From NCBI GenBank assembly GCA_017398945.1, contig JAFQES010000030.1, positions 28,586-92,585 of the forward strand: DNA of 64,000 bases, written 5' to 3'. The position numbers were made by a program, and so were the translations under genes. Position 1 is the first letter of the stretch, and each line of letters begins with the position of its first letter. Source of the stretch: Bacilli bacterium. Its GTDB lineage: Bacteria > Bacillota_I > Bacilli_A > RF39 > UBA660. The notes under the pieces were generated by a model. The model was not told the origin of the DNA. It did no database searches and worked only from the letters and a program-made list of their open reading frames with translations. This document shows, piece after piece, positions 1 through 64,000 of the stretch.

Positions 1-390
1 AAGAATTATAAATTTAATGTTATTTTACCAGATAAGATTATGATAAAAGCTGATAAGGATAGATTGAACCAAGTAATTTTGAATTTATTAAATAATGCTA
101 TAAACTATACGGGTAATGACAACCAAGTAACTCTAAAAGTAACGGAGTCTAAAAAAGATTATTTAGTTGAAGTAATTGATACAGGAAAAGGAATTAAAGA
201 AGAAGATATTCCTTACATATGGGATAAATATTATAAGAAGGAAGTTAATAAAAATCATCAAAGAGAATATATCGGTTCAGGAATTGGACTTTCGATAGTT
301 AAAGAAATATTAGAAAAACATGGATTTAAATATGGCGTTAATAGCCAGAAAAATGAAGGTACAACATTTTATTTTAAAATAAATAAGTAG
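1..390 (+). CDS. Sensor histidine kinase, C-terminal HATPase_c domain (5'-partial; gene starts upstream of window)
   Basis: The frame is open from nt 1 (KNYKFNVILPDKIMIKADKDRLNQV...). N-box NLLNNAINYT, G1 DTGKGI and G2 GSGIGLSIVK motifs are present. Confidence 0.85.
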   Translation, partial: KNYKFNVILPDKIMIKADKDRLNQVILNLLNNAINYTGNDNQVTLKVTESKKDYLVEVIDTGKGIKEEDIPYIWDKYYKKEVNKNHQREYIGSGIGLSIVKEILEKHGFKYGVNSQKNEGTTFYFKINK

Positions 391-517
391 TTTCACTTTT
401 CTATCACTTAGTTTTCATAATAAAGTTGTATGATACAATTAGAAAAGGAAGTGATAAATAGAAATTTTTTCATAAAACAAACCAAATAAATAAAAAATAA
501 ACTCAAACTCACACTTT

Positions 518-548
518 CAAAGGCAAGGGTTATTACTTGCCTTTTTTG
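518..548 (+). terminator. Rho-independent terminator after the kinase gene
   Basis: Hairpin aaggcaag-N12-cttgcctt followed by TTTTTTG. Confidence 0.55.
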
Positions 549-627
549 TAAATGCTTTGTCAAGGGTTATTTTCAATTTGACTATAAATTTTGCGTATAA
601 TATACTTATAAGTAGTAGGAGGTCAAT

Positions 628-801
628 ATGCTAGATGAAAATAATAAAAAAGAAAATGTTGTAAAAGTATCTAGTGCTATTAAATATGGTGATTTAGAAG
701 ATACAATTAAAATACCTGTAATTAAATCTAATAATAATTTAGAAAATACTCAAGAATTTAATTTTGGGTTAGAAGCTGATGGTGATTTGAATGACAATTA
801 A
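628..801 (+). CDS. Small acidic hypothetical protein (57 aa), translationally coupled to the downstream gene
   Basis: AGGAGG RBS 6 nt upstream of ATG 628. The stop codon TAA at 799-801 overlaps ATG 791 of the next CDS (ATGACAATTAA). It is absent from the ORF track, presumably below a length cutoff. Confidence 0.35.
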   Translation: MLDENNKKENVVKVSSAIKYGDLEDTIKIPVIKSNNNLENTQEFNFGLEADGDLNDN

Positions 802-2335
802 AAATACCTATACTTATGATACAATTGATGTAAAACTTCTTGAAGAATTTATTTTAAGTTTGTATTCTAAGGTAAAAAAGAAAACTAATTTAGAACTTGA
901 CTATAAAACTGTTTTAAATGAAATTAGAAAAATGGGCCTTTCTGAAGCTGATTTAGAAAATGGCCAGCCCAAAAGTATTCCATTAAAAATGATAGAAGAG
1001 TTTTATCGAGATATGGGCATAAAAAATAAGAGTGCTGATGAATTAGCTGATGAAACTCATGTTTTTTTTAATACAGATGCAGATTTTTTATTTGGGGGAA
1101 ACAGCATTTTGATTGGCAGTAAAATAAAGAATGACAATGATATTAATTTAGGGTTGCATTTAGATAGCAAACATTTTAATGAAGGTTTAAAAAGCTTAAC
1201 TCAATTTCTAACAAATTTTTTAGGTAGTCAGTGTGACTATGAAATATTGGTTAAAAGGGATTTTTCTATCAACAATGTTGTCATATCTATAGCTAATGAA
1301 CATCCAGAAATAATGAATGCTATAAAAGATTATATTGTAAGAGAACTGCCTTATGCTTTGATAAATGATAATCCTTTTATAATGACAATTGATGGAGTTG
1401 GATTTAGTCCAGTTGGTGGAGTTTCTAATAGTTCATATATAGGAAATCAAAGGTTAGCATATTCATCTGGTTTAAAAGGTGTTGCGTCACTTATTGCTGA
1501 AATAATTAATTACTTAAAAAAGAATCGAGTTTCTGATACAATTTTCTTAAATGAATTTAAGAAAATATGGAATAAATGTGTAATAGATGAAAGTGCATAT
1601 AAAAAATTATTTGAGGGCACAGGTGAATACAAATATTTTAAGTCAAGTGTTTATGATGTTCCTCCTAAAGTAGAAGATAAAAATCATAAAAAAGAAATAT
1701 TTTTATCTGCATTAAGATATACTTACGAAAAACACGGAATAGAATGGATTCGAGATAATTTGTCTTCAGGTTTTTCAGGAGATTATCATTGGATTTCTAG
1801 AGGAAATGGAAGATACTCTTTAAGAGCATTAATGATTGAAAATGTATCAGGCTTAGAATTTAATCAGTATTACGAAGAAATTTTAGCGATAAATAATTTC
1901 AAAAAAAATGAAGAGGTTAAATCAAACGAATTAACAGAAGATACTATGATCTTTTCAAAAATAGATGAAGAAATAATTAATCAAAAAAATGATTTGTTTA
2001 TTGATGCTGTATTTGGAAATGAAAATATTGTTTTGTTAGAGCAAACTTCTTTAGTAACGTTAAATAAACATGGTAATGAACAATTAGCATTTGCGATAAA
2101 TGAATTTGTAAAAAGAGGAATTGCTAATGGATTTACGAGATTTAAATCTGTTGATGATAAAGTCAATTATCGAGAATATTTAAATAGATTTAATCAAGAA
2201 TCAATTATAAAAACCATGATGAAATCTCTTGGCCTTAGAGGAATAGATACCTCTGTTTTATCGTTAGAAGATATTATAAATGTATATACTGATATATTAT
2301 CCAATTCATTAGATTTGGGAGCAACTAGAAAATAA
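791..2335 (+). CDS. Hypothetical protein (514 aa), no family confidently recognised
   Basis: Long intact ORF with a downstream terminator-like hairpin. A weak GGNS-x9-DND segment is not enough to call a nucleotidyltransferase. Confidence 0.6.
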   Translation: MTIKNTYTYDTIDVKLLEEFILSLYSKVKKKTNLELDYKTVLNEIRKMGLSEADLENGQPKSIPLKMIEEFYRDMGIKNKSADELADETHVFFNTDADFLFGGNSILIGSKIKNDNDINLGLHLDSKHFNEGLKSLTQFLTNFLGSQCDYEILVKRDFSINNVVISIANEHPEIMNAIKDYIVRELPYALINDNPFIMTIDGVGFSPVGGVSNSSYIGNQRLAYSSGLKGVASLIAEIINYLKKNRVSDTIFLNEFKKIWNKCVIDESAYKKLFEGTGEYKYFKSSVYDVPPKVEDKNHKKEIFLSALRYTYEKHGIEWIRDNLSSGFSGDYHWISRGNGRYSLRALMIENVSGLEFNQYYEEILAINNFKKNEEVKSNELTEDTMIFSKIDEEIINQKNDLFIDAVFGNENIVLLEQTSLVTLNKHGNEQLAFAINEFVKRGIANGFTRFKSVDDKVNYREYLNRFNQESIIKTMMKSLGLRGIDTSVLSLEDIINVYTDILSNSLDLGATRK

Positions 2336-2408
2336 AGATGATTTTTTCATCTTTTTTTGATTGTTTGTCTATTGTTATTATGATAATATTTATAGTAGGT
2401 GAGTAGTT

Positions 2409-3020
2409 GTGAAAACGATATTTTTAGTAGCAAATAATTTAGTTGTAGATAATATTAATTATATTTCAAAAGAAAGTGTTGATGAAAGAAGAGCTAAAAG
2501 ACCATTAAGTGCTCAAGGAGAAAAAGCTGCTTTAAAATTAGCCAAAATAAAAGGTCTTGATTGTGTTTCAAATATTTATTCTTCGGAATATGCAAGTGCA
2601 ATATCAACAGCTAAATATTTATCATCTCGTTTGGAAATTCCTCTTAACATTGATAAAAATTTAAATGAACGTAAAATAGGAAATTTTCCCGATGGTTTAA
2701 AATTATCTTATTATAAAGATAGTCAAGAACACGATTTTAATTATAAGTTACCTGGTGGAGAGACGATTAATGATACGAAAAAAAGAATTACGGCATATAT
2801 GAAAAATATTTTAAGTAAAAGCGATGATTATATAGCGATATTTACGCATCAAATTGCAATTACAAGTTTTTTGCTTAATTATTGTGAAGCTAGTTATAAT
2901 TTAGATGATCATTTAATTTTAAATTATAAAGATAAAGTTGTATCTAATTTTAATAGCTTAGTAATTTATAAATTAGTCTATGATGATGAATTAAGATTAT
3001 TAGATATAAAAACATATTAA
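2409..3020 (+). CDS. Histidine phosphatase (PGM/SixA-like) family protein, catalytic RHG motif apparently degenerate
   Basis: RPLSAQGEKAA and IFTHQIAITSFL match histidine-phosphatase motifs. The N-terminal position normally RHG reads ANN (IFLVANN). GTG start. Confidence 0.55.
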   Translation: MKTIFLVANNLVVDNINYISKESVDERRAKRPLSAQGEKAALKLAKIKGLDCVSNIYSSEYASAISTAKYLSSRLEIPLNIDKNLNERKIGNFPDGLKLSYYKDSQEHDFNYKLPGGETINDTKKRITAYMKNILSKSDDYIAIFTHQIAITSFLLNYCEASYNLDDHLILNYKDKVVSNFNSLVIYKLVYDDELRLLDIKTY

Positions 3021-3033
3021 AGGAGATTTGAAA

Positions 3034-3447
3034 ATGACTAAGTTTGAAAAAGGGGCAATTATAAGCGTTATAGTGATAATGATTGGAATATTTATTGGTA
3101 TATTATGCTTAATGTTTTCACATTATCATGAAACTAATAAGAAGCCAGTTGTAAATATTTCTAAAAGAGAAAGTACAACTATTTATAGCATTAAGTTTTA
3201 TGATGATTATGCCGTATATTTATCTGAAACTGATGGAGTAGTTGGTATAATAGAAAATGAAAATAAGAGATTAGATTATAAAAACGAAATAGATTTAAAA
3301 GATGTAAAATCTAAATTAAAAGCAACTGCATTATCTTCCGGAGATGTATCGGTAAGCATCAATAAAGAAGAATTTTTTGTTTCAGATGATAATGCTGTTT
3401 TAAAAGAATTATTGCAAAGTGTAGGTAAAGAAAAATTAGAAGGTTAA
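3034..3447 (+). CDS. Hypothetical membrane-anchored protein (N-terminal TM helix)
   Basis: AGGAGA RBS 8 nt before ATG 3034. Hydrophobic segment AIISVIVIMIGIFIGILCLMF. Confidence 0.55.
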   Translation: MTKFEKGAIISVIVIMIGIFIGILCLMFSHYHETNKKPVVNISKRESTTIYSIKFYDDYAVYLSETDGVVGIIENENKRLDYKNEIDLKDVKSKLKATALSSGDVSVSINKEEFFVSDDNAVLKELLQSVGKEKLEG

Positions 3448-3469
3448 ATTTATTTTTTGAAAGGTTAAT

Positions 3470-3985
3470 ATGGATGCAATTATAAGAGAAAAAAGATTAG
3501 AAGATTGTGCTAGTGTACAAAAAATAATTACAAAATCTTGGCAACATACTTATAGAGGAATAGTGAATGATCTTTTTTTAAATTCACTTACATATAATGA
3601 AGAAGAAAGAATAATAAATTCTCAAAAAAATTTTAATAGTATAACTAACAATGAGCTAGTATTAGAAATAAATGGTAGGGTTGTAGGTTTTGTCAAGTAT
3701 AGCCAAGCTGATGATTTGAAATATAAAGATTATGGTGAGATAAATGCAATCTATATATTAAGTGAATTTAAAGGAATGGGCTATGGAAAAAAATTAATAA
3801 AAGATGCTGTAAAAAAGCTTAAGCATTTAGGATTTGATAAAATGATTATTGGTTGTTTAGAAGGGAATCCAGCTAACGAATTTTATAAGCATTTGGGTGG
3901 AACTTTAGATAGTAAAAGAATATTTTCAAGAGGCGGACAAGATTTGGTAGAAAATGTTTATGTATTTCATAGCATAGATATTTAA
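3470..3985 (+). CDS. GNAT family N-acetyltransferase
   Basis: GNAT core (GMGYGKKLI..., GNPANEFYKHLGG); 171 aa. Confidence 0.8.
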   Translation: MDAIIREKRLEDCASVQKIITKSWQHTYRGIVNDLFLNSLTYNEEERIINSQKNFNSITNNELVLEINGRVVGFVKYSQADDLKYKDYGEINAIYILSEFKGMGYGKKLIKDAVKKLKHLGFDKMIIGCLEGNPANEFYKHLGGTLDSKRIFSRGGQDLVENVYVFHSIDI

Positions 3986-4016
3986 AAAACATTATAGCTT
4001 TTAAAACTATAATGTT

Positions 4017-5096
4017 TTATCTTTTATTAACAAAATTTTTAATAGCTGAATGTTCTTCAATTAATTCTGATATTGAATCTCCAGTATTTATACAGTCAAT
4101 TATGTCTGCTAGATAATCACTACAATCAGAACTAACAAACCATTCGGAATTTAGAATTTCTTCTGGTACATAAGTTAAATTTGTACTATATATTTTACTA
4201 AATAGTTCTTCTTTATGAGCTTCAATAAACTTTTGAGCTCCCGCAGTAAATAAACTAAATGTAGCAAAGAAATAAATATTTTTGGCACCACGTTTTTTGC
4301 ATTCTTTGGCTACATCAAATAATGATCCACCACTAGCTATCATGTCATCAACAACGATAACATCTTGATCTTTTAAATCTCTTCCTAAGTATTCGTGAGC
4401 TTCTATTGGATTTTGTCCATTTACTATTTTCTTTAAATTTCGTCTTTTGTAGAACAAACCAACATCAGCTCTTAAGATATCAGCTAAGTATCTTGCTCGA
4501 TCCATGGCTCCAGCATCTGGACTGATAATTAATGTGTTTTCTGGATCAAACTTTTCTTTTTTGAAAAAGACTTTTAATATTTCATTAGTAGGGTAGAAAT
4601 TATCAAATGCCATAGTTGGGATAGCATTTTGAACATTTGGATCATGAGCATCAAAGGTAATAATGTTATCTACACCTAATCTTTCTAATTCTTGTAAAGC
4701 TAAAGCACAATCTAATGATTCACGACTTTTTCTTCTATGTTGTCTAGATTCATATAAAAATGGCATAACAACACGAATGCTTTTAGCGTGACCCATCATA
4801 GCTAATATTGTTCTTTTAATATCTTGGAAATGTTCATCAGGGCTCATATTATGTTCTTTACCATACATTTGATAGGTAATATTATAATTGTGAGTATCAC
4901 TTAAAATATAAACATCTTTTCCTCTAATACTTTCTAATAATTTAACTTTTCCTTCACCATCACTAAATCGAACTAGTTGAGAAGGGATTATATAGCTTTT
5001 ATTTGTTTTTCTAATTTTTTGGATTCTTTTATCAACTTTTTTTCCAAATTCTAAGCAATTGTCCATTACAACTAGACATAAATCTTCTTTTTTCAA
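4017..5096 (-). CDS. prs: Ribose-phosphate pyrophosphokinase
   Basis: DAHDPNVQNAI and VVDDMIASGGSL PRPP-synthetase motifs. TTG start preceded by AAGGAG. Confidence 0.9.
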   Translation of the reverse strand: MKKEDLCLVVMDNCLEFGKKVDKRIQKIRKTNKSYIIPSQLVRFSDGEGKVKLLESIRGKDVYILSDTHNYNITYQMYGKEHNMSPDEHFQDIKRTILAMMGHAKSIRVVMPFLYESRQHRRKSRESLDCALALQELERLGVDNIITFDAHDPNVQNAIPTMAFDNFYPTNEILKVFFKKEKFDPENTLIISPDAGAMDRARYLADILRADVGLFYKRRNLKKIVNGQNPIEAHEYLGRDLKDQDVIVVDDMIASGGSLFDVAKECKKRGAKNIYFFATFSLFTAGAQKFIEAHKEELFSKIYSTNLTYVPEEILNSEWFVSSDCSDYLADIIDCINTGDSISELIEEHSAIKNFVNKR

Positions 5097-5210
5097 ATTA
5101 CCACTCCTTAGGTTAAATATAACATAGTTATTTTGTGATAGTAAGGCTTTTAAATTCTTGTTTTTTGTATTATACTTAAAGTGTTAGCCTTAAAAAAGGA
5201 GTGAGCTTTT

Positions 5211-5774
5211 ATGGAATTAATGGTAGGTGTTGGTGTTAGTAATCGTCATGTTCATTTAACTAAAGAAGTTTATGATGAGTTGTTCTTTGAAGAACCAACT
5301 ATTTTAAAAGAATTAACGCAACCAGATCAGTTTGCTTATAAAGAAACATTAAAAATAAAAACAGATAAAAATAGTATAGCTAATGTGAGAATATTGGGAC
5401 CTTTTAGAGAGTATAATCAAGTTGAAATATCTGCAACTGATGCTAGATTCTTAGGATTAAATCCACCTATACGAAAAAGTGGAGATTTAAAGGAAAGTGA
5501 AACGATTACTTTGGTAGGGCCTAAGGGAGAAGTAACTTTAGCTGAATCTTGTATCATAGCAAATCGTCATTTACATATAACTCCCGAAGAGGCAACAAAG
5601 TATAGCTTAAGTGATGATGAAGAAATTATATTAGTTTGTGATAATGTACAAGGGGGAACAATGAAAGCGTTTGTTAAAGTGATGCCAAACACTAAAACAG
5701 AAGTTCATTTGGACACAGATAATGCCAATGCTTTTGGAATTAAGCAAGGAGATATAATAAAGGTTATAAAATAA
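5211..5774 (+). CDS. pduL: Phosphate propanoyl/acetyl-transferase PduL-like
   Basis: Duplicated PduL signature (GVSNRHVHL ... ANRHLHITPEEA); about 187 aa. Confidence 0.7.
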   Translation: MELMVGVGVSNRHVHLTKEVYDELFFEEPTILKELTQPDQFAYKETLKIKTDKNSIANVRILGPFREYNQVEISATDARFLGLNPPIRKSGDLKESETITLVGPKGEVTLAESCIIANRHLHITPEEATKYSLSDDEEIILVCDNVQGGTMKAFVKVMPNTKTEVHLDTDNANAFGIKQGDIIKVIK

Positions 5775-5775
5775 A

Positions 5776-5820
5776 AAGTTTGTAAATTTCAGCTGCGTGC
5801 TTGTGTTTACAAACTTTTTT
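5776..5820 (+). terminator. Rho-independent terminator of the pduL-like gene
   Basis: aaagtttgtaaa ... tttacaaacttt stem followed by TTTTTT. Confidence 0.7.
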
Positions 5821-5830
5821 GTAGTATAAT
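5801..5830 (+). promoter_or_regulatory. Putative promoter of toxin-like peptide A (TTGTGT-18-TATAAT)
   Basis: TATAAT at 5825-5830 with a weak -35. It overlaps the 3' half of the upstream terminator. Confidence 0.35.
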
Positions 5831-5898
5831 ACCTTCACGGGAATATCAGTAGTTGGGTGTCTACCTCTAATCTTGTAAGAGAAAGGAGGTTTGATAAA

Positions 5899-5991
5899 AT
5901 GAATAAAAGAACTTTTATAATTAAAGTTCTTCATTCTTTCATTATCATTTTATTTCTTCTTATCATTATGATAGTGGTTATAAAAAAATGA
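5899..5991 (+). CDS. Type I toxin-like small hydrophobic peptide, copy A (30 aa: MNKRTFIIKVLHSFIIILFLLIIMIVVIKK)
   Basis: GAAAGGAGGT RBS 8 nt upstream. Single TM-like segment with a C-terminal KK. A paralogous peptide is encoded at 62718..62813 (-). The stop codon lies inside the convergent antisense RNA's terminator stem. Confidence 0.55.
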   Translation: MNKRTFIIKVLHSFIIILFLLIIMIVVIKK

Positions 5992-6100
5992 CACTTAATT
6001 TCATAATCAGAAATTAAATGTCTAACACATATAAAGTGGGTAGACATTCAACATTGCAAAACTGAATGTTCCCGTATTATTTTATGCAAGTTTTCTTGCT
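5980..6100 (-). ncRNA. Candidate antitoxin sRNA A, convergent and antisense to the toxin-A stop codon and 3' UTR
   Basis: Minus-strand promoter TTGCTA-17-TATAAT (plus coordinates 6107-6135). Terminator hairpin gacatttaatttc/gaaattaagtgtc followed by U7 (plus coordinates 5982-6022). Internal hairpins gcaag-N4-cttgc and gggaacattcag...ctgaatgtt..ccc. Conserved in copy B. Confidence 0.45.
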
Positions 6101-6106
6101 AAATAC

Positions 6107-6135
6107 ATTATATCATTTAATTTGATATTTAGCAA
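6107..6135 (-). promoter_or_regulatory. Sigma-A-type promoter for antitoxin sRNA A (TTGCTA-17-TATAAT)
   Basis: Reverse complement reads TTGCTAaatatcaaattaaatgaTATAAT. Confidence 0.45.
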
Positions 6136-6161
6136 GTTTAGGATAAATGAGGATTGAAAAT

Positions 6162-7148
6162 ATGAGTTTTAAAATTGGAAATATTGAAATTAAAAATCCA
6201 GTTGTTCTTGCTCCAATGGCTGGAATTTCTAATACTAGTTATCGGAAAATTATTAAAGAAATGGGAGCTGGACTTATCTATGCAGAAATGGTAAGCGATA
6301 AAGCCGTTTGTTTTGAAAATGAAAAGACTTTAAAAATGCTAGCAATGAGTGAAGAAGAAAGACCGATTGCTCAACAAATATTTGGTAGTGATATTGATTC
6401 TTTTACTAAAGCTGCTCAAATTATAGAAGAAAAAATGAAACCGGATATTATTGATATTAATATGGGGTGTCCGGTCCCAAAGGTAGCAGTTAAAAATCAA
6501 GCGGGTAGTGCTTTATTAAAAGATGTTAATAAGATAAAGGAAATAGTTGCGTCAGTTGTAAATGCTGTAAATGTTCCCGTTACAGTTAAAATTCGTAGTG
6601 GTTGGGATGAAAAAAATATTAATGCGGTAGAAGTAGCTAAAGCATGTGAAGAAGCAGGGGCAAGTGCTATAGCTATTCATGGAAGAACTCGTAGTCAGGG
6701 TTATAGTGGAAAAGCTAATTGGGATATTATTAAGCAAGTAAAAGACAATGTTAATATTCCCGTAATCGGTAATGGTGATGTTACTAGTGCTGAAGAATTT
6801 TTAAAAATGTTAAACTATACTAAATGTGATGCGGTGATGATTGGAAGAGGATGTATCGGTAATCCTTGGTTAATTAATGATTGTGTTAATGCTTATAACA
6901 ATCTATCTAAAAAAGAAGTTAGTATAGAAGAAAAAATAGACATGATGAAAAGACATTTAAATATGTTAATCGAAGATCAAAATGAAAAGGTGGCTATTTT
7001 AGAAATGAGAACTCATTTGATGTATTATTTTAAAACTTTACCGAATAATAAACCTTATAAAGTAGCGTTGTGTCAAGCTAAGACGAAAGAAGAAGTATTT
7101 AAAATACTTGATGAATATTTAGATGTATTTAAATATAATTTTGAATGA
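6162..7148 (+). CDS. dus: tRNA-dihydrouridine synthase
   Basis: VVLAPMAGISN...IDINMGCP...VTVKIR Dus motifs. The likely start is ATG 6162 (MSFKIGN) after GAGGA. The track start at 6147 lies inside the RBS. Confidence 0.85.
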   Translation: MSFKIGNIEIKNPVVLAPMAGISNTSYRKIIKEMGAGLIYAEMVSDKAVCFENEKTLKMLAMSEEERPIAQQIFGSDIDSFTKAAQIIEEKMKPDIIDINMGCPVPKVAVKNQAGSALLKDVNKIKEIVASVVNAVNVPVTVKIRSGWDEKNINAVEVAKACEEAGASAIAIHGRTRSQGYSGKANWDIIKQVKDNVNIPVIGNGDVTSAEEFLKMLNYTKCDAVMIGRGCIGNPWLINDCVNAYNNLSKKEVSIEEKIDMMKRHLNMLIEDQNEKVAILEMRTHLMYYFKTLPNNKPYKVALCQAKTKEEVFKILDEYLDVFKYNFE

Positions 7149-7191
7149 TAATAAAATTGGAATTTGTCATTCTAAAATTAAAAATTTACTA

Positions 7192-8298
7192 TTACTTACT
7201 ATTTTTATTAATGATTATTAACGGGACTAAGCATTCTGATTTTGTTAAACCGGAATGTGTTGCTTTTAATTCTGGTCCATTTCTTTTATATTTTATTGCT
7301 TTATTTTTTATTCCAACTGCAATATAATCTCCTAAACAAGAATTAAACATTTTATGATTTTGGCCCAATCCAAATATTTTTTTATCTATAATCTCCTTTT
7401 TTGAAAATAATAAAAAATCTTTTTCAAAATTTTTTAAAAATAATTCTTTAAATTTATTTATGCAATTAGCTTTTACAAAAATCATTGATGCTCTAGAATC
7501 AATTGAGGTGTTATGTTTTAAACAATTAAATATATCATCATAATCTTCTAAATATATATATTCATTTTTTATTAATCCGTGATCTGCAGTTATAATTATT
7601 AATGTATTATTTAATTCATTTACTAATTTTTCAAGCTTTTGGTTTATTATTTTTAAATTTCTTTTTGCTTCCTTTGATTCTAAACCAGTTTTATGTATTA
7701 TTGAATCTGGATTTTCATAATAAGCATATATAAAATTCTGTTTTTCATTATTACATATCTTTTTTATTTTGTTACACATATCATCAAAACTTTTATATTT
7801 TATACCATCAAATGGTGACAAATATGTTGCTTTTACCTTTGTATTAGAATTTATTAAATCAAATATTGTTTTATAACCAAAATATTTATGACAAATATTT
7901 TCTCCAGCAATATAATTGTTAGTGTCTTTTTCTTTGTTTAAAAACATAGTAACAACTTTATTTAATGGCTTTATATAATTATCCCATCCAAGCCAACAAT
8001 GTTGATTAGGATATAATCCTGTAATTATTGAGGTGGTTGCTGATGCTGTTGTTGAAGGAAAAACTGAGGAAATTATGCTTTTTAAATTTTTTCTTAAAAA
8101 ATCTTTTTTATTTAAATTATTTTCTAAAAAATCATATCCCATTCCGTCACATATAATCAATATAATGTTTTTTGGATTATTGTTTTTTAAATGTTCATCT
8201 AGCATTTTTAAGGAATTATTAAATTCTTTTAACCCATAATGCTTTAAAATAGAATTAGGAATACCTACAATACAATTTAGATAATCTATATATTCCAT
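7192..8298 (-). CDS. Alkaline-phosphatase-superfamily type I phosphodiesterase / nucleotide pyrophosphatase (NPP) family protein
   Basis: FPSTTASATTSIITGLYPNQH matches the NPP Thr-nucleophile signature (FPTxTxPNHxxIxTGLYP). ILIICDGMGYD and IIITADHG metal-site motifs. Start moved to ATG after AAGGTGA. Confidence 0.75.
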   Translation of the reverse strand: MEYIDYLNCIVGIPNSILKHYGLKEFNNSLKMLDEHLKNNNPKNIILIICDGMGYDFLENNLNKKDFLRKNLKSIISSVFPSTTASATTSIITGLYPNQHCWLGWDNYIKPLNKVVTMFLNKEKDTNNYIAGENICHKYFGYKTIFDLINSNTKVKATYLSPFDGIKYKSFDDMCNKIKKICNNEKQNFIYAYYENPDSIIHKTGLESKEAKRNLKIINQKLEKLVNELNNTLIIITADHGLIKNEYIYLEDYDDIFNCLKHNTSIDSRASMIFVKANCINKFKELFLKNFEKDFLLFSKKEIIDKKIFGLGQNHKMFNSCLGDYIAVGIKNKAIKYKRNGPELKATHSGLTKSECLVPLIIINKNSK

Positions 8299-8332
8299 AA
8301 TCTTCACCTTAATTATATAATATCATCAATAT

Positions 8333-9166
8333 TTATTTTTTATCAATAAATTTTTCATATGCTTTTTTTCTAGTCATATGATTTGTTAAATCAATAGATG
8401 AGATGCACTCGGCTATTGAATCTTGTAATATATTGCAAGTAACATTTCCTGTGTTATCCTTTAATGTTCCGTTAGAAAAAATACTAAAATAAGTAGTTCT
8501 AAAATCTTCAAAGTCATTAAAATCTATTTGGACATTTGCATCCTTTGTAATAATCATAATTCTGTCTTTTAAATTTTTATAATCTTCATCCGTAATACTA
8601 AAATAATCTTCGTTATCTTGAGCTTTAAAATTTATTGGATAATATCTAAATATTTTCCATCTTTTTATATTAAATCTTTTTATTAATTCCCATATGTATG
8701 GAATATCATTAATATTTTGTTTAGTTGCTACAGTATTTATTTTTAAATTGATTTTATTGTTGAAAAACAATATGTTATCAACATTTTTAGATAAGTGTTT
8801 TTCGCCTCTACCAACCATTTTATGATATTCTACACTTGTGGATTCTAAATCAAATGTTATCCAATCAAATAATCTTAAAATTGTTTCTCTATTATTTTTA
8901 TTAATCAATAATCCGTTAGTTGTTAAAGATAGCAATATACTTGGTTTTTGGGTTTTTATATATTCTGCTAACTCAAATAAATTTTTATATAATAATGGCT
9001 CACCACCAGCAAATGTTATTTTTTCAACACCATGTTCTATTAACTTATCTGCAATAGCTTTATTTTCTGCTAAACTTAAATCTTCTGCTAAAGTTCTATA
9101 GCAAAATTCACAAAGTTCATTACATTTTTCGGTAATGTTCCAACAAACTGAATAGATTCTATTCAT
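8333..9166 (-). CDS. Radical SAM protein (CxxxCxxC near the N-terminus), function unknown
   Basis: CNELCEFC at residues 16-23, ITFAGGEPLL SAM-binding motif, about 277 aa, no SPASM extension. Start moved to ATG after AGGTGA. Confidence 0.75.
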   Translation of the reverse strand: MNRIYSVCWNITEKCNELCEFCYRTLAEDLSLAENKAIADKLIEHGVEKITFAGGEPLLYKNLFELAEYIKTQKPSILLSLTTNGLLINKNNRETILRLFDWITFDLESTSVEYHKMVGRGEKHLSKNVDNILFFNNKINLKINTVATKQNINDIPYIWELIKRFNIKRWKIFRYYPINFKAQDNEDYFSITDEDYKNLKDRIMIITKDANVQIDFNDFEDFRTTYFSIFSNGTLKDNTGNVTCNILQDSIAECISSIDLTNHMTRKKAYEKFIDKK

Positions 9167-9231
9167 ATATATCACCTAAAATTGATTATTATATTATCAT
9201 TTTACTTGAGATTAGTCAAATATTATTTTAT

Positions 9232-9805
9232 AATGGCATTGTCATGGGAGGTAATTGGTATTATAGGATTAGTTACAGATATGGTTAAATTGGAACCGTA
9301 TACAAACGAATGGAAAAATGAATTTGAAAAAGAAAAAGAAGGATTATCAACTTTATTAAATGATTTTAAGGTTGATATACAACATGTTGGTAGTACATCC
9401 ATTGAGGGATGTTGCGCAAAACCGATTATTGATATTTTAATCGGAATAGAATCGTTAGACTTTAGTGAAAAATTAATTGCGTTGTTTCTAGAACATGGTT
9501 ATATTTATAAGTTTAATGTTCCAGGTGAAATATATTTTAAAAAACAATGTGATGGATTAACAACTCACCATATACATATCGCGCCTATTCAAGGACAAGT
9601 GTGGAAAAATCAAATTTTATTTCGAGACTATTTGAGATTACATCCAGAAAAGTTACAAGAATATATGGAACTTAAACAGGATTTAGCTATTCAATATCCA
9701 GATGAAAGAGATAGATATTCAAAAGAGAAAGAAGATTTTATTTTACAAATTTTATTTGATGCCGAGAATGAAGTTATAAGAAAAAGGCCAAAAAAGGAGA
9801 TTTGA
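9232..9805 (+). CDS. GrpB / UPF0157 family protein
   Basis: MVKLEPYTNEWKNEFEKEKEGL...HVGSTSIEG is GrpB-like. The start is uncertain and may be ATG 9280. Confidence 0.65.
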
Positions 9806-9808
9806 TTT

Positions 9809-10300
9809 ATGAATAATGATATTACATATGAACAAGATGGAATAGTATTCAATTATCGTGTTGCCATAGTAATTAGAAATGGAAAAAAAATACTTGTTCA
9901 AAAAGATGATAGGGCTCAACATTTAACATTGCCTGGTGGTAGATGCAGTCTTGGAGAAAGTTCTGTTGCAACTGCAATAAGAGAATTTAAAGAGGAAACA
10001 GGCATTGACACAAAATTTAAAAATGGTGTTGGAATTATTGAAAACTTTTTTACATCGAGTTTTACTGAAAAAAATTTTCATGAAATTCTTATGATTAATG
10101 AATTAGAATTTTTAGATGATGTTTTATATAAAAAAGAAATTATAAATAATATTGAAGAAAAAAAAGATAAATTTAAACATTTAAAATATGTTTGGATTAA
10201 TGTTGATGAATTAAAAAAATTAATATTTAACCCAATTCAAATTTTAGATATGCTAGATAAAAATGAATTTCAACATATAATTAATGATAAAAATGAATAA
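9809..10300 (+). CDS. NUDIX hydrolase
   Basis: Nudix box GGRCSLGESSVATAIREFKEETGI. Confidence 0.8.
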   Translation: MNNDITYEQDGIVFNYRVAIVIRNGKKILVQKDDRAQHLTLPGGRCSLGESSVATAIREFKEETGIDTKFKNGVGIIENFFTSSFTEKNFHEILMINELEFLDDVLYKKEIINNIEEKKDKFKHLKYVWINVDELKKLIFNPIQILDMLDKNEFQHIINDKNE

Positions 10301-10445
10301 AAATATTTATTTTTTGCTAATTTTATGACGATTACGTTTAACAAATTTATTATTTTAAAATTTTAAAAAATTATTATGAATTTATGATGAATTATTAAAA
10401 TATTTTAAAGTTTTGGTATGGCTTTATTTAGTTCTCTAATAAAAA

Positions 10446-10481
10446 AAGAAGCGATTTCTAATTAGAAGTCGCTTCTTCATT
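10446..10481. terminator. Bidirectional rho-independent terminator (murC and upstream NUDIX gene)
   Basis: agaagcgatttct aatta agaagtcgcttct hairpin flanked by A and T runs. Confidence 0.65.
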
Positions 10482-11825
10482 TTTATTAATTAATTTTAAA
10501 CATACATCGTTGATAGGTCCTGCTCCAATAGAGATAACAATATCATCTTTTTGGATATTTTTATCTAAGTAATCAACAATATTATCAAATTCATCTATGT
10601 AGATAACATTATTGTTTTCCTTTTTGATTAAGTTAACTAAATCTTCTTCTTTTACGTTATAAATATTTTGTTCTCTGGCAGCATATATTTTTGCAATTAT
10701 GATATGATCAAAATTTTTAAGGATGTTAGCAAACTCATTTAAATGATCTTTAGTTCTACTATAAGTATGAGGTTGAAAAACTGCCCATGATTCATGATGG
10801 CTAGTTTTTCTAACGCTATCTAATGTTGTAGCAATTTCAGTTGGGTGATGGGCATAATCATCATAAACCTTTATATTATCTTTAATTGTAGCTAGAAGTT
10901 CAAATCTTCTTTCAACTCCAGTATATTTTTCTAATCCTTTTAAAATGCTTTCTACTGGAATTTTGTAGTAGTCGCAAATAGCAAAACAAGCAAGAGCATT
11001 ATAAACGTTGTGCATTCCTTTAACGTTTAGTTTAACTAAATGTTCTTTTATTTTAAATGAAGCACATCCATTTTCATCAAAAGTAATGTCAGTTGCTTGA
11101 TAATCACTTTCGTTTTCAATGCCAAAAGAAATATTTGTGCCTTTGTTATAGTTAAACAATTCTTGACATGATATATCATCGTTGTTGGTAACTAAGACAT
11201 CTTTAGGATTTAATTTTTCAACATATTTTTTAAATGATGCTTTGATGTTATCAAATGTTTTAAAATAATCTAAATGATCAGCATCAATATTTAAGATAAC
11301 TTCAGCGTTAGGGAAGAAACTTAAAAATTGATCTTTAAATTCGCAAGCTTCTAAAACAAAATAATCACTTTTACCAGTACGATAATTGCTACCCGTAGCT
11401 TTTAATACTGCACCTAGTTGGATTGTTGGATCCATATTTGCTTCCAATAAACATAATGCAATCATTGAAGAAGTAGTTGATTTCCCATGAGTTCCACTAA
11501 CTCCGATAGCTTTGTTAAAAGATTTAGTCATATCGCCAATAAAATCAGCTCTTTCCATTAAAGTAATATTTTTTTCTTTAGCAGCAACAAGTTCTGGATT
11601 ATCATCAGATACCGCTTTGGAATAAATAACTAAGTCTTGATTAGTTATATTTTCGTAATTGTGTCCAATAGTTATTTTAATACCAGCTTTTTCTAATTTT
11701 TCGACATTATGGTTATGTGCAGCGTCAGAGCCTGATACTTTTATACCTGATTCAAACAAATACATAGCAATTCCACTCATGCTAGAACCGCCGATACCTA
11801 TTAAATGAACGTAGTTATAATTCAT
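10458..11825 (-). CDS. murC: UDP-N-acetylmuramate--L-alanine ligase
   Basis: IGIGGSSMSGIA and GTHGKSTTSSM Mur-ligase motifs. ATG start after AAAGGTGA. Confidence 0.9.
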   Translation of the reverse strand: MNYNYVHLIGIGGSSMSGIAMYLFESGIKVSGSDAAHNHNVEKLEKAGIKITIGHNYENITNQDLVIYSKAVSDDNPELVAAKEKNITLMERADFIGDMTKSFNKAIGVSGTHGKSTTSSMIALCLLEANMDPTIQLGAVLKATGSNYRTGKSDYFVLEACEFKDQFLSFFPNAEVILNIDADHLDYFKTFDNIKASFKKYVEKLNPKDVLVTNNDDISCQELFNYNKGTNISFGIENESDYQATDITFDENGCASFKIKEHLVKLNVKGMHNVYNALACFAICDYYKIPVESILKGLEKYTGVERRFELLATIKDNIKVYDDYAHHPTEIATTLDSVRKTSHHESWAVFQPHTYSRTKDHLNEFANILKNFDHIIIAKIYAAREQNIYNVKEEDLVNLIKKENNNVIYIDEFDNIVDYLDKNIQKDDIVISIGAGPINDVCLKLINKNEEATSN

Positions 11826-12110
11826 TTTAATCACCTTTTTCTTATACTATATTATATAATTTATTAGGAAAAAAATCTACTTTTATAAACAATTTTTAAA
11901 AGTGTAAATTAAGGTGTCTATCATAAGTGTCTAGCGAACAAATAAAGTTTTAGAAATATATTTTGGCTTAAATACTAGGCTAAATGTTTTTTTGGAGAAA
12001 AAAATAAATTGCTTTTCTAAAAATGGATTGTAAAATTTAATTTTTTTTCAAAAAAAACATTGAGTTATTAAATTCTCTTTGATATGATTTGTTTAGTAGA
12101 GGGTAGAGTT

Positions 12111-14003
12111 ATGAAAAGCAAAGTGTTTGAAGAGTTAGTTGTTGTTAAAAGAAGTGGACAAAGAGTCAATTTTAATGGAACTAAAATAGCTATTGCTATT
12201 AAGAGTGCTTTTGATGACGTCTATGAAAGTCTTGATGAAAATAATGTTAATAAAATATATGAAAATGTTTTAAATAATATATATGATAATTACCAAGATA
12301 GAAAAACAATTAATGTGGAAGATATCCAAGATATTATAGAATACGAATTAAAAAAAGATAATGTTGATGTATATGAAAGATTTAAAGATTATCGAACCAG
12401 AAGAGCAGCATCTAGAGAAGCATTTAATATAAAACAAACTCATAAATTTGTTAAAGCTGTTGAAACTATAGGACTTACCGCTAAAAATAAGTTGAATGAT
12501 AAACCTTTAGAACTTATAAATCGTTTTGGTAAAATTATTTCTAAAGAATTTGCAGTAGCATATTTATTAGATAATAAAAGTTTAAGAGCCCATGATGAAG
12601 GAGCAATTTATCTTAATAATCTAGATTGTTATTCTCTGGGGAATATTGCTGGATGTAATATAAGCTTAGATAGTATAAAAGATTATACATTACAAGACTT
12701 TTTCTTAGCTTTAACGAATTTAACTATAGCGAGCGCTAAAGATGTTTATAAAGAAGTAGTTGTTAGTAATTTTGATACAACATTAAAAAATCCTCTTATT
12801 AAGGAATTTAAGAAAATATTTCAAAAAAATATAAATATCTATTTAGATTCATTGATGTTAAAAGGTTATTTGAATAATGAGTTATTAACAAATTATATTG
12901 ATAGTCTGATGGAAATAGAATTTGTCTATAATGAAGAATTAATAAAAAATGATCAAGTAAAGGAAATATTTCAAAAAGCATTTGATACATCGTTAAAAGA
13001 TTTAGAAAAATTATTAGAAAATGATTTTAAAATATTGTTTAATTCATTAAATAATTTAATTGATAATAATGTCAAAATAACGATAACATTAGATAATTCG
13101 AAATCATTAATAAATGAATTTATAATGAAAATTTATCTGAGTTTAGACATACCGAAAAAAATAGTTACTAACATTTATTTAAAAAATAATCCAAATTTGA
13201 ACAAAGTAATTGCTGAAGCTATTTTTAAAGGTAAAAAAATTCATATAATTAATGAAGATGATAATAATTGTAATTATTTCTCAACTGGTGAACGAGTTTA
13301 TGAGAACATTAATGATAAAAGTATTTCGGTAGGAAGAACGATAAACTCGCAAAATACAATAAATTTATGTCGATGTGCTTTAAAAACTAAAAGTGAAAAG
13401 GAATTTTTTGAACTACTTAATGATATGGTTGACATATGTAAAAATGCTTTACAACAAAGATATGAACTTCAAGCAAATAAATATAAAAATACTTATAATA
13501 TAATTTTTAATCCTAATATTTTATTTGGATCTGAAAAGATTGAAGATAAGCAAAAGGTAAGAAAAGTAATACGTAATGGTAATTTATATATTGGATTTGT
13601 TGGTCTTATTGAAGCAGTCTTAATTTTAAATAAGCGAGAAGTGTTTGGAGAAGAAGATCAAAGATTGCTATTTAAAATATTAGATTTTATTAATGATAAA
13701 TGTCAAAGCTATACGGAGTCGGAAAGATTAAATTTTAAATTATGTGAAATATATGATAAGAATATTTTGCAAGAACTAATTAAAATTGATAAAAGTGTTT
13801 ATGGGATAACTAAATTATTAGATAAATCTAAATATGATGATATTAATGATTATATCAATGATTTAAAAGTATTGGCTAAATATCAAGATAAAACATCTTG
13901 TTTAATAAAAATAAAATTATTAAAGAAAAATATAAAACAAATTGAAAATACTTTAGAAGATATTTTAAAACTTAATATAAAGTATGCTAAAGTTGAGGTT
14001 TAA
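12111..14003 (+). CDS. ATP-cone domain protein with a degenerate NrdD-like body (no glycyl-radical motif), a paralog of class III RNR
   Basis: N-terminal ATP-cone (VVVKRSGQRVNFNGTKIAIAIKSAF). LRAHDEGAIYLNNLDCYSLGNIAGCN parallels NrdD AKAHRDADIHIHDLSMLTGYCAGWS. Low-complexity C-terminus lacking RxxGY. AGAGGG RBS before ATG 12111. Confidence 0.55.
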   Translation: MKSKVFEELVVVKRSGQRVNFNGTKIAIAIKSAFDDVYESLDENNVNKIYENVLNNIYDNYQDRKTINVEDIQDIIEYELKKDNVDVYERFKDYRTRRAASREAFNIKQTHKFVKAVETIGLTAKNKLNDKPLELINRFGKIISKEFAVAYLLDNKSLRAHDEGAIYLNNLDCYSLGNIAGCNISLDSIKDYTLQDFFLALTNLTIASAKDVYKEVVVSNFDTTLKNPLIKEFKKIFQKNINIYLDSLMLKGYLNNELLTNYIDSLMEIEFVYNEELIKNDQVKEIFQKAFDTSLKDLEKLLENDFKILFNSLNNLIDNNVKITITLDNSKSLINEFIMKIYLSLDIPKKIVTNIYLKNNPNLNKVIAEAIFKGKKIHIINEDDNNCNYFSTGERVYENINDKSISVGRTINSQNTINLCRCALKTKSEKEFFELLNDMVDICKNALQQRYELQANKYKNTYNIIFNPNILFGSEKIEDKQKVRKVIRNGNLYIGFVGLIEAVLILNKREVFGEEDQRLLFKILDFINDKCQSYTESERLNFKLCEIYDKNILQELIKIDKSVYGITKLLDKSKYDDINDYINDLKVLAKYQDKTSCLIKIKLLKKNIKQIENTLEDILKLNIKYAKVEV

Positions 14004-14740
14004 TGATGACAATAGATGGTTTTAATAAATTGACTTTACTTGATTATCCAGAACATACAGCTTGTATTATTTTTACAAGAGGATGTAATTTTAATTGTAA
14101 CTTTTGCCAAAATAGTTCATTAATAAAAGTGGATAAAAATAAAGGATTAATAGATGAACAAGAAGTTTTAGATTATTTAGAAAAAAGAAAAAATATTTTA
14201 GATGGTATTGTAATCAGTGGAGGAGAACCAACTATTCAAAAAGACTTAATTGAGTTTATTAAAAAGGTTAAAGAAATTGGTCTTAAAGTTAAATTAGATA
14301 CTAATGGTTATAATCCAAAGATTTTAGACTATTTAATTCAAAATAAATTAGTTGATTATATTGCCATGGACATTAAACATACTTATGCTAATTATTTAAA
14401 GATTATTAAGAAAAATATTATCTTAGATAAGATAAAACAAAGTATTGAGTTAATTAAAGAAAGTGGAATTGATCACGAATTTAGAACAACAATTATGAAA
14501 GAGTGTCATAAGTTAGATGATATCGTGGAAATAATTGAGTTGCTTGGAAAAAAAGAAAAATATTATTTGCAAAACTTTGTGGATAGTGATAATGTCAATT
14601 GTCCTGGGTTACATGGTTTTACAGATGAAGAATTAATTGGTTTAGAAAATACTTTAAGAAAGTATTCTAAAAATATAAAAATAAGAGGAATTATTAATGA
14701 TAATTACTTAGTTAAGGAAAGGAATGAAGTATATGTATAA
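14003..14740 (+). CDS. nrdG: Anaerobic ribonucleoside-triphosphate reductase activating protein (radical SAM)
   Basis: CNFNCNFCQN cluster and GGEPT motif. Lies immediately upstream of nrdD. Confidence 0.85.
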   Translation: MMTIDGFNKLTLLDYPEHTACIIFTRGCNFNCNFCQNSSLIKVDKNKGLIDEQEVLDYLEKRKNILDGIVISGGEPTIQKDLIEFIKKVKEIGLKVKLDTNGYNPKILDYLIQNKLVDYIAMDIKHTYANYLKIIKKNIILDKIKQSIELIKESGIDHEFRTTIMKECHKLDDIVEIIELLGKKEKYYLQNFVDSDNVNCPGLHGFTDEELIGLENTLRKYSKNIKIRGIINDNYLVKERNEVYV

Positions 14741-17078
14741 GGTAAAAAAAAGAGAAGGAAAGACTGTTGTTTTTGATATAGAGAAAATCAAAAAAGCTAT
14801 AGTTCAAGCTTTTGAAGCAGAAAAGAAAAAATATAATGATGATATTATTGATTTAATTGCTTTAAAAGTTACTGCTGATTTTGAACCAAAAATTAAAAAC
14901 AATGTTGTAAAAGTTGAAGATATTCAAGATAGTGTTGAAAAAGTATTATCTGATGCTGGATATGGTGACGTAGCCAAAGCTTACATTTTATATCGTAAAT
15001 TACATGAAAAAATGCGTAATGTAAAATCAACAGTACTAGATTATTCTGAAGTTGTTAATAGTTATATTAATGTTACTGACTGGCGTGTTAAAGAAAACTC
15101 TACAGTAACATATTCAGTAGGAGGATTAATTTTATCAAACTCTGGTGCTATTACAGCTCATTATTGGTTAAGTGAAGTTTATGATGAAGAAATAGCTAAA
15201 GCGCATCGTGATGCTGATATTCATATTCATGATTTATCAATGTTAACAGGATATTGTGCAGGATGGAGTTTAAAACAATTAATTCAAGAAGGACTAGGAG
15301 GAGTTCCTGGTAAAATTACTTCTGCTCCAGCTAAACACTTAGCAACATTATGTAATCAAATGGTAAACTTCTTAGGTATTATGCAAAATGAATGGGCAGG
15401 GGCACAAGCTTTCTCATCATTTGATACTTATTTAGCACCATTTGTAAAAGCAGATAACTTGGACTACAAAGAAACTAAACAATGTTTACAATCATTTATT
15501 TATGGAGTTAATACACCTTCTAGATGGGGAACTCAAGCACCATTTACTAACATTACATTAGACTGGGTTGTACCAAATGATTTAGCAGAGTTAAATGCCA
15601 TTGTTGGTGGCAAAGAAATGGATTTCAAATATAAAGATTGTCAAAAAGAAATGGATATGATTAATAAAGCCTTTATTGAAATTATGATTGAAGGAGATGC
15701 TAATGGTAGAGGATTCCAATATCCAATTCCAACATATTCAATAACTCGTGACTTTGATTGGTCAGATACAGAAAATAATCGTTTATTATTTGAAATGACT
15801 GCTAAATATGGAACACCATATTTCTCAAACTATATTAATAGTGATATGGAACCTTCTGATGTTAGAAGTATGTGCTGCCGTCTACGTCTGGATTTAAGAG
15901 AATTAAGAAAGAAATCAGGAGGATTCTTTGGTAGTGGAGAATCAACTGGATCAGTTGGGGTTGTAACAATTAACTTACCGAAAATTGCTTATCAAGCTAC
16001 TGATGAAAAAGATTTCTATGCTCGTTTAGATAAGTTAATGGATATTGCTGCTCGTAGTTTAAAAATTAAAAGAAATGTTATTACTAAATTATTAAACGAA
16101 GGGTTATATCCATATACTAAGAGATACTTAGGAACATTTAATAATCACTTTTCAACAATTGGTTTAATTGGTATGAATGAAGTTGGATTAAATGCTAATT
16201 GGATAAAAGCTGATTTAACAAATGAAAAAACTCAAAAATTTGCAGTAGAAGTTTTAAATCATATGAGAGAAAGATTATCTGATTATCAAGAAGAATATGG
16301 TGATTTATATAACTTAGAAGCAACTCCAGCAGAATCAACAACATATCGTTTTGCAAAACATGATAAAGCAAAATTCCCAGATATTATAAGTGCAGCTAAA
16401 GAAGGGGAAACTCCATATTATACAAATAGTTCACATTTACCAGTAGGTTATACTGATGATATCTTTACAGCTTTAGATATTCAAGATGAATTACAAACAC
16501 TATATACATCTGGTACAGTATTCCATGCTTTCTTGGGAGAAAGATTAAATGATTGGAAAAGTGCTGCTAATTTAGTGAGAAAAATTGCTGAAAACTATAA
16601 ATTACCTTATTATACTTTAAGTCCGACTTATACAATTTGTAAGGAACATGGCTATTTCAATGGTGAACATTTTGAATGCCCTGAATGTGGTGGTAAGACT
16701 GAAGTTTATTCAAGAATTACGGGATATTATCGTCCTGTTCAAAACTGGAATGATGGAAAACGTCAAGAATATGATAATAGAAAATTATATGATCCGTCTT
16801 GTGCTGGGGATGGCGTAAATCCTAAATTAAAAGGTAAGGATGTATTAGGAGATAAAGTTATGTTATTTGGAACAAAAACATGTCCTAATTGTAAAGTTGC
16901 AAAAGGTTTATTAGAAAAAGCTAATATTGAATTTATTTTTGTTGATGCTGAAGAAGATGTTGAATTAACAAAGTCATTAAATGTAAAACAAGCTCCAACA
17001 TTGGTAGTTATTAAAAATAATGAACAACAAAATATTGTAAATTTATCAAATATTAAAAAATGGGTAAGTGAACAATGA
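14724..17078 (+). CDS. nrdD: Anaerobic ribonucleoside-triphosphate reductase (class III) with a C-terminal glutaredoxin-like domain
   Basis: ATP-cone N-terminus, CPECGG zinc ribbon and glycyl-radical RITGYYRP. C-terminal KTCPNCKVAK thioredoxin-fold CxxC domain. Confidence 0.9.
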   Translation: MKYMYKVKKREGKTVVFDIEKIKKAIVQAFEAEKKKYNDDIIDLIALKVTADFEPKIKNNVVKVEDIQDSVEKVLSDAGYGDVAKAYILYRKLHEKMRNVKSTVLDYSEVVNSYINVTDWRVKENSTVTYSVGGLILSNSGAITAHYWLSEVYDEEIAKAHRDADIHIHDLSMLTGYCAGWSLKQLIQEGLGGVPGKITSAPAKHLATLCNQMVNFLGIMQNEWAGAQAFSSFDTYLAPFVKADNLDYKETKQCLQSFIYGVNTPSRWGTQAPFTNITLDWVVPNDLAELNAIVGGKEMDFKYKDCQKEMDMINKAFIEIMIEGDANGRGFQYPIPTYSITRDFDWSDTENNRLLFEMTAKYGTPYFSNYINSDMEPSDVRSMCCRLRLDLRELRKKSGGFFGSGESTGSVGVVTINLPKIAYQATDEKDFYARLDKLMDIAARSLKIKRNVITKLLNEGLYPYTKRYLGTFNNHFSTIGLIGMNEVGLNANWIKADLTNEKTQKFAVEVLNHMRERLSDYQEEYGDLYNLEATPAESTTYRFAKHDKAKFPDIISAAKEGETPYYTNSSHLPVGYTDDIFTALDIQDELQTLYTSGTVFHAFLGERLNDWKSAANLVRKIAENYKLPYYTLSPTYTICKEHGYFNGEHFECPECGGKTEVYSRITGYYRPVQNWNDGKRQEYDNRKLYDPSCAGDGVNPKLKGKDVLGDKVMLFGTKTCPNCKVAKGLLEKANIEFIFVDAEEDVELTKSLNVKQAPTLVVIKNNEQQNIVNLSNIKKWVSEQ

Positions 17079-17956
17079 TTTATGATGCAATAATAATTGG
17101 AGCCGGTCCTGCGGGACTTACAGCTGCTATATATTTGTTGCGAGCTAATAAAAAAGTTTTAGTATTAGAAAAAGAGACTATAGGAGGACAAATTTCGTCC
17201 TCTCCTTTAGTTGAAAATTATCCGGGGTATTTAAGTATAAGTGGTAGTGAACTTACTGGGAATATGTTCGATCAAGTATTAAATCTTGGGGGAGAAGTGG
17301 AAATTGAAGAAGTTATTAAAATAATTGAAAATGAAGTTATAACTGAGGATAATACTTATAAAACTAAAACGATTATAGTAGCAACAGGATGTAAGCCAAG
17401 GGTTTTAGGAATAGACAATGAAGAAAATTTAATTGGAAATGGAATACATTTTTGCGTAGCATGTGATGGAGCTTTTTATAAAGATAAAAAAGTTGCAGTA
17501 ATTGGTGGAGGAAATAGCGCCGTAATTAATGCCATTTCTTTAAGCGATTATTGTACAGAAGTTATTTTGATTCAAAATTTAGATCATCTAACAGCGGAAC
17601 AAAATTTAATTGATACTTTAAATAAAAAAAATAATGTAAAAATTATTTTAAATGGTAAAGTAGTAAGTTATATAGGTGAAGATGCTCTTGAAGGATTTAT
17701 TTTAAAAAACAATGAAGAAATTATAGTAGATGGTTTATTCTTATCGATTGGACAGGTACCTAATTCGGACTTTATAAAAGAATTTTTAGATATAAAAAAT
17801 AATTATATTGATTCTGATGATTGTTTAACTAAGTATCCAAATGTTTTTGTGGCTGGAGATGTTAGAACAAAAGAGATAAGACAACTAACTACTGCAACGA
17901 GTGATGGAACAACTTGTGCGATTAAAGCAATTGATTATTTAAACAATTTTTCTTAA
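17075..17956 (+). CDS. trxB: Thioredoxin-disulfide reductase-like flavoprotein
   Basis: GAGPAGLTAAIY FAD motif, redox-active CVACDG and GGGNSA NADPH motif. Its start overlaps the nrdD stop (ATGA). Confidence 0.85.
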   Translation: MIYDAIIIGAGPAGLTAAIYLLRANKKVLVLEKETIGGQISSSPLVENYPGYLSISGSELTGNMFDQVLNLGGEVEIEEVIKIIENEVITEDNTYKTKTIIVATGCKPRVLGIDNEENLIGNGIHFCVACDGAFYKDKKVAVIGGGNSAVINAISLSDYCTEVILIQNLDHLTAEQNLIDTLNKKNNVKIILNGKVVSYIGEDALEGFILKNNEEIIVDGLFLSIGQVPNSDFIKEFLDIKNNYIDSDDCLTKYPNVFVAGDVRTKEIRQLTTATSDGTTCAIKAIDYLNNFS

Positions 17957-18006
17957 GAAAAATTATTAAATAAGCAAATGTTTGTCTTGTTATAAGAGGT
18001 ATGTGT

Positions 18007-18558
18007 ATGATAAATAATAATGGTACAAAACTTGTAAACACTGAAAGAACAATATTAAGAAAATTTAAAACAAAAGATGCTTTAAGTTTTTTTGAAAATG
18101 TTGGGGGAGATGCTGAAGTATCGAAATATGTTGTATGGAATAGACATGAAAATGTTGAAGTAACAAAAAGAGCAATAAACAAGTGGATTGAAAATTATGA
18201 AAAAGATAATGTATATTATTGGGCTGTAGAATTAAAAGAAACAAATGAAATTATAGGATCTATTAGTTGTGTAAATGTAGATTTAAAAAATGCTACTTGT
18301 GAATTAGGATATGTATATGGTTCAAAATTTTGGAATAAAGGCTATGCAACAGAAGTTTTAAAAGCAGTTATAAATTATTTAATGAAAGAAGAGGGATTTT
18401 ATACTATCTATGCACAACATTTAAGTCTTAATCCTGCATCTGGACGAGTACTGGAAAAATCTGGCATGGTATATGAAGGAAGACTAAAAAATAGAATAAT
18501 AGATAAAAATACTGGCATATATGATGATCTATTGTCATATTCTATTTGTGCAAAATAA
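18007..18558 (+). CDS. GNAT family N-acetyltransferase (RimJ/RimL-like)
   Basis: GNAT motifs (IGSISCVNVD, WNKGYATEVLKAV). Confidence 0.75.
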   Translation: MINNNGTKLVNTERTILRKFKTKDALSFFENVGGDAEVSKYVVWNRHENVEVTKRAINKWIENYEKDNVYYWAVELKETNEIIGSISCVNVDLKNATCELGYVYGSKFWNKGYATEVLKAVINYLMKEEGFYTIYAQHLSLNPASGRVLEKSGMVYEGRLKNRIIDKNTGIYDDLLSYSICAK

Positions 18559-18647
18559 AGGCGTCTTTTATTAAAAAAATGTGGAATTTAATATAAGTTT
18601 CTACATTTTTTTATTTGCAAGAAAAAAGCAACTATTTTAGTAGTTGC

Positions 18648-20585
18648 TTATTCACCCATGATATTTTCAATTTCTTCAAGGCTATTTGATTCAGTATCAA
18701 TATCATTGTTTTCTATATTTGTTTCATTATTTTGATTCTCATTTTGATCAATATTTGGAATATCTATTTTTTCTGTTCCAACAGTAAATAAAACAGATTT
18801 GACATTTTTTACTAAAACGCCAGATGCAACATTTTGATTTGTAATTATATTGCTAGAACGATCTAAATAATCAAATTCGACTGTTATATTATTTTCTGTT
18901 GCCCAACTTTGAGCTTCGCTAACAGTTTTACCAATAAAGCTTGGCATTAATTTTAAACTTTCACCCGAACGAATTCCTTTGCCAAACACTTTTGATTCGT
19001 AGTCTTCATTAATTGAATAACTAAAAGTTTTAACTAATTCTGGTTTTTCTATTTCTAGATTTTCTTTCATCAATTTAGTTATTTCAGCAAGACTGTCTGG
19101 ATAATAAGATAGAGCAGATGTAACACGAGTTCCTAAATTTACTGGCAAAGAAGAAACTTCTAAATAAGTCTTTTTAATATTTATCATTTCTTCTTTATTT
19201 AAAGTTCTTTCTAACATGCTTTTTAAAATATCATAACTTGAAATTATTTGATCTCTACTCATATTAGTAGCAATATTGTTACTAACAGCATCTAAAACAC
19301 TTTCGAATTTATCAAAGCTATTGATAGTTAAAGCTTTTTGCGCTAGAGCAGTAATAACTTCTTGTTGGTGTCTATTTCTTGCTAAGTCACTTTCAATATA
19401 TTGGCTACGATTTCTAGCATAAGCTAAAGCTTGTTCTCCATCTAGGGTTTGCATTCCATAATCAAGATATATTACTTTTCCACTACTACGATCACTAGAT
19501 CCTGTACATACTTTCCCTTTACAATCTATTCCGTGGTTAGTATTAAAATCAGGTTCTTCTACATCTATAGTAACACCACCAACAGCATCGACTAAATGAA
19601 CTACAGCTTTAAAATTAACTTTTATATAATAATCTATTGGTATATCAGTTAATTGTTCAATAGTATCAATTACACAACTAGTTCCATAGGCAGCTGATGA
19701 ATTAATTTTAGCATAAGCATTATTTCGACACGCTATTGGAACATAAGTATCTCTTGGAATGCTAAACATTGTAGCAGTTAAAGTTTTAGGGTTAAATGTC
19801 ATTAAAATTAAAGTGTCTCCATTAAAAGCGGCATTAGCATCTAAACCTTCACTATCCGAATCAACGCCTAATGCTAATACTGTAAATGGTTCAGTTAAAC
19901 TCTTGTTGCTAATAATTTGTTTGTCTTCATTTTTTCTTTTTTCACTATATTTATAAATAATTTTAGTTACTTCACCAATATCTGTAAAATGTTCTTCGCC
20001 ATTAAATAAAGTAACATAATTTTCGGATACAAAGATTGCATCAACATCGCCGTTATATAAATCAGAAATCATTATTAAATAATCATCATATTTTTTGATA
20101 TCATTTTTTAATTTATATTTACTTAAAATTTCTTTAGCTAAAATATTACCTTCGATATCATCTTCATTTGATATCATACCAATCTTGCTATTTTCATTAA
20201 ATTCGGTATCCTTCATACTTATTAAATAAGAAGTATAAACAATCATATCTTTTTCGCCTAGACGATCTAGAGTATCATAGGCAAACGTAAATACAAAGTT
20301 AGCAACTCCAAATATAATACTAAATATGAATGTAAAAATAGTTAAGACTGTAAATAATTTGTACTTTTTTTGAACTAATTTAATTAAACCTACAAATAAG
20401 TAAGTAATAATCCAAATAGCAAAAAAGAAAATAACGATAACTCTGAGTAAAGTTTCTACATCTTTTAAAGAAAGAATATTTATTACAAATAAAATGTATA
20501 ATACTAGATATAATATGGTACTAATTCCAAAAAAAGATAGAGCAACTTTGCTAGCTTTTTTTAATTTTTTTAAAAGTACTTTCAT
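18648..20585 (-). CDS. LytR-CpsA-Psr (LCP) family cell-envelope phosphotransferase with N-terminal TM segments and a C-terminal extension
   Basis: LCP core (FTVLALGVDSD..., RDTYVPI...). Start moved to ATG (MKVLLKK) after AAAGGAG. The track start lies within the RBS. Confidence 0.8.
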   Translation of the reverse strand: MKVLLKKLKKASKVALSFFGISTILYLVLYILFVINILSLKDVETLLRVIVIFFFAIWIITYLFVGLIKLVQKKYKLFTVLTIFTFIFSIIFGVANFVFTFAYDTLDRLGEKDMIVYTSYLISMKDTEFNENSKIGMISNEDDIEGNILAKEILSKYKLKNDIKKYDDYLIMISDLYNGDVDAIFVSENYVTLFNGEEHFTDIGEVTKIIYKYSEKRKNEDKQIISNKSLTEPFTVLALGVDSDSEGLDANAAFNGDTLILMTFNPKTLTATMFSIPRDTYVPIACRNNAYAKINSSAAYGTSCVIDTIEQLTDIPIDYYIKVNFKAVVHLVDAVGGVTIDVEEPDFNTNHGIDCKGKVCTGSSDRSSGKVIYLDYGMQTLDGEQALAYARNRSQYIESDLARNRHQQEVITALAQKALTINSFDKFESVLDAVSNNIATNMSRDQIISSYDILKSMLERTLNKEEMINIKKTYLEVSSLPVNLGTRVTSALSYYPDSLAEITKLMKENLEIEKPELVKTFSYSINEDYESKVFGKGIRSGESLKLMPSFIGKTVSEAQSWATENNITVEFDYLDRSSNIITNQNVASGVLVKNVKSVLFTVGTEKIDIPNIDQNENQNNETNIENNDIDTESNSLEEIENIMGE

Positions 20586-20731
20586 AATGACTCCTTTGTA
20601 TTTTTTTAACATATTTAATTATAATATAAAATGATAATAAACTCAATGTTAAATTGTTGACACTATAATTGCATTTATGCATAAAAATAACTTTATTTAT
20701 GTTATAATTATTAAGATAGAAGGGATGAAAT

Positions 20732-22471
20732 ATGAGAAAATTTGTTAAAACAATATTTATTTTTATATTATTAATCATATTTTATCCAAGTATAACTTAT
20801 GCTGATGTTTATTATGTAACTAAAGAGGATGCTAATTTAAGGAGTACTGCTCAAGTAGTTGATGAAAATGTAATTATGTCAATTAAAAGAGGTGCGGTTG
20901 TAGAACTTTTATCCGAATCTAAAACTTGGGGTGGTTCTTGTAATTCTGGTTGGTATAATATTAGTTATGCTGGTAGTGTTGGGTATGTTTGTTCGGGATA
21001 TATTGCTTATGGAAATCCTGAAAATGAAACTGATGAATATTTAAGACCGTGGACTACTCCTAAAAAAGCTATTATAGGTGGAGCTAAATATATAGCTAGT
21101 TCTTATATAAATAGGGGACAAAATACTTCGTATTTAAAGAAATTTAACGTTACTAGCAATAGTACTTATAATCACCAATATATGGCTAATTTAGCAGCAC
21201 CTTATAGTGAATCTTATAATAGTTATAAAAGTTACCGAGATAATGGATTACTTGAATTACCATTAGAATTTTCAATCCCGATATTCACAAATATGCCTGA
21301 TTATACAAAATTGCCAGGAAAAGATGCTGATACTTCTTGTCAAATAGAAATTACGGATGAAGCGTTTGAAACAGAACTAAATAATCAAGGATTTCCCGAA
21401 AGTTATAAATGCAAATTAAGATTGTTACATACCAAATATCCAAATTGGAAATTTGTGGCATTTCAAACTAATTTAGATTTCAATAAATCAGTTAGGGCCG
21501 AACAAGCTGTTAGTTCGATTAATGGAGGAAGTATTTATTATGCAACTCCAGTAGAAGAAACTGAATCAGGTTGGTACATTGCTAATACCGAAACAGTAGA
21601 ATATTATTTAGATCCAAGAAACTTTTTAAATGAAGAAAGGATCTTAATGTTTGAAGATTTATCTTATCGAGATTATTATACTGAAAGTGCTATTAGTACG
21701 ATTTTAAAAGGAACATTCATGGAAGAGTATTCTTTATTAGATAATCAAACTTATTCAAGTATTTTTGTGGAGGCAGGTACTACTGCACAAATGTCTTCGG
21801 TTTATTTAGCTAGTTTGGCAAGACAAGAAAGTGGCTCTAATGGTTCAAAAGCAACCAGTGGAAACGAATTTACTTATCAAGGAACAACTTATAAAGGTTT
21901 ATATAATTTTTATAATATTGGTGCTAATAGTAGTGCAGAAAGTCCTATTTTAGCAGGACTTGTATGGGCGACTGGTGGGTTTGATACCGATTACGTAACT
22001 AATAATAATTCTAGTAGTTCATCAAATAATTCTTCTTCTGCTCCTCCGGCGGATAAAAATCCAAGTCCAGTTTTAAGTGAACAAGATATTTTAAATAAAA
22101 TGGGTGTAAAAAAGTCATCTGATTGTTTAACGGGGATAGAGCTTGGTAAAACAGTGGGAGAGCTGAAACAAAATTTATCTGGTTTAACCATCTCAACTGC
22201 ACTTGGAGATGGAGATAAAGTTAGAACAGGAATGATTTTAACAGTATCTGATGGAACAACGTCATATAAATATACTTTAGCAATAGCTGGAGATGTTGAT
22301 GGTGATGGGGAAATGATGGCAACTGATTATGTAAAAATAAAAAATTATATTATGGAAGTTAAAGATAGTAGTTTAAATGTTGCTCAAAGCTTAGCGGCTG
22401 ATGTTGATAACAATGGTTCAATTGGGGCAACTGATTATGTATTAATAAAAAATAATATTATGAATAGGTGA
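20732..22471 (+). CDS. Secreted cell-wall hydrolase-like protein: SH3b-like N-terminus, glucosaminidase-like domain, C-terminal dockerin-like repeat pair
   Basis: Signal peptide. YNFYNIGA resembles the glucosaminidase N[FM][FY]GIGA motif. Repeats DVDGDGEMMATDYVKIKNYIM and DVDNNGSIGATDYVLIKNNIM are dockerin type I-like. Confidence 0.55.
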   Translation: MRKFVKTIFIFILLIIFYPSITYADVYYVTKEDANLRSTAQVVDENVIMSIKRGAVVELLSESKTWGGSCNSGWYNISYAGSVGYVCSGYIAYGNPENETDEYLRPWTTPKKAIIGGAKYIASSYINRGQNTSYLKKFNVTSNSTYNHQYMANLAAPYSESYNSYKSYRDNGLLELPLEFSIPIFTNMPDYTKLPGKDADTSCQIEITDEAFETELNNQGFPESYKCKLRLLHTKYPNWKFVAFQTNLDFNKSVRAEQAVSSINGGSIYYATPVEETESGWYIANTETVEYYLDPRNFLNEERILMFEDLSYRDYYTESAISTILKGTFMEEYSLLDNQTYSSIFVEAGTTAQMSSVYLASLARQESGSNGSKATSGNEFTYQGTTYKGLYNFYNIGANSSAESPILAGLVWATGGFDTDYVTNNNSSSSSNNSSSAPPADKNPSPVLSEQDILNKMGVKKSSDCLTGIELGKTVGELKQNLSGLTISTALGDGDKVRTGMILTVSDGTTSYKYTLAIAGDVDGDGEMMATDYVKIKNYIMEVKDSSLNVAQSLAADVDNNGSIGATDYVLIKNNIMNR

Positions 22472-22476
22472 TAAGA

Positions 22477-23949
22477 ATGAAAAAAGTGTTATTTACAATT
22501 ATGATGTTGATATTAAGTGTTAATTTAGTAAATGCTGCATCATATAGTGTTTCAGTGGGGACAAAAAGTTTAACTAAAGGGGGTTCAACAAACTTAACGA
22601 TAAAAGGATCAGATGTTACTGGAAGGTTTAATATAAGAACATCTGATGCTTCGGTTGTATCGGTTAGTGAAAGTTCTATTTGGATTGAAAATAATAGTTA
22701 TAAGATAACTTTAAAAGCATTAAAAGTTGGAGATGCAACTATTACAGTAACTCCAGCAACTGGTACTTCTGATTCGAATGGTAATGCAGCAAATTTATCT
22801 AGCAAATCTGTTAAGATAACAGTTGCTTTACCAAGAGAAAAATCAAGTAATAATAATTTAAAAAGTTTATCAGTAGATGGATATGAATTATCTCCAGTAT
22901 TTGATGTCAATACATTAGAATATACAACTACAGTTCCTTCAACAGTTGATAAAATAAATATAAAAGCTCAAAAAGCTGATAATTATGCATCTATTTCTGG
23001 GATAGGAGAATTCGAAGTATCTGAAGGAGTAAATGAATTTGAAGTTATTGTTACAAGTGAAACTAGAAAAGATAAAGTTTATAAAGTTATTGTTAATGTA
23101 GAAGACTTAAATCCTATTGAAGTAGACTATGAAGGAGAAAGTTATACAGTTGTCAAAAACCCTAAAAATTTAGTTGCGCCACCAAATTATACAGAAACAA
23201 CCGTACAAATAGAAAATAATGTTGTACCAGGATTTTATAATGATTATACTAAATATCAATTAGTTGGATTAAAAGATAGTGCTGGAACAATTAGTTTATT
23301 TGTTTATGATAATGGTAAATATGACAAATATTGTGAGATAAAAGGTGAATCCGTAGCAATTACTCCAATAGATTTTCCGGAACTTGATATTCCAAAAGAA
23401 CTAATGTATACCATTGACAAAATAGATTTTAATGGTAGTAAGGTAGAAGCATTAATTCTAGGAGATGGAAATCTTGAAAATGCTAAACATGCTTGGGTTT
23501 ATGGGATAAACATTGCTACTGGTGAAAAAGCATATTATCATTATAGTTTTGTGGATAAAACTTTACAATATGATAATAATTTATATATACTTGCGGCATT
23601 GTGTGAACTTTTGGATCAATATAATAAATATTCTTATATAATTTTAGGAACATCAGTAGGATGTGCAATATTATTAATTTTGACAATTACATTTGCAATT
23701 TGTAATCACAGTAAAAAGAAAATATTAAAAAAATATATTGAAAAAAAAGAAAAAGCTTTAGAACAAACAGCAATATTAAATACAAAAGATATTGAAGAAG
23801 TTTCCAAAAAAGAAACTAAAAAAGTGGCAAAAAAAGAAGTTATTGAAACAAATGAAGATTTAGAAGAAGCAACTTATAACTTATTTGATGAGGATAAGAA
23901 AAAGAAAAAAACAAAGTCTAAAAATAAAAACACTAAAACTGACAAATAA
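22477..23949 (+). CDS. Cell-surface protein with Ig-like/cadherin-like beta-sandwich domains, a C-terminal TM anchor and a Lys-rich tail
   Basis: Signal peptide. NLKSLSVDGYELSPVFDVNTLEYTTTV matches the cadherin-like beta-sandwich motif. TM IILGTSVGCAILLILTITFAI then a K-rich tail. Confidence 0.6.
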   Translation: MKKVLFTIMMLILSVNLVNAASYSVSVGTKSLTKGGSTNLTIKGSDVTGRFNIRTSDASVVSVSESSIWIENNSYKITLKALKVGDATITVTPATGTSDSNGNAANLSSKSVKITVALPREKSSNNNLKSLSVDGYELSPVFDVNTLEYTTTVPSTVDKINIKAQKADNYASISGIGEFEVSEGVNEFEVIVTSETRKDKVYKVIVNVEDLNPIEVDYEGESYTVVKNPKNLVAPPNYTETTVQIENNVVPGFYNDYTKYQLVGLKDSAGTISLFVYDNGKYDKYCEIKGESVAITPIDFPELDIPKELMYTIDKIDFNGSKVEALILGDGNLENAKHAWVYGINIATGEKAYYHYSFVDKTLQYDNNLYILAALCELLDQYNKYSYIILGTSVGCAILLILTITFAICNHSKKKILKKYIEKKEKALEQTAILNTKDIEEVSKKETKKVAKKEVIETNEDLEEATYNLFDEDKKKKKTKSKNKNTKTDK

Positions 23950-23970
23950 CAAAATTTGTCAGTTTTTTTT
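23939..23970 (+). terminator. Rho-independent terminator
   Basis: ctgacaaat aacaaa atttgtcag followed by T8. Confidence 0.7.
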
Positions 23971-24341
23971 AATACTTAATTTTTATAATATATCTTTCAG
24001 GAGGAAAAATTATGTAATCAAGATAAGAAGTGTTTGTTAAAAAAATTATTTAGTAACCAAGAAATCTGAATGGTTTGGAATAAAGTGAAAGAAAAGTATT
24101 GCATTAGTGTTGTTTATGTAATTGCGGTATTATCTAAAAGTGTAAGGTCAAGAAAATATTAGTCAGATTTAAAAAAATTATTGAAGAAGGATGTAATGAG
24201 TTGTCCGAGAAAATTGGACAACTGAAATTAAAATCTTCTGATAGAAAATATTATATTAGAAAACGAATAAAGTTAAGAAAAACTTTATTTTTTATTGGTT
24301 TATTTTAAAAATTCTATTATAATTTTATTATGGTGGTATAA

Positions 24342-24995
24342 ATGATAGAAGAATTATTTGATTTAGATAAAACTATTTTAAAAAAAGAATTTTTAAAAGT
24401 TAATTATCCTTGGGAATTATTAATAGATTTAAAATCGATAATAATCAATATGGGAAATGGTTTAAATAAAGAAGATTATCAAGAAATAAAAGAAAATGTT
24501 TGGGTAGGTAAAAATGTTAAAATATCTTCCTCTGCAGAAATAAATGGACCATGTATTATCGGAAATGATACAGAAATAAGAGTTAATGCATTTATCAGAG
24601 GCAGCGTTATCATTGGCAATAATTGTGTTATTGGTAATTCAACAGAAATAAAAAATGCAATTCTTTTTGATAATGTAAAAGTTCCCCATTTTAATTATGT
24701 GGGTGATTCGATCTTAGGATATAAAGCTCATTTTGGGGCTGGGGTAATTACTAGTAATGTAAAAAGTGATGAATCAAATGTAGTTGTATGTTATAAAGAT
24801 AAAAAAATTGAAACCAATAGAAAGAAAGTTGGAGCTATTGTGGGTGATCGAGTTGAGGTTGGATGTAATGCAGTTTTAGCTCCTGGAACTATAATTAATA
24901 AAAATAGTAATATATATCCCTTAACTTTGGTAAGAGGTTATATACCACAAAATGTAATTGTTAAAGATTTAAATAATATAGTAGAAAAGAAGTAG
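24342..24995 (+). CDS. Left-handed beta-helix (hexapeptide-repeat) transferase
   Basis: Hexapeptide repeats (VGKNVKI, IIGNDTEI, IIGNNCVIGN...). Confidence 0.65.
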   Translation: MIEELFDLDKTILKKEFLKVNYPWELLIDLKSIIINMGNGLNKEDYQEIKENVWVGKNVKISSSAEINGPCIIGNDTEIRVNAFIRGSVIIGNNCVIGNSTEIKNAILFDNVKVPHFNYVGDSILGYKAHFGAGVITSNVKSDESNVVVCYKDKKIETNRKKVGAIVGDRVEVGCNAVLAPGTIINKNSNIYPLTLVRGYIPQNVIVKDLNNIVEKK

Positions 24996-24998
24996 TTT

Positions 24999-25622
24999 AT
25001 GAAAACAAATATATATATTGATTTTGATTCAACTTTATTTAATACTGATGAATTTTATGGTGAGTTTTTAAATATTTGTAGAAAATATAATGTTGATAAC
25101 AAGCGAGTTATCAACATTAAAAATGAAATATTTAAAAAAGCTTGTGATTTTAATTTAGATATTTTAGCTGAAAAAATATTTGAAATTCATAATTTAAAAA
25201 AAGAATTCCTAGATGAAGTAGAAAAATTATATTCTTCTAAATATTTATTTGATGATACAATTTCTTTTTTGGAAAGCATATATTTAAAGTATGAGTTAGT
25301 GTTATTTACCTACGGAAATAAAAGTTATCAGACTAAAAAGATAAATGCAACTGGAATTGATAAATATTTTAAAGATATAATTATTACTGAAAATAGAAAA
25401 GACAGTTTAAATATTGATTATGTAAATAGTGTTTTTATTGATAATAATCCCAATGAAATAATTGGATACTATAATAAAGGAGCTAGAAAATTAATAAGGT
25501 TGCGTCATGAAAGTGATTTTAGGTGTAAAGTTGACACTAATTTAGAAGATATTTTGGAATTTTCGAATCTTAGTGATATAATAAATAGCAACGCTATAGA
25601 TTGGGTGGTTAATTATGAATAA
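24999..25622 (+). CDS. HAD-superfamily hydrolase
   Basis: Motif I DFDSTLF near the N-terminus. Confidence 0.6.
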   Translation: MKTNIYIDFDSTLFNTDEFYGEFLNICRKYNVDNKRVINIKNEIFKKACDFNLDILAEKIFEIHNLKKEFLDEVEKLYSSKYLFDDTISFLESIYLKYELVLFTYGNKSYQTKKINATGIDKYFKDIIITENRKDSLNIDYVNSVFIDNNPNEIIGYYNKGARKLIRLRHESDFRCKVDTNLEDILEFSNLSDIINSNAIDWVVNYE

Positions 25623-26622
25623 AAAAGTTGTAGCATTTGGTGGGGGAACTGGTTTAAGCTGTTTGCTTAAAGGTTTAAAAGGATATCCTTTAGATATAAC
25701 AGCTGTGGTATCAGTATCTGATGATGGTGGTAGCGCAGGAGCATTAAGAGATGAATTTAATATATTAGCTGTTGGTGATATAAGAAGGGTATTAGTTGCT
25801 TTATCAACAAATGAAGGATTAATAGAAAAATTATTTAATTATCGTTTTGAATCAGCTGGTAATTTAAATAAACATACTATTGGGAATCTCATTTTAACGG
25901 CATTAGCTAAAAAGCTAGGTTCAATTCAAAAAGCAATTGATGCTTTAGATGAAATATTTAATATGAGAGGTAATGTAATGCCTTTCACGGAAGATAATAA
26001 CTTAAAATTAGTTGCAAAAATGGCTGATGGAAATGTTATTGAAGGGGAACATCACATAACAAGTTATCCTTCTAAAATAATGCAAGTGGCTTATAAAGAA
26101 GAACCTATAATAAATGAAAATTTATTATATGAAATTAGACAAGCAGATATGATTGTCTTAAGTATGGGAAGTTTGTTTACAAGTGTTATCCCTAATTTAT
26201 TAAGTGAACAAGTTAGAAGAGCAATTGATGAAAGTAATGCTAAGATAGTTTATTGTTGTAATATGTTTACACAGCCTGGAGAAACTGATGATTATAAGGT
26301 TAGTGATCATATTAAAACTTTAAATCAGTATTTAGGTAATCGTAAGGTTGAATATGTTATAGCTAATTGTGGAGAAATAGATTTAGAATTAGCTCATAAA
26401 TATTCAACAGAAGAACAAAAAGATCCTGTTGAATTAGATTATGAAGAAACAGAAAAATTAGGAATAAAAGTTTTTGTTGAAGATTTAGCATATATTAAAA
26501 AAGAAAGTACAACTGGGAAAAATGTTATTAGACATAATTATGTTAAGTTAGGAAGTAATATAAATGCAATTGCGCTTAATCAGGAACATATGTTAAGAAC
26601 CAGAAAGACGGACAATAAATAG
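25615..26622 (+). CDS. yvcK: YvcK/CofD-like gluconeogenesis factor (UDP-sugar binding)
   Basis: VVAFGGGTGLSCLLKGLK...VSVSDDGGSAGALRDE is the YvcK/UPF0052 signature. Confidence 0.8.
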   Translation: MNKKVVAFGGGTGLSCLLKGLKGYPLDITAVVSVSDDGGSAGALRDEFNILAVGDIRRVLVALSTNEGLIEKLFNYRFESAGNLNKHTIGNLILTALAKKLGSIQKAIDALDEIFNMRGNVMPFTEDNNLKLVAKMADGNVIEGEHHITSYPSKIMQVAYKEEPIINENLLYEIRQADMIVLSMGSLFTSVIPNLLSEQVRRAIDESNAKIVYCCNMFTQPGETDDYKVSDHIKTLNQYLGNRKVEYVIANCGEIDLELAHKYSTEEQKDPVELDYEETEKLGIKVFVEDLAYIKKESTTGKNVIRHNYVKLGSNINAIALNQEHMLRTRKTDNK

Positions 26623-26717
26623 ATTGTTCGTTTATTTTTGTATCTATTGAATTTGCGTTAAAAAGTTCTTCTTTTTTTTGATTCTTTGGGGTATACTATT
26701 TGTAAGAGGTAGTTATT

Positions 26718-27761
26718 ATGAATTTAGAAGTGAATAGTCATAAGTTTTATTTTATATTAATTGTAACATTTTTTATAAGTTTTATTTTAGTTCCTTTGGC
26801 AAGAAAAATTGCTTTTCATGTTAATGCTGTTGATAAACCAAATCATCGAAGAGTTAATGAAGTTGCTATGCCTACTCAAGGTGGATTGGCAATATTTGTA
26901 ACATTTATGATAGGATTTATGCTATTTGCAGACATGAATGTGCAAATGATTTCTATTTTGATAGGTGGTTTTATTTTAATATTAACAGGATTTATAGATG
27001 GAATAAATTCTATTAAAGCCAGTCATAAGATGCTAGCTCAAATATGTGCAGCTGCAGTAGTTGTCTTTTACGGAAAAATATTTTTAAGTGATATTTCATT
27101 TTTAGGTTTGGCATTTACTATACCTAGTCCTTTAAACTATATTTTTTCAATAATTTTTATTGTTGGAATTATAAATGCTATAAATTTGATTGATGGTTTA
27201 GATGGATTATGTGGTGGTGTATCATCTATATATTTTGCAACAATAGCAATTATTGCATTTATCTTAAATAGATATGGTGGGCTTGATATAATGCTTGCTT
27301 TAATAATGCTAGGTTCTACGTTAGGATTCTTATTCCATAATTTTCCACCAGCATCGATATATTTAGGTGATACTGGAAGTATGTTTTTAGGGTATATGAT
27401 ATCTGTTATTTCTTTATTGGGATTTAAAGTTACAACTTTAACATCTTTAGTTATTCCATTAGTAATATTAGCAATTCCAATATTTGATACATTATTAGCA
27501 ATATTTAGAAGGATATTAAAGGGTGAATCAATTGGTAAACCAGATAAAGAACATTTTCATCATCAGTTATTAAAGATGAAATTTTCAACTAGAACAACAG
27601 TTTTAATTATATATGCAGTAAACATTTTATTCTCAGTTGTATCTGTTTTATATGTAATAGGAGATCCACAGTATGCTATTTTAATTTATGTTTTATTAAT
27701 GATAATGTTATTATTCTTAGTTTTAAAGACAGATATTTTATTTAAACATAAGAAAAAATAG
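26718..27761 (+). CDS. Polyprenyl-phosphate HexNAc-1-phosphate transferase (WecA/TagO/MraY family); initiating enzyme
   Basis: Multiple TM helices. IDGINSI and IINAINLIDGLDGL motifs. Confidence 0.8.
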   Translation: MNLEVNSHKFYFILIVTFFISFILVPLARKIAFHVNAVDKPNHRRVNEVAMPTQGGLAIFVTFMIGFMLFADMNVQMISILIGGFILILTGFIDGINSIKASHKMLAQICAAAVVVFYGKIFLSDISFLGLAFTIPSPLNYIFSIIFIVGIINAINLIDGLDGLCGGVSSIYFATIAIIAFILNRYGGLDIMLALIMLGSTLGFLFHNFPPASIYLGDTGSMFLGYMISVISLLGFKVTTLTSLVIPLVILAIPIFDTLLAIFRRILKGESIGKPDKEHFHHQLLKMKFSTRTTVLIIYAVNILFSVVSVLYVIGDPQYAILIYVLLMIMLLFLVLKTDILFKHKKK

Positions 27762-27877
27762 TAAATTTAACTGTTTAAAAGTATATAGAATTAGGTATGT
27801 TGGCCAAAAATGCTTTTAAATAGCTTTTTTTGGTGGTAAAATAGATTATGAAGTAAGGATGTGATTTTATTAGAATT

Positions 27878-29089
27878 TTGTTTATAACTTCAGATTATTC
27901 AAAACCAGAAAAAGGTTCTAATATATATACGGATTTAGCTGAAGCATTAAAAAATAATAACCATGATATAAAAGTTGTGGTTACAGAAGAAAAAAAGAAA
28001 ATAGATCAAACTACATTATTTACCGAAAATAATATTCCTGTATTAAGAGTTAAAACAGGTAATTTATATGAAGTGAGTTTTGTAGAAAAAGCATTAACTT
28101 TTTTAACTTTGAGTAGATCGTTAAAAAAAGGAATTAAAAAGTTTTTTGATAACGAAAAATTTGATTTAGTATTATTTCAATCTCCGCCACTTACAATGTG
28201 TAGTGTGGTTAAATGGGCGATGAAAAAGTATAAATGTCCATCATATTTAATGATGAAAGATATCTTTCCTCAAAATGGTGTAGATATAGGACTTTATAGT
28301 AAACAAAGTCCTATATATTGGTATTTTAGATATAGAGAAAAAGGGCTGTATAAAATTAGTTCTAAAATTGGTTGTATGTCTGAAGGAAATATCAGTTATT
28401 TGTTAGAACATAATAAATTTTTAGATAAAGATAAGTTAGAAATTTTTCCTAATACTGTAAAAATTACTAATCAAGCTAAAGTTAATAAAACTACTAAGAA
28501 AAAGATTAGAGAAAAATATGGTTTAACTGAAGATGATGTTGTTGCTATATATGGCGGTAATTTTGGGAGACCACAAGGATTAGATTTTTTGCTTGATGTT
28601 CTTAGATCATACAAAAACAAAAAAAATGTAAAATTTATTTTAATTGGACGAGGAACAGAAAAAGCTAAAATATTTGGCGAGGTAAATAATAATGGTTATA
28701 AAAATGTTTTAACTTATGATTTTATGCCTCGTGATGATTATGAAGCATTAACTAGAGTTTGTGACATTGGATTAATTTTTTTAGATAAAAGGTTTACTAT
28801 TCCAAATTATCCATCAAAAACACTATCTTATTTTGAGTGTTCACTTCCGATAATGGCGGCTATAGATAAAAATACTGATTACAGCAAACTGTTGGAAGAT
28901 GTTAATTGTGGATTTTGGGTGGAAAATGGTGATATAAAATCATTTAAAAATAAATTTAATCAATTATTAAAAGATAAAAAGTTGCGTAGCACTATGGGTG
29001 ATAATGGTCATCAACATTTAGTGAATGAATGGAATGTTGAAAAATCAGTAAAAATAATAGAAAGATATTTAGGTGAGAAAAATGTTTAA
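27878..29089 (+). CDS. GT4 family glycosyltransferase (non-canonical TTG start)
   Basis: GT4 C-terminal domain. TTG start. A conserved-looking ILFITSDY N-terminus has no ATG in frame upstream. Confidence 0.7.
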   Translation: MFITSDYSKPEKGSNIYTDLAEALKNNNHDIKVVVTEEKKKIDQTTLFTENNIPVLRVKTGNLYEVSFVEKALTFLTLSRSLKKGIKKFFDNEKFDLVLFQSPPLTMCSVVKWAMKKYKCPSYLMMKDIFPQNGVDIGLYSKQSPIYWYFRYREKGLYKISSKIGCMSEGNISYLLEHNKFLDKDKLEIFPNTVKITNQAKVNKTTKKKIREKYGLTEDDVVAIYGGNFGRPQGLDFLLDVLRSYKNKKNVKFILIGRGTEKAKIFGEVNNNGYKNVLTYDFMPRDDYEALTRVCDIGLIFLDKRFTIPNYPSKTLSYFECSLPIMAAIDKNTDYSKLLEDVNCGFWVENGDIKSFKNKFNQLLKDKKLRSTMGDNGHQHLVNEWNVEKSVKIIERYLGEKNV

Positions 29090-30077
29090 AGACAAAGTAT
29101 TATTAATAACAGGAGGTACAGGTTCATTTGGGAATGCTGTGTTAAATAGATTTTTAGATTCAGATTTGAAAGAAATAAGAATTTTTTCAAGAGATGAAAA
29201 AAAACAAGAAGATATGCGTATCAAATATAAAAATGATAAAATCAAATTTTATATTGGCGATGTTAGAGATTATAGAAGTATAGATGATGCTATGGATGGA
29301 GTTGATTATATTTTCCATGCTGCAGCATTAAAGCAAGTTCCTTCATGTGAATTTTTTCCAGTTCAAGCTGTAAAGACGAATGTTTTAGGAACAGAAAATG
29401 TTTTAGAAGCAGCTATTAACCATGGGGTAAAAAAGGTAATTGTTTTAAGTACTGATAAAGCAGCTTATCCAATTAATGCTATGGGGATGAGTAAAGCGAT
29501 GATGGAAAAAGTTGCTGTAGCTAAAGGTAGGGACTTACCAGAAGGAAAAACAGTTATTTGTCGTACTAGATATGGTAATGTAATGGCTAGTCGTGGTTCA
29601 GTTATTCCTCTATTCTGTGATCAAATTGCTGAAGGAAAACCACTTACAATTACAAATCCAGAAATGACTAGATTTATGATGACTCTAGAAGATGCTGTGG
29701 ATTTAGTAGTTTATGCATTTGAACACGGAGAACAAGGTGATTTATTTGTTCAAAAAGCACCAGCTGCTACAATTGATGTTTTAGCTCAAGCTGTAAAAGA
29801 ATTAAAAAATAGTGATGTACCTATAAATTGTATTGGAACAAGACATGGAGAAAAATTATATGAAGTATTAGTTACTAAAGAAGAAATGGTTAATGCTGTT
29901 GATATGGGTGATTATTATAGAGTTCCAGCCGATAATAGAAATTTAAATTATCAAAAATATACAAATGAAGGTAATGCTGATCTAAATGATATTGAAGAAT
30001 ATAATTCACATAATACAAATAGATTAGATGTTGAAGGAATGAAAACTTTATTAAAAAAACTAGATTTATTTAAATAA
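29082..30077 (+). CDS. fnlA: UDP-N-acetylglucosamine 4,6-dehydratase/5-epimerase (FnlA/CapE/WbjB family)
   Basis: MFKDKVLLITGGTGSFGNAV N-terminus and size are typical of Cap5E/FnlA. Confidence 0.85.
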   Translation: MFKDKVLLITGGTGSFGNAVLNRFLDSDLKEIRIFSRDEKKQEDMRIKYKNDKIKFYIGDVRDYRSIDDAMDGVDYIFHAAALKQVPSCEFFPVQAVKTNVLGTENVLEAAINHGVKKVIVLSTDKAAYPINAMGMSKAMMEKVAVAKGRDLPEGKTVICRTRYGNVMASRGSVIPLFCDQIAEGKPLTITNPEMTRFMMTLEDAVDLVVYAFEHGEQGDLFVQKAPAATIDVLAQAVKELKNSDVPINCIGTRHGEKLYEVLVTKEEMVNAVDMGDYYRVPADNRNLNYQKYTNEGNADLNDIEEYNSHNTNRLDVEGMKTLLKKLDLFK

Positions 30078-30088
30078 TAGAGGTGCAC

Positions 30089-31192
30089 ATGAAAATATTA
30101 ATAACAGGAAGTAAAGGTTTTATAGGAAAAAATTTAGTATCACATTTACAAGAGCAAGAAAATATTGAAATTATTTCTTTTGATGTAGAAGATAATTTTG
30201 AAAAAATAGAAGAAAATATTGATTCAATTGATTTTATTTTTCATCTTGCTGGTGTAAATAGACCGCAAAATCCAGAAGAATTTTATACTGGAAACAGCGA
30301 TCTTACAAAAAGAATAGTTGATTTAATAAAAGATAAAAACATACCTTTTTTAGTTACTTCAAGTATCCAAGCTGTTCGTGATAATGATTACGGTAAAAGT
30401 AAAAAGATTGCTGAAGATTATATAATTGACAATTTAAAAAAATATTATATATATAGATTACATAATGTTTTTGGAAAATGGTGTAAACCAAACTATAACT
30501 CCGTAATAGCAACTTTTTGTTATAATATTGCTCATGATTTAGATATTACTGTTAATGATCCAAGTGCGGAATTAGAACTTATATATATTGATGATATTAT
30601 TTATGAATTTATTAGGGTTTTAAAGGGAATTGACCCAGACGAAAAACAAGATAATTATTGTTATATAAACCCAAGATATAAAGTCACATTAGACTATATA
30701 ACAAAAAAATTATATGAATTTAAAGATAGTATGAATTCAATATATGTTCCTAATACTGGAAATGATTTTATCAAAAAGCTATATGCAACATACGTAAGTT
30801 ATGTTGATACTGATAAAACATTTGTTAAAGCTGTAAAAAATGTAGATGAACGCGGAGCGTTTATAGAATTAATGCGTACATATGAGTGTGGACAATTTTC
30901 AGTATCATTTAGTAAACCTGGAGTTGTAAGAGGAAACCACTATCATCATACTAAAATGGAAAGATTTATTGTAATTAAAGGAAAAGCTAAAATAAGTTTT
31001 AGTAGTGTAATTAATGATGATAAATATTCGTTTATTGTTGATGATAGTGAAATAAAAATTGTTACAATTCCAGTAGGTTATACACATAACATTGAAAATA
31101 TTGGTGATGATGAAATGATTCTAGCTATATGGTGTAATGAATTATTTGATAAAAAACATCCAGATACTTATTTTAAAAAGGTGGAAGAATAA
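30089..31192 (+). CDS. fnlB: UDP-2-acetamido-2,6-dideoxy-hexose reductase (FnlB/CapF family) with a C-terminal cupin
   Basis: MKILITGSKGFIGKNL Rossmann N-terminus. About 368 aa with a cupin-like C-terminus, as in Cap5F. Confidence 0.75.
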   Translation: MKILITGSKGFIGKNLVSHLQEQENIEIISFDVEDNFEKIEENIDSIDFIFHLAGVNRPQNPEEFYTGNSDLTKRIVDLIKDKNIPFLVTSSIQAVRDNDYGKSKKIAEDYIIDNLKKYYIYRLHNVFGKWCKPNYNSVIATFCYNIAHDLDITVNDPSAELELIYIDDIIYEFIRVLKGIDPDEKQDNYCYINPRYKVTLDYITKKLYEFKDSMNSIYVPNTGNDFIKKLYATYVSYVDTDKTFVKAVKNVDERGAFIELMRTYECGQFSVSFSKPGVVRGNHYHHTKMERFIVIKGKAKISFSSVINDDKYSFIVDDSEIKIVTIPVGYTHNIENIGDDEMILAIWCNELFDKKHPDTYFKKVEE

Positions 31193-31203
31193 ATTTTTAG
31201 ATA

Positions 31204-31238
31204 AAGCAACTAATAAATTTGCTATTAGTTGCTTTTTT
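31204..31238 (+). terminator. Rho-independent terminator after fnlB
   Basis: aagcaactaat aaatttgct attagttgctt followed by TTTTTTAT. Confidence 0.6.
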
Positions 31239-31345
31239 ATTGATTTTTATTAACAAAAAAGCCAGTTTCTTTATAAAAATAATATTTTTTATAATATTTA
31301 TATGATATAATTATTTTAGAATGTTTTTATAGTTAGGTGGTAATA

Positions 31346-32470
31346 ATGAATAAATTAAAAGTTATGGTTGTAGTAGGTACTAGACCAGAAATTATTAGAT
31401 TATCAGAAGTTATTAAAGCAGTTGATAAATATTTTGAATTAATTTTAGTTCATACTGGACAAAATTATGATTATACTTTAAATCAAGTGTTTTTTGAAGA
31501 GTTTGGATTAAAAGAACCAGATTATTATTTAGATTCTCCTGGTAAACATTTAGGAGAAACTGTTGGAAATATTATTTCGAAAAGTTATGAAGTTATAAGA
31601 GAAGTTAAACCGGATGCTTTACTTGTATTAGGGGATACTAATAGTTGTTTAGCAGCTTATTCCGCTAAAAGATTAAAAGTACCAATTTTTCACATGGAAG
31701 CAGGTAATAGATGCTTTGATTTTAATGTTCCAGAAGAAATAAATAGAAGAGTAGTTGACCATGTAAGTGATGTTAATTTGGCTTATACAGAAAATGCCAG
31801 AAGATATTTAATTAATGAAGGAATTAAAAATGATTTTCTTTATGTTACTGGATCGCCAATGGCTGAAGTACTTATGAAGAATATGGAAAATATTAATAAA
31901 TCAAAAATCTTAGAAAAATTGAATTTAAAAGAAAATGATTATTTTGTGGTAAGTGCACATAGGGAAGAAAATATCGATATTGATAAAAACTTTGAAAAGT
32001 TGGTTAATAGTTTAAACAAAGTTGCTGAAACTTATGGTAAGAAAATTATTTTCTCGACACATCCAAGAACAGCAAAACGGATCAAAGAAAAAGGCGTTAA
32101 GTTTAATGATTTAATTATTAATATGGAACCTATGGGATTCTTTGATTATGTTAATTTACAAAAAAATGCCTTCTGTGTTTTATCTGATAGTGGGACTATT
32201 CCTGAAGAAAGTGCCGTTTTAAATTTTCCAGGTATTACTTTAAGAAATAGTACAGAAAGACCAGAAGCGTTAGATGCAGGAAGTATGGTTCTAGGCGGAA
32301 TTAATGAAAGAGATGTATTAAATGCAATTGAAATAGCAGTTAATTCTCATGTTGAAGAAAGAGAAAATCCTGTAAAAGATTATAAAGATACTAATGTGTC
32401 TTTAAAAGTAGTTAATATAATTCAAAGCTACTATAATATAATAAATGAAAGAACTTGGAAGAAAAATTAA
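31346..32470 (+). CDS. fnlC: UDP-N-acetylglucosamine 2-epimerase, non-hydrolysing (FnlC/CapG/WecB family)
   Basis: KVMVVVGTRPEIIRLSEVI and HMEAGNR motifs. Confidence 0.85.
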   Translation: MNKLKVMVVVGTRPEIIRLSEVIKAVDKYFELILVHTGQNYDYTLNQVFFEEFGLKEPDYYLDSPGKHLGETVGNIISKSYEVIREVKPDALLVLGDTNSCLAAYSAKRLKVPIFHMEAGNRCFDFNVPEEINRRVVDHVSDVNLAYTENARRYLINEGIKNDFLYVTGSPMAEVLMKNMENINKSKILEKLNLKENDYFVVSAHREENIDIDKNFEKLVNSLNKVAETYGKKIIFSTHPRTAKRIKEKGVKFNDLIINMEPMGFFDYVNLQKNAFCVLSDSGTIPEESAVLNFPGITLRNSTERPEALDAGSMVLGGINERDVLNAIEIAVNSHVEERENPVKDYKDTNVSLKVVNIIQSYYNIINERTWKKN

Positions 32471-32535
32471 TACTATAAATATATATGAAGTTTATATATT
32501 TAATATTTATTTATAGCAATAGGAGTGTATAAGTA

Positions 32536-33507
32536 ATGACAAAGATAAGTGTAATTTCTCCAGTTTATAATGGACAGAAGTACATTAAAAATTTTATTAA
32601 ATCTTTAAAAAATCAAACATTTACGGATTTTGAATTATTATTGATTAACGATGGCTCTACGGATAATACTTATGAAATAGCAAATAAAGAATTGGAAAAA
32701 AGTCAATTAAAATATAAAATAATTAATAAGAAAAATGGAGGACAGTCATCAGCTAGAAATTTAGGGATAAAAAAGGCAAAAGGAGAATATATAGTTCTAT
32801 TAGACTCTGATGATACAATTCAAAAGAAATATTTGGAAAATATGTATCAAATGGCATTGAAGTTCGATTGTAGTGTAGTAATTTGTGATCTTAACAGGGT
32901 AGATGATAGTAATATTTTTGAAGAATCCAATGACGATTTAAAATATGATTTAAAAACTGGTAAAGAGTTTATGGTGGATTTTATAAAACATTATATTGAG
33001 ATTGGGCCTTGTTCTTTGATGATAAGTAATAAATTTATTAAAGAAATCTCTCTCTTTTTTAATGAAAAATCTAGATACAGTGAAGAACATATTTTTATTT
33101 GTCATTTATTACATGAAGCTAAAAATGTAGTTCATTTAAAACAAAAACTTTATAATTATTGTTTAAGATCTGGTTCAGTTAGCACTGGCGCATCGGTTGA
33201 TAAAATTTTAAATGGTTATAATGAAATAATTAATTCAAATATAAAATATAAAAAATGTAATTGTAAGTATTGTAAAGAATATAATAAATTTGCTATGCCT
33301 AGATGGATATTAGCAACGGCAAGGTTTTCTTCAAAAAATATGAGTTATAAATATTACAAAGAATTAATGTTAAAATTAGAATATAAAAGTAATTTAAAAA
33401 AATTGTATGATTTTCCAAGCTTTATAATAAGAATATCTTCAAAATTGTTAAACTTTAATCTTTTTATTGCTTATATGTTTTTTAGATTATGGGGTGGCAA
33501 TAAATGA
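32536..33507 (+). CDS. GT2 family glycosyltransferase
   Basis: ISVISPVYNGQKYI...LLINDGSTDNT...LDSDD (DxD). Confidence 0.8.
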   Translation: MTKISVISPVYNGQKYIKNFIKSLKNQTFTDFELLLINDGSTDNTYEIANKELEKSQLKYKIINKKNGGQSSARNLGIKKAKGEYIVLLDSDDTIQKKYLENMYQMALKFDCSVVICDLNRVDDSNIFEESNDDLKYDLKTGKEFMVDFIKHYIEIGPCSLMISNKFIKEISLFFNEKSRYSEEHIFICHLLHEAKNVVHLKQKLYNYCLRSGSVSTGASVDKILNGYNEIINSNIKYKKCNCKYCKEYNKFAMPRWILATARFSSKNMSYKYYKELMLKLEYKSNLKKLYDFPSFIIRISSKLLNFNLFIAYMFFRLWGGNK

Positions 33508-35966
33508 AAATATTATATATTTGCAATTTTGTAGATAAAAATTATTTTAACGATATTTTTAATAAAGCTTTGGAAAAACCAATTCAAAGTATTCAAAAGT
33601 TTAATGAATTATTTGTTGAAGGTTTACGAAAAAATAAAGATGTAGAAAGTATAAATATATTATCTCATGCTCCAGTTAATAGAAAAATATCTAAAAAATG
33701 TTTCTGGAAAGGTAAATCTTTAGAAGATGGAAATGTTAAATATAGTTATATTCCCTTTATAAACATTAAAATATTAAAACAAATCTGTTTGTTTATAATG
33801 AGTATTTTTTATGTATTATTTTGGAATGTAAAATACATCAATAAAAACAGAACTATTGTAGTGGATGGTTTTGTTCCAGTAATTTCTACAGTTGCTGTAA
33901 TAATTGGTAAAATTTTTAATATAAGGATTATATCTCTTTATACTGATATTGTTAAGTTTGATGCAAATGATACGTTTGTTAAAAAAAATTTTGTGCGAAA
34001 TTTTATTAAAAAGGTAATTAATATAGGAGATGTTATTAATTTAAAGTTTACTGATATGTTCATATTATTAACGTTGCAAATGAATGAAATAATTAATAAA
34101 AATAATAAACCTTTTATTGTTATAGAAGGTTTTGTGGATAGTAAGTTTAACCCTCAAAAAAATGTTGAAAAGAAAAAAGCAATTATGTATGCTGGTGGAT
34201 TATATGAAAAATATGGTGTAAAATTATTAATTGATTCATTTATCGAATGGAACAATTCTGAATATGAATTATGGTTATGTGGTGGTAATGGAGATTTAAT
34301 TGACTATATAAATAGTTTAAATTATAAAAATATTGTATATTATGGAGCTTTACCAAATGATAAAATTGTAGAAATGGAGCAAGCTTCTACTTTGTTAGTT
34401 AATCCTAGATTTAGTAATGAGGAATATACTAAATATTCATTTCCTTCAAAAAATATGGAGTATATGACATCTGGGACACCTGTTTTAACAACTAAGCTTC
34501 CGGGAATGAAAAAAGAATACTATGATTATGTTTATTTGATAGAAGAAGAAACTAAAAATGGATTTATTAGTAAATTTAAGGAAATAACAAAAAAAACAAC
34601 AAAAGAATTGCAAGCATTTGGAAAAAAGAGCCAAGCTTTCGTTTTAAAAGAAAAAAATAATATAATTCAAGCAAAAAAAATTATAGATAAAATAAAAAAA
34701 GTTAAAATAAAAAAGAGAACTGCAAAAGATAAATTAGTGTTTTTTTATATAGCTGTTAGTATTATTTTTTTGTTTCTTTCTATGGCAAATGTTTATGGAT
34801 TATATAAAGTATCTTTAAAAACTTATTTTATTTATATTGTTAGCATAATTTTCTTGATTTTGGGGTTAAAAATTAAATTAAAAGAAAAGCAAATTAATAA
34901 GAAAGATAAAAAAAGTATTATAGATGTAACTATTAAAATGTTTGATTCGGAAATTTTTAGAATAATTATATTGTGTTGTATGTTTATAATAATGGGATAC
35001 TTTCTTAAATATTTATTTATTATAAAAGATTTACCGGCTTCGGAAATTAGAATGGCAGCTTTTGATAAATTATATAGTAATGCATATGATGCTGTATTTT
35101 ACTTATATGTTGTTAATAATATAAATGTTTTATTTACGATATTAATTCCATTATTAATTTTTGATAATTCTTTAAAACATAAACATATAAAATTTAATTT
35201 ATGTGTAATGATTATTTCTTTTATTTTGTTTAGTTTAATTGGATTTGGTAGATTAAATTTTTTGAATATAATATTAGCTTTTCTTTTTGTAGGTTTATAT
35301 TTTGTAAAATTTGAAAATATTTTTAAAAAGAAAAATCTATTGTATTTTATAGCTGGTATTTTATTGATTTTTATTGTATCGATGCTATTTATTTATATTA
35401 GAGTTTTTAGTTCTAATCAATCTAATGGTTTATTTAGTTTAATTAATTATCAAACAAAACAAATTTTTGAATATTTTTTAGGCTCTTTTAGAGCATTGGA
35501 TGTATTTATAAGTAATGGTTTTAATGGGATTTCTAGATATTCTTTTGGTCGCGCAACTTTTGCGGGCATTGATGAAATAGTTTTATATCCAATAAAATTC
35601 TTTGGAGGTGAAGTGTTAAGCTTTAATCAAATTGTTTCACCTTTAACTCAAGAGGGAATAGCGGTGGGTTATAATACACCATATTATAATGCCTTTTATA
35701 CATCAATTATGAATTATTATTTAGATTTTGGATTTTTAGGAGTTTGTTTGTTCTCCTATTTACATGGTTTATTTATAAATTATATATTTAAATTATATAA
35801 TAATCGTGAAACAATCATATCTAAAGTTTTAATTGTTTTGGTATCTATTAATTTGTTTATGGGGATTTTAAAATGGAATTATCAAGCCGGTAATATGACA
35901 TTTTTAATAATATTAATGATATTGTTTGAAAATTTTAGTATTCTTAAAGAAAGGAAAATAAAATGA
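33504..35966 (+). CDS. Fusion protein: N-terminal GT4-like glycosyltransferase plus C-terminal multi-TM Wzy-like polymerase/ligase domain
   Basis: The first roughly 400 aa carry a GT4 C-terminal-domain signature (EYMTSGTPVLTTKLPGM). The last roughly 400 aa form about 10 predicted TM helices with an O-antigen-polymerase-like composition. Confidence 0.65.
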   Translation: MKILYICNFVDKNYFNDIFNKALEKPIQSIQKFNELFVEGLRKNKDVESINILSHAPVNRKISKKCFWKGKSLEDGNVKYSYIPFINIKILKQICLFIMSIFYVLFWNVKYINKNRTIVVDGFVPVISTVAVIIGKIFNIRIISLYTDIVKFDANDTFVKKNFVRNFIKKVINIGDVINLKFTDMFILLTLQMNEIINKNNKPFIVIEGFVDSKFNPQKNVEKKKAIMYAGGLYEKYGVKLLIDSFIEWNNSEYELWLCGGNGDLIDYINSLNYKNIVYYGALPNDKIVEMEQASTLLVNPRFSNEEYTKYSFPSKNMEYMTSGTPVLTTKLPGMKKEYYDYVYLIEEETKNGFISKFKEITKKTTKELQAFGKKSQAFVLKEKNNIIQAKKIIDKIKKVKIKKRTAKDKLVFFYIAVSIIFLFLSMANVYGLYKVSLKTYFIYIVSIIFLILGLKIKLKEKQINKKDKKSIIDVTIKMFDSEIFRIIILCCMFIIMGYFLKYLFIIKDLPASEIRMAAFDKLYSNAYDAVFYLYVVNNINVLFTILIPLLIFDNSLKHKHIKFNLCVMIISFILFSLIGFGRLNFLNIILAFLFVGLYFVKFENIFKKKNLLYFIAGILLIFIVSMLFIYIRVFSSNQSNGLFSLINYQTKQIFEYFLGSFRALDVFISNGFNGISRYSFGRATFAGIDEIVLYPIKFFGGEVLSFNQIVSPLTQEGIAVGYNTPYYNAFYTSIMNYYLDFGFLGVCLFSYLHGLFINYIFKLYNNRETIISKVLIVLVSINLFMGILKWNYQAGNMTFLIILMILFENFSILKERKIK

Positions 35967-37234
35967 GAGTTTTATGGATAGTTAATACAATTTTTAATTA
36001 CCCTGCAAAAAAAATGAAATTAAAACCAACCGTTTTTGGAGGTTGGTTAAATTCATTATTTAATAATTTAAAAAATAGAAAAGAGATTGAAAAGTTAGCT
36101 ATTGCTACAGTTTATAATGGTAGGGAATTAAAAAAATTTGAAGATGGTAACGTTGTATATTATTTGTTACCAGTTAATAACATAAATAAATATGATAAGA
36201 AATTAGAAACTATGTGGTATAAGGTAACAAAAGAATTTTTTCCAGATGTAGTTCATATTCACGGTACTGAATATCCTCATGTTTCTGCTTTTTTAAATTG
36301 TAATTTGAATGTTAAAACTTGTACCTCTATTCAAGGATTGGTTTCTATATATGGTGTAAAAGATACATATAATGCAGGGATTAATGCTAAAGATATGTTA
36401 AAAAGCATTACTATTAGGGATATTCTAAAAAAAGATCTATTATTTTTTCAATATAGAAACTTTATAAAAAAGGGGTTCTTTGAAAAAAGTACTTTACAAA
36501 AGACAAATATTATAATTGGAAGAACTTCGTGGGATAAAGCATATGCTTATAAAATTACTAAAGAAAACAAATATGAATTATGTAATGAGAGTTTAAGAGA
36601 AGTTTTTTATACAAATAATTGGGATATAAATAATATCAATAGACATACGATTTTTGTAAGTCAGGCTACTTATCCTATAAAAGGATTTCATAAAGTTATT
36701 GAAATGTTAAATATTATAAAAGACGAATATCCTGATATATTGATTTATGTTGCTGGTCCTAATATCATTAAAAATGATAGTATTAAAGAGAAACTTAAGA
36801 TGAATGGATATAGTAAATATATTAACAAATTAGTAAAAAAATATAAATTACAAAATAATATTAAATTTGTTGGTTTATTAAATGAACAAGATATGTGTAA
36901 TTATTTGTTGAAGTCGCATGTTTTTTTACAAGCATCTTCAATAGAAAATAGTCCAAACTCATTAGGCGAAGCTATGCTTTTAGGTATGCCTGTTGTAGCA
37001 TCGTATGTTGGTGGAACTGCTGATATGTTATTAGATAAACAAGAAGGTTTATTATATCCCTTTGGAGATTGTGCAATGATGGCGAAATATATAAAGGATA
37101 TTTTTAATGACGATAAATATGCATTGAAATTAGGAAAAAATGCTCAAATGCATGCTAGGATAACACATAATATTATAACTAATGTTAATAAAACTATAGA
37201 AATATATAACAAGTTACAAAAGGAGGAAGAATGA
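35963..37234 (+). CDS. GT4 family glycosyltransferase
   Basis: NSPNSLGEAMLLGMPVVASYVGG GT4 motif. Confidence 0.8.
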   Translation: MRVLWIVNTIFNYPAKKMKLKPTVFGGWLNSLFNNLKNRKEIEKLAIATVYNGRELKKFEDGNVVYYLLPVNNINKYDKKLETMWYKVTKEFFPDVVHIHGTEYPHVSAFLNCNLNVKTCTSIQGLVSIYGVKDTYNAGINAKDMLKSITIRDILKKDLLFFQYRNFIKKGFFEKSTLQKTNIIIGRTSWDKAYAYKITKENKYELCNESLREVFYTNNWDINNINRHTIFVSQATYPIKGFHKVIEMLNIIKDEYPDILIYVAGPNIIKNDSIKEKLKMNGYSKYINKLVKKYKLQNNIKFVGLLNEQDMCNYLLKSHVFLQASSIENSPNSLGEAMLLGMPVVASYVGGTADMLLDKQEGLLYPFGDCAMMAKYIKDIFNDDKYALKLGKNAQMHARITHNIITNVNKTIEIYNKLQKEEE

Positions 37235-38397
37235 AGATAACGTTTTTTTCAAATTTTTTAAACCATCATCAATTGCCATTTTGTATGGAAATGGTGGGTA
37301 AATTGGGTTCTAACTTTAAATTTGTTGTAACTGAAAAGATTCCTGAAGAAAGAATTAAATTAGGTTACGATGATATGAATAATGCTTATGATTTTGTTGT
37401 AAGAAGTTATGAAGATGAAAAAGAAGCTTTTCGTTTGGGGTTAGAAAGTGATGTTGTAATAATTGGAAGTGCTCCTTCAAAATATATAAAAAAAAGATTA
37501 AAATATAAAAAGCTAACCTTTAGATATTCAGAAAGAATATTTAAAAGAGGTTTTAATATCAGAACTTGGTTATCTTTAATAAAAAACTATACTTTTAAGG
37601 AAAGAAAAAATGTTTATTTATTATGTTCAAGTGCTTATGCGGCTCATGATTATAATTGTGCTTTTGCGTTTAGAAATAGAACTTTAAAATGGGGTTACTT
37701 TCCTAAAAGTTATGAGTATGATATAGAAAAATTAATTGCAAAAAAAGAAAAAAATAAAGTTGTAGAAATATTATGGGTTGGAAGATTAGTTAACTATAAA
37801 CATCCAGAATATGCAATTGAGGTTGCTAAACGTTTAAAAGATGATAATATAAGATTTAAAATGAATATTATTGGAACAGGAAATTTAGAAAATAAATTAA
37901 GAGAATATATCAAAGATAATGAATTAGAAAATGAAGTATATTTATTGGGTGCTGTTAATAATAAATTAGTAAGATCTTATATGGAAAGTGCAAATATATA
38001 TTTATTTACAAGTGACTATGAAGAGGGATGGGGAGCTGTTTTAAATGAGGCTATGAATAGTGCTTGTGCTGTAGTAGCTTGCCATGCAATTGGAGCAGTG
38101 CCTTTTATGGTTAGACATAATCAAAATGCATTAATATATAAAAATGGTTCAAAGGAAGAATTGTTTTCTTATACTAAAGAGTTAATTACAAATTCAAAAA
38201 AAAGAACTAAAATAGCAAAAAAAGCTTACAATACCATAAATGATGATTGGAATGCATCTGTTGCCTCCAATAGGTTATTAGAAATTATTAATGATTTTAA
38301 ACGATTAAATAAATTTAAAGATGGTCCTTGTTCAATAGCAAAAAATATTAGTCAAAATAAAATGTATGATTGGATTATGAGTAATGAGAATGGTTAA
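37231..38397 (+). CDS. GT4 family glycosyltransferase
   Basis: EEGWGAVLNEAMNSACAVVACHAIG GT4 motif. Confidence 0.8.
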   Translation: MKITFFSNFLNHHQLPFCMEMVGKLGSNFKFVVTEKIPEERIKLGYDDMNNAYDFVVRSYEDEKEAFRLGLESDVVIIGSAPSKYIKKRLKYKKLTFRYSERIFKRGFNIRTWLSLIKNYTFKERKNVYLLCSSAYAAHDYNCAFAFRNRTLKWGYFPKSYEYDIEKLIAKKEKNKVVEILWVGRLVNYKHPEYAIEVAKRLKDDNIRFKMNIIGTGNLENKLREYIKDNELENEVYLLGAVNNKLVRSYMESANIYLFTSDYEEGWGAVLNEAMNSACAVVACHAIGAVPFMVRHNQNALIYKNGSKEELFSYTKELITNSKKRTKIAKKAYNTINDDWNASVASNRLLEIINDFKRLNKFKDGPCSIAKNISQNKMYDWIMSNENG

Positions 38398-39697
38398 AAG
38401 TATAATAGAAAGATTTAAAAATTCAAAAATAATTAAAAACTCAATATGGATGATTTTGGCAACTATAGTACAAATGGTTATATCATTATTTATAAATATT
38501 TTTGTAGCAAGGTATTTAGGAGTTAATAATTATGGAATTTTAAATTATGGATTATCATTTGTAAACTTTTTCTTGGCAATATGCAATTTGGGTTTAAATA
38601 CAATTGTAATAAAGTATTTGATTGATGAAAAAAATAATCATGGCGAAATTTTGGGAACATGTATATTATTGAGATTCTTTGCTGGCTTAATATCTATGTT
38701 ATTAATCTTTTTAATAGTTTTTATTTTAAAAGGAAATGATAAATTAATAATATATACTACTGTCCTTCAATCTATATCGTTAATATTTGATTCTTTTTCG
38801 ACAATAAGTTTATGGTATCAACATAGATTAGAATCAAAATTTATTGCGATTATAACTTTTTTTGCTTATATATGTATGGCTTTGTATAAAGTTTACTTAT
38901 TAATTGCTAAAAAGAATCTGTTATGGTTTGCTGTATCACACTGTGTATCTGGTTTAGTTACAAGTATTCTATTATTTTTATTATATAACTATCATAAAGG
39001 GCCAAAGTTTAAATTCTCTTTAAAAAAAGGCCTTAAAATGCTAAGACAAAGCTATCATTTTATTATTTCTAGTTTGATGGTTGCTGTTTATGCTCAAATA
39101 GATAAAATAATGATAGGAAGTATGATCAATGATATATCTGCAGTAGGTTATTATTCAGTAGCTACTACTATAGTTTCACTATGGTCATTTTTGCCAACTG
39201 CAGTTAATCATTCTTTTCAACCAGTAATTTTAGAAGCCAAAAATAAAAATGAAAATGATTATCAAAATAAAATGAAACAATTATATTCAATAATAATATG
39301 GTTATCTATTGCATATACTATATTTATTTTAATATTTGGTAGACTACTTATTATAATTTTATATGGAAAAGAATATTTAGCTGGATTATCGGCTTTAAAA
39401 ATTTGTATATTTGGTGTAACTTTTTCTTTTATAGGCGTAGTTAGAGAATTTTGGTTAATATGTGAAAATAAACAAAAATATGCAAAATGGTTTGCGCTTA
39501 TTGGAGTTGTTACGAACATAGTGATTAATGCAATTTTAATACCTTATTTTGGTATTAATGGTGCTGCAATTGCGACGGCATTAACACAATTTATGACGGG
39601 CATTATTGCATCATTAATTTTTAAAGATACCAGAGATTCTTTCTATCATGTAATGTGTGGTTTAACATTTAACTTTAAAAGCCAAAAACAACTTTAG
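38384..39697 (+). CDS. wzx: Polysaccharide flippase (Wzx / MOP superfamily)
   Basis: About 12 TM helices and a polysaccharide-biosynthesis-protein architecture. Confidence 0.8.
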   Translation: MRMVKSIIERFKNSKIIKNSIWMILATIVQMVISLFINIFVARYLGVNNYGILNYGLSFVNFFLAICNLGLNTIVIKYLIDEKNNHGEILGTCILLRFFAGLISMLLIFLIVFILKGNDKLIIYTTVLQSISLIFDSFSTISLWYQHRLESKFIAIITFFAYICMALYKVYLLIAKKNLLWFAVSHCVSGLVTSILLFLLYNYHKGPKFKFSLKKGLKMLRQSYHFIISSLMVAVYAQIDKIMIGSMINDISAVGYYSVATTIVSLWSFLPTAVNHSFQPVILEAKNKNENDYQNKMKQLYSIIIWLSIAYTIFILIFGRLLIIILYGKEYLAGLSALKICIFGVTFSFIGVVREFWLICENKQKYAKWFALIGVVTNIVINAILIPYFGINGAAIATALTQFMTGIIASLIFKDTRDSFYHVMCGLTFNFKSQKQL

Positions 39698-39699
39698 TT

Positions 39700-40640
39700 G
39701 TTTTTTTTGGTAAAAATACTTTTTATAATAGATTTAATAATGATTTTATATGGCTTATGATAAAAATGGCAAATTTTATATATTTTTTCTTTGCTTGGAA
39801 ATTTTTCTGTAGTTATATATTTATCATATATTTTAATAATTCCATAATTTTTCTCGCTAGGTAAATGGAGAATATCAATTTGATTGTATTTATAATTAGT
39901 TGATATTAAATAAAAATCTTCAGTCCAAAATCTTTATATATAAGCACCTGCATTTTTTACTGATTTTTTTAAATTATAAGCTGCTATTGATAAAATTAAT
40001 TCATCGCCTTTAGTTGTAACAAATTTGTTTTTTACCATTTTGTTATAAATTTTACATTCTTCGATAAAAATAGTACTATTTTGTTTGTTAGCTGCAAAAA
40101 ATTCCCCTCCAAAGTGGGTAATATAACAACTAATATTTAAAAATTTTTGAGTTTCAGATACGAATGATTTATAATCATTAACTTGTAATCCATGATTTAT
40201 ATCGTAGAGCATAATATTATTCATACATTCTAACCAAATATTATCAAAAGAATTTTGGACAATAACGTCAGCATCCATATATATATAATTATCATAGTTG
40301 TATTTTTTTACTAATTTTTCTAATGCACATAATTTATAGAATGCTAATGCCCATTTAGGGTTATCAGGGAATTTAAAAGAATCAAAATCTTCTTTAAAAA
40401 TTAAAATATTGTTCTTTTTTTATATATTTGTATAATTTTCGCTTAAATTTGTATTAGTAACTAAAGCGACATCACAATTTTTATTATATTTTTTTGCTGA
40501 TATTAAAGCGACGCAAGACGCAAATATTTTTGCTATAAATATCTACTTGATTTTTTTATCTACATTTACGCCGGTATTTAAATTTTCTAAAAAAGCAAAT
40601 GGAACAAATATAATATTTTTATTTTTTTTCATTATTTTAC
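39700..40640 (-). pseudogene. Frameshifted glycosyltransferase-like gene, broken into at least 3 frames
   Basis: N-terminal fragment MKKNKNIIFVPFAFLENLNTGVNVDKKIK* (40639 downward), a 114-aa middle piece with a DADVIV (DxD-like) motif (39934..40278), and a C-terminal piece continuing in another frame to about 39700. Confidence 0.5.
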
Positions 40641-40729
40641 CTCACTTGTAGTAATTATAAAAATAAATTTATAGTAGTCAATAGCTTTTAGATGAGATAT
40701 AATGGGTATATAGTAAGGAGTGGAAAAAT

Positions 40730-41761
40730 ATGAAAAAGAAAATATTATTTGTATTAGTATTATTATTACTTTGTTGTGGGTGTGGTAATGGTAATGAAAA
40801 TACTAATCTAAAAAAGCAAACAAATAAACAAGAAGAAGTAAAAAATAAAGAAGAAGTTAAAACTAAAAAAGTTACTATTGTTGATTTAGATAGTAATGAA
40901 AGGCCAATTGCAGTTATGATAAACACTCATAAAGAAGCAAGACCACAAGTTGGTTTATCTGATGCGATCATTGTCTATGAACTTATGGTAGAAGGTGGAA
41001 TTACCAGAATGATGGCTTTATACAACCGAGCTTTTGATGAAGAAAAGATCGGGTCTATTAGAAGTTCAAGACATAATTACTTGGATTATGTGTTAGAAAA
41101 TGATGCTATTTATATTCACTGGGGTGGGTCTGATGTAGCTTATGATCATTTGAAAAAACTTGGTATTGATCGTATTGATGGAATGGTTTATGGTAATAAA
41201 TACTTTACTACTGATTCTGGTTTGGATAGATCAATAGAACATACAAGATTTTCATCAAGTGATCTAATTAAGAAGGCTATTAAAGATAAAAAATTTAGAA
41301 CTACAACAGATAAAGGGTATTTACTTAACTATACAGCGGAAGAAGTAGATTTATCTAAAAAGGAAGATGCTACAGTTGCTAATAATGTTACAATTAAATA
41401 TTCTAGTTATCAAACTGTTTCTTATAAATATAATGCTGAAGAAAAAGTTTATTATAGAAATATGAGTGGTGAAAAGCATATTGATCTAGTTACTGGTGAA
41501 CAATATCATTTTAAAAATATAATTGCTTATGATGTTCAATATAATAGTTATGAAGGTACTAAACTAAGAGATTTACAAAATATTGGTTCTGGTACAGGAG
41601 TATATATCACTAATGGCTATAGCATACCTATTAAATGGACTAAAGATAGTAGAGAAGGACAAACTAAATATACATATATGGATGGAACAGAAATAGATGT
41701 ATCTGATGGTAATACGTTTATTCAAATTTATCCAAAAGATGGTAGTTTAAAAGTTAGTTAA
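40730..41761 (+). CDS. Lipoprotein of the YerB/DUF3048 type
   Basis: Lipobox LLLLCCGCG. RPIAVMINTHKEARPQVGLSDAIIVYELMVEGGITRMMALY resembles the DUF3048 N-domain. Confidence 0.6.
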   Translation: MKKKILFVLVLLLLCCGCGNGNENTNLKKQTNKQEEVKNKEEVKTKKVTIVDLDSNERPIAVMINTHKEARPQVGLSDAIIVYELMVEGGITRMMALYNRAFDEEKIGSIRSSRHNYLDYVLENDAIYIHWGGSDVAYDHLKKLGIDRIDGMVYGNKYFTTDSGLDRSIEHTRFSSSDLIKKAIKDKKFRTTTDKGYLLNYTAEEVDLSKKEDATVANNVTIKYSSYQTVSYKYNAEEKVYYRNMSGEKHIDLVTGEQYHFKNIIAYDVQYNSYEGTKLRDLQNIGSGTGVYITNGYSIPIKWTKDSREGQTKYTYMDGTEIDVSDGNTFIQIYPKDGSLKVS

Positions 41762-41766
41762 TCTAA

Positions 41767-41801
41767 AAAGTGAAGAAATGAAGTTTTTCTTCACTTTTTT
41801 T
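41767..41801 (+). terminator. Rho-independent terminator
   Basis: aaagtgaagaaa tgaag tttcttcacttt followed by T6. Confidence 0.7.
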
Positions 41802-41847
41802 ATATTTTATGGTATTATAATTTTCCGATTAAAGGGGTTTTGTTTAT

Positions 41848-42819
41848 ATGGAAAAAAATAATACTATAAATAAACTAAAAGGTGTATTAGAAAGTTCAAC
41901 AATGACTACTTATTTAAGAAGTCTTTCATCTGATGCAGAAAGATTAAATTGGCTTCAAAAAGCTTTATATTTTTTAATTTCTACTAGAGATTATGATGAA
42001 GTATTTTTATATTTATTAAATAGTAATGATTTGACTTTTCCAGTGGGGTATATGAATAACAAGGAGATTTTAGAAAGAGATATTCAAACAATATTTAAAA
42101 GGAATTATTTAAGAGATGGATTTTTATATCATGGTACTTCTAATGTACATAACAATAGTATTTTAGAACAAGGTTTAATTCCGTTATCTTTTAGATATGG
42201 CCAAGAATTGTTAGATGATGTAATCAAAATAAATTTGTTATGTAAACAAATTTCATTAAATACTTTAAAATATACTCAAGGAAAAGTTAGGCTGAGTGAG
42301 AATATGCCATTAGATTTTCTAAATGATAGAATAAATAAAGTGTTTTTAACTGCTGATATTTCACAAGCTTTTCACTATTGTTCTCTTAATAATAATTGGT
42401 TTAGGGATTTTATTGAAAATTTAATATTATTTATTGGTGGCGAAGCTAGTGGACTTTATTATGAAGAAAAAAACACCTTATTAAATCAAGTAATAACTAC
42501 TTTAAATCATTCTAAAGCGATAATCAGTGCTAATGAAAAAAAAGTATTTATTGAAAAATATTATAACAAGAATGAGGTGATAGCAAAAGCAGTTACAAAT
42601 TCTTTAGTAATTGTAAAAAATGATATTAATTTAAACGAATCTTTTGTTGATGTATTAGTTAATTTTAATGATAAAACTAGAGGAATTAATTATGTTTTAA
42701 ATCAAATTAATTATCAAGATATTTATACATCGAAAGTGGCTCCTCAAGATTTAGCAATTTTAAGTTTTAATAAAGATCAATCATTATCGTTGACAATTGG
42801 AAAAAAAGGGATGTTTTAA
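41848..42819 (+). CDS. ADP-ribosyltransferase-fold protein, H-Y-E class (PARP / Tpt1-KptA-like)
   Basis: FLYHGTSNVHNNSILEQGLIP parallels PARP [21 protein letters not shown] and Tpt1 LYHGT...SIL..GL. KVFLTADISQAFHYC parallels the PARP Y-x10-Y-C segment GIYFADMVSKSANYC. A possible catalytic acid lies in GLYYEEKN. Confidence 0.5.
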   Translation: MEKNNTINKLKGVLESSTMTTYLRSLSSDAERLNWLQKALYFLISTRDYDEVFLYLLNSNDLTFPVGYMNNKEILERDIQTIFKRNYLRDGFLYHGTSNVHNNSILEQGLIPLSFRYGQELLDDVIKINLLCKQISLNTLKYTQGKVRLSENMPLDFLNDRINKVFLTADISQAFHYCSLNNNWFRDFIENLILFIGGEASGLYYEEKNTLLNQVITTLNHSKAIISANEKKVFIEKYYNKNEVIAKAVTNSLVIVKNDINLNESFVDVLVNFNDKTRGINYVLNQINYQDIYTSKVAPQDLAILSFNKDQSLSLTIGKKGMF

Positions 42820-43043
42820 GTGGCAAAGAAAAAATTGTAGATACAAATTGTACAGAAGAAGAGTTTTTTATGAATTATTATCGTCTAACTGATTGCTTAA
42901 GAACTTTTGAGTTTGAAGCCACTTTAAATAATTGATTAATGTTATTAAACAATAATCTTAAAGATAAGTTAGATGATATTAAAACTGAGATAATTAAAGA
43001 AATAGATGCAAGAAAATAATTAAGTTAAAATAGGAGGATTTTT

Positions 43044-44840
43044 ATGGATTATATTAAGTTATTAAAAGAGATGTTAGAATTTAAAATAGATATTGATAAA
43101 ATTATGAAAAATTATGCTAATTATTTTTCGTTTTTATTAATCGATGAAAAAAATCAGCAAGAATTAGAGCAAAAAATTGCTTTATATTTAGTTCAAAATG
43201 AAATCTTTAATGAAGTAAAAATACATAAGACTTTTTTTCAATTATACTGTATGTATGCTAAAAATAAATTAGAAAAAGAAAAGAAAACATTAGAAGATTT
43301 ATTATTAGAAAATCCTGATTTAGAATATAACGAATATTTTAATCGTTTAGCCAAAAATTTAAATATTGAGATTACGATAAAAAAAACATGTGAAAATAAT
43401 GAATTGCCTTTCACTAAAACTTATATGGATTCTAATTCGACGGATACTATTACATTATTAAGAAATTGTACTAGTATTCAAATAAACTATGTAAAAAGTC
43501 ATCTTTTAACTGATGAATTAAATATTCTTATAAAAAAATTTGGAAAGCAATTAGATAGCCAAAATGAAATATCCTCCAAGGAAGAAACTATTTTAAAAAC
43601 ACAAATAATACCTAAAATAGATAAAATGATTAAACGCTATGCAGGGTATTATTATTATGATCAAATTTTTGCGGATCAAAAAAATCCATATAAAATGTTT
43701 GGGGCTTTTTACAGTTTAGATAATCATTATAAAAGATTGCTATTAGATTGCTATGGAAAAGAGTTAGAACTACCTATTGATGGTGTAAGTAAAGAAAATG
43801 AGCAAGAATTAAAAAAATTGGTTATTCCATATTTAAGAAATTATAATACTAAAGTGACTTATTACAGAAGGTTTGCTTTGTATCAAGAACTTATTAATTC
43901 GAATAAAGGTTATATTATTTCTATGTTACCTCAAGGATATATTGAAGTGTTAAAGTTGGCGGTGGATAATACTGATAAGATTTTTAGCACTTGTTCTGCG
44001 GATTTTGATATTAAAACATTAACAAGAGGGGTAAAGGCTTTGTTAGAATTATTATTAACTTCAGAAGAATTTTCTTTATTGGATTTACACTTGGGATTTT
44101 CTAGTAATCATACTTATACTTTTTCGGAAATAAGCAAGTTGTGTAATTTATCTGAATCCAAAATAGAAAGTATGTATGATGAAATAATAGTCAAATTGAG
44201 ATTATCACCACATTTAATAAGGGTTTTTAATATGTTGAATAAAAATAGAAATAATACTTTAAATTTTTCTGAACAGGAAGAACAATGTGTTAATAATCAT
44301 TTAGCTAAGACTAATTTTTATGGTTTTTTTACAAAGGATGAAATGAAATTATTACAAGATGCTTTCTTTAAGTTAACATTAGAAGAAATAGAATTTGTAA
44401 ATAAAATATTTAAAGGGGGATTATCCGAAAGTATTAGTTTGAAGACATTATCAACTTCTGAACAACATACTTTAGAATTAATTATTAATAAAACAAAGTC
44501 AAATATTAGTTGCTTTTTAGAGGATGAATGTGAACATAAAATCTTATATAATAATATTTTTAAAATTTGTTCTTTTATTTATTGTGAACCTTTTTATGAA
44601 GATTTGGTTTGTGAATTGTCAAGGGAGCAAATTCAAATATTAAATTTATTTATGGAATTTGATCAAATAAATGAGACAAGTTTAAAGCTAGTTGCTAAAA
44701 AATCAAATATGTCTTATTCACAAATTTGTGTTACTTTAAGAACAATTTTAGAAAGTATGAATCAAGTTTTTGAAAGAGTAAGTAAGAAAAATATTATTGT
44801 CCGTACTTTATTAGAAAAAAATCGTTTTAATAATTTATAA
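43044..44840 (+). CDS. Hypothetical protein with at least 3 tandem sigma-70 region-4-like HTH repeats
   Basis: Repeats RLLLDCYGKELELPIDGVSKENEQELKK. LTSEEFSLLDLHLGF...TFSEISKLCNLSESKIESMYDEIIVKLR. LSREQIQILNLFMEFDQINETSLKLVAKKSNMSYSQICVTLRTILESM. Confidence 0.5.
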   Translation: MDYIKLLKEMLEFKIDIDKIMKNYANYFSFLLIDEKNQQELEQKIALYLVQNEIFNEVKIHKTFFQLYCMYAKNKLEKEKKTLEDLLLENPDLEYNEYFNRLAKNLNIEITIKKTCENNELPFTKTYMDSNSTDTITLLRNCTSIQINYVKSHLLTDELNILIKKFGKQLDSQNEISSKEETILKTQIIPKIDKMIKRYAGYYYYDQIFADQKNPYKMFGAFYSLDNHYKRLLLDCYGKELELPIDGVSKENEQELKKLVIPYLRNYNTKVTYYRRFALYQELINSNKGYIISMLPQGYIEVLKLAVDNTDKIFSTCSADFDIKTLTRGVKALLELLLTSEEFSLLDLHLGFSSNHTYTFSEISKLCNLSESKIESMYDEIIVKLRLSPHLIRVFNMLNKNRNNTLNFSEQEEQCVNNHLAKTNFYGFFTKDEMKLLQDAFFKLTLEEIEFVNKIFKGGLSESISLKTLSTSEQHTLELIINKTKSNISCFLEDECEHKILYNNIFKICSFIYCEPFYEDLVCELSREQIQILNLFMEFDQINETSLKLVAKKSNMSYSQICVTLRTILESMNQVFERVSKKNIIVRTLLEKNRFNNL

Positions 44841-45197
44841 ACATGATATAACATTTATATTTAGGTGGGTGTTGTATGAACAAAATAGTATTAAAAAAAT
44901 TAAAAAAATTTAGTAAAGAGGTAATAGATTTAGACTTAATAAATAGTTTATTTAAAAGTGAAATAAACATATCTGAAGAGGATATAAAAAAACGAAAGTA
45001 AAAATGAAAAAGCTAAGCAAAATAGCTATCAATATTTATTTGTAACATTTAATATAACTGATGATAAATCAAAGGAAGTTTTAAAAGATAGAATAAAATT
45101 ACTTCCAAAACAAAACAGGGATTTATTAAAAAAGATTTATGGTGTTGAATTAGATCAGGCCCAAAATCTAAAAGATTTATCACAAAAAGAAATAAAT

Positions 45198-46061
45198 ATG
45201 TTTTATAGTTCAATTATTCCTAAACTAAAACAAATTTTCTATACATATTCAAAGTTCTATTATATGTTTAATATTACTGATGAAACTGAAAAAGTAGAAT
45301 TACTAGCAACGCTTGATAGTAAGTTATCAAAAGATTATTTAGTTATTTTGAAAAAAATATATGGTGAAGATTTAAATAGTGATTTTAACAGTGATTTTAT
45401 TTCTGAGGAAGAATATTGTTTATTTAAAGTAGCTATTTTAAAAAGCATAACTAAAATGCTTAATTATAAAAATGTAAAACCTGATAATAAATATCAATAT
45501 TTCTTTAAAATATTTGGGCGAGATGAAAAAACCAAAAGAGAAGTTAAAGCTATTTTAAATTATTTTGATAAAAAGAATTTAAATATTTTGACTAATTTAT
45601 ATGGAAGTAGTCTAGAAGACGAGTTAGATATTTCCAAGATTAAAAGTGATGAATATTATATTTTTGTGAGAACTATTGTTCCAAAAATATTTAAAATGTT
45701 GAATTTATATCATGAAAATGCGACAGCGTTAGTTGTAAATAAAGAAACTGAAAAAGCAGTAGATCAATCTGAAAAAATATCAGCGTTTATGTTAGATATA
45801 TACAAAAATCCCTTGTTTTTACAGTTAGCTAAATTGTTGCCTGAAAAAGATTGTATTATTTGGGTATTATATTGGGGATTAGATGTCAAAAAACTTACTG
45901 TTGAGGAAATTTCTAATTTAAAAACAATTAACATGATTGAAAGCGAAATTATAAATTCATTGAAAAAATCTGCTAAATTAATTAATTCTACAATAACTCA
46001 TTTAAATGAAATAATTAATTTTGAATCAATAATAAAATTAGTTAGAAAAGACCCAAGTTAA
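45198..46061 (+). CDS. Hypothetical protein of tandem sigma-70 region-4-like HTH repeats (paralog of 43044..44840); N-terminal repeat may lie upstream without a start codon
   Basis: Repeats LSKDYLVILKKIYGEDL..., LNILTNLYGSSLEDELD..., LPEKDCIIWVLYWGLDVKKLTVEEISNLKTINMIESEIINSLKK. An in-frame upstream segment (45057-45197) encodes LPKQNRDLLKKIYGVELD but has no ATG/GTG/TTG. Confidence 0.5.
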   Translation: MFYSSIIPKLKQIFYTYSKFYYMFNITDETEKVELLATLDSKLSKDYLVILKKIYGEDLNSDFNSDFISEEEYCLFKVAILKSITKMLNYKNVKPDNKYQYFFKIFGRDEKTKREVKAILNYFDKKNLNILTNLYGSSLEDELDISKIKSDEYYIFVRTIVPKIFKMLNLYHENATALVVNKETEKAVDQSEKISAFMLDIYKNPLFLQLAKLLPEKDCIIWVLYWGLDVKKLTVEEISNLKTINMIESEIINSLKKSAKLINSTITHLNEIINFESIIKLVRKDPS

Positions 46062-46086
46062 AAAGCGTTTTAAAAAACGCTTTTTA
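46061..46086. terminator. Bidirectional rho-independent terminator
   Basis: aaaagcgtttt aaa aaacgcttttt. Confidence 0.65.
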
Positions 46087-46698
46087 ATATTGTTTTATTT
46101 TCCATACATCATTTGTTTTCTCAAATATGATGAAGTTGTTATTTAAAGATGTTAAATAATAGTTTTTTTCATATGCTAGGGGAATTAATTCTTCTTGGCT
46201 ATCTAATGAGAAAATGGAGTTAGAAAAAACATTTCTTGGGCCATAATTTTCATTAGTATCTTTAATTATGCAATTTACAAATTCATTATTTAAAGTAGAG
46301 GTGTTTAAAAGGGTATTAATTATTTCAGGAGAAAAATAAATAGTTAATAAATCTTTTTGGATTTTTTGGCAAGATAGCTTTAAATCATTTAGTTTAACAT
46401 CTACATATGGACTTAATAAATTTTCTCCTTTAATAAGTTCATTTGCTTCATTGTAAGTGGTTAATATTTTACTAAATTCCGTTTTCTTTTCTAATTCTTT
46501 TGCTTCAATAGCTTTTTTTAAATCTTCATCACAATTTAATTTTAATATATGATTTTCTTGATAATTAAACCAATTATGAATTGGTCCAAAATATTTGTCG
46601 TATGCAATATATATTGATAAGCTTAAAAGTAATAGACAAAGAATAATTATAATAATATTGTATCTTAATTTGGTTAATTTCTTAGCTTTTTTGTTCAT
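46084..46698 (-). CDS. Hypothetical membrane-anchored protein (N-terminal TM)
   Basis: IIIIILCLLLLSLSIYIAY TM segment. Confidence 0.5.
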   Translation of the reverse strand: MNKKAKKLTKLRYNIIIIILCLLLLSLSIYIAYDKYFGPIHNWFNYQENHILKLNCDEDLKKAIEAKELEKKTEFSKILTTYNEANELIKGENLLSPYVDVKLNDLKLSCQKIQKDLLTIYFSPEIINTLLNTSTLNNEFVNCIIKDTNENYGPRNVFSNSIFSLDSQEELIPLAYEKNYYLTSLNNNFIIFEKTNDVWKIKQY

Positions 46699-46833
46699 TT
46701 ATTATCACCATTATAAATTATAACATTATTAATGGAAAAACAATTAATATTTTTACATTAATTTACAAAAAAGTGCAAATTGAATTTACTAAAATTTTTG
46801 TTTAATATATAATTAAAATAGTGGGTGATTGTG

Positions 46834-47280
46834 ATGACAGATAATTTATTACAACAATATTTAGAAGATTATAAAATAATATTAACCAATGTTTTAAACA
46901 CAATAAATCATCGTGTTTTTTCTGCTACAAAAAGATTTAATGAAGAAGAATTAGTTTTAATGGAACAAGATAGTTATGTGGTAAATGGAAAGGTATTAGA
47001 TGATTTAAATCGAATAAACTATGAAACGCAAAAAATTATTACATATTTAAATGATAACATTGAGCTTGATATTGAATCAGTTCGATTTTGTAAAAGTTGT
47101 TTAGAAGAAATAAAAAAAATGATAAATGACAATAATTTAAATGGCGCCAAACAAATATTAACTATAGTACAGGTTGTTTTAGGGTTTACAACCAGTTTTT
47201 ATAGTGTTTTTTTAGATATAGCAAAAGTGTTAAATAATATGAAACTTGCTAGGAAGAAAAAAGGTGATGTTAATGAGTAA
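46834..47280 (+). CDS. Hypothetical protein
   Basis: ATG 46834 after AGTGGGTGA. Its stop overlaps the next gene's start. Confidence 0.45.
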   Translation: MTDNLLQQYLEDYKIILTNVLNTINHRVFSATKRFNEEELVLMEQDSYVVNGKVLDDLNRINYETQKIITYLNDNIELDIESVRFCKSCLEEIKKMINDNNLNGAKQILTIVQVVLGFTTSFYSVFLDIAKVLNNMKLARKKKGDVNE

Positions 47281-49198
47281 TTTAAAAAACTTTTTTATAT
47301 TTTTAAATCAATTAGAGAAAACATATACGACTCAATTAAAAGACATAGATAATAAAATAGATAAATTAAAAAGTGATATAGTTAATTTTGAAAATAATTT
47401 ATCTAATCCTTCAAAGTTTATAAGAAATATGAGAGCGCTTATTTATGATTATGATATTAAAAATTTTGATCAGGATTATATTGAACATGAAATAAAAAAT
47501 ACAGTTGGTTTTAACTATGAAACACGAGCATTTAAACCTTTGAATATGGAATTATCTTTAGTATTAAAAGATTTTAAAAGACAAAGAAAAAGTATAAAGG
47601 GCTCACTAGCTGATATTTCTAAACTAAAAGTTTGTTTTAATGAAAATGCATTTTTAGTGAGTCAATTAGATTCTAATTGTTTCAAAATAGTTCAAGAAGT
47701 TTTAGGATTAATGAATATAAAAGATGTAGCTAAAACATTACAATATTTAACGATATATAATACAAGATTAATGCAAAAATCTTTGGAAGATGTTATAGAA
47801 GAACAAAAAACATCATCTTTACAAAAAGTTGTTGGAGCTGATAAAACAGTCGAAGAAAAAGTAATTATACCTAAAATTGGAAAAAAAGTTATTGATGTTT
47901 CAGGTAATAAGACGATTACTGAAGCTCAAAATATAATTTCTGCTAATCAAGAATTTGTAATGGTAATAAATGAAGAAGAAAAAGATTGCTATGAATTAAT
48001 AGTAGAAGAGGAAGAATATATATTTAATTTGGCTGTTAATAATATTTCTAATTTAAAAGTATCTATAATGGTATTAACTAATTTAGTAAATAAAGCTATT
48101 TCAATTGGTTTAACAAATGAGTTAGAAAATTTAATAGCCGATGTTATAGATTCATATAAGTCGCTAAAAGAAGTTGTAAAAAAAGAGGAAGAGGAAAGCC
48201 TTAAACAAAAAGCATTAGAAGATAAGTTTAAGCAAGAAAAGAAAAAATTGGAAGACTTAGAATCAGATAAAATTGAAAAAATATTAATTGAAGAACAAGA
48301 TTTTTTAGAATCTTTAAATGATTACGAAAAATCCTATAATGAAAATATTGCTAATTTTAGTAGTAATGATTGGAACTATATTGAATCTTTAGATGCTTTA
48401 AATGCTGCTTATCATATTACAACTGAATCTAATTCTGTTGTATATGGTCAATGTTTACAATTAATTAAAATAAGTGATAATTTAACTGAAGATAATTATT
48501 TAAAATATTATAGTTTAAAACAAATATTAGATTTAAAATCTAGTTTAGATGAGATTGAAGATAGTCATAATTTAACCATAGTTATTTCTGATTTAAAACA
48601 AGTAGTTCGCAATTATGAAGAAAATTTAAGGGTAGAAGTCCCAAAAATTGAAGAACAAAAAGATAGTCATAATTTAGTAGTTTATTTACAAGATAATAAT
48701 CAAACTTTGATAGAAGATTTTATTTTTAATGATAAAATTACTTCAAAAAATATTAATTTAAGTCATATAAATGGGATATCTTATTTAATTAAAATATTAA
48801 AAGATAGTGGTATAGATGCTATTCAAAAAAATTCTACTAAAGCTAAGGGCGATAATTTAACTGATGGTGAATTAAGAATTATTCATTCTGGAAGTGTTTA
48901 TTTAGCATTTAAATATTTTAGTAAAATTTATAATGGAGATGTTGTACCAATTATAACAATTATATCTGCAGGAATTAAATTAGGTGATGATAAGAGATTT
49001 TTTGATTATATAAATGAATCAACTACTTTAACAACATTAGATAACTTTGAAAGTACTGTTTTACCTACAATATTTGATGGTAGAAGGTTAGAAGATATAA
49101 AAAGGGAATTTCTATCGTTAGAACAACAAATGTTAAGTAATTTAACAAGCTATGTAAATAATGGCCATAGAAAAAATGGTAATTTAAATATAGGATAG
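47273..49198 (+). CDS. Hypothetical large coiled-coil-rich protein
   Basis: ATG 47273 overlaps the previous stop (ATGAGTAA). Glu/Lys-rich predicted coiled-coil stretches. Confidence 0.5.
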   Translation: MSNLKNFFIFLNQLEKTYTTQLKDIDNKIDKLKSDIVNFENNLSNPSKFIRNMRALIYDYDIKNFDQDYIEHEIKNTVGFNYETRAFKPLNMELSLVLKDFKRQRKSIKGSLADISKLKVCFNENAFLVSQLDSNCFKIVQEVLGLMNIKDVAKTLQYLTIYNTRLMQKSLEDVIEEQKTSSLQKVVGADKTVEEKVIIPKIGKKVIDVSGNKTITEAQNIISANQEFVMVINEEEKDCYELIVEEEEYIFNLAVNNISNLKVSIMVLTNLVNKAISIGLTNELENLIADVIDSYKSLKEVVKKEEEESLKQKALEDKFKQEKKKLEDLESDKIEKILIEEQDFLESLNDYEKSYNENIANFSSNDWNYIESLDALNAAYHITTESNSVVYGQCLQLIKISDNLTEDNYLKYYSLKQILDLKSSLDEIEDSHNLTIVISDLKQVVRNYEENLRVEVPKIEEQKDSHNLVVYLQDNNQTLIEDFIFNDKITSKNINLSHINGISYLIKILKDSGIDAIQKNSTKAKGDNLTDGELRIIHSGSVYLAFKYFSKIYNGDVVPIITIISAGIKLGDDKRFFDYINESTTLTTLDNFESTVLPTIFDGRRLEDIKREFLSLEQQMLSNLTSYVNNGHRKNGNLNIG

Positions 49199-49208
49199 AG
49201 GTGAAAAA

Positions 49209-50966
49209 ATGCAAGAATTAATTAGTAAACTAATTAATATATTTAAGATTATCTTAAATGAAAACTTTGATGAAAATAAATATAATCGTTCTTATAGTAT
49301 TCAGGATATTAAAGATTATATTCGATTGTTAGAAGATGATTTATATGCAATAAAAGATATCGATAAATATTTGTTAAATGTTTCTATAAGTGAAGATCAA
49401 AAGCGTGTTTTGGAGGCTTTTAAAACGACAATAGCTTTTAATGAGACTAATAATATTTTTTCTTTAGATGAACTAGATAAATATCGAAAGACAAATATTT
49501 ATAGTTACATTAAATCAGCATTAGTTCGACAAATTATTTTGTTAAGTGATGCCAAAAAAGCCAAAGAAGATTGTTTAAAGAAAAAACAAATATGTTTAAA
49601 AATATTAAATTTTCTTCAAAAACACGATTGTTCAAAACTTATTAACGAACAACAATTACATACTTTTTATAACTTTATAAATAGCATTAATTTACCTCAA
49701 GAAAAGCTTATTGAAATTAATTTATTATTATTTCAATTTAATTTAATGGCAAATCCTAATTTAGAGTTATCAAACAAATATGAATTGGTTGAGAGTATTA
49801 ATAAATTTAATATGACAAAAGATCAAGCTGTTGAAATTTTTGCTCAATATGGTTATGATTTTAACTTGGTTGATAGTAAAATTCAAGAAGAATTGTTAGT
49901 TTTAGGAAATGTCGATAGTATTAATGAAATGTTTAGTTATTTTGAAGATATAAAAAAAGAACATAAAATCAATTTTAATGAGAAAGATAATAAAATGGTT
50001 ACTTTATTATATAAAAGTAAGCCAGATATCTTCGATAATATTATAGAGTTAGCTGAAGGTAATATTAGTTTAGCAAAAATCTTAGAAACTATGCCAAGTG
50101 TTTTTATACATAAGGGAACATCTATAACTCAAAATAGCGAAAAGAAAAAGAAGGCTACAGTATCAGAACAAAATGACAAAACTCCTTCCGGAAGTTATGA
50201 GGATTTTATTTTAAATATTGAATTATTTAAATATTTAGGCTATGACATAAAAGAGGTATTTGTTAAAAATGCGGATATTTTGACTATTCCTCACGAAAGA
50301 ATTAAAAGGAATGTTGATCAATTAAAATTATTAGGAATTGATTTAAAAACTGATAAAAAGAAAGATTTTAAATTATCAGCCCTAAAATCCACATCATTGC
50401 TATTAACTATGGATAAGTTTATAGAATTGGGAGAATATGATTATTTAATGAATAATCTTTCGCGTTTTTATTTAGAGCCAAATTCAATAGTTTTTTATAG
50501 ATTATTTCATGTCAAAAAACATAATAATAGCTTTCCTAATCAACAAATAGAAATTTATTATGATAAAAATAAAACGAGATACAAAGGATATATATCTAAT
50601 TCAACCAATAAAGAATTGGGTATTAATGAAGAAAATAAAATAAGCGGTTTTGCAACCAGTCTTCCGATTATAAACCGTCCAGTTATTATAAATGAAGTTG
50701 TAGAGAAAAAGTTAGATGATTTAATTGTTGATCGATATGATAAAAAGGTAGTGGAGATAGATTCACGAATATTAATGCATCCAGTTGTTCAAAGAATAGA
50801 TGATAATTTTAAAACATCTAATGAATTAATTTATAACATTAATGGCATTTTAATTTCTCGACATAAGTTTTTACGCAATTTCATGGCAATTGTTGATGTA
50901 CGAAAAGATTTGGATTTAAGTGAAATTGTTGAGTTTTGTTTAATAAAAGATTCTTTATTAACATAA
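49209..50966 (+). CDS. Hypothetical helical-repeat protein (repeats of the form [FY]LxxLG[IY]D...)
   Basis: GAGGTGA RBS. Repeated about 30-aa units, e.g. VEIFAQYGYDFNLVDSKIQEELLVLG and LFKYLGYDIKEVFVKNADILTIPHERIKRNVDQLKLLGIDL, are reminiscent of mTERF-type repeats. Confidence 0.5.
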   Translation: MQELISKLINIFKIILNENFDENKYNRSYSIQDIKDYIRLLEDDLYAIKDIDKYLLNVSISEDQKRVLEAFKTTIAFNETNNIFSLDELDKYRKTNIYSYIKSALVRQIILLSDAKKAKEDCLKKKQICLKILNFLQKHDCSKLINEQQLHTFYNFINSINLPQEKLIEINLLLFQFNLMANPNLELSNKYELVESINKFNMTKDQAVEIFAQYGYDFNLVDSKIQEELLVLGNVDSINEMFSYFEDIKKEHKINFNEKDNKMVTLLYKSKPDIFDNIIELAEGNISLAKILETMPSVFIHKGTSITQNSEKKKKATVSEQNDKTPSGSYEDFILNIELFKYLGYDIKEVFVKNADILTIPHERIKRNVDQLKLLGIDLKTDKKKDFKLSALKSTSLLLTMDKFIELGEYDYLMNNLSRFYLEPNSIVFYRLFHVKKHNNSFPNQQIEIYYDKNKTRYKGYISNSTNKELGINEENKISGFATSLPIINRPVIINEVVEKKLDDLIVDRYDKKVVEIDSRILMHPVVQRIDDNFKTSNELIYNINGILISRHKFLRNFMAIVDVRKDLDLSEIVEFCLIKDSLLT

Positions 50967-51032
50967 AATGATTATAGAGTGATTGATTTAACAGTAGCTG
51001 GTTTAAATTTATCAGGTTTAAAGAGGTAAATT

Positions 51033-51311
51033 ATGAAATATTTAGTAGATTTAGGTATAAGTAAAGATATAGTAGATTTATTGGATGATGCTACTTGTTA
51101 TAATATGAAAATTAATGAAAAGAAAATAACGGAAATAATTTTATATTTAAAAAATATAGGAATTAATAATCTAGATGAATTAATTATTAATGAACTAAGA
51201 ATATTATATATGGATTTTGAAGATATAAGAAGTGCTTTTAATAATTGTAATCAAAAGGAAATGGTAGAATTAATTAATAATGATATTGTAGCCATAGAAG
51301 ATATTTTATAA
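51033..51311 (+). CDS. Hypothetical small protein carrying the same helical repeat as 49209..50966
   Basis: YLVDLGISKDIVDLL...YLKNIGINNLDELIINEL. Confidence 0.45.
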   Translation: MKYLVDLGISKDIVDLLDDATCYNMKINEKKITEIILYLKNIGINNLDELIINELRILYMDFEDIRSAFNNCNQKEMVELINNDIVAIEDIL

Positions 51312-51316
51312 AAAAG

Positions 51317-51348
51317 AGACAAACTGAAAAATTAGTTTGTCTTTTTGG
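51317..51348. terminator. Bidirectional terminator overlapping the PAP2 gene's stop codon
   Basis: agacaaact gaaaaatt agtttgtct followed by TTTTT. Confidence 0.6.
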
Positions 51349-51931
51349 TAATTAAATCAAATATATTAGTGTAGGAAATTGCAAATAATAAGCCACATAT
51401 TACATCACTAAAATAGTGTACGCCTAAGTAAACTCGACTAAAGCAGATTAATAAAATTAAAATATATACAGCTAGTGATAGTATCCTTTTTAAAGTTTTA
51501 TTTTTAATATAATCTTTAATTATATTAATTAAATGAAAGTAAAAAGCTGATGATATCATAGCGTGGCCAGAAGGAAAACTATAACTATCTTCTAATATTA
51601 AGGCAATTCCTAAAGGCCGATTTCGTTTTATAATATTTTTTAAAATAACATTTAAAAGAGTTATAATTAATAAATTTTTTGTTAGTTTTAATTTGGTAAT
51701 GTTATTTTTTAATATAAAAAGTAGAAAAATAGTAAATGAGATTAAAAAAATTGTTCCTCCTAGAAAGGTTATAGCTTTTATAATAGTTGTTAAGGTATCA
51801 TTTCTTATTGTATCTATGTAATTAATAATAGCAAAATCGATAGTGATTAATTTATTTGTTAAAGCTAAATAAGCTAGTATTGTAAATATAATAAACGATA
51901 TAGTTGCTATAATTATTTTTAATTTTTTCAT
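51332..51931 (-). CDS. PAP2-family phosphatase (undecaprenyl-diphosphate phosphatase-like)
   Basis: PSGHAMISS and SRVYLGVHYFSDV PAP2 motifs, about 6 TM helices, AAAGGAGG RBS. Confidence 0.75.
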   Translation of the reverse strand: MKKLKIIIATISFIIFTILAYLALTNKLITIDFAIINYIDTIRNDTLTTIIKAITFLGGTIFLISFTIFLLFILKNNITKLKLTKNLLIITLLNVILKNIIKRNRPLGIALILEDSYSFPSGHAMISSAFYFHLINIIKDYIKNKTLKRILSLAVYILILLICFSRVYLGVHYFSDVICGLLFAISYTNIFDLITKKTN

Positions 51932-51978
51932 GTGACCTCCTTTTAAATTATATCATGAAAAAAGATCTTGTAGACCTT

Positions 51979-52617
51979 TTATTGTTTTGATTCACAAATA
52001 GTACTTCTAATATCAGCTAAATTAAGTACTTTATCATCACTTGGTTCTTCTTCAAAAATGATGGCTTGGGTTTTACTAGATTTATTATCATATTTGTCGG
52101 TTACCGTATAGATTATCCAATATTGGTGATAATCTGGACAATACTCTTTATAAATTTTGCTAGTTACTTTATATTCTGAATCATCAGTAATATTTAAATG
52201 ATCATAAGTAATTGTATCAATATTTCTTGTATAATATTTTTCTTCATCATATTTAATAATTGGTGATGCATAGTCCGTTACATATTCTTTATCTGTTTCT
52301 TTATTAGGATTGTTAATCTCTTCAACATAAGGATTTTTTCTTCCGCTACTTATCCACCCAAATTTTTCTTTATCAAATTCAATTTTATACCATACATATT
52401 TTTTATCTTCTAAATAGATTTCTTTTACTTTGTATGTTTCGCCTTTTTTAGCTTCCCCTAATTTATTGCTATAAGCAGTGTGTTCTTCACGAATATTAAT
52501 AAAATCTTCTAATATTTTTACTTTCCAAGCTGTTGAATTTTCTTGAATACTTTGATATATTTTGAACCCACCAAAGCCAAGTGCAATTACAAGAATTAAA
52601 ATAATAACTTTTTTCAT
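51979..52617 (-). CDS. Hypothetical secreted/membrane-anchored protein
   Basis: Start at MKKVIILILVIALGF after AAAGAGA. N-terminal hydrophobic anchor. Confidence 0.5.
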   Translation of the reverse strand: MKKVIILILVIALGFGGFKIYQSIQENSTAWKVKILEDFINIREEHTAYSNKLGEAKKGETYKVKEIYLEDKKYVWYKIEFDKEKFGWISSGRKNPYVEEINNPNKETDKEYVTDYASPIIKYDEEKYYTRNIDTITYDHLNITDDSEYKVTSKIYKEYCPDYHQYWIIYTVTDKYDNKSSKTQAIIFEEEPSDDKVLNLADIRSTICESKQ

Positions 52618-52771
52618 ATACATCTCTTTTCTATACATTATATTATATCAAATAATGTTTAATAAGCAAAAAAAATTAAGTGTATAATTGATGTGTAAAA
52701 TGATTGTGTAAATATTGACTTTTTCTAGGCAAATCATTGTATACTAATTATGTATAGTAGGAGGATATAAA

Positions 52772-53209
52772 ATGAAAGCTGAATTTAGATTAGCAACAAT
52801 CGAAGATATTGAAGAGATTATATCTTTATGTAATGAAGTGTTTGAAGAAAATACGGATGTAGCATTTGCTAAGAAGGTATTTATTGAGGAAGTTGATAAA
52901 AATCAAATTTATTTAGTAGGTTTAGTGGAGGGGAAAATAGTTGCTCATACAAAAATAACTATTATTCCTACAATTTATGAAAATATGAATGCTTATGCAA
53001 TATTAAATCATGTATGTGTAAAACCAGAATATAGAAGACATAATATTGCAACAGATATGTTAATAGAATGTGAAAGAATTTGTAAGGAAAAAGGGTGTGT
53101 AGCTATTGAGCTATGGTCAAAAAATTTCCGGCAAGCGGCTCATTCTTGCTACAAAAAGTATGGTTTTGAAATTGTTGATGCCGCATTCTTTTCAAAAAGT
53201 TTAAGATAG
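52772..53209 (+). CDS. GNAT family N-acetyltransferase
   Basis: GNAT core (VAHTKITIIP..., RRHNIATDMLIECERICKEKGC). Confidence 0.75.
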   Translation: MKAEFRLATIEDIEEIISLCNEVFEENTDVAFAKKVFIEEVDKNQIYLVGLVEGKIVAHTKITIIPTIYENMNAYAILNHVCVKPEYRRHNIATDMLIECERICKEKGCVAIELWSKNFRQAAHSCYKKYGFEIVDAAFFSKSLR

Positions 53210-53220
53210 GAGAATTAATT

Positions 53221-54402
53221 ATGAAAATTACTAATGTTTATATAGGTGGTTGGTTTCAAAGAACCATGTTACAATTATCAGAAGTTTATGACTTTTTAAG
53301 AGAAGGAACTTCTAGGTTAGATTTAAAACCACAAAAATTGGCTGAATTTCGTAAAAATTTAGAAATTGGTAAGTTAGATTATGGTGTTGCAGGTCAAGAG
53401 TATTTAGAATTTACAACACCATTAAATATAAGTATCAAAATCTTTGAAGATGGTTTAATAATTTTAAATAATAGTCAAGTGTCTGAAGATACTTTATTTG
53501 CAGATATTGAAAAAGCGAAAGATTATTATGAAAAAAGATTATCTCCAGCATTAAGTTATTTATTTAGTCTAGGGGCTCCAGTTCCAAAAGAACTAGCTAA
53601 AATAGAAACTATTTATCCATTTTTTATTATTTGCGATAATGCTACAAAAGATGATATTAATGATTTGTTATCAAGAACAGAAAGACAAAAATATTTTGAA
53701 TTTAAAAATAATAATTACGACGTAATTAGAGGTGATAAATATTACTTTATTAACAATAAGAAACAATCTTTAGATAATATTGAAAGATATATTGAAGAAC
53801 AAGTATTTATTAGAGAATTTAAAGGTCAATTACATCGTTATTTAAATTTACATCGTATTATTTGGGAAAAGATTGACCGTGTTAAAGAACAGGTTAATGT
53901 TAAAGGTTCCGAAATAATTAAATTTACAACTAAGTTAGAAGGATATGCTAAAACAATTAACTTAATTGAAGGTCGTATTAATCAAATGGGAAGTTACATT
54001 TCAACCAGAGAAAAAATTGCTAAAGATGATAAAGATTTAGCAGAATTCTTAGCTATTTCAGGATATCGTTATGAGACTTTACGCGATACTTTAACATATA
54101 TTAAATATTTATGGGATATGACTAAAAATTATGTTAAATCAGCTCAAAGTTTATTTGATGGAATAAAAGGTGATATTACAAGTAAATCTGTGGATAGTTT
54201 AACAATTGTTACATCGATGAGTGCTGGTGCAGCAATATTAGATTTATTTACAGGATCTGCTCCAACGTTCTCAGTATTTGGAATAGCATATTTCTTTATT
54301 TTAGCGTTTATAGGTTGGGCATCAACTAAAGTGTTAGGTGCTATTTCAGCAAAAAGAAAATATGATGTAACTGATGTTGAATATGATACAAATATAAAAT
54401 AA
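53221..54402 (+). CDS. Hypothetical protein with C-terminal TM helices
   Basis: C-terminal AAILDLFTGSAPTFSVFGIAYFFILAFIGWAS. No recognised family. Confidence 0.5.
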   Translation: MKITNVYIGGWFQRTMLQLSEVYDFLREGTSRLDLKPQKLAEFRKNLEIGKLDYGVAGQEYLEFTTPLNISIKIFEDGLIILNNSQVSEDTLFADIEKAKDYYEKRLSPALSYLFSLGAPVPKELAKIETIYPFFIICDNATKDDINDLLSRTERQKYFEFKNNNYDVIRGDKYYFINNKKQSLDNIERYIEEQVFIREFKGQLHRYLNLHRIIWEKIDRVKEQVNVKGSEIIKFTTKLEGYAKTINLIEGRINQMGSYISTREKIAKDDKDLAEFLAISGYRYETLRDTLTYIKYLWDMTKNYVKSAQSLFDGIKGDITSKSVDSLTIVTSMSAGAAILDLFTGSAPTFSVFGIAYFFILAFIGWASTKVLGAISAKRKYDVTDVEYDTNIK

Positions 54403-54488
54403 TCTACTTTGGTAGATTTTTTTGTCAAATAATGTAATTTTATAGATTTATGATTATTTTAAGTGTTATAATTAAAGAGGTGAGATAT

Positions 54489-55313
54489 ATGCACATAATT
54501 GAATTATTAAAAGTAATCTTATTAGGAATAGTTGAAGGAATAACGGAATGGTTACCGATTAGTAGTACAGGACATATGATTTTAATAAATGAGTTTATTA
54601 AATTAAATGTTAGTGAAGCTTTTATGGAAATGTTTTTAGTGGTTATTCAACTTGGAGCTATTTTAGCTGTTATATTTTTATATTTTAATAAGTTAAATCC
54701 ATTTAGTTTAAAAAAATCAACAGAGGAAAAGAAGGATACTTGGGATTTATTATTTAAAATATTAGTAGCATGTGTTCCTGCTGGAATAATTGGAATTTTA
54801 TTTGATGATAAAATAGATGCTTTATTTTATAATTATCAAACAGTTGCAATTACGTTGATTTTATATGGAATATTATTTATCATATTTGAAAATAGAAATA
54901 AAAATAAGAAAGTTAAATTTGATACAACTAAAAAATTAACTTATAAAATGGCGTTAATTATTGGTGTCGCTCAAATTCTTGCTTTAATTCCAGGAACTAG
55001 TCGTTCAGGAGCAACAATATTAGCGGGATTATTAGTTGGAGCTTCAAGAGAAGTATCTGCTGAATTTACTTTCTTTTTAGCAATACCAGTAATGCTTGGA
55101 GCAAGCCTGTTAAAGTTAGTTAAATTTGGATTTGCTTTTACTAAAGATGAAATAGTTATTTTATTAATTGGGATGTTAGTAGCATTTACAGTTTCAATAA
55201 TTGCGATAAAATTCTTAATGCGCTATATTAAGAAGAATGATTTTAAACCATTTGGGTGGTATCGAATTATATTAGGAATTGTTGTATTATTATATTTTTT
55301 AATATTAAGTTAA
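54489..55313 (+). CDS. uppP: Undecaprenyl-diphosphatase
   Basis: [20 protein letters not shown] and [10 protein letters not shown] BacA/UppP motifs. Confidence 0.85.
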
Positions 55314-55335
55314 TGTAGATTTGGGGGAAAGAAAA

Positions 55336-56310
55336 ATGACAATAGAAGAAAAAATTGAATATTATAATAATTTAAGAAATAAAGCTAAAAAAATAGAATT
55401 TAGCGAAAAAATGGATGCCTTTCACCAAAAGATGACTCCTTTTGCTGTAAAGTTAAATAAAGGAGTAGCGCAAGGGGCAGAAAAGAAATATTTAGATGGA
55501 GTATTTGAAAGAGAAGTAATTGGGTTAGAAAATCTTCCTGATGGGCCAGCTTTATATATTGCAAATCATTCTAATATGAGTGATGTATCTTGTGTTTATG
55601 ATGCTATCCAAAGACCATTTTATATTATGGCTGATGCTGATCAAAAAAAAGAATTTGCCACTAATCTATTTAATAATTTAATCGGGGTATTTTATGTTAA
55701 AAGATATTATACAGATGAAGAGATGAAATGTGCCGAGGTGAAAGTTGATCCAAAAATAGCTCCGGAAACTGCTAAGTTAAAGATGATTAATGCTTTATTA
55801 AATGGTAAAAACTGTATGATGTTTTTTGAAGGTACTTGGTGTATGAGTCCTAATGAATTAGTGTTACCAACTAAGTTTGGCAATATTGATATAGCCATAG
55901 CTGGAAAAGTTCCAATTGTGCCAATTGCAGTTGAATATTTATATGAAAAGAATAAGGTGATTATAAGTATTCAAGAGCCTTTATATTTTAATGAGTTATC
56001 AAACAAGATAGATGCAAATGAAGATGTTAGAAGTTCTATAGCAAGTGCAAGATATTTAATTCAAGAAAATAACTCAAGATGTGAATGGGGAAGTTATACC
56101 CAAAAAGACTTTGATGAAACATTGATTAAATGTATAATGGCATATCCTAGTTTAAGTTATAAGGAAGAAGCTAAAGTGGTCCGTTTACGTGATAAATATG
56201 GTGATTACTATCAAAGACAAGAAGAATATGCTTATTTAGAAGGGTTAAGACAAGAAGCGTTAAGAAGGAAAAAACAGATGAGATTGTCAAGATTAAGAAA
56301 TAGAAAGTAA
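55336..56310 (+). CDS. Lysophospholipid acyltransferase family protein (HX4D motif)
   Basis: YIANHSNMSDV (H-x4-D), FEGTW and VPIVPIAVEY acyltransferase motifs. Confidence 0.6.
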   Translation: MTIEEKIEYYNNLRNKAKKIEFSEKMDAFHQKMTPFAVKLNKGVAQGAEKKYLDGVFEREVIGLENLPDGPALYIANHSNMSDVSCVYDAIQRPFYIMADADQKKEFATNLFNNLIGVFYVKRYYTDEEMKCAEVKVDPKIAPETAKLKMINALLNGKNCMMFFEGTWCMSPNELVLPTKFGNIDIAIAGKVPIVPIAVEYLYEKNKVIISIQEPLYFNELSNKIDANEDVRSSIASARYLIQENNSRCEWGSYTQKDFDETLIKCIMAYPSLSYKEEAKVVRLRDKYGDYYQRQEEYAYLEGLRQEALRRKKQMRLSRLRNRK

Positions 56311-56365
56311 TTTTTCTATTTTTTTTGTTATTTAAATGGTATACTTATGATAGTAGGTGATTGTA

Positions 56366-58153
56366 ATGACTAATTTGTATATTCCCGCTTGTGCGTTTTT
56401 TATTTCAATATTAATGATTATTATTTTTTATTCAAGAGAAAATCTAGAAACCACAGAAACAAAAACATTTTCTTATATGTTAGTAGCTAGTTTATTAGAT
56501 ATTATTTTGACACTATCTATAATGTATATTGGATATACTAATGTAGATATTCCAGATTTAGTTATATTTTTAAATCGAATTGACTATTTAATGTTAATTA
56601 CATGGGTATCGTCATTTGCATATTATATATTTTATATTACTTTTAAAAGCCATCCAAAAATAAATTTTGCTAAAATTGCTAAGTCTGTTAAATATGCTGA
56701 TGTTGTTTTCTTTATTTTTATGTTTTTGTTACCTGTTGAATTATTTAATGATGGCGTGGTTATGTATGCTTATGGAGCAGCGGTAAATGTCTTATATCTA
56801 GTCTGTTTAATAAGTATTATAGTTATTATAAGTTGTTTAATTTATGGTCATAAGAATTTATTTACGAAAAAATATATGCCAGTATATGTATTAATTGTTT
56901 TAATGATTTTGACTTTAATTATCAGGGGTATAAATCCAGGATCAATAATTATTCCAGCAGTTATTTGTTATATTAACTTAATCTTACTTTTAACAATAGA
57001 AAATCCGGATATTAAAATTATAGCGCTTTTAAGTGAAGCAAAGAAAAAAGCAGAAAAGTATGCTAATGATAAAGAAATATTTACTTTTAATATGTCGCAA
57101 AAAATAAAGGAACCTGTTAATAATATTGAAAAAGTTTGTGATAAGATTATCAATGAAGATAATATAGAAAAAATAAGAAGTGGATTAGAAAGTATCAAAT
57201 TGTCTACTCAAAAAGTAACATATTTAGTTAATGATTCATTAAATATATCAACATCAAATAGTAAATTTAAAGTTGTTGAAAAACAATATAAATTAGACAA
57301 TCTTTTAAAGGAAATAACTTTATTTTCTAAGAATAAATCTAAAGTAAAAAATGTAACTTTTAACTTTTATGTTGATAATAAACCAAGGTTGTTGGTTGGA
57401 GACTCACTTAAAATAAAACAAGTTATGATTGCATTTACTAGTAATTTATTTAGTAAGTTGGAAAATAAACATTTGAGTTTAAATATAACTACTAAAGAAA
57501 AAGAAGAAGCTTGCAATGTTATTTTTAGATATTCAATGTCAAAAATAAATATATCGTTAGATGATTTAAATAAAAATGTGGAAATAGATGATTTTGAAAA
57601 TATTGATTTAGATGAAGCGAATCTAGCTCATTTAAAAAAGATGATAAATTTATTGTCTGGTTATTTAGAAGTAAAAAATGAAGAAGACAATAAAACAGAG
57701 ATAATTATAACAATAGAACAAAAGAAAACGTTTATTGAAAATGAAAAAGAGCTAGAATATATTAATGAGTATGAAAAAATGATTCAAAAAAACCAAAAAA
57801 TATTAATAATTGATGATGATAAAAATAGTGTTAAAGAACTAGAAAAAAATATTGATAAATATAATTATGATGTAGTGATTGCAAACGGTGGTCAAGAAGG
57901 GTTAGAAATAATTAGAAATAAAGAAGATGTTTCATTAATATTTATTGATGATACTTTAGAAAAACTAGATACTATTACCACGTTTACTAAACTAAAAATA
58001 ATAGATGGTTTTAATATTCCAGTGATTTATGTTGGAGAAGTTAAAGATAATAAAGAGATAAGTAAATTATTACAATTAGGATTTAAAGGGGTATTATTAA
58101 AACCGGTTAAATTGAGAGAATTAGATGAGCTAATAAAAAAATACTTAAAGTAG
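56366..58153 (+). CDS. Membrane hybrid sensor-kinase-like protein with degenerate HisKA/HATPase and a C-terminal receiver domain
   Basis: About 6 N-terminal TM helices. The H-box position reads FNMSQKIKEPVNNI (Q where His is expected). C-terminal REC-like ILIIDDDKNS...IFIDDTLEKLD...LLKPV. Confidence 0.5.
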   Translation: MTNLYIPACAFFISILMIIIFYSRENLETTETKTFSYMLVASLLDIILTLSIMYIGYTNVDIPDLVIFLNRIDYLMLITWVSSFAYYIFYITFKSHPKINFAKIAKSVKYADVVFFIFMFLLPVELFNDGVVMYAYGAAVNVLYLVCLISIIVIISCLIYGHKNLFTKKYMPVYVLIVLMILTLIIRGINPGSIIIPAVICYINLILLLTIENPDIKIIALLSEAKKKAEKYANDKEIFTFNMSQKIKEPVNNIEKVCDKIINEDNIEKIRSGLESIKLSTQKVTYLVNDSLNISTSNSKFKVVEKQYKLDNLLKEITLFSKNKSKVKNVTFNFYVDNKPRLLVGDSLKIKQVMIAFTSNLFSKLENKHLSLNITTKEKEEACNVIFRYSMSKINISLDDLNKNVEIDDFENIDLDEANLAHLKKMINLLSGYLEVKNEEDNKTEIIITIEQKKTFIENEKELEYINEYEKMIQKNQKILIIDDDKNSVKELEKNIDKYNYDVVIANGGQEGLEIIRNKEDVSLIFIDDTLEKLDTITTFTKLKIIDGFNIPVIYVGEVKDNKEISKLLQLGFKGVLLKPVKLRELDELIKKYLK

Positions 58154-58160
58154 GGATACA

Positions 58161-58682
58161 ATGAAAGAAGTTAAGTTTAATGATGATAATATTATTGAAA
58201 ACAATATTGACAAAGTTGTTGTTAGAACCAAAGCTTTATTAATAAATGATAAAAATGAGATATTATTAGGTTTTAGTGATAATACTTATCAATTTCCTGG
58301 GGGACATTTAGAAGAGGGAGAATCTTTAGAAGAATGTATTAAAAGAGAAGTAAAAGAAGAAACGGGGTTAGATATAAATTCTTATACTTTAAATCCTTTT
58401 TTAAAAATATCTCATTTTCATAGAAATTATAATCATCAAAATGAGAATAGAAGAAATGATTTATATTATTATTTAATAAAGAGTGATTTGAATTATGATT
58501 TAAAAAATACTCATTACGATGAATTAGAATTAAAACATAATTTTACGTTGCAAATAGTAAAGTTAGATAATGTAGAATCTCTATTGTTAAAAAATATAGA
58601 TAAAAATCCTATTAATAAATATGTAACAGAAGAAATGTTAATAGCTTTAAAAGAGTATAAAGCTATGTGTGCAGTGAGTTAA
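58161..58682 (+). CDS. NUDIX hydrolase
   Basis: Nudix box GGHLEEGESLEECIKREVKEETGL. Confidence 0.75.
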   Translation: MKEVKFNDDNIIENNIDKVVVRTKALLINDKNEILLGFSDNTYQFPGGHLEEGESLEECIKREVKEETGLDINSYTLNPFLKISHFHRNYNHQNENRRNDLYYYLIKSDLNYDLKNTHYDELELKHNFTLQIVKLDNVESLLLKNIDKNPINKYVTEEMLIALKEYKAMCAVS

Positions 58683-58684
58683 TT

Positions 58685-59338
58685 ATGAAAAAGTTAGATA
58701 TTATTTATGAAGATAAAGAATTATTAGTTGTTAACAAACCCACTAAAAAGTTAACTATTGCCACAGAAAAAAATAAATTTAATACTTTATATCATGAAGT
58801 TAGGCAATACATCAAAAAACAAAATCCTAAAAATAAAATATTTATTGTTCATCGTTTAGACGAGCAAACTTCAGGAATTGTTTTATTTGCCAAAAATGAA
58901 AAGTTAAAATATTTATTACAAAAAAATTGGCAAAATTATTATCGGGAATATATTGCTATTGTAGAAGGAAAGTTAACTGGTATAGGAACGATTAAATCTT
59001 ATTTAAAGGAATCTAAAACCTTACAAGTTTATAGTACTAATGATAGTAAATTTGGAAAGTTAGCTATTACTAATTATGAAAGTTTAAAAAGTAATAAAAA
59101 TTATTCTGTTGTAAAGATTAACATTGAAACAGGAAGAAAAAATCAAATTAGAGTTCATTTAAGTGATTTAGGGTATCCAATTGTAGGGGATAAAAAGTAT
59201 AATGCTAAAACCAATATTTTAAATAGATTAGGACTTCATGCTAATAAGTTAGAAATAACTCATCCTATATCAAAGAAGAAATTTATATTTGAAGCTAAGT
59301 TACCTAAAGTTATGACAAATTTAAATAATTTTGATTAG
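58685..59338 (+). CDS. RluA-family pseudouridine synthase
   Basis: HRLDEQTSGIVLFAKN catalytic-Asp motif. ATG 58685 (MKKLDIIYEDKELLVVNKP). Confidence 0.8.
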   Translation: MKKLDIIYEDKELLVVNKPTKKLTIATEKNKFNTLYHEVRQYIKKQNPKNKIFIVHRLDEQTSGIVLFAKNEKLKYLLQKNWQNYYREYIAIVEGKLTGIGTIKSYLKESKTLQVYSTNDSKFGKLAITNYESLKSNKNYSVVKINIETGRKNQIRVHLSDLGYPIVGDKKYNAKTNILNRLGLHANKLEITHPISKKKFIFEAKLPKVMTNLNNFD

Positions 59339-59382
59339 AAACTTGTAAAATTATATATTAAAAATAAAAAATAATTATTTAG

Positions 59383-59405
59383 AAGAGATTTAATCTCTTT
59401 TTTTA
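59383..59405 (+). terminator. Rho-independent terminator after the rluA-family gene
   Basis: agagattt aatctct followed by T7. Confidence 0.5.
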
Positions 59406-59463
59406 GATAATTAAAGATTTTAAAAATTTTTTATCTATGATACAATAACACTGGTGATTTTCT

Positions 59464-60225
59464 ATGTTAGAAATTAAAAATTTAAATGTTGTAGCTGAAA
59501 ATAAAGAAATTTTAAGAGATTTTAATTTGATAATAAACGATAGTGAAATTCATGTTTTAATGGGAAGAAATGGAATTGGTAAAAGTACCATTTGTAAAGT
59601 TTTATTAAAAGACGAAAATTATGAAATTAAAAATGGTAATATTTTATATAATGGTGAAGATGTAACTTTATTAAATACATATGAGATGGCTAATTTAGGT
59701 TTTTATTTAGTTAATCAAAGTCCTTTAGCTATTGAAGGAGTTACAACGGCAGAGATGTTAAGAGCAAGTCTTTTGGCCAAGGGAGATAAAACAAATATTT
59801 TAGAATTTAGTAAAAGTTTAGCAAGCGTCTGTGAAAAGCTTCATTTACCTAAAGAATATGTTCATCGAGATATTAATGTTGGAATGAGTGGTGGAGAACG
59901 TAAAAAATTAGAACTTATTCATCTGTGGATGCTAAAACCTAAATTTATTATTTTAGATGAATTAGATTCAGGATTAGATGTTGATGCTTTAAAATTAGTT
60001 AGTGAATCTTTAAAAGAATATTATGAAATGTATAAACCAAGTATTTTAATTATAACGCATCATCCAAAAATATTAAGTTCTTTAACTCCCGATTTTGTAC
60101 ACATTTTAGATGAAGGAAAAATTGTTAAAACAGGCGATTTAAATTTAGCTTTAGAAGTCGAAAGAAATGGATATAGTAATATTAATAAGGCTAATTTAGT
60201 TAGTGGGCAAGATAAAAATGAATAA
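59464..60225 (+). CDS. sufC: Fe-S cluster assembly ATPase SufC
   Basis: Walker A GRNGIGKST, ABC signature MSGGERKK, Walker B ILDELDSG. Confidence 0.9.
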   Translation: MLEIKNLNVVAENKEILRDFNLIINDSEIHVLMGRNGIGKSTICKVLLKDENYEIKNGNILYNGEDVTLLNTYEMANLGFYLVNQSPLAIEGVTTAEMLRASLLAKGDKTNILEFSKSLASVCEKLHLPKEYVHRDINVGMSGGERKKLELIHLWMLKPKFIILDELDSGLDVDALKLVSESLKEYYEMYKPSILIITHHPKILSSLTPDFVHILDEGKIVKTGDLNLALEVERNGYSNINKANLVSGQDKNE

Positions 60226-60877
60226 ATTGATAGTAGATAAAGAATTATTAATAGAAAATTTTATTGGACAAGTTACTTATAATAACAAGGAAAGTATTTT
60301 AAATATAAAAGGACATTGTATATTATGTGATTATAATTCAGCTAGTGATTTAGTTATTAATTTGGAAGCTAATAGTTCTTTAAATTATTATAGATTAAGA
60401 AATAATCCTTTAAATACTAAAACAATAATTAATCATAACAAAAATAGTCAATGTATTTTTAAAGAAGCAATATTAAATAAAGATAATAATTTTAATTACA
60501 ATATTAATGTTAATATGGATGCTGATAATAGCAGTAATAATGTTTATTTAAGAGTAGTAAATGAATTTGGGTATCTACACATTATTGCTAATGGCAATGT
60601 AAGTAAAGATACAAAAAATAATATTTTATTAGAAGATTTAAGAGGACTTAATTTTAATGATAATAAATTAATAATAGAACCTAATATGCAAATATTAAGT
60701 AATAGTGTAGAAGCTAATCATAATGTAACAATTAGTAATGTTAATAAAGATGATTTGTTTTATTTAAATAGTAAAGGCATAAGTGATTTAGAAGCGATCA
60801 AATTACTTAAAAATGGATTTATTTTAGGAATATTTCCATTAGAGATAAAAGAAGAAATTAAAAAAATTATAGAATAA
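60203..60877 (+). CDS. sufD: Short SufB/SufD-family protein (C-terminal beta-helix region only)
   Basis: HNVTISNVNKDDLFYLNSKGISDLEAIKLLKNGF matches the SufB/D C-terminal motif. Only about 220 aa. The start is ambiguous (GTG 60203 or ATG 60218). Confidence 0.55.
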   Translation: MGKIKMNKLIVDKELLIENFIGQVTYNNKESILNIKGHCILCDYNSASDLVINLEANSSLNYYRLRNNPLNTKTIINHNKNSQCIFKEAILNKDNNFNYNINVNMDADNSSNNVYLRVVNEFGYLHIIANGNVSKDTKNNILLEDLRGLNFNDNKLIIEPNMQILSNSVEANHNVTISNVNKDDLFYLNSKGISDLEAIKLLKNGFILGIFPLEIKEEIKKIIE

Positions 60878-60890
60878 TGGAGGTGATTTA

Positions 60891-62087
60891 ATGAATAGAG
60901 AAGATTTTCCGATGTTAGATAAAGATATTATTTATTTAGATAATGGAGCCACTACTTTAAAACCTAAATGTGTTTTAGATAAAATGAATGATTATTATGA
61001 AAATTATTCTGCTAACGCGCATAGAGGAGATTATGATATTTCTTATAAGGTTGATTTAGAGTATGAAAACACGCGTAATTTAGTAAAGGAATTTATTAAT
61101 GCGAAATATTTAGAAGAAATAGTATTTACTTCTGGTACAACTGAAAGCTTAAATATGATTGCTAATGGATTTTTTGCTAATTATTTAGAAGCTGGTGATG
61201 AAATATTAATCACAACTAGTGAGCATGCTTCTAACGTACTTCCATGGTTTAGATTAGCTAAAAAAATCGGCTGTAAAATTGGATATATTCCGGTAGATGA
61301 TAATTATTATATAACAATAGAGAATGTTTTAAAATCAATCACTCCTCAAACTAAAGTAATAGCTTTAGCGGAAATTACAAATGTTATAGGGGATAAGCGT
61401 CCAATTAAAGAAATAGCCAAGATAGCTCATGAAAGAAATATCTTTGTTGTTGTGGATGGAGCTCAAAGCATACCTCATAAAAAAACTGATGTTCAAGATT
61501 TAGATGTGGATTTTTTAGCTTTTTCAGCTCATAAAATGTGTGGACCAACAGGAGTAGGTGTTCTTTATGGAAAAAAAGCTTTATTAGAACAATTAGAGCC
61601 AGTCAATATGGGTGGAGGAATGAATGAGTCGTTTGATTCGGAAAACGAAGTCTTTTTAAAGAGCTTGCCAACTAGATTAGAAGCTGGAACTCCTAATATT
61701 GCAGGTGTAATTGGATTTGGAGAAGCTATTAAATATTTAACCAATATCGGGATGGATAAAATTAGTGAAACAGAACATAATTTACGAGAATATTTGATTG
61801 ATAAATTAATAAAAATTTCTCATATTGATATTATAAATTTAGAATCAGATAGTGGTATTGTTAGTATTAATGTTGATGGCATTTTTAGTCAAGATGTTGC
61901 TTATTATTTAAATAAATATAATATTTGTGTTAGAGCAGGTAATCATTGTGCTAAGATTATTAAGAAAACAACCGGAGTAGCAAATTCAATACGTATTAGT
62001 TTATATTTTTATAATACTGAATCAGAAGTTGATGAGTTAGTAGAATTACTTTCTAATAAAGATAAAATATTAAAGGAGATGTTATAA
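60891..62087 (+). CDS. sufS: Cysteine desulfurase SufS (class V aminotransferase)
   Basis: SAHKMCGPTGVGVLYGK PLP-Lys motif. C-terminal RAGNHCA active-site Cys loop. Confidence 0.85.
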   Translation: MNREDFPMLDKDIIYLDNGATTLKPKCVLDKMNDYYENYSANAHRGDYDISYKVDLEYENTRNLVKEFINAKYLEEIVFTSGTTESLNMIANGFFANYLEAGDEILITTSEHASNVLPWFRLAKKIGCKIGYIPVDDNYYITIENVLKSITPQTKVIALAEITNVIGDKRPIKEIAKIAHERNIFVVVDGAQSIPHKKTDVQDLDVDFLAFSAHKMCGPTGVGVLYGKKALLEQLEPVNMGGGMNESFDSENEVFLKSLPTRLEAGTPNIAGVIGFGEAIKYLTNIGMDKISETEHNLREYLIDKLIKISHIDIINLESDSGIVSINVDGIFSQDVAYYLNKYNICVRAGNHCAKIIKKTTGVANSIRISLYFYNTESEVDELVELLSNKDKILKEML

Positions 62088-62512
62088 TGGATCCAGAAGT
62101 AAAAAGAGAAATTATAATGGATAACTATTTGAATCCCAAAAACAAAATAAGGATTGAAGATAGTAGTTATGATAAAGTAAATTCTAATAATGAATCTTGC
62201 ATTGATAATATTGATATCTTTGTTAAAGTGACTGATGATATTATTGAAGATATAAAATTTGATGGGGAAGCTTGTGCGATTAGTACTTCTTCAACATCGA
62301 TTATGATAAATAACTTAATTGGACTAAATATAAGTGAAGCCATTAAATATATTGATAATTTCGATAATATGGTTAATGAAAAAGATTATGATAGAGAGTT
62401 ATTAAATGAAGCGATAGTTTATGAAGATATTTATAAACAAAATAATCGCAAACATTGTGCCTTGCTTCCTTATATCGGAATTAGAAAAGTTTTAGAAAAA
62501 TATAGTAAATAA
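62087..62512 (+). CDS. sufU: Fe-S cluster scaffold SufU/NifU-like
   Basis: DGEACAISTSS and CALLP motifs; 141 aa. Confidence 0.8.
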   Translation: MDPEVKREIIMDNYLNPKNKIRIEDSSYDKVNSNNESCIDNIDIFVKVTDDIIEDIKFDGEACAISTSSTSIMINNLIGLNISEAIKYIDNFDNMVNEKDYDRELLNEAIVYEDIYKQNNRKHCALLPYIGIRKVLEKYSK

Positions 62513-62521
62513 CTTTACATA

Positions 62522-62550
62522 TTGTAAAAATGTTAGTTCTATGATAATAT
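62522..62550 (+). promoter_or_regulatory. Sigma-A-type promoter for antitoxin sRNA B (TTGTAA-17-TAATAT)
   Basis: TTGTAAaaatgttagttctatgaTAATAT, positionally homologous to the copy-A antitoxin promoter. Confidence 0.4.
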
Positions 62551-62556
62551 TAGTAT

Positions 62557-62728
62557 GTAAGCAAGGAAACTTGCATAAAATAAAAAAGAGGAAACATTCA
62601 GTTTGGAAGTTGAATGTCTACCTCAAATAATATGGATAGACATTTAAGTCATAGTGATATGAACCTCATTTCCTTGTCCAAGAAATGGGGTTCATATCAA
62701 AGTCATGGACTTAAGTGTCATTTTTTTA
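62557..62728 (+). ncRNA. Candidate antitoxin sRNA B, convergent and antisense to the toxin-B stop codon and 3' UTR
   Basis: Hairpins gcaag-gaaac-cttgc and gagg..cattcag-tttggaag-ttgaatg..cctc. The terminator stem gacatttaagtc/gacttaagtgtc encloses an extra inserted hairpin (gatatgaacc...ggttcatatc) and is followed by T7. About 85% identical to the reverse complement of the copy-A element in its conserved blocks. Confidence 0.45.
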
Positions 62729-62813
62729 TTACAACTATTATCATTAATAGAAGGAATAAAATTATGGCTAGCAAAAATAATACTTTACAAACGTATTCAC
62801 GTTTTTTCACCAT
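62718..62813 (-). CDS. Type I toxin-like small hydrophobic peptide, copy B (31 aa: MVKKREYVCKVLFLLAIILFLLLMIIVVIKK)
   Basis: GGAAGGAGGT RBS. Paralog of the 5899..5991 peptide with a conserved KVL...IILFLL.IMIVVIKK core. The anti-SD ACCTCC in the 5' UTR can pair with the RBS. Confidence 0.55.
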   Translation of the reverse strand: MVKKREYVCKVLFLLAIILFLLLMIIVVIKK

Positions 62814-62876
62814 AGCACCTCCTTCCTAAAATAGAATGGAGGTAGACACTCAAACAACTGATTATTTCCTAAAACA

Positions 62877-62906
62877 ATTATACAATAAGTAAACTTATGA
62901 TATCAA
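62877..62906 (-). promoter_or_regulatory. Putative promoter of toxin-B mRNA (TTGATA-18-TATAAT)
   Basis: Reverse complement reads TTGATAtcataagtttacttattgTATAAT. Confidence 0.4.
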
Positions 62907-62916
62907 GGTAATTAAT

Positions 62917-62946
62917 AAAAAAATCATCAAAAATTGATGATTTTTA
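62917..62946. terminator. Bidirectional terminator downstream of rnj
   Basis: aaaaatcatcaa aaa ttgatgattttt. Confidence 0.65.
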
Positions 62947-64000
62947 TATGCCTTCGCGTACTTCCATAATTACTGGTAAGATGATAGGTCTTCTTCCAGT
63001 AAGTTCATTTATATATGGATGTAATTCTAAAATTATTTGATTTTTTAAATCAGTAAAACTATATGTATTTTTTTGTAAATAATTAACTACAATGTCATTA
63101 ACTTTATGTTCAATTTTATTAATTAGATCAGGATTTTCATTTACCATGATAAACCCTCTTGTGGTAATATTTGGTTTTATTAATAATTTTCTAGTCATTG
63201 GATTTATGTTTAAGATTGTAACTAAAATACCATCTTTACTCATTAATTTACGATCTTTAATTACAACGCTACCTACATCACCAATTCTTGAACCATCAAC
63301 ATATACATCTCCTGCTTGGATAGTACCATTTTTTCTTACGCCATCTTTAGATAATTCAACAACATCACCATTTTTACAGATTAAGATGTTATTTTCATCA
63401 ATGTCACAACTAACAGCAATATCTCCATGTTCCTTTAACATACGATATTCACCATGCATTGGCATAAAGTATTCTGGTTTAATGATTCGAAGCATCCATT
63501 TTAATTCTTCTTGTTTAGCGTGCCCTGAAGTATGAATATCACTAAATTCGCTATTTGTAAAAACTTTAACACCTTTTAAATATAATTTGTTAATAATGCG
63601 ATTGATACTAGCGGCGTTTCCAGGAATAGGACTAGATGAGAAAACAACTAAGTCATCAGGTAGTAAGCTAATTTGTTTATGAACTCCATTAGCTATTCTT
63701 GATAAAGCTGCTAGAGGTTCTCCTTGGGAACCAGTACATAAAATACATACTTCATTTTTCTTTAAGTCTTTAGCTACATTATTTTCAACAAATACTGATT
63801 TGTCTTTGATAAGGCCATTATTGACTGCTAAGTCAATACTTGTTTCCATGCTACGCCCAAAGGTAACTATTTTACGATTATTATTGCGGCAAGTTTCAAC
63901 AATATGTTTAATACGATAAATATTAGAAGCAAATGTGGCAATGATTACGCGTCCATGATGACTAGATATAATGTCATTTAATGTTTCATCGACACAACTT
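62944..64000 (-). CDS. rnj: Ribonuclease J, C-terminal portion (gene continues beyond the window end; 5' end not in window)
   Basis: Beta-CASP/RNase J motifs (HGRVIIATFASNIYRI, DIHTSGHAKQEELKWM, PMHGEYRML). The frame stays open to nt 64000. Confidence 0.85.
   Translation of the reverse strand, partial: SCVDETLNDIISSHHGRVIIATFASNIYRIKHIVETCRNNNRKIVTFGRSMETSIDLAVNNGLIKDKSVFVENNVAKDLKKNEVCILCTGSQGEPLAALSRIANGVHKQISLLPDDLVVFSSSPIPGNAASINRIINKLYLKGVKVFTNSEFSDIHTSGHAKQEELKWMLRIIKPEYFMPMHGEYRMLKEHGDIAVSCDIDENNILICKNGDVVELSKDGVRKNGTIQAGDVYVDGSRIGDVGSVVIKDRKLMSKDGILVTILNINPMTRKLLIKPNITTRGFIMVNENPDLINKIEHKVNDIVVNYLQKNTYSFTDLKNQIILELHPYINELTGRRPIILPVIMEVREGI

Follow-up and report, generated by a model that had tools for sequence, protein, structure and literature searches.

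A probable new family of chromosomal type I toxin-antitoxin modules in uncultured gut Bacilli

Analysis of a 64,000-nt stretch of a Bacilli bacterium genome (contig JAFQES010000030.1, positions 28,586 to 92,585; hereafter, the window) indicated that the region between the pduL and dus genes is probably a type I toxin-antitoxin module on the chromosome, belonging to a family that has not been described before and of which the window contains two copies (A and B). The type I reading had been proposed in an initial annotation of the region and is supported by the present analysis, since each of its predictions that can be tested at the sequence level was borne out. All elements listed in that annotation are present, and the only coordinate error was a shift of the CTACCTC motif by one base.

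Copy A spans approximately 330 bp between two housekeeping genes. According to the Pfam families found on identical contigs, one flank is a PduL/PTAC-family gene (5211-5774) and the other is dus, with the module located directly upstream of it, as had been annotated; the true start of Dus is the second ATG, at 6162, and not that of the 333-aa ORF. The putative toxin gene lies on the plus strand. Its promoter (5801..5830) includes a possible -35 element, TTGTGT (5801-5806), an 18-nt spacer, and the -10 element TATAAT, whose reported position (5825-5830) was confirmed by re-reading the sequence. In the consensus of 91 elements of the family, the TTG of the -35 element and the TATAAT show more than 90% conservation. 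Transcription is predicted to start at approximately 5837 and to give a toxin mRNA of approximately 250 nt (5837..6085), the ends being placed from the promoter and the terminator. The Shine-Dalgarno (SD) sequence AGGAGGT (5884-5890) precedes a 30-aa ORF (5899..5991, MNKRTFIIKVLHSFIIILFLLIIMIVVIKK) with an ATG start and a TGA stop codon (5989-5991). The encoded peptide has a basic N-terminus, one hydrophobic helix of transmembrane length, and a C-terminal Lys-Lys. The annotated hydrophobic ORF is supported, as it is conserved and shows coding-type substitutions; the locus thus appears to contain the small hydrophobic ORF with its own promoter and ribosome-binding site that is expected of a type I system.

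In a chance test on the sequence of copy A alone, the number of promoter matches (7) was not above the expectation from shuffled sequences (10.4 +/- 3.4), and terminator-like sites showed mild enrichment only (2 vs 0.6 in shuffles). The significance of the locus is therefore based on the second copy in the window and on more than 120 related loci, and not on promoter matches in a single sequence.

On the minus strand, the near-consensus antisense promoter described earlier was found at 6107..6135 (TTGCTA, a 17-nt spacer, and TATAAT with an upstream TG, i.e., an extended -10 element), and the equivalents of its -35 and extended -10 elements are conserved across the family. The predicted antisense (antitoxin) RNA of approximately 120 nt (5981..6100) was delineated by its fold and by a covariance-model match (6112..5979, 116 bits, E = 8e-18). 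The 121-nt transcript 6100..5980 has a predicted fold of -31.6 kcal/mol (z = -4.6) with three hairpins, namely, SL1 (6099..6086), SL2 (6069..6044), and SL3, the terminator, in which a 13-bp hairpin (6022..5990) is followed by U7 (AUUUUUUU, 5981..6022 as a whole). The terminator overlaps the toxin stop codon by two bases, in agreement with its annotated placement on this codon, and its U-tract is the complement of A5982-5988, i.e., of the two Lys codons. [quoted passage not shown] As judged from sequence, the locus would thus encode a separately transcribed complementary antisense RNA, and the annotated 120-nt RNA directed against the mRNA 3' end is supported at this level.

The hairpins and the terminator of the antisense RNA are conserved and covary. 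In the family alignment, 93.1% of the cells of the antisense structure are paired, compared with 27-40% in slid controls. Compensatory changes were detected in 22 of the 28 antisense pairs (246 cells, a value reached by none of 500 shuffles), in an alignment that had been fitted to the structure of the model. For the hairpin at the stop codon, 108 G·U pairs were counted on the antisense strand versus 9 on the sense strand, and in 104 of 118 loci the antisense version is the more stable one.

According to the folding analysis, the copy A toxin mRNA forms a structure of -72.1 kcal/mol (z = -7.6) in which the 5' and 3' ends are paired. The 5' arm of this fold-back (5837..5865, ACGGGAAUAUCAGUAGUUGGGUGUCUACC) pairs with the 3' arm (6039..6075, GGUAGACAUUCAAC ... 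CUGAAUGUUCCCGU) over approximately 27 bp, a feature that is absent from the initial annotation. A local hairpin within the 3' arm (6044-6069), followed by a U-rich run (6070-6085), is a candidate terminator, probably that of the toxin mRNA itself. The middle segment of the antisense RNA is nearly duplicated in the 5' UTR, and both have the same target in the 3' UTR. In 92 sequences, the fold-back is 91% paired, compared with 32-49% in slid controls; in this count the variation of the 3' arm is under-sampled, since most of this arm was fixed by the pattern used to collect the loci, and the covariation argument for the fold-back rests on about a dozen divergent copies. The divergent subfamilies have arms of their own that still match each other, with cognate duplexes averaging -34.3 kcal/mol and non-cognate ones -22.7 kcal/mol. 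Almost all non-Watson-Crick positions of the long-distance helix are G·U when read as sense, and those of the hairpins are G·U when read as antisense, a sign that each strand is under selection as RNA.

The 5' UTR of the nascent mRNA was folded separately. In this fold, ACCUCU (5863-5868) pairs with the AGGAGGU of the SD (5884-5890) in a local hairpin (5863..5890), and the predicted probability of the SD being unpaired is 0.005 for copy A, with a family median of 0.008 and a mean of 0.43 in shuffled sequences. The anti-SD/SD helix foreseen in the initial annotation was thus supported by folding, and the predicted sequestration of the SD in the nascent 5' UTR extends to the whole family. The annotated anti-SD, CTACCTC, needs correction in two respects: its position is 5861-5867 and not 5860-5866, and its CUACC part belongs mainly to the fold-back, where GUCUACC pairs with GGUAGAC of the 3' UTR. 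In many members of the family, the anti-SD is UCUCU and not CCUCC. With an SD/anti-SD helix, a 3' terminator, and long-distance 5'-3' pairing, the predicted toxin mRNA would be self-silencing and shows the descriptors that T1TAdb gives for type I toxin mRNAs (PMC8594479). As for a switch triggered by the antisense RNA, blocking the 3' overlap in the folding changed the probability of an unpaired SD only from 0.125 to 0.08; the SD is predicted to be paired with or without bound antisense RNA, and a clean translational switch is not claimed.

The second copy is located on the minus strand at 62513-62943, and its peptide and non-coding blocks are 57% and approximately 80% identical, respectively, to those of copy A. 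The toxin gene of copy B (62577..62882) has its -10 element TATAAT at 62882..62877, the 5' arm at 62870..62841, the SD at 62824..62818, the ORF at 62813..62718 (MVKKREYVCKVLFLLAIILFLLLMIIVVIKK; alternatively, 30 aa from a GTG at 62810), and the mRNA end at approximately 62577. The predicted fold of this mRNA (-90 kcal/mol, z = -7.8) contains the same 5'-3' helix together with a CCUCC/GGAGG helix. The antisense gene lies on the plus strand (62522..62730), with a -35 element TTGTAA (62522-62527), a -10 element TAATAT (62545-62550), and a predicted RNA from approximately 62557 to 62730, and it was matched by the covariance model at 62548-62730 (98.7 bits). The loop of its terminator holds an extra inserted hairpin of approximately 48 nt. 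The window has no second example of the 31-nt hairpin inserted in copy B, and a pattern constructed for this hairpin had no match in the fetched loci.

Related loci were searched for among species-representative genomes. A pattern scan detected at least 120 loci, almost all of them in metagenome-assembled genomes of uncultured gut Bacilli, 'Tenericutes', and Firmicutes, and the search of related genomes with the conserved RNA that the initial annotation had proposed, carried out with the covariance model, gave 126 copies from 100 sources, among them tandem arrays, and a tandem arrangement is frequent. Samples from rabbit, ruminant, chicken, mouse, and human guts are the origin of the uncultured low-GC Bacilli, more than 100 species in all, in which the family is present. 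At 98 of the loci, there is an ORF of 27-31 aa with a AGAGGAGGTTTGATA-ATG ribosome site; the ORF is conserved with a strong SD (consensus, MKTKTFIIKVLKLIAIILFLLIIMIVVIKK). The entropy of codon positions 1, 2, and 3 was 0.60, 0.42, and 0.81 (position 3 > position 1 > position 2), and the pooled pN/pS of 69 distinct ORFs was 0.49.

Among 121 assessable antisense genes, 36 have no ORF passing the strict criteria, although some of these 36 fail the filters without being true losses; the causes of ORF loss include loss of the start codon, frameshift, and 5' truncation, with the antisense gene remaining full length. From these sequences, the ORF appears to have been lost while the antisense gene was kept in about a quarter of the copies. 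An example at the same pduL-dus site is L124, in which the toxin is gone and the antisense gene remains.

Palindromes of the form GAAC-N4-GTTY, which resemble LexA boxes, overlap the toxin promoters of some family members. A looser count gave 12 plus 22 of 91 promoters, and a strict search anchored on automatic -10 calls gave 3 of 67. The two copies in the window do not have this motif.

The Rfam database gave no match at the gathering score for the whole window, and for region 5600-6300 at E <= 10 the best hits reached 19-22 bits against thresholds of 50-100, so nothing was credible and a known riboswitch or small RNA was rejected. This was an alternative that the initial annotation itself had raised for the conserved blocks. 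The peptides of both copies matched no Pfam or NCBIfam family at E <= 10 and nothing significant in PHROGs. By Pfam/NCBIfam profile, they belong neither to TxpA and BsrG nor to other known Gram-positive toxin families, among which are Fst, SprA1, and SprG; the models searched presumably include those of the Fst family. When judged by Pfam, NCBIfam, PHROGs, and Rfam, the suggestion that the peptide has no similarity to known toxins and may represent a new family thus stands. A collection of approximately 15 billion proteins contained none of the eight peptide variants looked up, and the 44-aa GTG-extended ORF used as a query matched only two mis-called, spuriously extended ORFs. BLASTN analysis of the intergenic region found no match in plasmid and phage records and hence no sign of a plasmid- or phage-borne module. 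A pattern scan of viral contigs gave one match (L003), which was judged to be due to chance. No paper of relevance emerged from a literature search for the peptide and RNA sequences.

From the arrangement of these elements, we infer the following course of transcription, toxicity, and neutralisation. The plus strand would be transcribed into an mRNA of approximately 250 nt that encodes the 30-residue peptide. By analogy with most type I toxins, which act by damaging the membrane, the membrane would be the target of the peptide. In the nascent mRNA, the anti-SD of the 5' UTR would pair with the SD and hold translation down in cis. In the complete mRNA, the first ~27 nt would pair with the 3' UTR to give a compact fold with both ends buried, and an mRNA in this form may be stable and poorly translated. 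The minus strand would give the antisense RNA of approximately 120 nt from its own near-consensus promoter, with a 5' hairpin, a middle hairpin, and the terminator on the toxin stop codon. Over ~105 bp, covering the 3' UTR and the final codons of the mRNA, this RNA would be its full complement, and the duplex, by analogy with RatA/txpA and SR4/bsrG, may mark the mRNA for decay initiated by RNase III. Binding of the antisense RNA should also free the 5' arm, because both compete for the same 3' segment, and in the models release of the arm somewhat strengthens the anti-SD/SD pairing.

A more specific joint reading is offered tentatively and is rather doubtful as a whole. It supposes a clade-wide, multi-copy type I family in which the 5' UTR might be a mimic of the antitoxin; being a near copy, it would occupy the 3'-UTR target of the antisense RNA, and the mRNA would therefore be self-locked. 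The antisense RNA might then displace the 5' arm and reinforce SD sequestration, and a subset of the family would have toxin promoters with LexA-box-like motifs. If this were true, the family would include a DNA-damage-inducible type I toxin in a lineage of the Gram-positive type.

Other explanations of the locus were weighed against the type I reading. A role of the module in cis as a riboswitch or attenuator in the leader of dus could be suggested by its position directly upstream of this gene and by its high degree of structure. However, the element adjoins unrelated genes in either orientation, with 116 different neighbour-gene contexts for 127 elements, and copy B is convergent with its neighbour gene. 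In addition, the antisense model had no match in 77 of the 80 dus relatives fetched, L124 being the only one to carry a match at the pduL-dus site, and among dus relatives this site is occupied only in the lineage of the window and its closest relative. Rfam also gave no match. The varied gene contexts and this survey leave the leader reading effectively refuted and with practically no probability. A miniature mobile repeat of the MITE or REP type, whose terminal inverted repeats would explain the complementary arms and whose ORF would be incidental, accords with a multi-copy unit of approximately 330 bp scattered intergenically and with a 27-nt inverted repeat, the arms of which change together between subfamilies. 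Nevertheless, conservation reaches past the inverted repeat on both sides up to two outward-lying promoters, the G·U bias is strand-specific (the long helix as sense, the hairpins as antisense), the ORF has a coding signature and is under selection, and plasmid and phage records gave no match. The repeats are thus not at the very ends of a unit devoid of selected coding content, and this origin of the module is extremely improbable.

The antisense gene is the best-conserved part of the module and survives in antisense-only copies, which might mean that a trans-acting small RNA is the main product and that the ORF-bearing transcript is secondary, e.g., a sponge or a by-product. This is very unlikely, as coding-type substitutions and a near-perfect ribosome binding site are found in approximately 70-80% of copies, the long-distance structure of the sense mRNA itself covaries, and orphan antitoxins are expected in a multi-copy toxin-antitoxin family. 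Unlikely, too, is a conserved gene of a small membrane protein with a cis-antisense regulator and a physiological role (e.g., in a membrane complex, as subunit or modulator) instead of an addiction or toxin module. Purifying selection does act on the ORF, and the peptide it encodes is a simple transmembrane helix. However, in all of its many contexts the module is a free-standing unit that has a promoter and terminators of its own and no constant partner gene; it is multi-copy, often tandem, and lineage-specific at a given site; the ORF has been repeatedly inactivated while the antisense gene persists; and the mRNA is predicted to be heavily self-silenced. All these features are characteristic of type I toxins but uncommon among accessory subunits.

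According to a 2025 paper (PMC12390103), type I systems have been described to date only in Proteobacteria, Firmicutes, and Tenericutes, a narrow range that is ascribed there to search bias. The very small size of the toxins and the RNA nature of the antitoxins make such systems difficult to detect, and the family described here has been invisible to annotation despite its presence in more than 100 species. As a putative type I family, it offers an unusually complete comparative set, with covariation on both strands, for the cooperation of a 3'-overlapping antisense RNA with a 5'-3' fold-back. It may also help to mark where intergenic insertions have recently taken place in these genomes, and it is a candidate for a compact, orthogonal, RNA-controlled kill switch testable in model hosts.

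Among the known systems, hok/Sok and aapA1/IsoA1 of Helicobacter pylori resemble the module in the 5'-3' closure of the full-length mRNA with a sequestered SD, which T1TAdb regards as a hallmark of type I toxin mRNAs (PMC8594479). Their antisense RNAs bind the mRNA in its 5' region, whereas here pairing would be with the 3' end, and the host clade is different. Unlike Hok, the toxin gene has no leader ORF similar to mok, the upstream overlapping ORF being only the spurious GTG extension; the Hok family has no match to the peptides of the window, so that the fold-back principle is shared and membership in Hok/Sok is not. The fst/RNAII system (par of pAD1) of the Fst/Ldr superfamily is similar in its Gram-positive hosts, convergent transcripts with terminators in the overlap, and a toxin of approximately 30 aa with one transmembrane helix. 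It differs in that no Pfam/NCBIfam model matches the present peptides and in that the antisense RNA described here stops short of the start-codon region. The tail of Fst is acidic or charged, whereas the peptide described here ends in KK. As for txpA/RatA and bsrG/SR4 of B. subtilis (also bsrE/SR5 and yonT/SR6), the toxins and RNAs have no similarity to those of the module according to Pfam, NCBIfam, and Rfam; the present peptide is shorter (30 aa), and the module is located in housekeeping intergenic regions and not in a prophage. To our knowledge, no 5' UTR copying the middle segment of the antisense RNA is known from these systems. The likeness to them lies in the convergent toxin and antitoxin genes, the small hydrophobic peptide toxin, and, for bsrG, the SD inside a helix. 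It extends to the 3'-end overlap, whose predicted length of approximately 105 bp falls in the range reported for B. subtilis (100-140 bp; PMC6562991) and bears out the 3'-overlap architecture of txpA/ratA and bsrG/SR4 ascribed to the locus in the initial annotation. Taken as a type I module, the element represents a new family within a known class of systems and not a new principle.

Copy A of the module occupies the intergenic region 5775–6146, between a PduL/PTAC-family gene (5211–5774) and dus, whose true start is 6162, as shown by the identical metagenome contigs L001 and L002. The initial annotation read this region as a type I toxin-antitoxin module, and its main elements were found where it placed them: TATAAT at 5825–5830, the AGGAGGT Shine-Dalgarno (SD) sequence at 5884–5890, the 30-codon peptide ORF at 5899–5991, the minus-strand promoter TTGCTA-17-(TG)TATAAT at 6135..6107, and an antisense terminator consisting of a 13-bp hairpin (6022..5990) followed by U7 and positioned on the stop codon. 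The CTACCTC stretch is also present, at 5861–5867, one base off from its assigned position. According to folding, the predicted 121-nt antisense RNA of copy A contains three hairpins (z = −4.6). The G+C content of the window is 25%, and promoter-like matches are equally common in shuffles (7 found, 10.4 expected); since they have no significance on this sequence alone, the case had to rest on cross-sequence comparison. A search of all 64 kb with Rfam brought no family to its gathering score, and thus no tRNA, rRNA or riboswitch match.

Two inverted repeats were noted around copy A. One (AAAAGTTTGTAAA ... TTTACAAACTTTTTT, 5778–5817), immediately past the pduL stop codon, probably serves to terminate pduL transcription, and with its right arm it overlaps the predicted −35 region of the toxin gene. 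The other, of 11 nt (CTTGCTAAATA ... TATTTAGCAAG, 6095–6136), flanks the antisense promoter and has a weaker form in the family consensus (CTTGACA ... TGACAAG). It may represent an operator or a hairpin of read-through sense RNA, or arise by coincidence of the −35 box with SL1, the 5′ hairpin of the antisense RNA.

The second copy of the module in the window, copy B, is located on the minus strand at 62513–62943. On one side it appears to adjoin the 3′ end of a putative RNase J gene, and on the other lies a convergent 141-aa ORF beside a cysteine-desulfurase-like gene. The peptides of the two copies are 57% identical, and several non-coding blocks are identical. Copy B has a terminator-like hairpin at 62915–62943, the position equivalent to that of the 5778–5817 repeat and unrelated to it in sequence. 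In addition, the loop of its antisense terminator hairpin carries an insertion of ~48 nt (62650–62705, minus-strand reading), which is a strong hairpin by itself (AACCCCATTTCTTGGACAAGGAAATGAGGTT) and has no second occurrence in the window; visual inspection of the loci L009 and L101 showed truncated elements adjoined by a similar hairpin in reverse orientation.

With one genome taken per species, a degenerate pattern from a conserved non-coding block (GGTAGACAYTCARY-N4-14-YTGARTGT) matched at least 120 loci. Nearly all of the matches listed come from MAGs labelled uncultured Bacilli, Tenericutes, Firmicutes or Erysipelotrichaceae, obtained from the gut of rabbit, ruminant, chicken, mouse and human, with Ca. 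Ventrenecus and Firmicutes bacterium CAG:582 among the hosts; the matches L003, L011 and L018 were due to chance. The covariance-model search of related genomes that had been proposed earlier yielded 126 copies in 100 sources, using a model built on the antisense RNA (R1). This model finds exactly two copies in the window (116 and 98.7 bits) and recovers more divergent tandem copies missed by the pattern scan, with four in L100 and three each in L004, L043, L044 and L103. Tandem arrays of two to four modules, ~350–420 bp apart, were seen in these five loci and in L059, L014 and L102, and they often combine subfamilies that differ in their fold-back arms and in their peptides.

The 127 elements are located between 116 different neighbouring-gene pairs. 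Among 80 metagenomic relatives of the window's dus, the element was present at the pduL–dus site only in L124, the closest of them (81% identity); in further relatives the pduL–dus gap is 1–139 nt, or another gene lies in between. The short gaps look like empty sites, and this distribution, together with the varied contexts, indicates that the module is gained and lost at sites. A reading of the module as a leader of dus was rejected on the same grounds, the neighbours being varied and the pduL–dus site mostly without the element. Typical elements were also observed in MAGs labelled Muribaculaceae (Bacteroidota; L030, L050, L073 and L076); these could be explained by horizontal transfer, and are probably mis-binned low-GC Bacilli contigs.

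The antisense promoter is conserved in its −35 and extended −10 boxes, and these keep a constant distance from the 5′ hairpin, whose loop is frequently GAAA. In the alignment of 126 copies fitted to the R1 model, 93.1% of cells are paired, as against 27–40% in slid controls, and compensatory changes were found in 22 of the 28 pairs (246 cells); none of 500 shuffles reached any one of the five pairing measures. A DNA hairpin alone contains no strand information, and wobble pairs tell which strand matters. In 101 distinct stop-codon hairpins, 108 G·U pairs are counted when they are read as antisense versus 9 as sense, and the antisense version is stabler in 104 of 118 loci (115 of 118 for the middle hairpin). 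The column pairs 74/88 (GU, 101 sequences) and 124/205 (UG, 55 sequences) would turn into A·C mismatches if read as sense. Judged by this pairing, the antisense strand is an RNA gene.

An ORF of 27–31 codons follows AGAGGAGGTTTGATA(A)-ATG in 98 family loci; its consensus peptide, MKTKTFIIKVLKLIAIILFLLIIMIVVIKK, has a basic N-terminus, ~20 hydrophobic residues and KK. In 69 distinct 30-codon ORFs, which encode 57 different peptides, codon positions 1, 2 and 3 have column entropies of 0.60, 0.42 and 0.81, respectively, T is near-invariant at the second position of hydrophobic codons, and pooled pN/pS is 0.49. By these codon statistics the 30-codon ORF is a gene. The invariant ...IKK-stop is explained by the terminal U7 of the antisense RNA, which is the complement of two Lys codons; in the subfamily MGKKDFLISSLIIIIILLIALLFIILK the RNA scaffold is unchanged and the ORF ends ~20 nt short of the antisense terminator. 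The only related database proteins, P0001 and P0002, are ORFs of 63–68 aa running in frame through the 5′ UTR, corresponding to a 44-aa GTG ORF of copy A (5857–5991); they are gene-calling artefacts hiding the real 30-aa product.

The sense mRNAs of the two window copies fold with z = −7.6 and −7.8 relative to shuffles, and in both the first ~27 nt pair with the 3′-UTR GGUAGACAUUCAAC...CUGAAUGUUCCC, a helix absent from the initial annotation. Across 92 sequences this fold-back is 91.1% paired versus 32–49% in slid controls (98.7% in its inner half), and most cells that depart from Watson-Crick pairing are sense-strand G·U. Since the search pattern fixed most of the 3′ arm in these sequences, the divergent copies found by R1 provide a better test. 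In them the 3′ arms vary and the 5′ arms follow suit: L044:360 has three double compensatory changes with wobble-compatible single changes, and L007:2963 and L004:2640 keep complementarity with largely different arm sequences. A 14 × 14 matrix of 5′ versus 3′ arms is block-diagonal by subfamily, with means of −34.3 kcal/mol for cognate and −22.7 for non-cognate pairs. As the arms lie ~200 nt apart (174 nt in copy A), their covariation and the sense-strand wobbles would have no easy explanation without an mRNA that exists and adopts this fold. A local hairpin also forms within the inner part of the 3′ arm and, with the UCCCUUUUUUAUUUUAU that follows it, is probably the toxin mRNA terminator.

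Folding of the nascent 5′ UTR predicts a helix between the SD and pyrimidines upstream of it, which read ACCUCU in copy A, CCUCC in copy B and, in many further members, UCUCU. Unpaired probabilities for the SD are 0.005 and 0.001 in the window copies, with a family median of 0.008 (mean 0.097); shuffling the upstream part raises the mean to 0.43, and 84 of 91 sequences lie below their own shuffles. Thus the sequestration proposed earlier stands in substance, although GUCUACC, which covers CUACC of the suggested anti-SD, belongs mainly to the fold-back. Antisense binding is predicted to increase 5′-UTR/SD pairing (0.58 before, 0.81 after); because the SD is mainly paired either way, an antisense-triggered switch is not claimed.

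Among 121 assessable antisense genes, the ORF is intact by strict criteria in 85 and not in 36, the latter containing a few filter failures. Lesions include ATG>ATA in L031, frameshifts in L017 and L117, deletion of SD and start codon in L019, and 5′ truncations in L024, L047, L057, L099 and L123; only the antisense gene remains in L037:4973, L045, L051, L056 and L120. L124 has at its pduL–dus site (2235–2500, compared with window 5775–6146) a remnant from which the toxin ORF has been deleted, with the antisense gene still there (82.7 bits). Such an order, the toxin going before the antitoxin, is expected of a toxin-antitoxin pair; the count, anchored on the antisense side, covers toxin loss with the antisense kept. 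Toxin promoters also vary: GTTCGNTTG is present in 22 of 91, and in 12 of 91 a LexA/Cheo-box-like palindrome, GAAC-N4-GTT(C/T), overlaps the −35 or −10 box (e.g., L013:5321-5572, L004:339-464, L062, L100 and L043; the window copies are without it). In the shuffle control of a related test on 67 promoters, GAAY-N4-GTTY occurred in 0.2 promoters on average. Part of the family may therefore have its toxin under SOS control, like tisB, dinQ and symE.

The in silico picture is of a self-closed, SD-occluded mRNA and a structured antisense RNA, with predicted convergent transcription units overlapping by ~105 bp (5981–6085). The peptide would insert in the membrane and do harm, and the mRNA, with its 5′ and 3′ ends buried, would be long-lived. 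Pairing of the antisense RNA to the mRNA's 3′ portion, probably initiated through loop contacts, would yield a duplex for RNase III to cut. The 5′ arm and the antisense RNA are near copies and would compete for one target, so antisense binding should free the 5′ arm. The module is considered quite likely to be a genuine type I toxin-antitoxin system, and the existence of both transcripts and the peptide is held with still greater confidence.

Searches of the peptide against Pfam, NCBIfam and PHROGs, of both strands of the module against Rfam, and of plasmid and phage records gave no match, which places the module outside described families, as had been supposed. The tested peptide variants were absent from ~15 billion predicted proteins, except for two mis-extended ORFs, and a literature search found no paper with the module's sequences and none linking type I systems with RF39-type bacteria. 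By all appearances, this is a real, well-supported new family of an already known kind of system, not a new principle. It is widespread and entirely unannotated, the comparative evidence is unusually clean on both strands, and the antitoxin-like 5′ UTR is of experimental interest. For RatA/txpA and SR4/bsrG, antisense pairing, RNase III cutting and complementary stretches of 100–140 bp have been described (PMC6562991). At the sequence level, the module shares the 3′ overlap with these pairs and the mRNA fold-back with hok and aapA1.

Follow-up and report, generated by a model that had tools for sequence, protein, structure and literature searches.

What role can sigma-70 domain 4 have when it is multiplied in proteins to which no sigma core is attached? 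In sigma factors this domain recognises the -35 element and binds the β-flap, and both anti-sigma factors and activators act on it; it is among the best understood modules of bacterial transcription, and sigma factors are normally regarded as ending with it. In a 64,000-nucleotide stretch of DNA from a Bacilli bacterium (the window), an original prediction described two proteins built from tandem region 4-like helix-turn-helix (HTH) repeats. The underlying ORFs, one of 598 aa (w598, 43044-44840) and one of 287 aa (45198-46061), were found as it gave them, and the two tiny ORFs between them lie at 44876-45001 and 45005-45046, one base away from the positions it listed. All features located below are on the forward (+) strand. 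The claim that both proteins lack regions 2 and 3 was borne out: Pfam gave no Sigma70_r2 match for the window proteins, and a sigma-core HMM had no match in P0001 or P0004. PADLOC returned no match for any window protein.

With an iterative HMM, a repeat core of ~52 aa with a period of ~80 aa was detected in three copies per window protein, the per-copy E-values of these short units ranging from 1e-11 to 1e-18. Beside this shorter unit, which has the consensus ...A-x-x-x-L-x7-L-x3-Y-G-x-x-L-D ... I-I-P-K-I, a second, full-length σ4-like type was distinguished, which occurs twice in w598 and once, C-terminally, in the second protein. A further HMM was trained on 70 repeats, taken from seven proteins that all belong to other lineages, with sequences of the window lineage left out. 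This independent HMM matched only 2 of the 633 stop-to-stop six-frame segments of the whole window, 44988-46058 (E 2e-12) and 43029-44837 (E 1.3e-11), and the top score in 1000 shuffles of both proteins was 11.3 bits versus up to 35.5 bits for the real domains. Where the short-repeat family is defined by at least three ~52-aa units at a spacing of ~70-85 aa, both window proteins belong to it, with three copies each by the family and the independent HMM. Between 7 and 20 copies of the short unit occur in P0009, P0016, P0020, P0022, P0023, P0056 and P0066.

The units are related to sigma-70 region 4, as had been proposed. In hhalign comparisons with a canonical region 4 alignment, part of which was entered by hand, the family of the central w598 unit reached a probability of 97.5% (E 7e-12), the C-terminal unit family 95.9% (E 5e-9) and the short unit 70% over the first 33 columns. 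The long units align with region 4 (PF04545 Sigma70_r4 / PF08281 Sigma70_r4_2), especially that of RpoD/SigA, over 54-56 columns and share with it the pattern L-x-x-x-E-x-x-[IV]-[IL] ... G, the HTH and a K-L-R ending; the KLR-x-SP-x-L tail of the central unit resembles KLRHPSRS of SigA. The central unit of w598 also matched positions 162-226 of the NCBIfam model RpoD_Cterm (E 0.009). In the orthologues P0003 and P0002 it scored 31.4 and 28.8 bits, above the Pfam Sigma70_r4 gathering cut-off of 24.1 bits. The window proteins stay below this cut-off: as whole proteins they gave no match, and the best score was 13.9 bits for w598 aa 330-405. The C-terminal unit of either protein alone had no Pfam match.

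For the short unit, no single copy passed Sigma70_r4 alone, and no match over the full 50 positions was found, only over positions 1-21 (r4) or 2-32 (r4_2). Summed over the short units, the Sigma70_r4 scores of P0022, P0009 and P0066 are 47.6, 40.1 and 32.7 bits, and since summed partial Pfam matches on repeat proteins also yield spurious families, the value of these sums lies in their consistency across proteins, the match always falling on profile positions 1-21. The first helix of FliA region 4 was matched with E 0.044. The AlphaFold2 model of the second protein (mean pLDDT 81) is periodic and places a loop where the first HTH helix of the short unit would be; in Foldseek searches with this model no match reached E ≤ 0.001, the list of structural matches was filled by sigma chains, and isolated σ4 domains were the best local matches (4g8x_A, probability 0.95, TM 0.74). 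The short unit is thus a trimmed, three-helix σ4 derivative without the first HTH helix, and duplicated derivatives of sigma-70 domain 4 are the building blocks of both proteins. The description as tandem HTHs therefore says too much, the commonest unit having lost the first HTH helix and matching no more than the first ~20-30 positions of region 4. Likewise, the proposed pattern with TxxEIS and a full HTH fits the long units alone, at w598 aa 339-398 and aa 524-590 and C-terminally in the second protein, and not the more numerous short units. Unlike region 4 in sigma factors, the units are present in multiple copies, without σ2 or σ3, mostly in the shortened three-helix form (profile positions ~1-30), and show no conservation of the -35-reading residues.

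The gene for w598 is intact and encodes an N-terminal head followed by five σ4-derived units. The head (aa 17-83, 43092-43292) is homologous to the extreme N-terminus of proteins that consist of a sigma factor plus an extension (hhalign probability 96.8%, E 2e-10, reversed control 0.3%; blastp weak, E 0.006). It is followed by short unit 1 (aa 152-194, 43497-43625; HMM E 2.6e-11, independent HMM 35.5 bits), short unit 2 (aa 220-266, 43701-43841; E 3.3e-14, 17.3 bits), the central full-length σ4-like unit (aa 339-398, 44058-44237; LTSEEFSLLDLHLGF...KLRLSPHL), short unit 3 (aa 436-486, 44349-44501; E 1.4e-14, independent HMM weak at 2.7 bits) and the C-terminal full-length σ4-like unit (aa 524-590, 44613-44813), which is covered by the 95.9% hhalign match of the C-terminal unit family. 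The protein is collinear from end to end with all its orthologues, P0002 (55% identity), P0003 (37%), P0005 and P0006. Its AlphaFold model was not usable (pLDDT 52). DNA binding of another specificity could still be brought about by two full-length HTH units in each protein.

The second gene presents a different picture. Its 41-codon ORF (44876-45001), preceded by the good Shine-Dalgarno sequence AGGTGG, is the N-terminal remnant of a giant repeat-protein gene and carries an internal deletion of ~200 nt. Its first ~20 residues match the N-termini of orthologous giant proteins: MNKIVLKKLKKFSKEVID corresponds to MNKIVVEKLKGHSQTEID of a 1,862-aa L001 protein and also to the start of L004_297, and at the DNA level 44900-44986 is 87% identical to L004 3813-3893 (blastn). 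At a run of seven A's (A7, 44986-44992) the homology to the N-terminal domain of the orthologue stops and the reading frame changes from frame 2 to frame 0. Upstream of the 287-aa ORF its frame stays open as far as 44988, and this upstream stretch, which contains LPKQNRDLLKKIYGVELD, has no ATG, GTG or TTG start. The resulting open frame of 357 codons (44988-46061) is equivalent to the end of the 1,862-aa orthologue, made up of its final three repeats and its C-terminus; in this orthologue 20 short units lie in register. By tblastn the open frame matched L001 19256-20260 (E 4e-43) and many internal repeats. If one A is removed from the run, the 41-codon ORF continues into the downstream frame, for a 394-aa reconstruction. 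In it lie short unit 1 (aa 68-119, 45078-45233; HMM E 4e-18, independent HMM 30.4 bits), which runs across the annotated ATG at 45198, short unit 2 (aa 142-193, 45300-45455; E 1e-15, 15.1 bits) and short unit 3 (aa 222-273, 45540-45695; E 8e-16, 14.3 bits). The C-terminal full-length σ4-like unit (45834-46031; LPEKDCIIWVLYWGLDVKKLTVEEISNL...SLKKS) takes part in the 95.9% hhalign alignment, is conserved with the C-terminus of L001_1862 and is modelled by AlphaFold2 with four helices, an extra short HTH helix among them.

Judged from these alignments, the giant gene has shrunk here from about 20 repeats to 3, its middle being lost and the remainder out of frame, and the frame change appears as a deletion junction in a collapsed gene and not as a simple slip. 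The original prediction of a disrupted N-terminus was thus correct, whereas its recent frameshift gives way to this junction. The gene at 44876-46061 is most likely a pseudogene; at best its product would be truncated or, rarely, full length after frameshifting. What is annotated as a 287-aa 'hypothetical protein' is the tail end of this disrupted gene.

Upstream of w598, at 42798-43021 (~220 bp), lies the unannotated remnant of a sigma-70-family gene, of which only the N-terminal ~45 codons are recognisable (L001_381 aa 1-42 versus 42798-42923, 50% identity, E 1.4e-8, tblastn). It contains an in-frame stop at 42933 and has lost ~1 kb; the counterpart of L004 697-1717 is absent from the window by blastn. 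Its intact orthologues match Sigma70_r2 at 29-41 bits, with weak r3 and r4 matches (Pfam). The first gene of the unit, w323 (41848-42819), encodes a conserved protein with 48% identity to L001 7878-8837 and 62% to L004 (tblastn). It accompanies the pair of sigma and 595-type genes in related loci, and in L012 the sigma gene is preceded by one for a 319-aa homologue; w323 itself had no match in Pfam, NCBIfam, PADLOC or PDB. The 'ART' identity that had been given to the upstream gene is unsupported by any library searched. Terminator-like hairpins bound the transcription unit on both sides, one at 41765-41799 (a 14-bp stem followed by a T run), which ends the upstream DUF3048 gene, and one at 46057-46088, which is common to a convergent 204-aa membrane-protein gene; two such sites were found in 5.3 kb, versus 0.4 expected. 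The cytoplasmic tail of this membrane protein is only ~12 residues long. Genome G+C is 23%, and random frames close fast there. The locus is chromosomal and syntenic across the clade, not the island that had been suggested.

In related loci a divergent sigma gene ends 0-11 nt ahead of the 595-type gene. A second kind of relative, a paralogue of ~900-950 aa, is an RpoD-like sigma factor with a C-terminal extension of ~450-500 aa; proteins of 894-947 aa form seven clusters at 50% identity, and in many further proteins 3-5 short units come after a sigma core. L001_949 comprises r1.2, r2, r3 and r4 and then a w598-like extension, with residues 79-593 of w598 aligning to its residues 447-940 (E 1e-43). 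The head and the tail of w598 correspond to opposite ends of the 949 type, whose middle corresponds to the 381-aa sigma. As the N-terminal head and the C-terminal extension of the paralogue together make up w598, w598 is the ~900-950-aa paralogue without its sigma core. For the sigma cores of the relatives RpoD was the best NCBIfam model, although the 894-949-aa proteins fall short of the equivalog cut-off: with PRK09210 (cut-off 572) P0010 scored 322, L001_949 252 and P0017 281, and with RpoD_Cterm the relatives scored 231-276 versus a cut-off of 354. MzaA, the sigma factor of the MZA anti-phage system, was considered and rejected; the L001 cores match it via the generic sigma region only, with 133 bits versus an NCBIfam cut-off of 800. 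The family is not sigma-free: in related loci complete sigma cores are encoded beside it or fused with it. It carried no name in the ten clusters checked and no description was found in literature searches, in line with the original prediction of an undescribed family. Tandem proteins made only of region 4 are present in databases, however: the w598 profile retrieved P0028 (938 aa, nine r4 stretches), P0037 and P0041, which are likewise arrays without a sigma core. These consist of full canonical HTH units (126-249 bits in total), whereas divergence is much greater in the window family, in which the trimmed unit predominates.

Taken together, we favour, at roughly even odds (probability about 0.5), that this stretch of a goat-gut bacterium is a partly decayed copy of a lineage-specific, sigma-associated locus of an uncultured Bacilli clade from the ruminant gut, and that w598 is an accessory of sigma or RNA polymerase. 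The w598 module would work via protein-protein contacts of its σ4-like surfaces, and it would not be an array of -35-type DNA readers. By analogy with regulatory C-terminal extensions in some ECF sigma factors, a fused module would operate in cis and a free-standing one in trans. Because the cognate sigma gene was lost here, the proposed partner is absent from this locus, which speaks against this reading, and in this genome the module may be orphaned or may act on another sigma factor. We propose more tentatively that the clade invented a sigma appendage of σ4 duplicates, mostly without HTH, used as tails, free partners and giant proteins; its forms would be the 450-500-aa tails on RpoD-like cores, w598 and proteins of 1,200-1,900 aa with up to 20 units.

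Fused C-terminal regulatory extensions are known from ECF sigma factors, e.g. groups ECF41 and ECF42 (PMC3426412, PMC8999054). The 894-947-aa relatives show the same order of a sigma core and a long C-terminal extension, which suggests regulation in cis. They differ in that their cores are RpoD-like and the extension consists of σ4 duplicates, not of SnoaL or TPR, and the window proteins contain no sigma core. A stand-alone σ4-like fold is also found in YlxM/UPF0122, but this is a single-domain protein of ~110 aa from the ffh operon without a repeat array; UPF0122 matched region 4 of the neighbouring sigma and P0028 weakly and did not match the window proteins.

It is doubtful that the proteins are multi-HTH DNA-binding regulators or nucleoid proteins, with each unit on a -35-like site and the array coating or bridging DNA, one of the roles first suggested. 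Such arrays might be expected from the two full-length σ4-like HTH units of w598 and the one of the second protein, from the nine tandem canonical Sigma70_r4 domains of P0028 and from the mildly basic character of some orthologues (L001_595, pI 8.8). However, most units are missing the first HTH helix, charge is neutral to acidic, w598 being acidic overall (pI 6.0) with a net charge of -3 in its central unit, and in the family alignment the equivalents of the -35-reading residues R584/E585/R588/Q589 (E. coli σ70 numbering) are not conserved. Moreover, the steady genomic link is to sigma genes and not to any DNA feature.

The most conserved motif of the family alignment, KLR-SP-L, is the C-terminal end of the last helix, which in σ70 (region 4.2) is a protein-contact surface. 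This, together with σ4-like folds that lack σ2, would also suit σ4 decoys that sequester σ4-binding proteins (anti-sigma factors, activators) or compete for the β-flap. A precedent is PhyR of the alphaproteobacterial general stress response, in which a σ-like domain serves as decoy. PhyR combines σ2-like and σ4-like regions with a receiver domain in single copy; the proposed use of a sigma-derived domain for protein-protein interaction, without sigma function, is common to both. The window proteins have neither a σ2-like part nor a receiver (no Response_reg domain in either), and their units form tandem arrays. We consider decoys unlikely, as no anti-sigma-like gene is found at the locus, the membrane protein exposes only its short cytoplasmic tail, and the fusion of the paralogues to complete sigma cores favours action on their own sigma over sequestration of third parties.

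It appears no more probable that function has gone altogether and both genes are relics of a vanishing locus, with w598 intact-looking but orphaned. Relative to L004 and L001 three independent deletions are seen (of the sigma gene and, within the giant gene, of the N-terminal domain and of the repeat array), the 949-type gene is missing from this locus, and the frame is broken in all four assemblies. Against this, w598 is full length, collinear with its orthologues and stop-free at the prevailing G+C, and it retains a Shine-Dalgarno sequence within a terminator-bounded unit. Still less is to be expected of full-length expression of the second gene by +1 frameshifting, transcriptional slippage or phase variation at A7. 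The ribosome-binding site ahead of 44876 and the restoration of the frame by loss of exactly one homopolymer A speak for it, but A7 is identical in three further assemblies from other samples (L005, L006, L007), seven A's are short for efficient slippage, the orthologues have no A run at this position, and DNA homology ends at the run as a deletion junction predicts, unlike a conserved recoding site. Finally, a low-complexity artefact of an AT-rich genome, suggested by the K/N/I-rich composition and the missing Pfam matches, can be set aside in view of the selective independent HMM, the low-scoring shuffles, the twenty in-register copies of the orthologue and the confident, periodic AlphaFold model.

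This family reuses domain 4 in four ways: attached behind complete RpoD-like sigma cores, separate beside a sigma gene, in giant arrays, and, in this genome, in the course of being lost. The fused, split and deleted states form a natural series for the evolution of sigma accessory domains. Were the tails to govern the assembly of the holoenzyme, the choice of promoters or the availability of sigma, they would constitute an unrecognised layer of control of transcription initiation, and the 900-aa proteins, if these bacteria have no other primary sigma factor, would be the first primary sigma factor with a large C-terminal regulatory extension. Should the module regulate its sigma factor or RNA polymerase, it would represent a new, compact mechanism, testable because the proteins can be expressed heterologously with the partner sigma.

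Repeats had been reported by the original prediction in two proteins of the window, and both reading frames were found as described there: w598 (598 aa, 43044-44840) and a 287-aa open reading frame (45198-46061). The proteins are annotated, with identical sequence, as IJA94_06200 and IJA94_06205 (both hypothetical) in a 'MAG: Bacilli bacterium', and the G+C content of the window is ~25%. Upstream, the frame of the 287-aa ORF stays open as far as 44988, and the extra repeat seen earlier lies within it. Just 5' of this frame, in a different one, lies a 41-codon ORF (44876-45001) with a strong Shine-Dalgarno sequence; if one A is taken from a run of seven (A7, 44986-44992), this ORF and the downstream frame yield a 394-aa protein, termed wBx. 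An iterative HMM seeded on a single unit converged on a ~52-aa core (consensus klkeAinkLpeeekniLkklYGenLdqein.knlskeEynklintIiPKikk, spacing ~80 aa), of which three copies were detected in wBx, in w598 and in each w598 orthologue, and 20 in a 1,862-aa protein encoded at a related locus. An independent HMM, built from 70 repeats of 7 proteins of other lineages, was searched against 633 stop-to-stop segments of the window and matched only 44988-46058 (E 2e-12) and 43029-44837 (E 1.3e-11), and the top score in 1000 shuffles of both proteins was 11.3 bits. The repeats in both proteins are therefore real, the earlier observation is confirmed and a compositional artefact was ruled out.

Alongside these short units, long units resembling full-length sigma-70 region 4 (σ4) are located at residues 339-398 and 524-590 of w598 and at the C-terminus of wBx. 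All were compared by hhalign with canonical region 4, using a reference alignment that was drawn in part from the Pfam-confirmed r4 of the 949-aa protein of the related locus L001. The central long unit (probability 97.5%, E 7e-12, 56 columns) and the C-terminal long unit (probability 95.9%, E 5e-9, 54 columns) matched, and the short unit did so over the first 33 columns only (probability 70%, E 4e-5). Alignment of the short unit to the central unit of the family required a 6-residue gap at the first HTH helix. Pfam detected in the window proteins only a sub-threshold Sigma70_r4 match to the central unit (13.9 bits, cut-off 24.1), so that by their own score they are not Pfam-level Sigma70_r4 members; the central unit of the orthologues was above this cut-off (31.4 and 28.8 bits). 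Single short units never passed Pfam. Summed in multi-repeat relatives, the Sigma70_r4 and r4_2 matches were above cut-off (P0022 47.6 bits; P0009 40.1 and 48.1 bits; P0066 32.7 bits) and always lay at profile positions ~1-21 or 2-32; as summed scores on repeats can be spurious, weight was placed on the recurrence of the same half-domain in 7 proteins. Among PDB sequences, the short-unit profile matched the first r4 helix of FliA (E 0.044), and phmmer gave no match for w598 or for w323, the first gene product of the unit.

The 357-aa frame that opens at 44988 was modelled with AlphaFold2 from an alignment of 23 three-repeat windows of giant relatives (mean pLDDT 81). In the model, the short unit is predicted to consist of two short helices, a loop and a long helix, and the C-terminal unit of wBx has an additional short helix, as expected for an HTH. 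Foldseek retrieved nothing from the PDB at E <= 0.001 and nothing meaningful among viral structures. Use of the PDB search was limited to the make-up of its hit list, which is dominated by sigma-factor chains, and to the local σ4 matches; the top local matches were isolated σ4 domains (4g8x_A: probability 0.95, TM 0.74, RMSD 2.3 Å; 6ono_D: probability 0.90). The AlphaFold2 model of w598, based on a 3-sequence alignment, had a pLDDT of 52 and was left unused. We conclude that the units descend from σ4. Since they are without σ2, the window proteins are not sigma factors. The original interpretation is supported in part: the predicted relation to σ4 held, but tandem HTHs is an overstatement, as most units have lost the HTH.

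The family is rare. In a word-indexed search the 394-aa protein retrieved only itself, the repeat alignment nothing and w598 only two homologues; such indexing fails for a family so rich in K, N and I, and the one search that worked was an exhaustive HMMER profile search of 1.84 billion representatives, which yielded 82 proteins at E <= 1e-3. A scan of GTDB genomes returned only the known goat-rectum MAG, and JGI metagenomes returned nothing; the related contigs originate from goat and cattle gut metagenomes. The matches form five classes: (i) ~595-aa proteins like w598 (3 clusters); (ii) proteins of 894-947 aa with Sigma70 r1.2, r2, r3 and r4 followed by a w598-like tail (7 clusters), whose cores are closest to RpoD yet below the NCBI equivalog cut-offs; (iii) a sigma core followed by 3-5 short units (P0017, P0019, P0024, P0036 and others) or preceded by units (P0069); (iv) 7-20 short units without a core (P0009, P0016, P0020, P0022, P0023, P0056, P0066); and (v) arrays of canonical r4 domains (P0028, P0037, P0041). 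Members of the last class have no sigma core, and as many as nine canonical Sigma70_r4 domains stand in tandem in them (total score 249 bits); P0028 is encoded on a 990-kb contig, and P0028 and P0037 are unnamed in databases. The giants (L001 14684-21788; P0009, P0016, P0023, P0056) comprise 1,208-1,862 aa with 11-20 short units. By eye, several giants from outside the window lineage start like sigma region 2 (e.g. ...NGSNDARKKIINNLSSVIYDTL...) and end with an HTH, and might represent sigma-like proteins in which the spacer has been hugely expanded; this region 2-like N-terminus was confirmed neither by Pfam nor by the core HMM. None of the 10 clusters examined in databases has a name, and neither tandem region-4 proteins nor RpoD-like sigmas carrying tails of this kind are described in the literature searched. 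The σ4 domain itself is known; the architectures, namely tandem trimmed σ4 units, RpoD-like sigmas with σ4-repeat tails, free-standing head-plus-tail proteins and 20-unit giants, are undescribed in the literature searched and unnamed in the 10 clusters checked.

In L001, the goat-rectum MAG, the gene order is glycosyltransferases, Polysacc_synt, DUF3048, a 320-aa protein equivalent to w323, a 381-aa sigma, a 595-aa protein, a 949-aa sigma plus tail, a 1,862-aa repeat protein and a >1,568-aa repeat protein. The core of this order is common to L001 and two further related loci, L004 and L012. In the more distant L011, the corresponding position is taken by one gene for a 914-aa sigma-plus-tail protein, flanked on one side by the glycosyltransferase cluster and on the other by a convergent ~210-aa gene, BacA and NUDIX; these flanks are present in the window too. 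The locus is therefore chromosomal and conserved, and the 'island' to which the genes had been assigned was not borne out. The convergent neighbour of the repeat gene in the window is a 204-aa single-pass membrane protein (46084-46698, - strand), and in L011 a gene of ~214 aa has the same position beside the 914-aa sigma-plus-tail gene.

The 949-aa protein is matched by w598 residues 79-593 over its residues 447-940 (E 1e-43) and by the 381-aa sigma in its middle, over residues 113-444. Residues 17-83 of w598 match the very start of the sigma-plus-tail proteins (hhalign probability 96.8%, E 2e-10), against 0.3% for the reversed control. By these head, tail and middle alignments, w598 and its orthologues (595 type) are the sigma-plus-tail proteins (949 type) minus the sigma core, to which the 381-aa sigma corresponds. 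A simple split of the 949 type into the 381-aa and 595-aa pair was rejected, as it is the 595-aa protein that retains the 949-type head. The gap between the end of the sigma gene and the 595-type gene is 0-11 nt. The module is thus linked to sigma cores both physically and genomically.

In the window, terminator-like hairpins at 41765-41799 and 46057-46088 bracket w323, a sigma remnant, w598 and wBx as one unit. Promoter-like sites were no more frequent than in shuffles and no promoter is claimed; no Rfam family reached its gathering score anywhere in the 64-kb window (1-64000). A reading as a defence system was dropped because PADLOC gave no match for any protein of 41848-50966. The gene of w323 (41848-42819), called the 'ART gene' in the original prediction, is conserved upstream of the sigma and 595-type pair in L001, L004 and L012. 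Its product had no match in Pfam, NCBIfam, PADLOC or PDB sequences, and its LYHGTS motif recalls Tpt1/PARP-type ADP-ribosyltransferases; the ART label is tentative. Three consecutive acidic proteins of 151, 650 and 585 aa (46825-50966) had no Pfam or PADLOC match and no counterpart within the 21.8 kb examined of the syntenic locus L001, and seem specific to the window lineage. Another 598-aa protein (56357-58153) has a C-terminal receiver domain as its sole recognisable domain, with no assignment for its first ~480 residues.

The window copy of the locus has decayed. The unannotated sigma remnant (42798-43021) overlaps the end of w323; the first ~42 codons can still be recognised (identity 50%, E 1.4e-8) and run into an in-frame stop, and ~1 kb has been deleted relative to L004. 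There is no 949-type gene. The start of wBx resembles that of the giant proteins, followed by an internal deletion of ~200 nt, and its downstream part matches the 1,862-aa orthologue at the final three repeats and the C-terminal domain (E 4e-43). Up to the A7 run, 54 of 57 nt are identical to L004; beyond it, homology ends and the frame changes. Because the same sequence, including the A7 run, is found in four assemblies from different samples, the disruption is genuine and an assembly error was rejected; it looks like a deletion scar. A frameshifted N-terminus had been predicted for this second protein: the frame is truly disrupted at A7, but a simple slip of 1 nt in a gene that is intact elsewhere was discarded as the explanation, as homology to the orthologue stops there. 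Expression of wBx by slippage at the A7 run is a possible rival reading, as is complete loss of function; the w598 gene is intact, and its product is collinear with the orthologues. The 57-nt block itself (44930-44986; L004 3837-3893) is 95% identical in loci otherwise ~70% identical at the DNA level and stops exactly at the A7 run, and could reflect local constraint or recent exchange.

The module would work together with a sigma factor, mainly because it is fused to one in some proteins and its neighbour in others. In the alignment, the best conserved motif is KLR-SP-L at the end of the last helix, a protein-contact region in σ70, and the equivalents of the -35-reading residues of σ70 are replaced. 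We infer that the w598 module would act as an accessory of sigma or RNA polymerase through protein contacts, rather than as a DNA-binding array, because most units have lost the HTH, because these residues are replaced while KLR-SP-L is best conserved, and because w598 is acidic (pI 6.0; net charge of the central unit -3). Possible rivals to this accessory role are the DNA-binding array and a σ4 decoy. Sigma mimicry is known from PhyR and may serve as a second analogy to the module. The nearest functional analogy would be the regulatory C-terminal extensions on some ECF sigma factors (PMC3426412, PMC8999054). The window copy is degraded and intact orthologous loci are available for a family that is unexpected for transcription biology.

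Follow-up and report, generated by a model that had tools for sequence, protein, structure and literature searches.

A Candidate Type I Toxin-Antitoxin Module from an Uncatalogued Family in Uncultured Gut Bacilli

A ~390-base gap separating two housekeeping genes very probably holds a chromosomal type I toxin-antitoxin module, here called copy B, whose uncatalogued family is common in uncultured, AT-rich Bacilli of the gut and rumen. The gap lies in a 64,000-nucleotide stretch of DNA, analysed as a whole and called the window. An initial annotation had proposed the type I reading, and comparative evidence upholds it: the short open reading frame (ORF) is coding, an antisense promoter accompanies a covarying terminator, and toxin and antisense gene co-occur asymmetrically. 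[quoted passage not shown] The family is of a known kind and apparently undescribed so far.

Organization of the Module

Copy B spans 62513-62910, with the toxin on the minus strand, and is flanked by genes for a NifU_N (SufU-type) protein and RNase J, in agreement with its original placement between sufU and rnj. All elements listed by the initial annotation are present where it had put them. The features are as follows.

62877..62906, minus strand: toxin promoter, -35 TTGATA, 18-nt spacer, -10 TATAAT, 11/12 consensus positions
62575..62870, minus strand: predicted toxin mRNA, ~296 nt, ends placed from promoter and terminator positions
62841..62870, minus strand: panhandle 5′ arm, AGGAAATAATCAGTTGTTTGAGTGTCTACC, beginning at the predicted first transcribed base
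62838..62843, minus strand: anti-Shine-Dalgarno (anti-SD) sequence ACCTCC, directly after the 5′ arm, pairing with the SD in the local leader fold
62818..62822, minus strand: Shine-Dalgarno (SD) sequence GGAGG, 4 nt upstream of the ATG
62718..62813, minus strand: toxin ORF MVKKREYVCKVLFLLAIILFLLLMIIVVIKK, 31 aa plus TGA stop, from homologues, purifying selection and a predicted helix
62575..62622, minus strand: panhandle 3′ arm GGTAGACATTCAAC..ACTGAATGTTTCCT (62589-62622), then a U-rich tract (62575-62588), from folds
62522..62550, plus strand: antisense promoter, -35 TTGTAA, 17-nt spacer, TG-n-TAATAT (extended -10), read from the sequence
62557..62727, plus strand: predicted antisense (antitoxin) RNA, ~171 nt, from fold and family alignment, ends likewise predicted
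62561..62574, plus strand: antisense hairpin 1, GCAAG-GAAA-CTTGC, outside the overlap with the toxin mRNA
62588..62624, plus strand: antisense hairpin 2, GAGG-AA-ACATTCAG..TTGAATGT-CTA-CCTC, from fold and family alignment
62639..62727, plus strand: antisense terminator, stem 62639-62650 with 62708-62719, U7 at 62721-62727, from fold and family covariation
62656..62698, no strand assigned: inserted 18-bp hairpin in the antisense terminator loop, from fold and copy A/B alignment
62614..62829, plus strand: spurious 71-aa ORF, an antisense reading of the module, without Pfam match and not conserved
5793-6141, plus strand (opposite orientation to copy B): copy A, a paralogous module with peptide MNKRTFIIKVLHSFIIILFLLIIMIVVIKK at 5900-5992

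A family profile (nhmmer) finds exactly two copies in the window, A and B, at E = 3e-78 and 1e-59. The two align at 76% identity in opposite orientations, and copy B is indeed the inverted paralog that it had been called. Relative to copy A, copy B carries a 48-nt insert that folds as an 18-bp hairpin, close to the ~45 nt first estimated for an extra hairpin in the terminator loop. Copy A and almost every relative among the matches listed lack this hairpin, and a related hairpin acts as terminator in loci L010, L020 and L104. The insert was also considered as a genome repeat element, and no second copy was found within the window.

A Conserved Peptide Gene

Comparative sequence analysis indicates that the ~30-aa ORF is a real coding gene under purifying selection. 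The minus-strand ORF of copy B, described earlier as 31 aa long, is preceded as stated by GGAAGGAGGTGCT-ATG. It is served by the TTGATA-18-TATAAT promoter (62906..62877) that had been recognized at the outset, whose columns are conserved in an alignment of 99 family modules among the matches listed. The encoded peptide runs from a basic N-terminus through one hydrophobic helix to Lys-Lys at the C-terminus; for copy B, a single helix is predicted over residues 3-30 (pLDDT 91.7). A HMMER search of 1.84 billion representative proteins returned 15 homologues (E = 5e-10 to 5e-4), and their contigs show the same module layout.

The coding test used 83 unique ORFs from loci picked by RNA pattern without reference to the ORF. 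Among these listed matches, entropy at codon positions 1, 2 and 3 is 0.59, 0.39 and 0.83, and pN/pS is 0.44 in frame versus 0.85 and 1.36 in the shifted frames. Start and length are conserved, the stop is TGA in 82/83, and residues I17, L18, I28, K29 and K30 are invariant. Moreover, an SD stands at the right distance in 87 of the 100 intact ORFs among the matches listed. These data bear on the reading of the locus as an sRNA-only or structured-RNA element whose 31-aa ORF is a chance frame. Such an element would fit the alignment of copies A and B, in which the UTR blocks are more conserved than the ORF, and the ~17% of relatives (among the matches listed) without an intact ORF. However, codon-position variation and a low pN/pS confined to the toxin frame already disfavor it, as do the conserved start, stop and length, the well-placed SD and the appearance of the ORF in loci chosen without regard to it; we give this explanation almost no credence.

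An exact look-up of the 31-aa peptide matches no called gene. The family escaped annotation because gene callers rarely report the ~30-aa gene and, where they do, often apply the wrong genetic code and run past its TGA stop. Several homologues had been called with code 4, and TGA was therefore considered as a Trp codon. This assignment was rejected, since TGA closes 8 of the 55 long ORFs in the window and 114 TGG codons specify Trp there. The 71-aa ORF on the plus strand had been dismissed as spurious, and rightly so: it has no Pfam match, and an antisense ORF of at least 70 aa occurs in just 2 of 99 modules among the matches listed.

An Antisense Gene over the 3′ End

A conserved promoter and a strand-specific covarying terminator indicate, at the level of sequence, that the antisense gene is real. 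The convergent promoter reported at 62522-62550 (TTGTAA-17-TAATAT) is present and carries in addition a TG two bases upstream of TAATAT, making it an extended -10 promoter. It is missing from the promoter scan list because only 8/12 positions match. Across the family, among the matches listed, the antisense -35 is TTGNNA at 17 nt, the -10 is TATTAT or TATGAT, and the extended -10 TG occurs in 73/128 antisense regions.

The predicted antisense RNA shows complementarity to the 3′ UTR and final codons of the toxin, with an overlap from ~62575 to 62727 that takes in the stop. Its predicted length is ~115 nt in most relatives and ~170 nt in copy B. The antisense RNA of copy B has a minimum free energy (MFE) of -59.2 kcal/mol (z = -8.3), and all three hairpins fold as the initial annotation described, including GCAAG/CTTGC and ACATTCAG/TTGAATGT. 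Hairpin 1 was assessed from per-sequence folds instead of the RNAalifold consensus, which does not recover it because MAFFT shifts its two stem classes by one base; it folds in 122/128 family members among the matches listed, and its alternative stem ATGAAG..CTTCAT is compensatory. In sequence, hairpin 2 is a mimic of the toxin mRNA 5′ arm. The terminator stem, correctly located at the start as overlapping the toxin stop, has 12 bp, GACATTTAAGTC/GACTTAAGTGTC, and is followed by T7. The U7 is templated by the toxin Lys-Lys (AAA AAA) codons and overlaps the TGA stop; a U-tract after this stem exists on the antisense strand only. A terminator scan picked up the copy A equivalent.

The stems had been described as a conserved RNA structure, and the alignment of homologues supports this with covariation. 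In 120 relatives, 6/10 pairs of the terminator helix carry double changes (among the matches listed). For hairpin 2 and the terminator together, 97.9% of cells are paired, versus 92.1% in shuffles and 22-42% with partners slid; double-change cells number 117 versus 29 ± 4 in shuffles; and 0/500 shuffles reach any of these measures. The invariance of the hairpin 2 stem and of part of the 3′ arm carries no weight, because it is fixed by the search pattern. One part of the earlier description fails: the "c/t versus t/c" changes between the copies are not compensatory but are U-G wobbles on the antisense strand and C-A mismatches on the toxin strand. One terminator pair, for example, is UG in 69 relatives, CG in 42 and UA in 9, with no mismatch on the antisense strand, and the same UG pairs are C-A mismatches on the toxin strand in 69/120 (both among the matches listed). 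True compensatory changes are plentiful across the family among the matches listed.

The strand signature also speaks to an explanation without any antisense transcript, in which the 3′ block is nothing but the 3′ UTR of the toxin mRNA, made up of panhandle arm plus terminator. The modeled role of this block as a panhandle arm agrees with it, and so does the short match of the copy B antisense promoter to consensus. Against it, the wobbles of the terminator and of hairpin 2 are valid pairs for the antisense strand alone, which is also the one strand with a U-tract after the stem, the -35 and extended -10 are conserved, and loci that have lost the toxin together with its promoter and the 5′ arm still keep the 3′ block with its promoter and terminator. 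This makes a lone toxin transcript very improbable and favors a separate antisense gene.

A Toxin mRNA with a Predicted 5′-3′ Panhandle

The predicted toxin mRNA folds at -94.2 kcal/mol (z = -9.4), and two layers of structure may restrain its translation. The first is local. The 5′ UTR block pointed out previously, with GTGTCTACCTCC and the anti-SD ACCTCC, is present, and the local leader fold that pairs anti-SD with SD has -13.6 kcal/mol. The signal is moderate, since 53/82 leaders have a paired SD in their local MFE structure versus ~34 expected (among the matches listed).

The second layer is absent from the initial annotation: the very first bases at the 5′ end of the toxin mRNA are predicted to form a long helix with sequence at its 3′ end. 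In copy B the arm duplex has -33.6 kcal/mol. End-to-end pairing of at least 15 bp occurs in the MFE structure of 90/91 family mRNAs, with a median of 27 bp, versus 42/91 and a median of 14 bp in the reverse-complement control (both among the matches listed, the panhandle cores being fixed by the search patterns). Cognate arms pair at a mean of -35.4 kcal/mol versus -33.0 for non-cognate arms and are better in 83/94 cases (p = 1e-12, among the matches listed), an advantage that could come in part from DNA-level homogenization of the inverted repeat. The duplex on the opposite strand has a mean of -28.4 kcal/mol, and deviations between the arms comprise ~121 G-U pairs on the toxin strand versus ~5 of the A-C type (among the matches listed). 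The 3′ arm, which alone folds as a hairpin, is probably the toxin mRNA terminator; the T-run columns after it are conserved in the family alignment among the matches listed.

Family Distribution and Co-occurrence

Searching genomes for a pattern drawn from the 3′ RNA block alone gave at least 120 stretches, and searching metagenomes for one anchored on 5′ UTR and ORF gave at least 120 more. The family comprises at least ~200 loci in gut and rumen metagenomes and metagenome-assembled genomes (MAGs) labelled Bacilli, Tenericutes or Erysipelotrichaceae, and nearly all genome-scan matches listed are gut or rumen MAGs with these labels. The sources are rumen and rabbit, mouse, chicken and human gut MAGs, and all hosts are uncultured.

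Rfam, which holds 13 type I antitoxin families (PMC8594479), gives 0 matches at the gathering threshold over the whole window and only chance eukaryotic miRNA and snoRNA matches at E up to 10. Pfam has no match at E up to 10 for the module, with Fst_toxin and the 71-aa ORF included, and NCBIfam has none. PDB, PHROGs and PADLOC yield nothing meaningful for the module, blastn against plasmid and phage collections finds no match to it, and a 3′-block pattern scan of viral contigs gave two chance matches without module architecture.

At 31/119 loci among the matches listed, 2-4 copies lie within 8 kb. Multiple or tandem copies are a known trait of chromosomal type I systems. According to a citation in PMC8594479, Fozo et al. 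took tandem repeats as a search criterion for such systems. The module adjoins tRNA genes at 31/119 loci (among the matches listed), and locus L012 has a transposase gene as neighbor. Dispersed, multi-copy placement, often beside tRNA genes, together with that transposase gene and the imperfect inverted repeats of ~30 bp in the module, might suggest a miniature mobile element with the repeats as transposition ends and the ORF and hairpins incidental. This origin is nevertheless highly unlikely: the promoters are conserved outside the repeats, repeat mismatches are biased to G-U on one strand, which is an RNA-level and not a DNA-level signature, the ORF is under protein-level selection, and phage and plasmid collections and viral contigs hold no match.

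The two genes of the module co-occur asymmetrically, as expected of a poison and its antidote. Among the matches listed, the antisense block is kept in 82/83 toxin-anchored loci, and the toxin ORF is lost or damaged in 21/121 antisense-anchored loci (~17%), two of them at the orthologous site of copy A, with a weak SD in 13 more. Where the toxin is deleted, antisense genes are intact; the 3′ block, promoter and terminator outlast the toxin, its promoter and the 5′ arm. The initial annotation had taken disruption of the ORF beside conserved RNA blocks as a sign of an sRNA-only element. Disruption does occur in these relatives, but in the rest the ORF is intact and under purifying selection. Such toxin decay is a pattern known for chromosomal type I toxins, and the two observations together fit it rather than an sRNA-only element.

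Co-occurrence also weighs on the idea of no toxin-antitoxin pair at all, in which the ORF would specify an innocuous small membrane protein with an accessory or regulatory role and a cis-antisense RNA would set its expression. Coding constraint and an antisense gene fit this equally well, and a few homologues seem to have been domesticated or to lack an antidote (L014, L010, L202 and L016, the last upstream of an ABC permease); of these, L016 and L014 are in operon-like positions with no antisense gene. Yet the ORF, its start or its SD has been knocked out recurrently and independently with the antisense gene intact, toxin-only loci are almost absent (1/83, among the matches listed), translation is predicted to be blocked in several layers, copies form tandem arrays, and the predicted peptide, with charged ends and one helix, has the typical shape of a type I toxin (PMC8309996). 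A harmless peptide is on balance unlikely.

Proposed Mechanism

In the mechanism we infer, the transcripts and their ends, toxicity, the RNases involved and the activation of translation are all predictions. A sigma-A-type promoter on the minus strand would produce an mRNA of ~300 nt for the 31-aa peptide. Translation would be held off by pairing of the upstream anti-SD ACCUCC with the SD. In addition, the first ~30 nt of the mRNA would pair with the last ~35 nt before the terminator U-tract, forming a panhandle that buries both mRNA ends and stacks on the anti-SD/SD helix.

From the plus strand, the convergent extended -10 promoter would supply a three-hairpin RNA perfectly complementary to the toxin 3′ UTR and last codons. 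This RNA would pair over the ~95-nt overlap, probably starting at loop-loop contacts, to give a long duplex. Being almost identical to the panhandle 5′ arm in sequence, the antisense RNA would displace that arm. The duplex most likely marks the mRNA for decay by an RNase III-type, double-strand-specific activity and for 5′-end-dependent decay. Without antisense RNA, the stable mRNA would eventually be translated, and the peptide would insert into the membrane and damage it. The model gives no account of how translation would be switched on; the upstream anti-SD would remain once the panhandle opens.

It is conceivable, though doubtful, that the family embodies a new logic, dominant and lineage-wide in uncultured, genome-reduced gut Bacilli and often found in tandem and beside tRNA genes. 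The antitoxin RNA would mimic the mRNA 5′ end and compete with it for the 3′ arm; rather than block the ribosome site, it would open an mRNA that protects itself by closure and leave both ends accessible to decay. [quoted passage not shown] According to reviews, type I systems have been described in Proteobacteria, Firmicutes and Tenericutes alone, for the most part in cultured model species (PMC12390103, PMC8309996). The family links the Gram-positive 3′-antisense layout with the closed mRNA of the hok/AapA type and varies enough in nature for covariation studies of RNA structure. For annotators, it accounts for the spurious 71-aa ORF and supplies a signature of such intergenic regions.

Comparison with Known Type I Systems

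The module has the general traits of type I systems, namely a coding ORF of <60 aa for a hydrophobic one-helix peptide and a predicted antisense gene with its own promoter and terminator. The Bacillus subtilis systems bsrG/SR4, txpA/RatA, bsrE/SR5 and yonT/SR6 are likewise Gram-positive with convergent genes, and their antisense RNA lies on the 3′ side, overlapping the ORF end, as here (PMC8594479). They also share a small one-helix toxin with a basic C-terminus and an SD in a hairpin. For bsrG/SR4, the consequences of 3′ pairing are degradation by RNase III and sequestration of the SD (PMC8309996), the same mechanism as is proposed here. Pfam, NCBIfam and Rfam show no toxin or antitoxin similarity to TxpA/RatA, BsrG/SR4, BsrE/SR5, YonT/SR6, SprA1 or SprG, whose partial 3′-side overlap of antisense RNA and ORF is predicted here as well. 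Unlike in the B. subtilis systems, the mRNA here is predicted to be closed by a 5′-3′ panhandle of ~27 bp whose 3′ arm is the antisense target, and the antisense terminator is built on the toxin Lys-Lys-stop codons. The hosts also differ: uncultured gut Bacilli with reduced, AT-rich genomes here, Bacillus prophages there.

Fst/RNA II (par of pAD1) resembles the module in its convergent promoters and ~30-aa toxin with a transmembrane helix. Its 5′-UH helix sequesters the extreme 5′ end and its 5′-SL the SD, an analogous but not homologous arrangement, and plasmid-free chromosomal copies and paralogues exist, as here (PMC7472228). However, the Fst PXXXG motif is absent: no Pro or Gly is among the common residues at the 30 positions, and one Pro occurs in 1/83 sequences listed. 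Nor is there a shared bidirectional terminator, the toxin mRNA having a separate hairpin and U-tract ~90 nt further on. An equivalent of DRa/DRb is lacking as well, the duplex of antisense RNA and translation start having -18.5 versus -17.7 kcal/mol when shuffled (90 loci, among the matches listed); hence the interaction can only occur within the overlap.

The hok/Sok and aapA/IsoA systems belong to Proteobacteria, a different phylum, and have no sequence relation to the module. In these systems the full-length mRNA is locked by a long-distance 5′-3′ interaction, as prediction and comparison indicate here, local anti-SD hairpins act first, and multiple chromosomal copies occur, again as here (PMC6733600). 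There, the 3′ end supplies the anti-SD, whereas here the anti-SD is upstream and local. Their antisense RNA targets a 3′-processed mRNA at its 5′ part or its ORF, whereas the one predicted here pairs over the 3′ UTR. Its target is the very 3′ arm of the panhandle, so that antisense binding and panhandle formation would be mutually exclusive in this family.

Two copies of the module in the window

A family profile search of the window recovers exactly two copies, copy A at 5793-6141 (+) and copy B at 62513-62910 (-). Inspection of the sequence at 62300-64000 and 5600-6400, together with a listing of ORFs, located every copy B element named in the initial annotation, each at its given coordinates.

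Features of copy B
62906..62877, minus strand: toxin promoter TTGATA-18-TATAAT, 11/12 consensus positions
Minus strand: leader of the toxin gene, including GTGTCTACCTCC
62718-62813, minus strand: toxin ORF, 31 aa, starting GGAAGGAGGTGCT-ATG
62522-62550, plus strand: antisense promoter TTGTAA-17-TAATAT, with a TG that makes an extended -10
Plus strand, downstream of the antisense promoter: three antisense hairpins
Plus strand, last of these hairpins: 12-bp stem followed by U7, overlapping the toxin stop

Copy B is flanked by a NifU_N/SufU-type gene and RNase J, in agreement with its proposed position between sufU and rnj. Inserted in the loop of its terminator are 48 nt that fold as an 18-bp hairpin, and the antisense RNA folds at -59.2 kcal/mol (z = -8.3). 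The copy A antisense RNA has the same fold minus the insert (z = -4.5), and its terminator is the only terminator-like site that the scan reports there (0.1 expected). The aligned copies are 76% identical, with untranslated blocks more conserved than the ORF; they are paralogs in opposite orientation. The window has a G+C content of ∼25% and matches a rumen metagenome scaffold. TGA is a stop in the window, where it ends 8 of the 55 long ORFs; for Trp, 114 TGG codons are used.

The copy B insert hairpin (62656-62698) resembles a terminator-like hairpin beside a T-run, CCYCATTTCTT..AAGAAATGRGG, which takes the place of one half of the usual terminator in a pair of orphan antisense genes (L020 ∼1800-1835; L104; L-numbers denote related loci or contigs from genome and metagenome scans). 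The resemblance points to either a portable terminator cassette or a scar left by recombination. Near copy A, the terminator hairpin of the upstream gene (AAAAAGTTTGTAAA…TTTACAAACTTTTTT; window 5776-5822) overlaps the -35 of the toxin promoter.

Distribution of the family

Judged by database searches, the module falls in no catalogued family. Rfam returned nothing for the whole window at the gathering threshold, and only chance eukaryotic miRNA and snoRNA matches for both module regions at E up to 10. The peptides had no meaningful match in Pfam, NCBIfam, PHROGs, PADLOC, or PDB sequences, and the module had none in plasmid and phage collections. A two-peptide profile searched against 1.84 billion representative proteins yielded 15 homologues (E = 5e-10 to 5e-4), all on gut or rumen metagenome contigs with the same architecture as the window modules. 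Several homologues run through TGA as Trp (…IKKWHL…; e.g. proteins P0004-P0008; L008 176-595) because genes on those contigs were called under code 4, and one such readthrough product, P0006 (139 aa), spans two tRNA genes. In others, an N-terminal extension is translated leader, its ECLPS corresponding to GAGTGTCTACCTCC.

A pattern taken solely from the 3' RNA block matched at least 120 stretches in species-representative genomes (scan 1), and one taken solely from the leader and ORF matched at least 120 further stretches in metagenomes (scan 2). By these counts the family is large. The scan 1 matches listed are nearly all from MAGs of rabbit, ruminant, mouse, chicken, and human gut, labeled uncultured Bacilli, Tenericutes, or Erysipelotrichaceae.

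At 31 of 119 loci, 2-4 modules in the same orientation form a tandem array within 8 kb, and at 31 of 119 a tRNA gene lies within 300 nt of the module (array or tRNA-adjacent loci include L017, L018, L046, L048, L057, L059, L063, L066, L109, and L128). In L010 (489-2700), a diversity-generating retroelement (MutS_I, bAvd, and RVT_1 genes) is closely followed by the homologue MKKREYYVQGLKYIAIILSLLLAIIVVIKK, which is followed in turn by a hairpin, CCCCGTTTCTTGGG..GAAATGAGG plus T6, in place of the usual antisense block. The sole mobile-element hint encountered here is a DDE_Tnp_1 transposase gene ∼300 nt upstream of a family member in L012 (895-2187).

The toxin ORF

Evidence that the ORF is maintained comes from the genome sample (matches listed, scan 1), which was picked without reference to it. 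A 27-33-aa ORF is intact in 100 of 121 evaluable modules, and 87 of those 100 have a recognizable SD. Across 83 unique 30-aa ORFs, entropy at codon positions 1, 2, and 3 is 0.59, 0.39, and 0.83, and pN/pS is 0.44 in frame versus 0.85 and 1.36 when the frame is shifted. TGA terminates 82 of the 83, and I17, L18, I28, K29, and K30 are invariant. By its substitution pattern, the ∼30-aa ORF is a gene. The family consensus is MKTKTFIIKVLKLIAIILFLLIIMIVVIKK, and the copy B peptide is predicted to form one helix (residues 3-30, pLDDT 91.7). The 71-aa plus-strand ORF (62614..62829) is not conserved: an antisense ORF reaches 70 aa in just 2 of 99 modules, and in most the longest is 30-39 aa. Its dismissal as spurious thus holds.

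In one sub-family (L028, L047, L064, L080, L102 with two copies, L116, and L131), the peptide differs and is 27 aa long, M[GSE]KKDFLISSLIIIIILLIALLFIILK, and the stop codon is TAG. The leader and 3' antisense block are those of the family; one example is from Firmicutes bacterium CAG:582.

The antisense gene

Alignment A3 comprises 120 unique antisense sequences, and 6 of the 10 pairs in their terminator helix show double (compensatory) changes. For hairpin 2 and the terminator, 97.9% of cells pair, versus 92.1 ± 0.3% when shuffled and 22-42% with partners slid, and double-change cells number 117 versus 29 ± 4; none of 500 shuffles reaches any measure, and the hairpin 2 stems, largely fixed by the search pattern, were left out of the evidence. 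Where just one side of a pair has changed, the result is a U-G wobble in the antisense RNA; on the toxin strand it would be a C-A mismatch. One antisense pair is UG in 69 sequences, CG in 42, and UA in 9, with no mismatches; another is UA in 78 and UG in 31; hairpin 2 wobbles are GU 94 and UG 105. Because the wobbles pair only on the antisense strand, it is the plus-strand RNA that is under selection. The promoter is conserved (-10 TATTAT or TATGAT; -35 TTGNNA at 17 nt); of 128 regions, 73 have the TG. Hairpin 1 forms in 122 of 128 sequences, as one of two variants related by compensatory changes, GCAAG..CTTGC or ATGAAG..CTTCAT. By comparative evidence, this is a genuine antisense gene that works on its own strand.

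Many relatives have a covarying hairpin whose loop contains the antisense -35 box (ACGACTT..AAGTCGT, GGAACTT..AAGTTCC, or AGAACTT..AAGTTCT; e.g. L008 385-425, L032, L037, L024, and L039). On the toxin strand it lies downstream of the module and is followed by Ts, resembling an intrinsic terminator. Both window copies lack this hairpin.

Asymmetric loss of toxin and antisense RNA

Among the matches listed, the antisense block is present in 82 of 83 toxin-anchored loci with enough downstream sequence, L202 being the only one that lacks it, and 21 of 121 antisense-anchored loci have lost the toxin or carry a damaged version of it. The damage varies from locus to locus. Some have no toxin gene left and retain an orphan antisense gene, L031 has neither SD nor start codon, L117 and L030 are frameshifted, L107 has lost the helix in frame, and premature stops also occur. 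A weakened SD (GTAGG, GAAGAAG) is seen in 13 more antisense-anchored loci. L092 (1195-1433) and L112 (4069-4229), both from related MAGs, occupy the orthologous site of copy A (window 5793-6146) and share its downstream gene (69% and 60% identity), with the antisense gene kept and the toxin ORF decayed. Such asymmetry is expected if the peptide would be harmful without the RNA. Disruption of the ORF with the RNA kept was the observation that the initial annotation had set against its own proposal; as found here, it favors toxin-antitoxin.

L016 (1-1136) and L014 (1-524) contain toxin-like ORFs that retain the family leader and have lost the IKK-stop ending. They have no antisense block, and a further gene follows each directly (in L016, an ABC permease). 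The L014 ORF has Glu residues within the helix. These ORFs may be domesticated or disarmed derivatives.

A predicted panhandle in the toxin mRNA

A feature missed in the initial annotation is a panhandle, the predicted pairing of the toxin mRNA 5' end (5' arm) with its 3' end (3' arm). In both copies, the leader complement matches GGTAGACATTCAAC in the 3' UTR with two transitions, and in full-length folds the first ∼30 nt pair with the last ∼35 nt before the U-tract (z = -9.4 for copy B and -7.0 for copy A). The MFE structure has at least 15 end-to-end pairs in 90 of 91 family mRNAs (median 27), versus 42 of 91 reverse-complement controls (median 14). Mean arm duplex energy is -35.4 kcal/mol for cognate versus -33.0 for non-cognate arms (83/94 better, p = 1e-12), -10.4 with a shuffled 5' arm, and -28.4 on the other strand. 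Non-Watson-Crick deviations on the toxin strand are G-U in ∼121 cells versus A-C type in ∼5, and GGGAA/UUCCC in copy A becomes GGAAA/UUUCC in copy B. The 5' arm starts at the predicted first transcribed base and ends directly before the anti-SD. The local hairpin predicted between the anti-SD and the SD has an energy of -13.6 kcal/mol, and 53 of 82 leaders have a paired SD versus ∼34 expected. Being complementary to the 3' arm, the antisense RNA has nearly the sequence of the 5' arm, and antisense binding and the panhandle would therefore be mutually exclusive.

Comparison with known systems

[quoted passage not shown] The coding ORF, the covarying antisense gene, and their asymmetric co-occurrence support this reading, which was also the initial one; we infer toxicity, the RNases involved, and the activation route. 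The antisense RNA would act in the manner of bsrG/SR4, where pairing at the 3' end leads to RNase III decay (PMC8309996), and the toxin mRNA would be a closed, translation-inert molecule with a buried 5' end. So read, this is a new family of the type I kind with one unusual architectural twist. The hosts are uncultured, and the evidence is computational.

The predicted burial of the 5' end resembles that by the Fst 5'-UH (PMC7472228). The par-like second complementarity region, PXXXG motif, and shared terminator of Fst/par are all absent here, and the module is therefore not a member of the Fst family. [quoted passage not shown]
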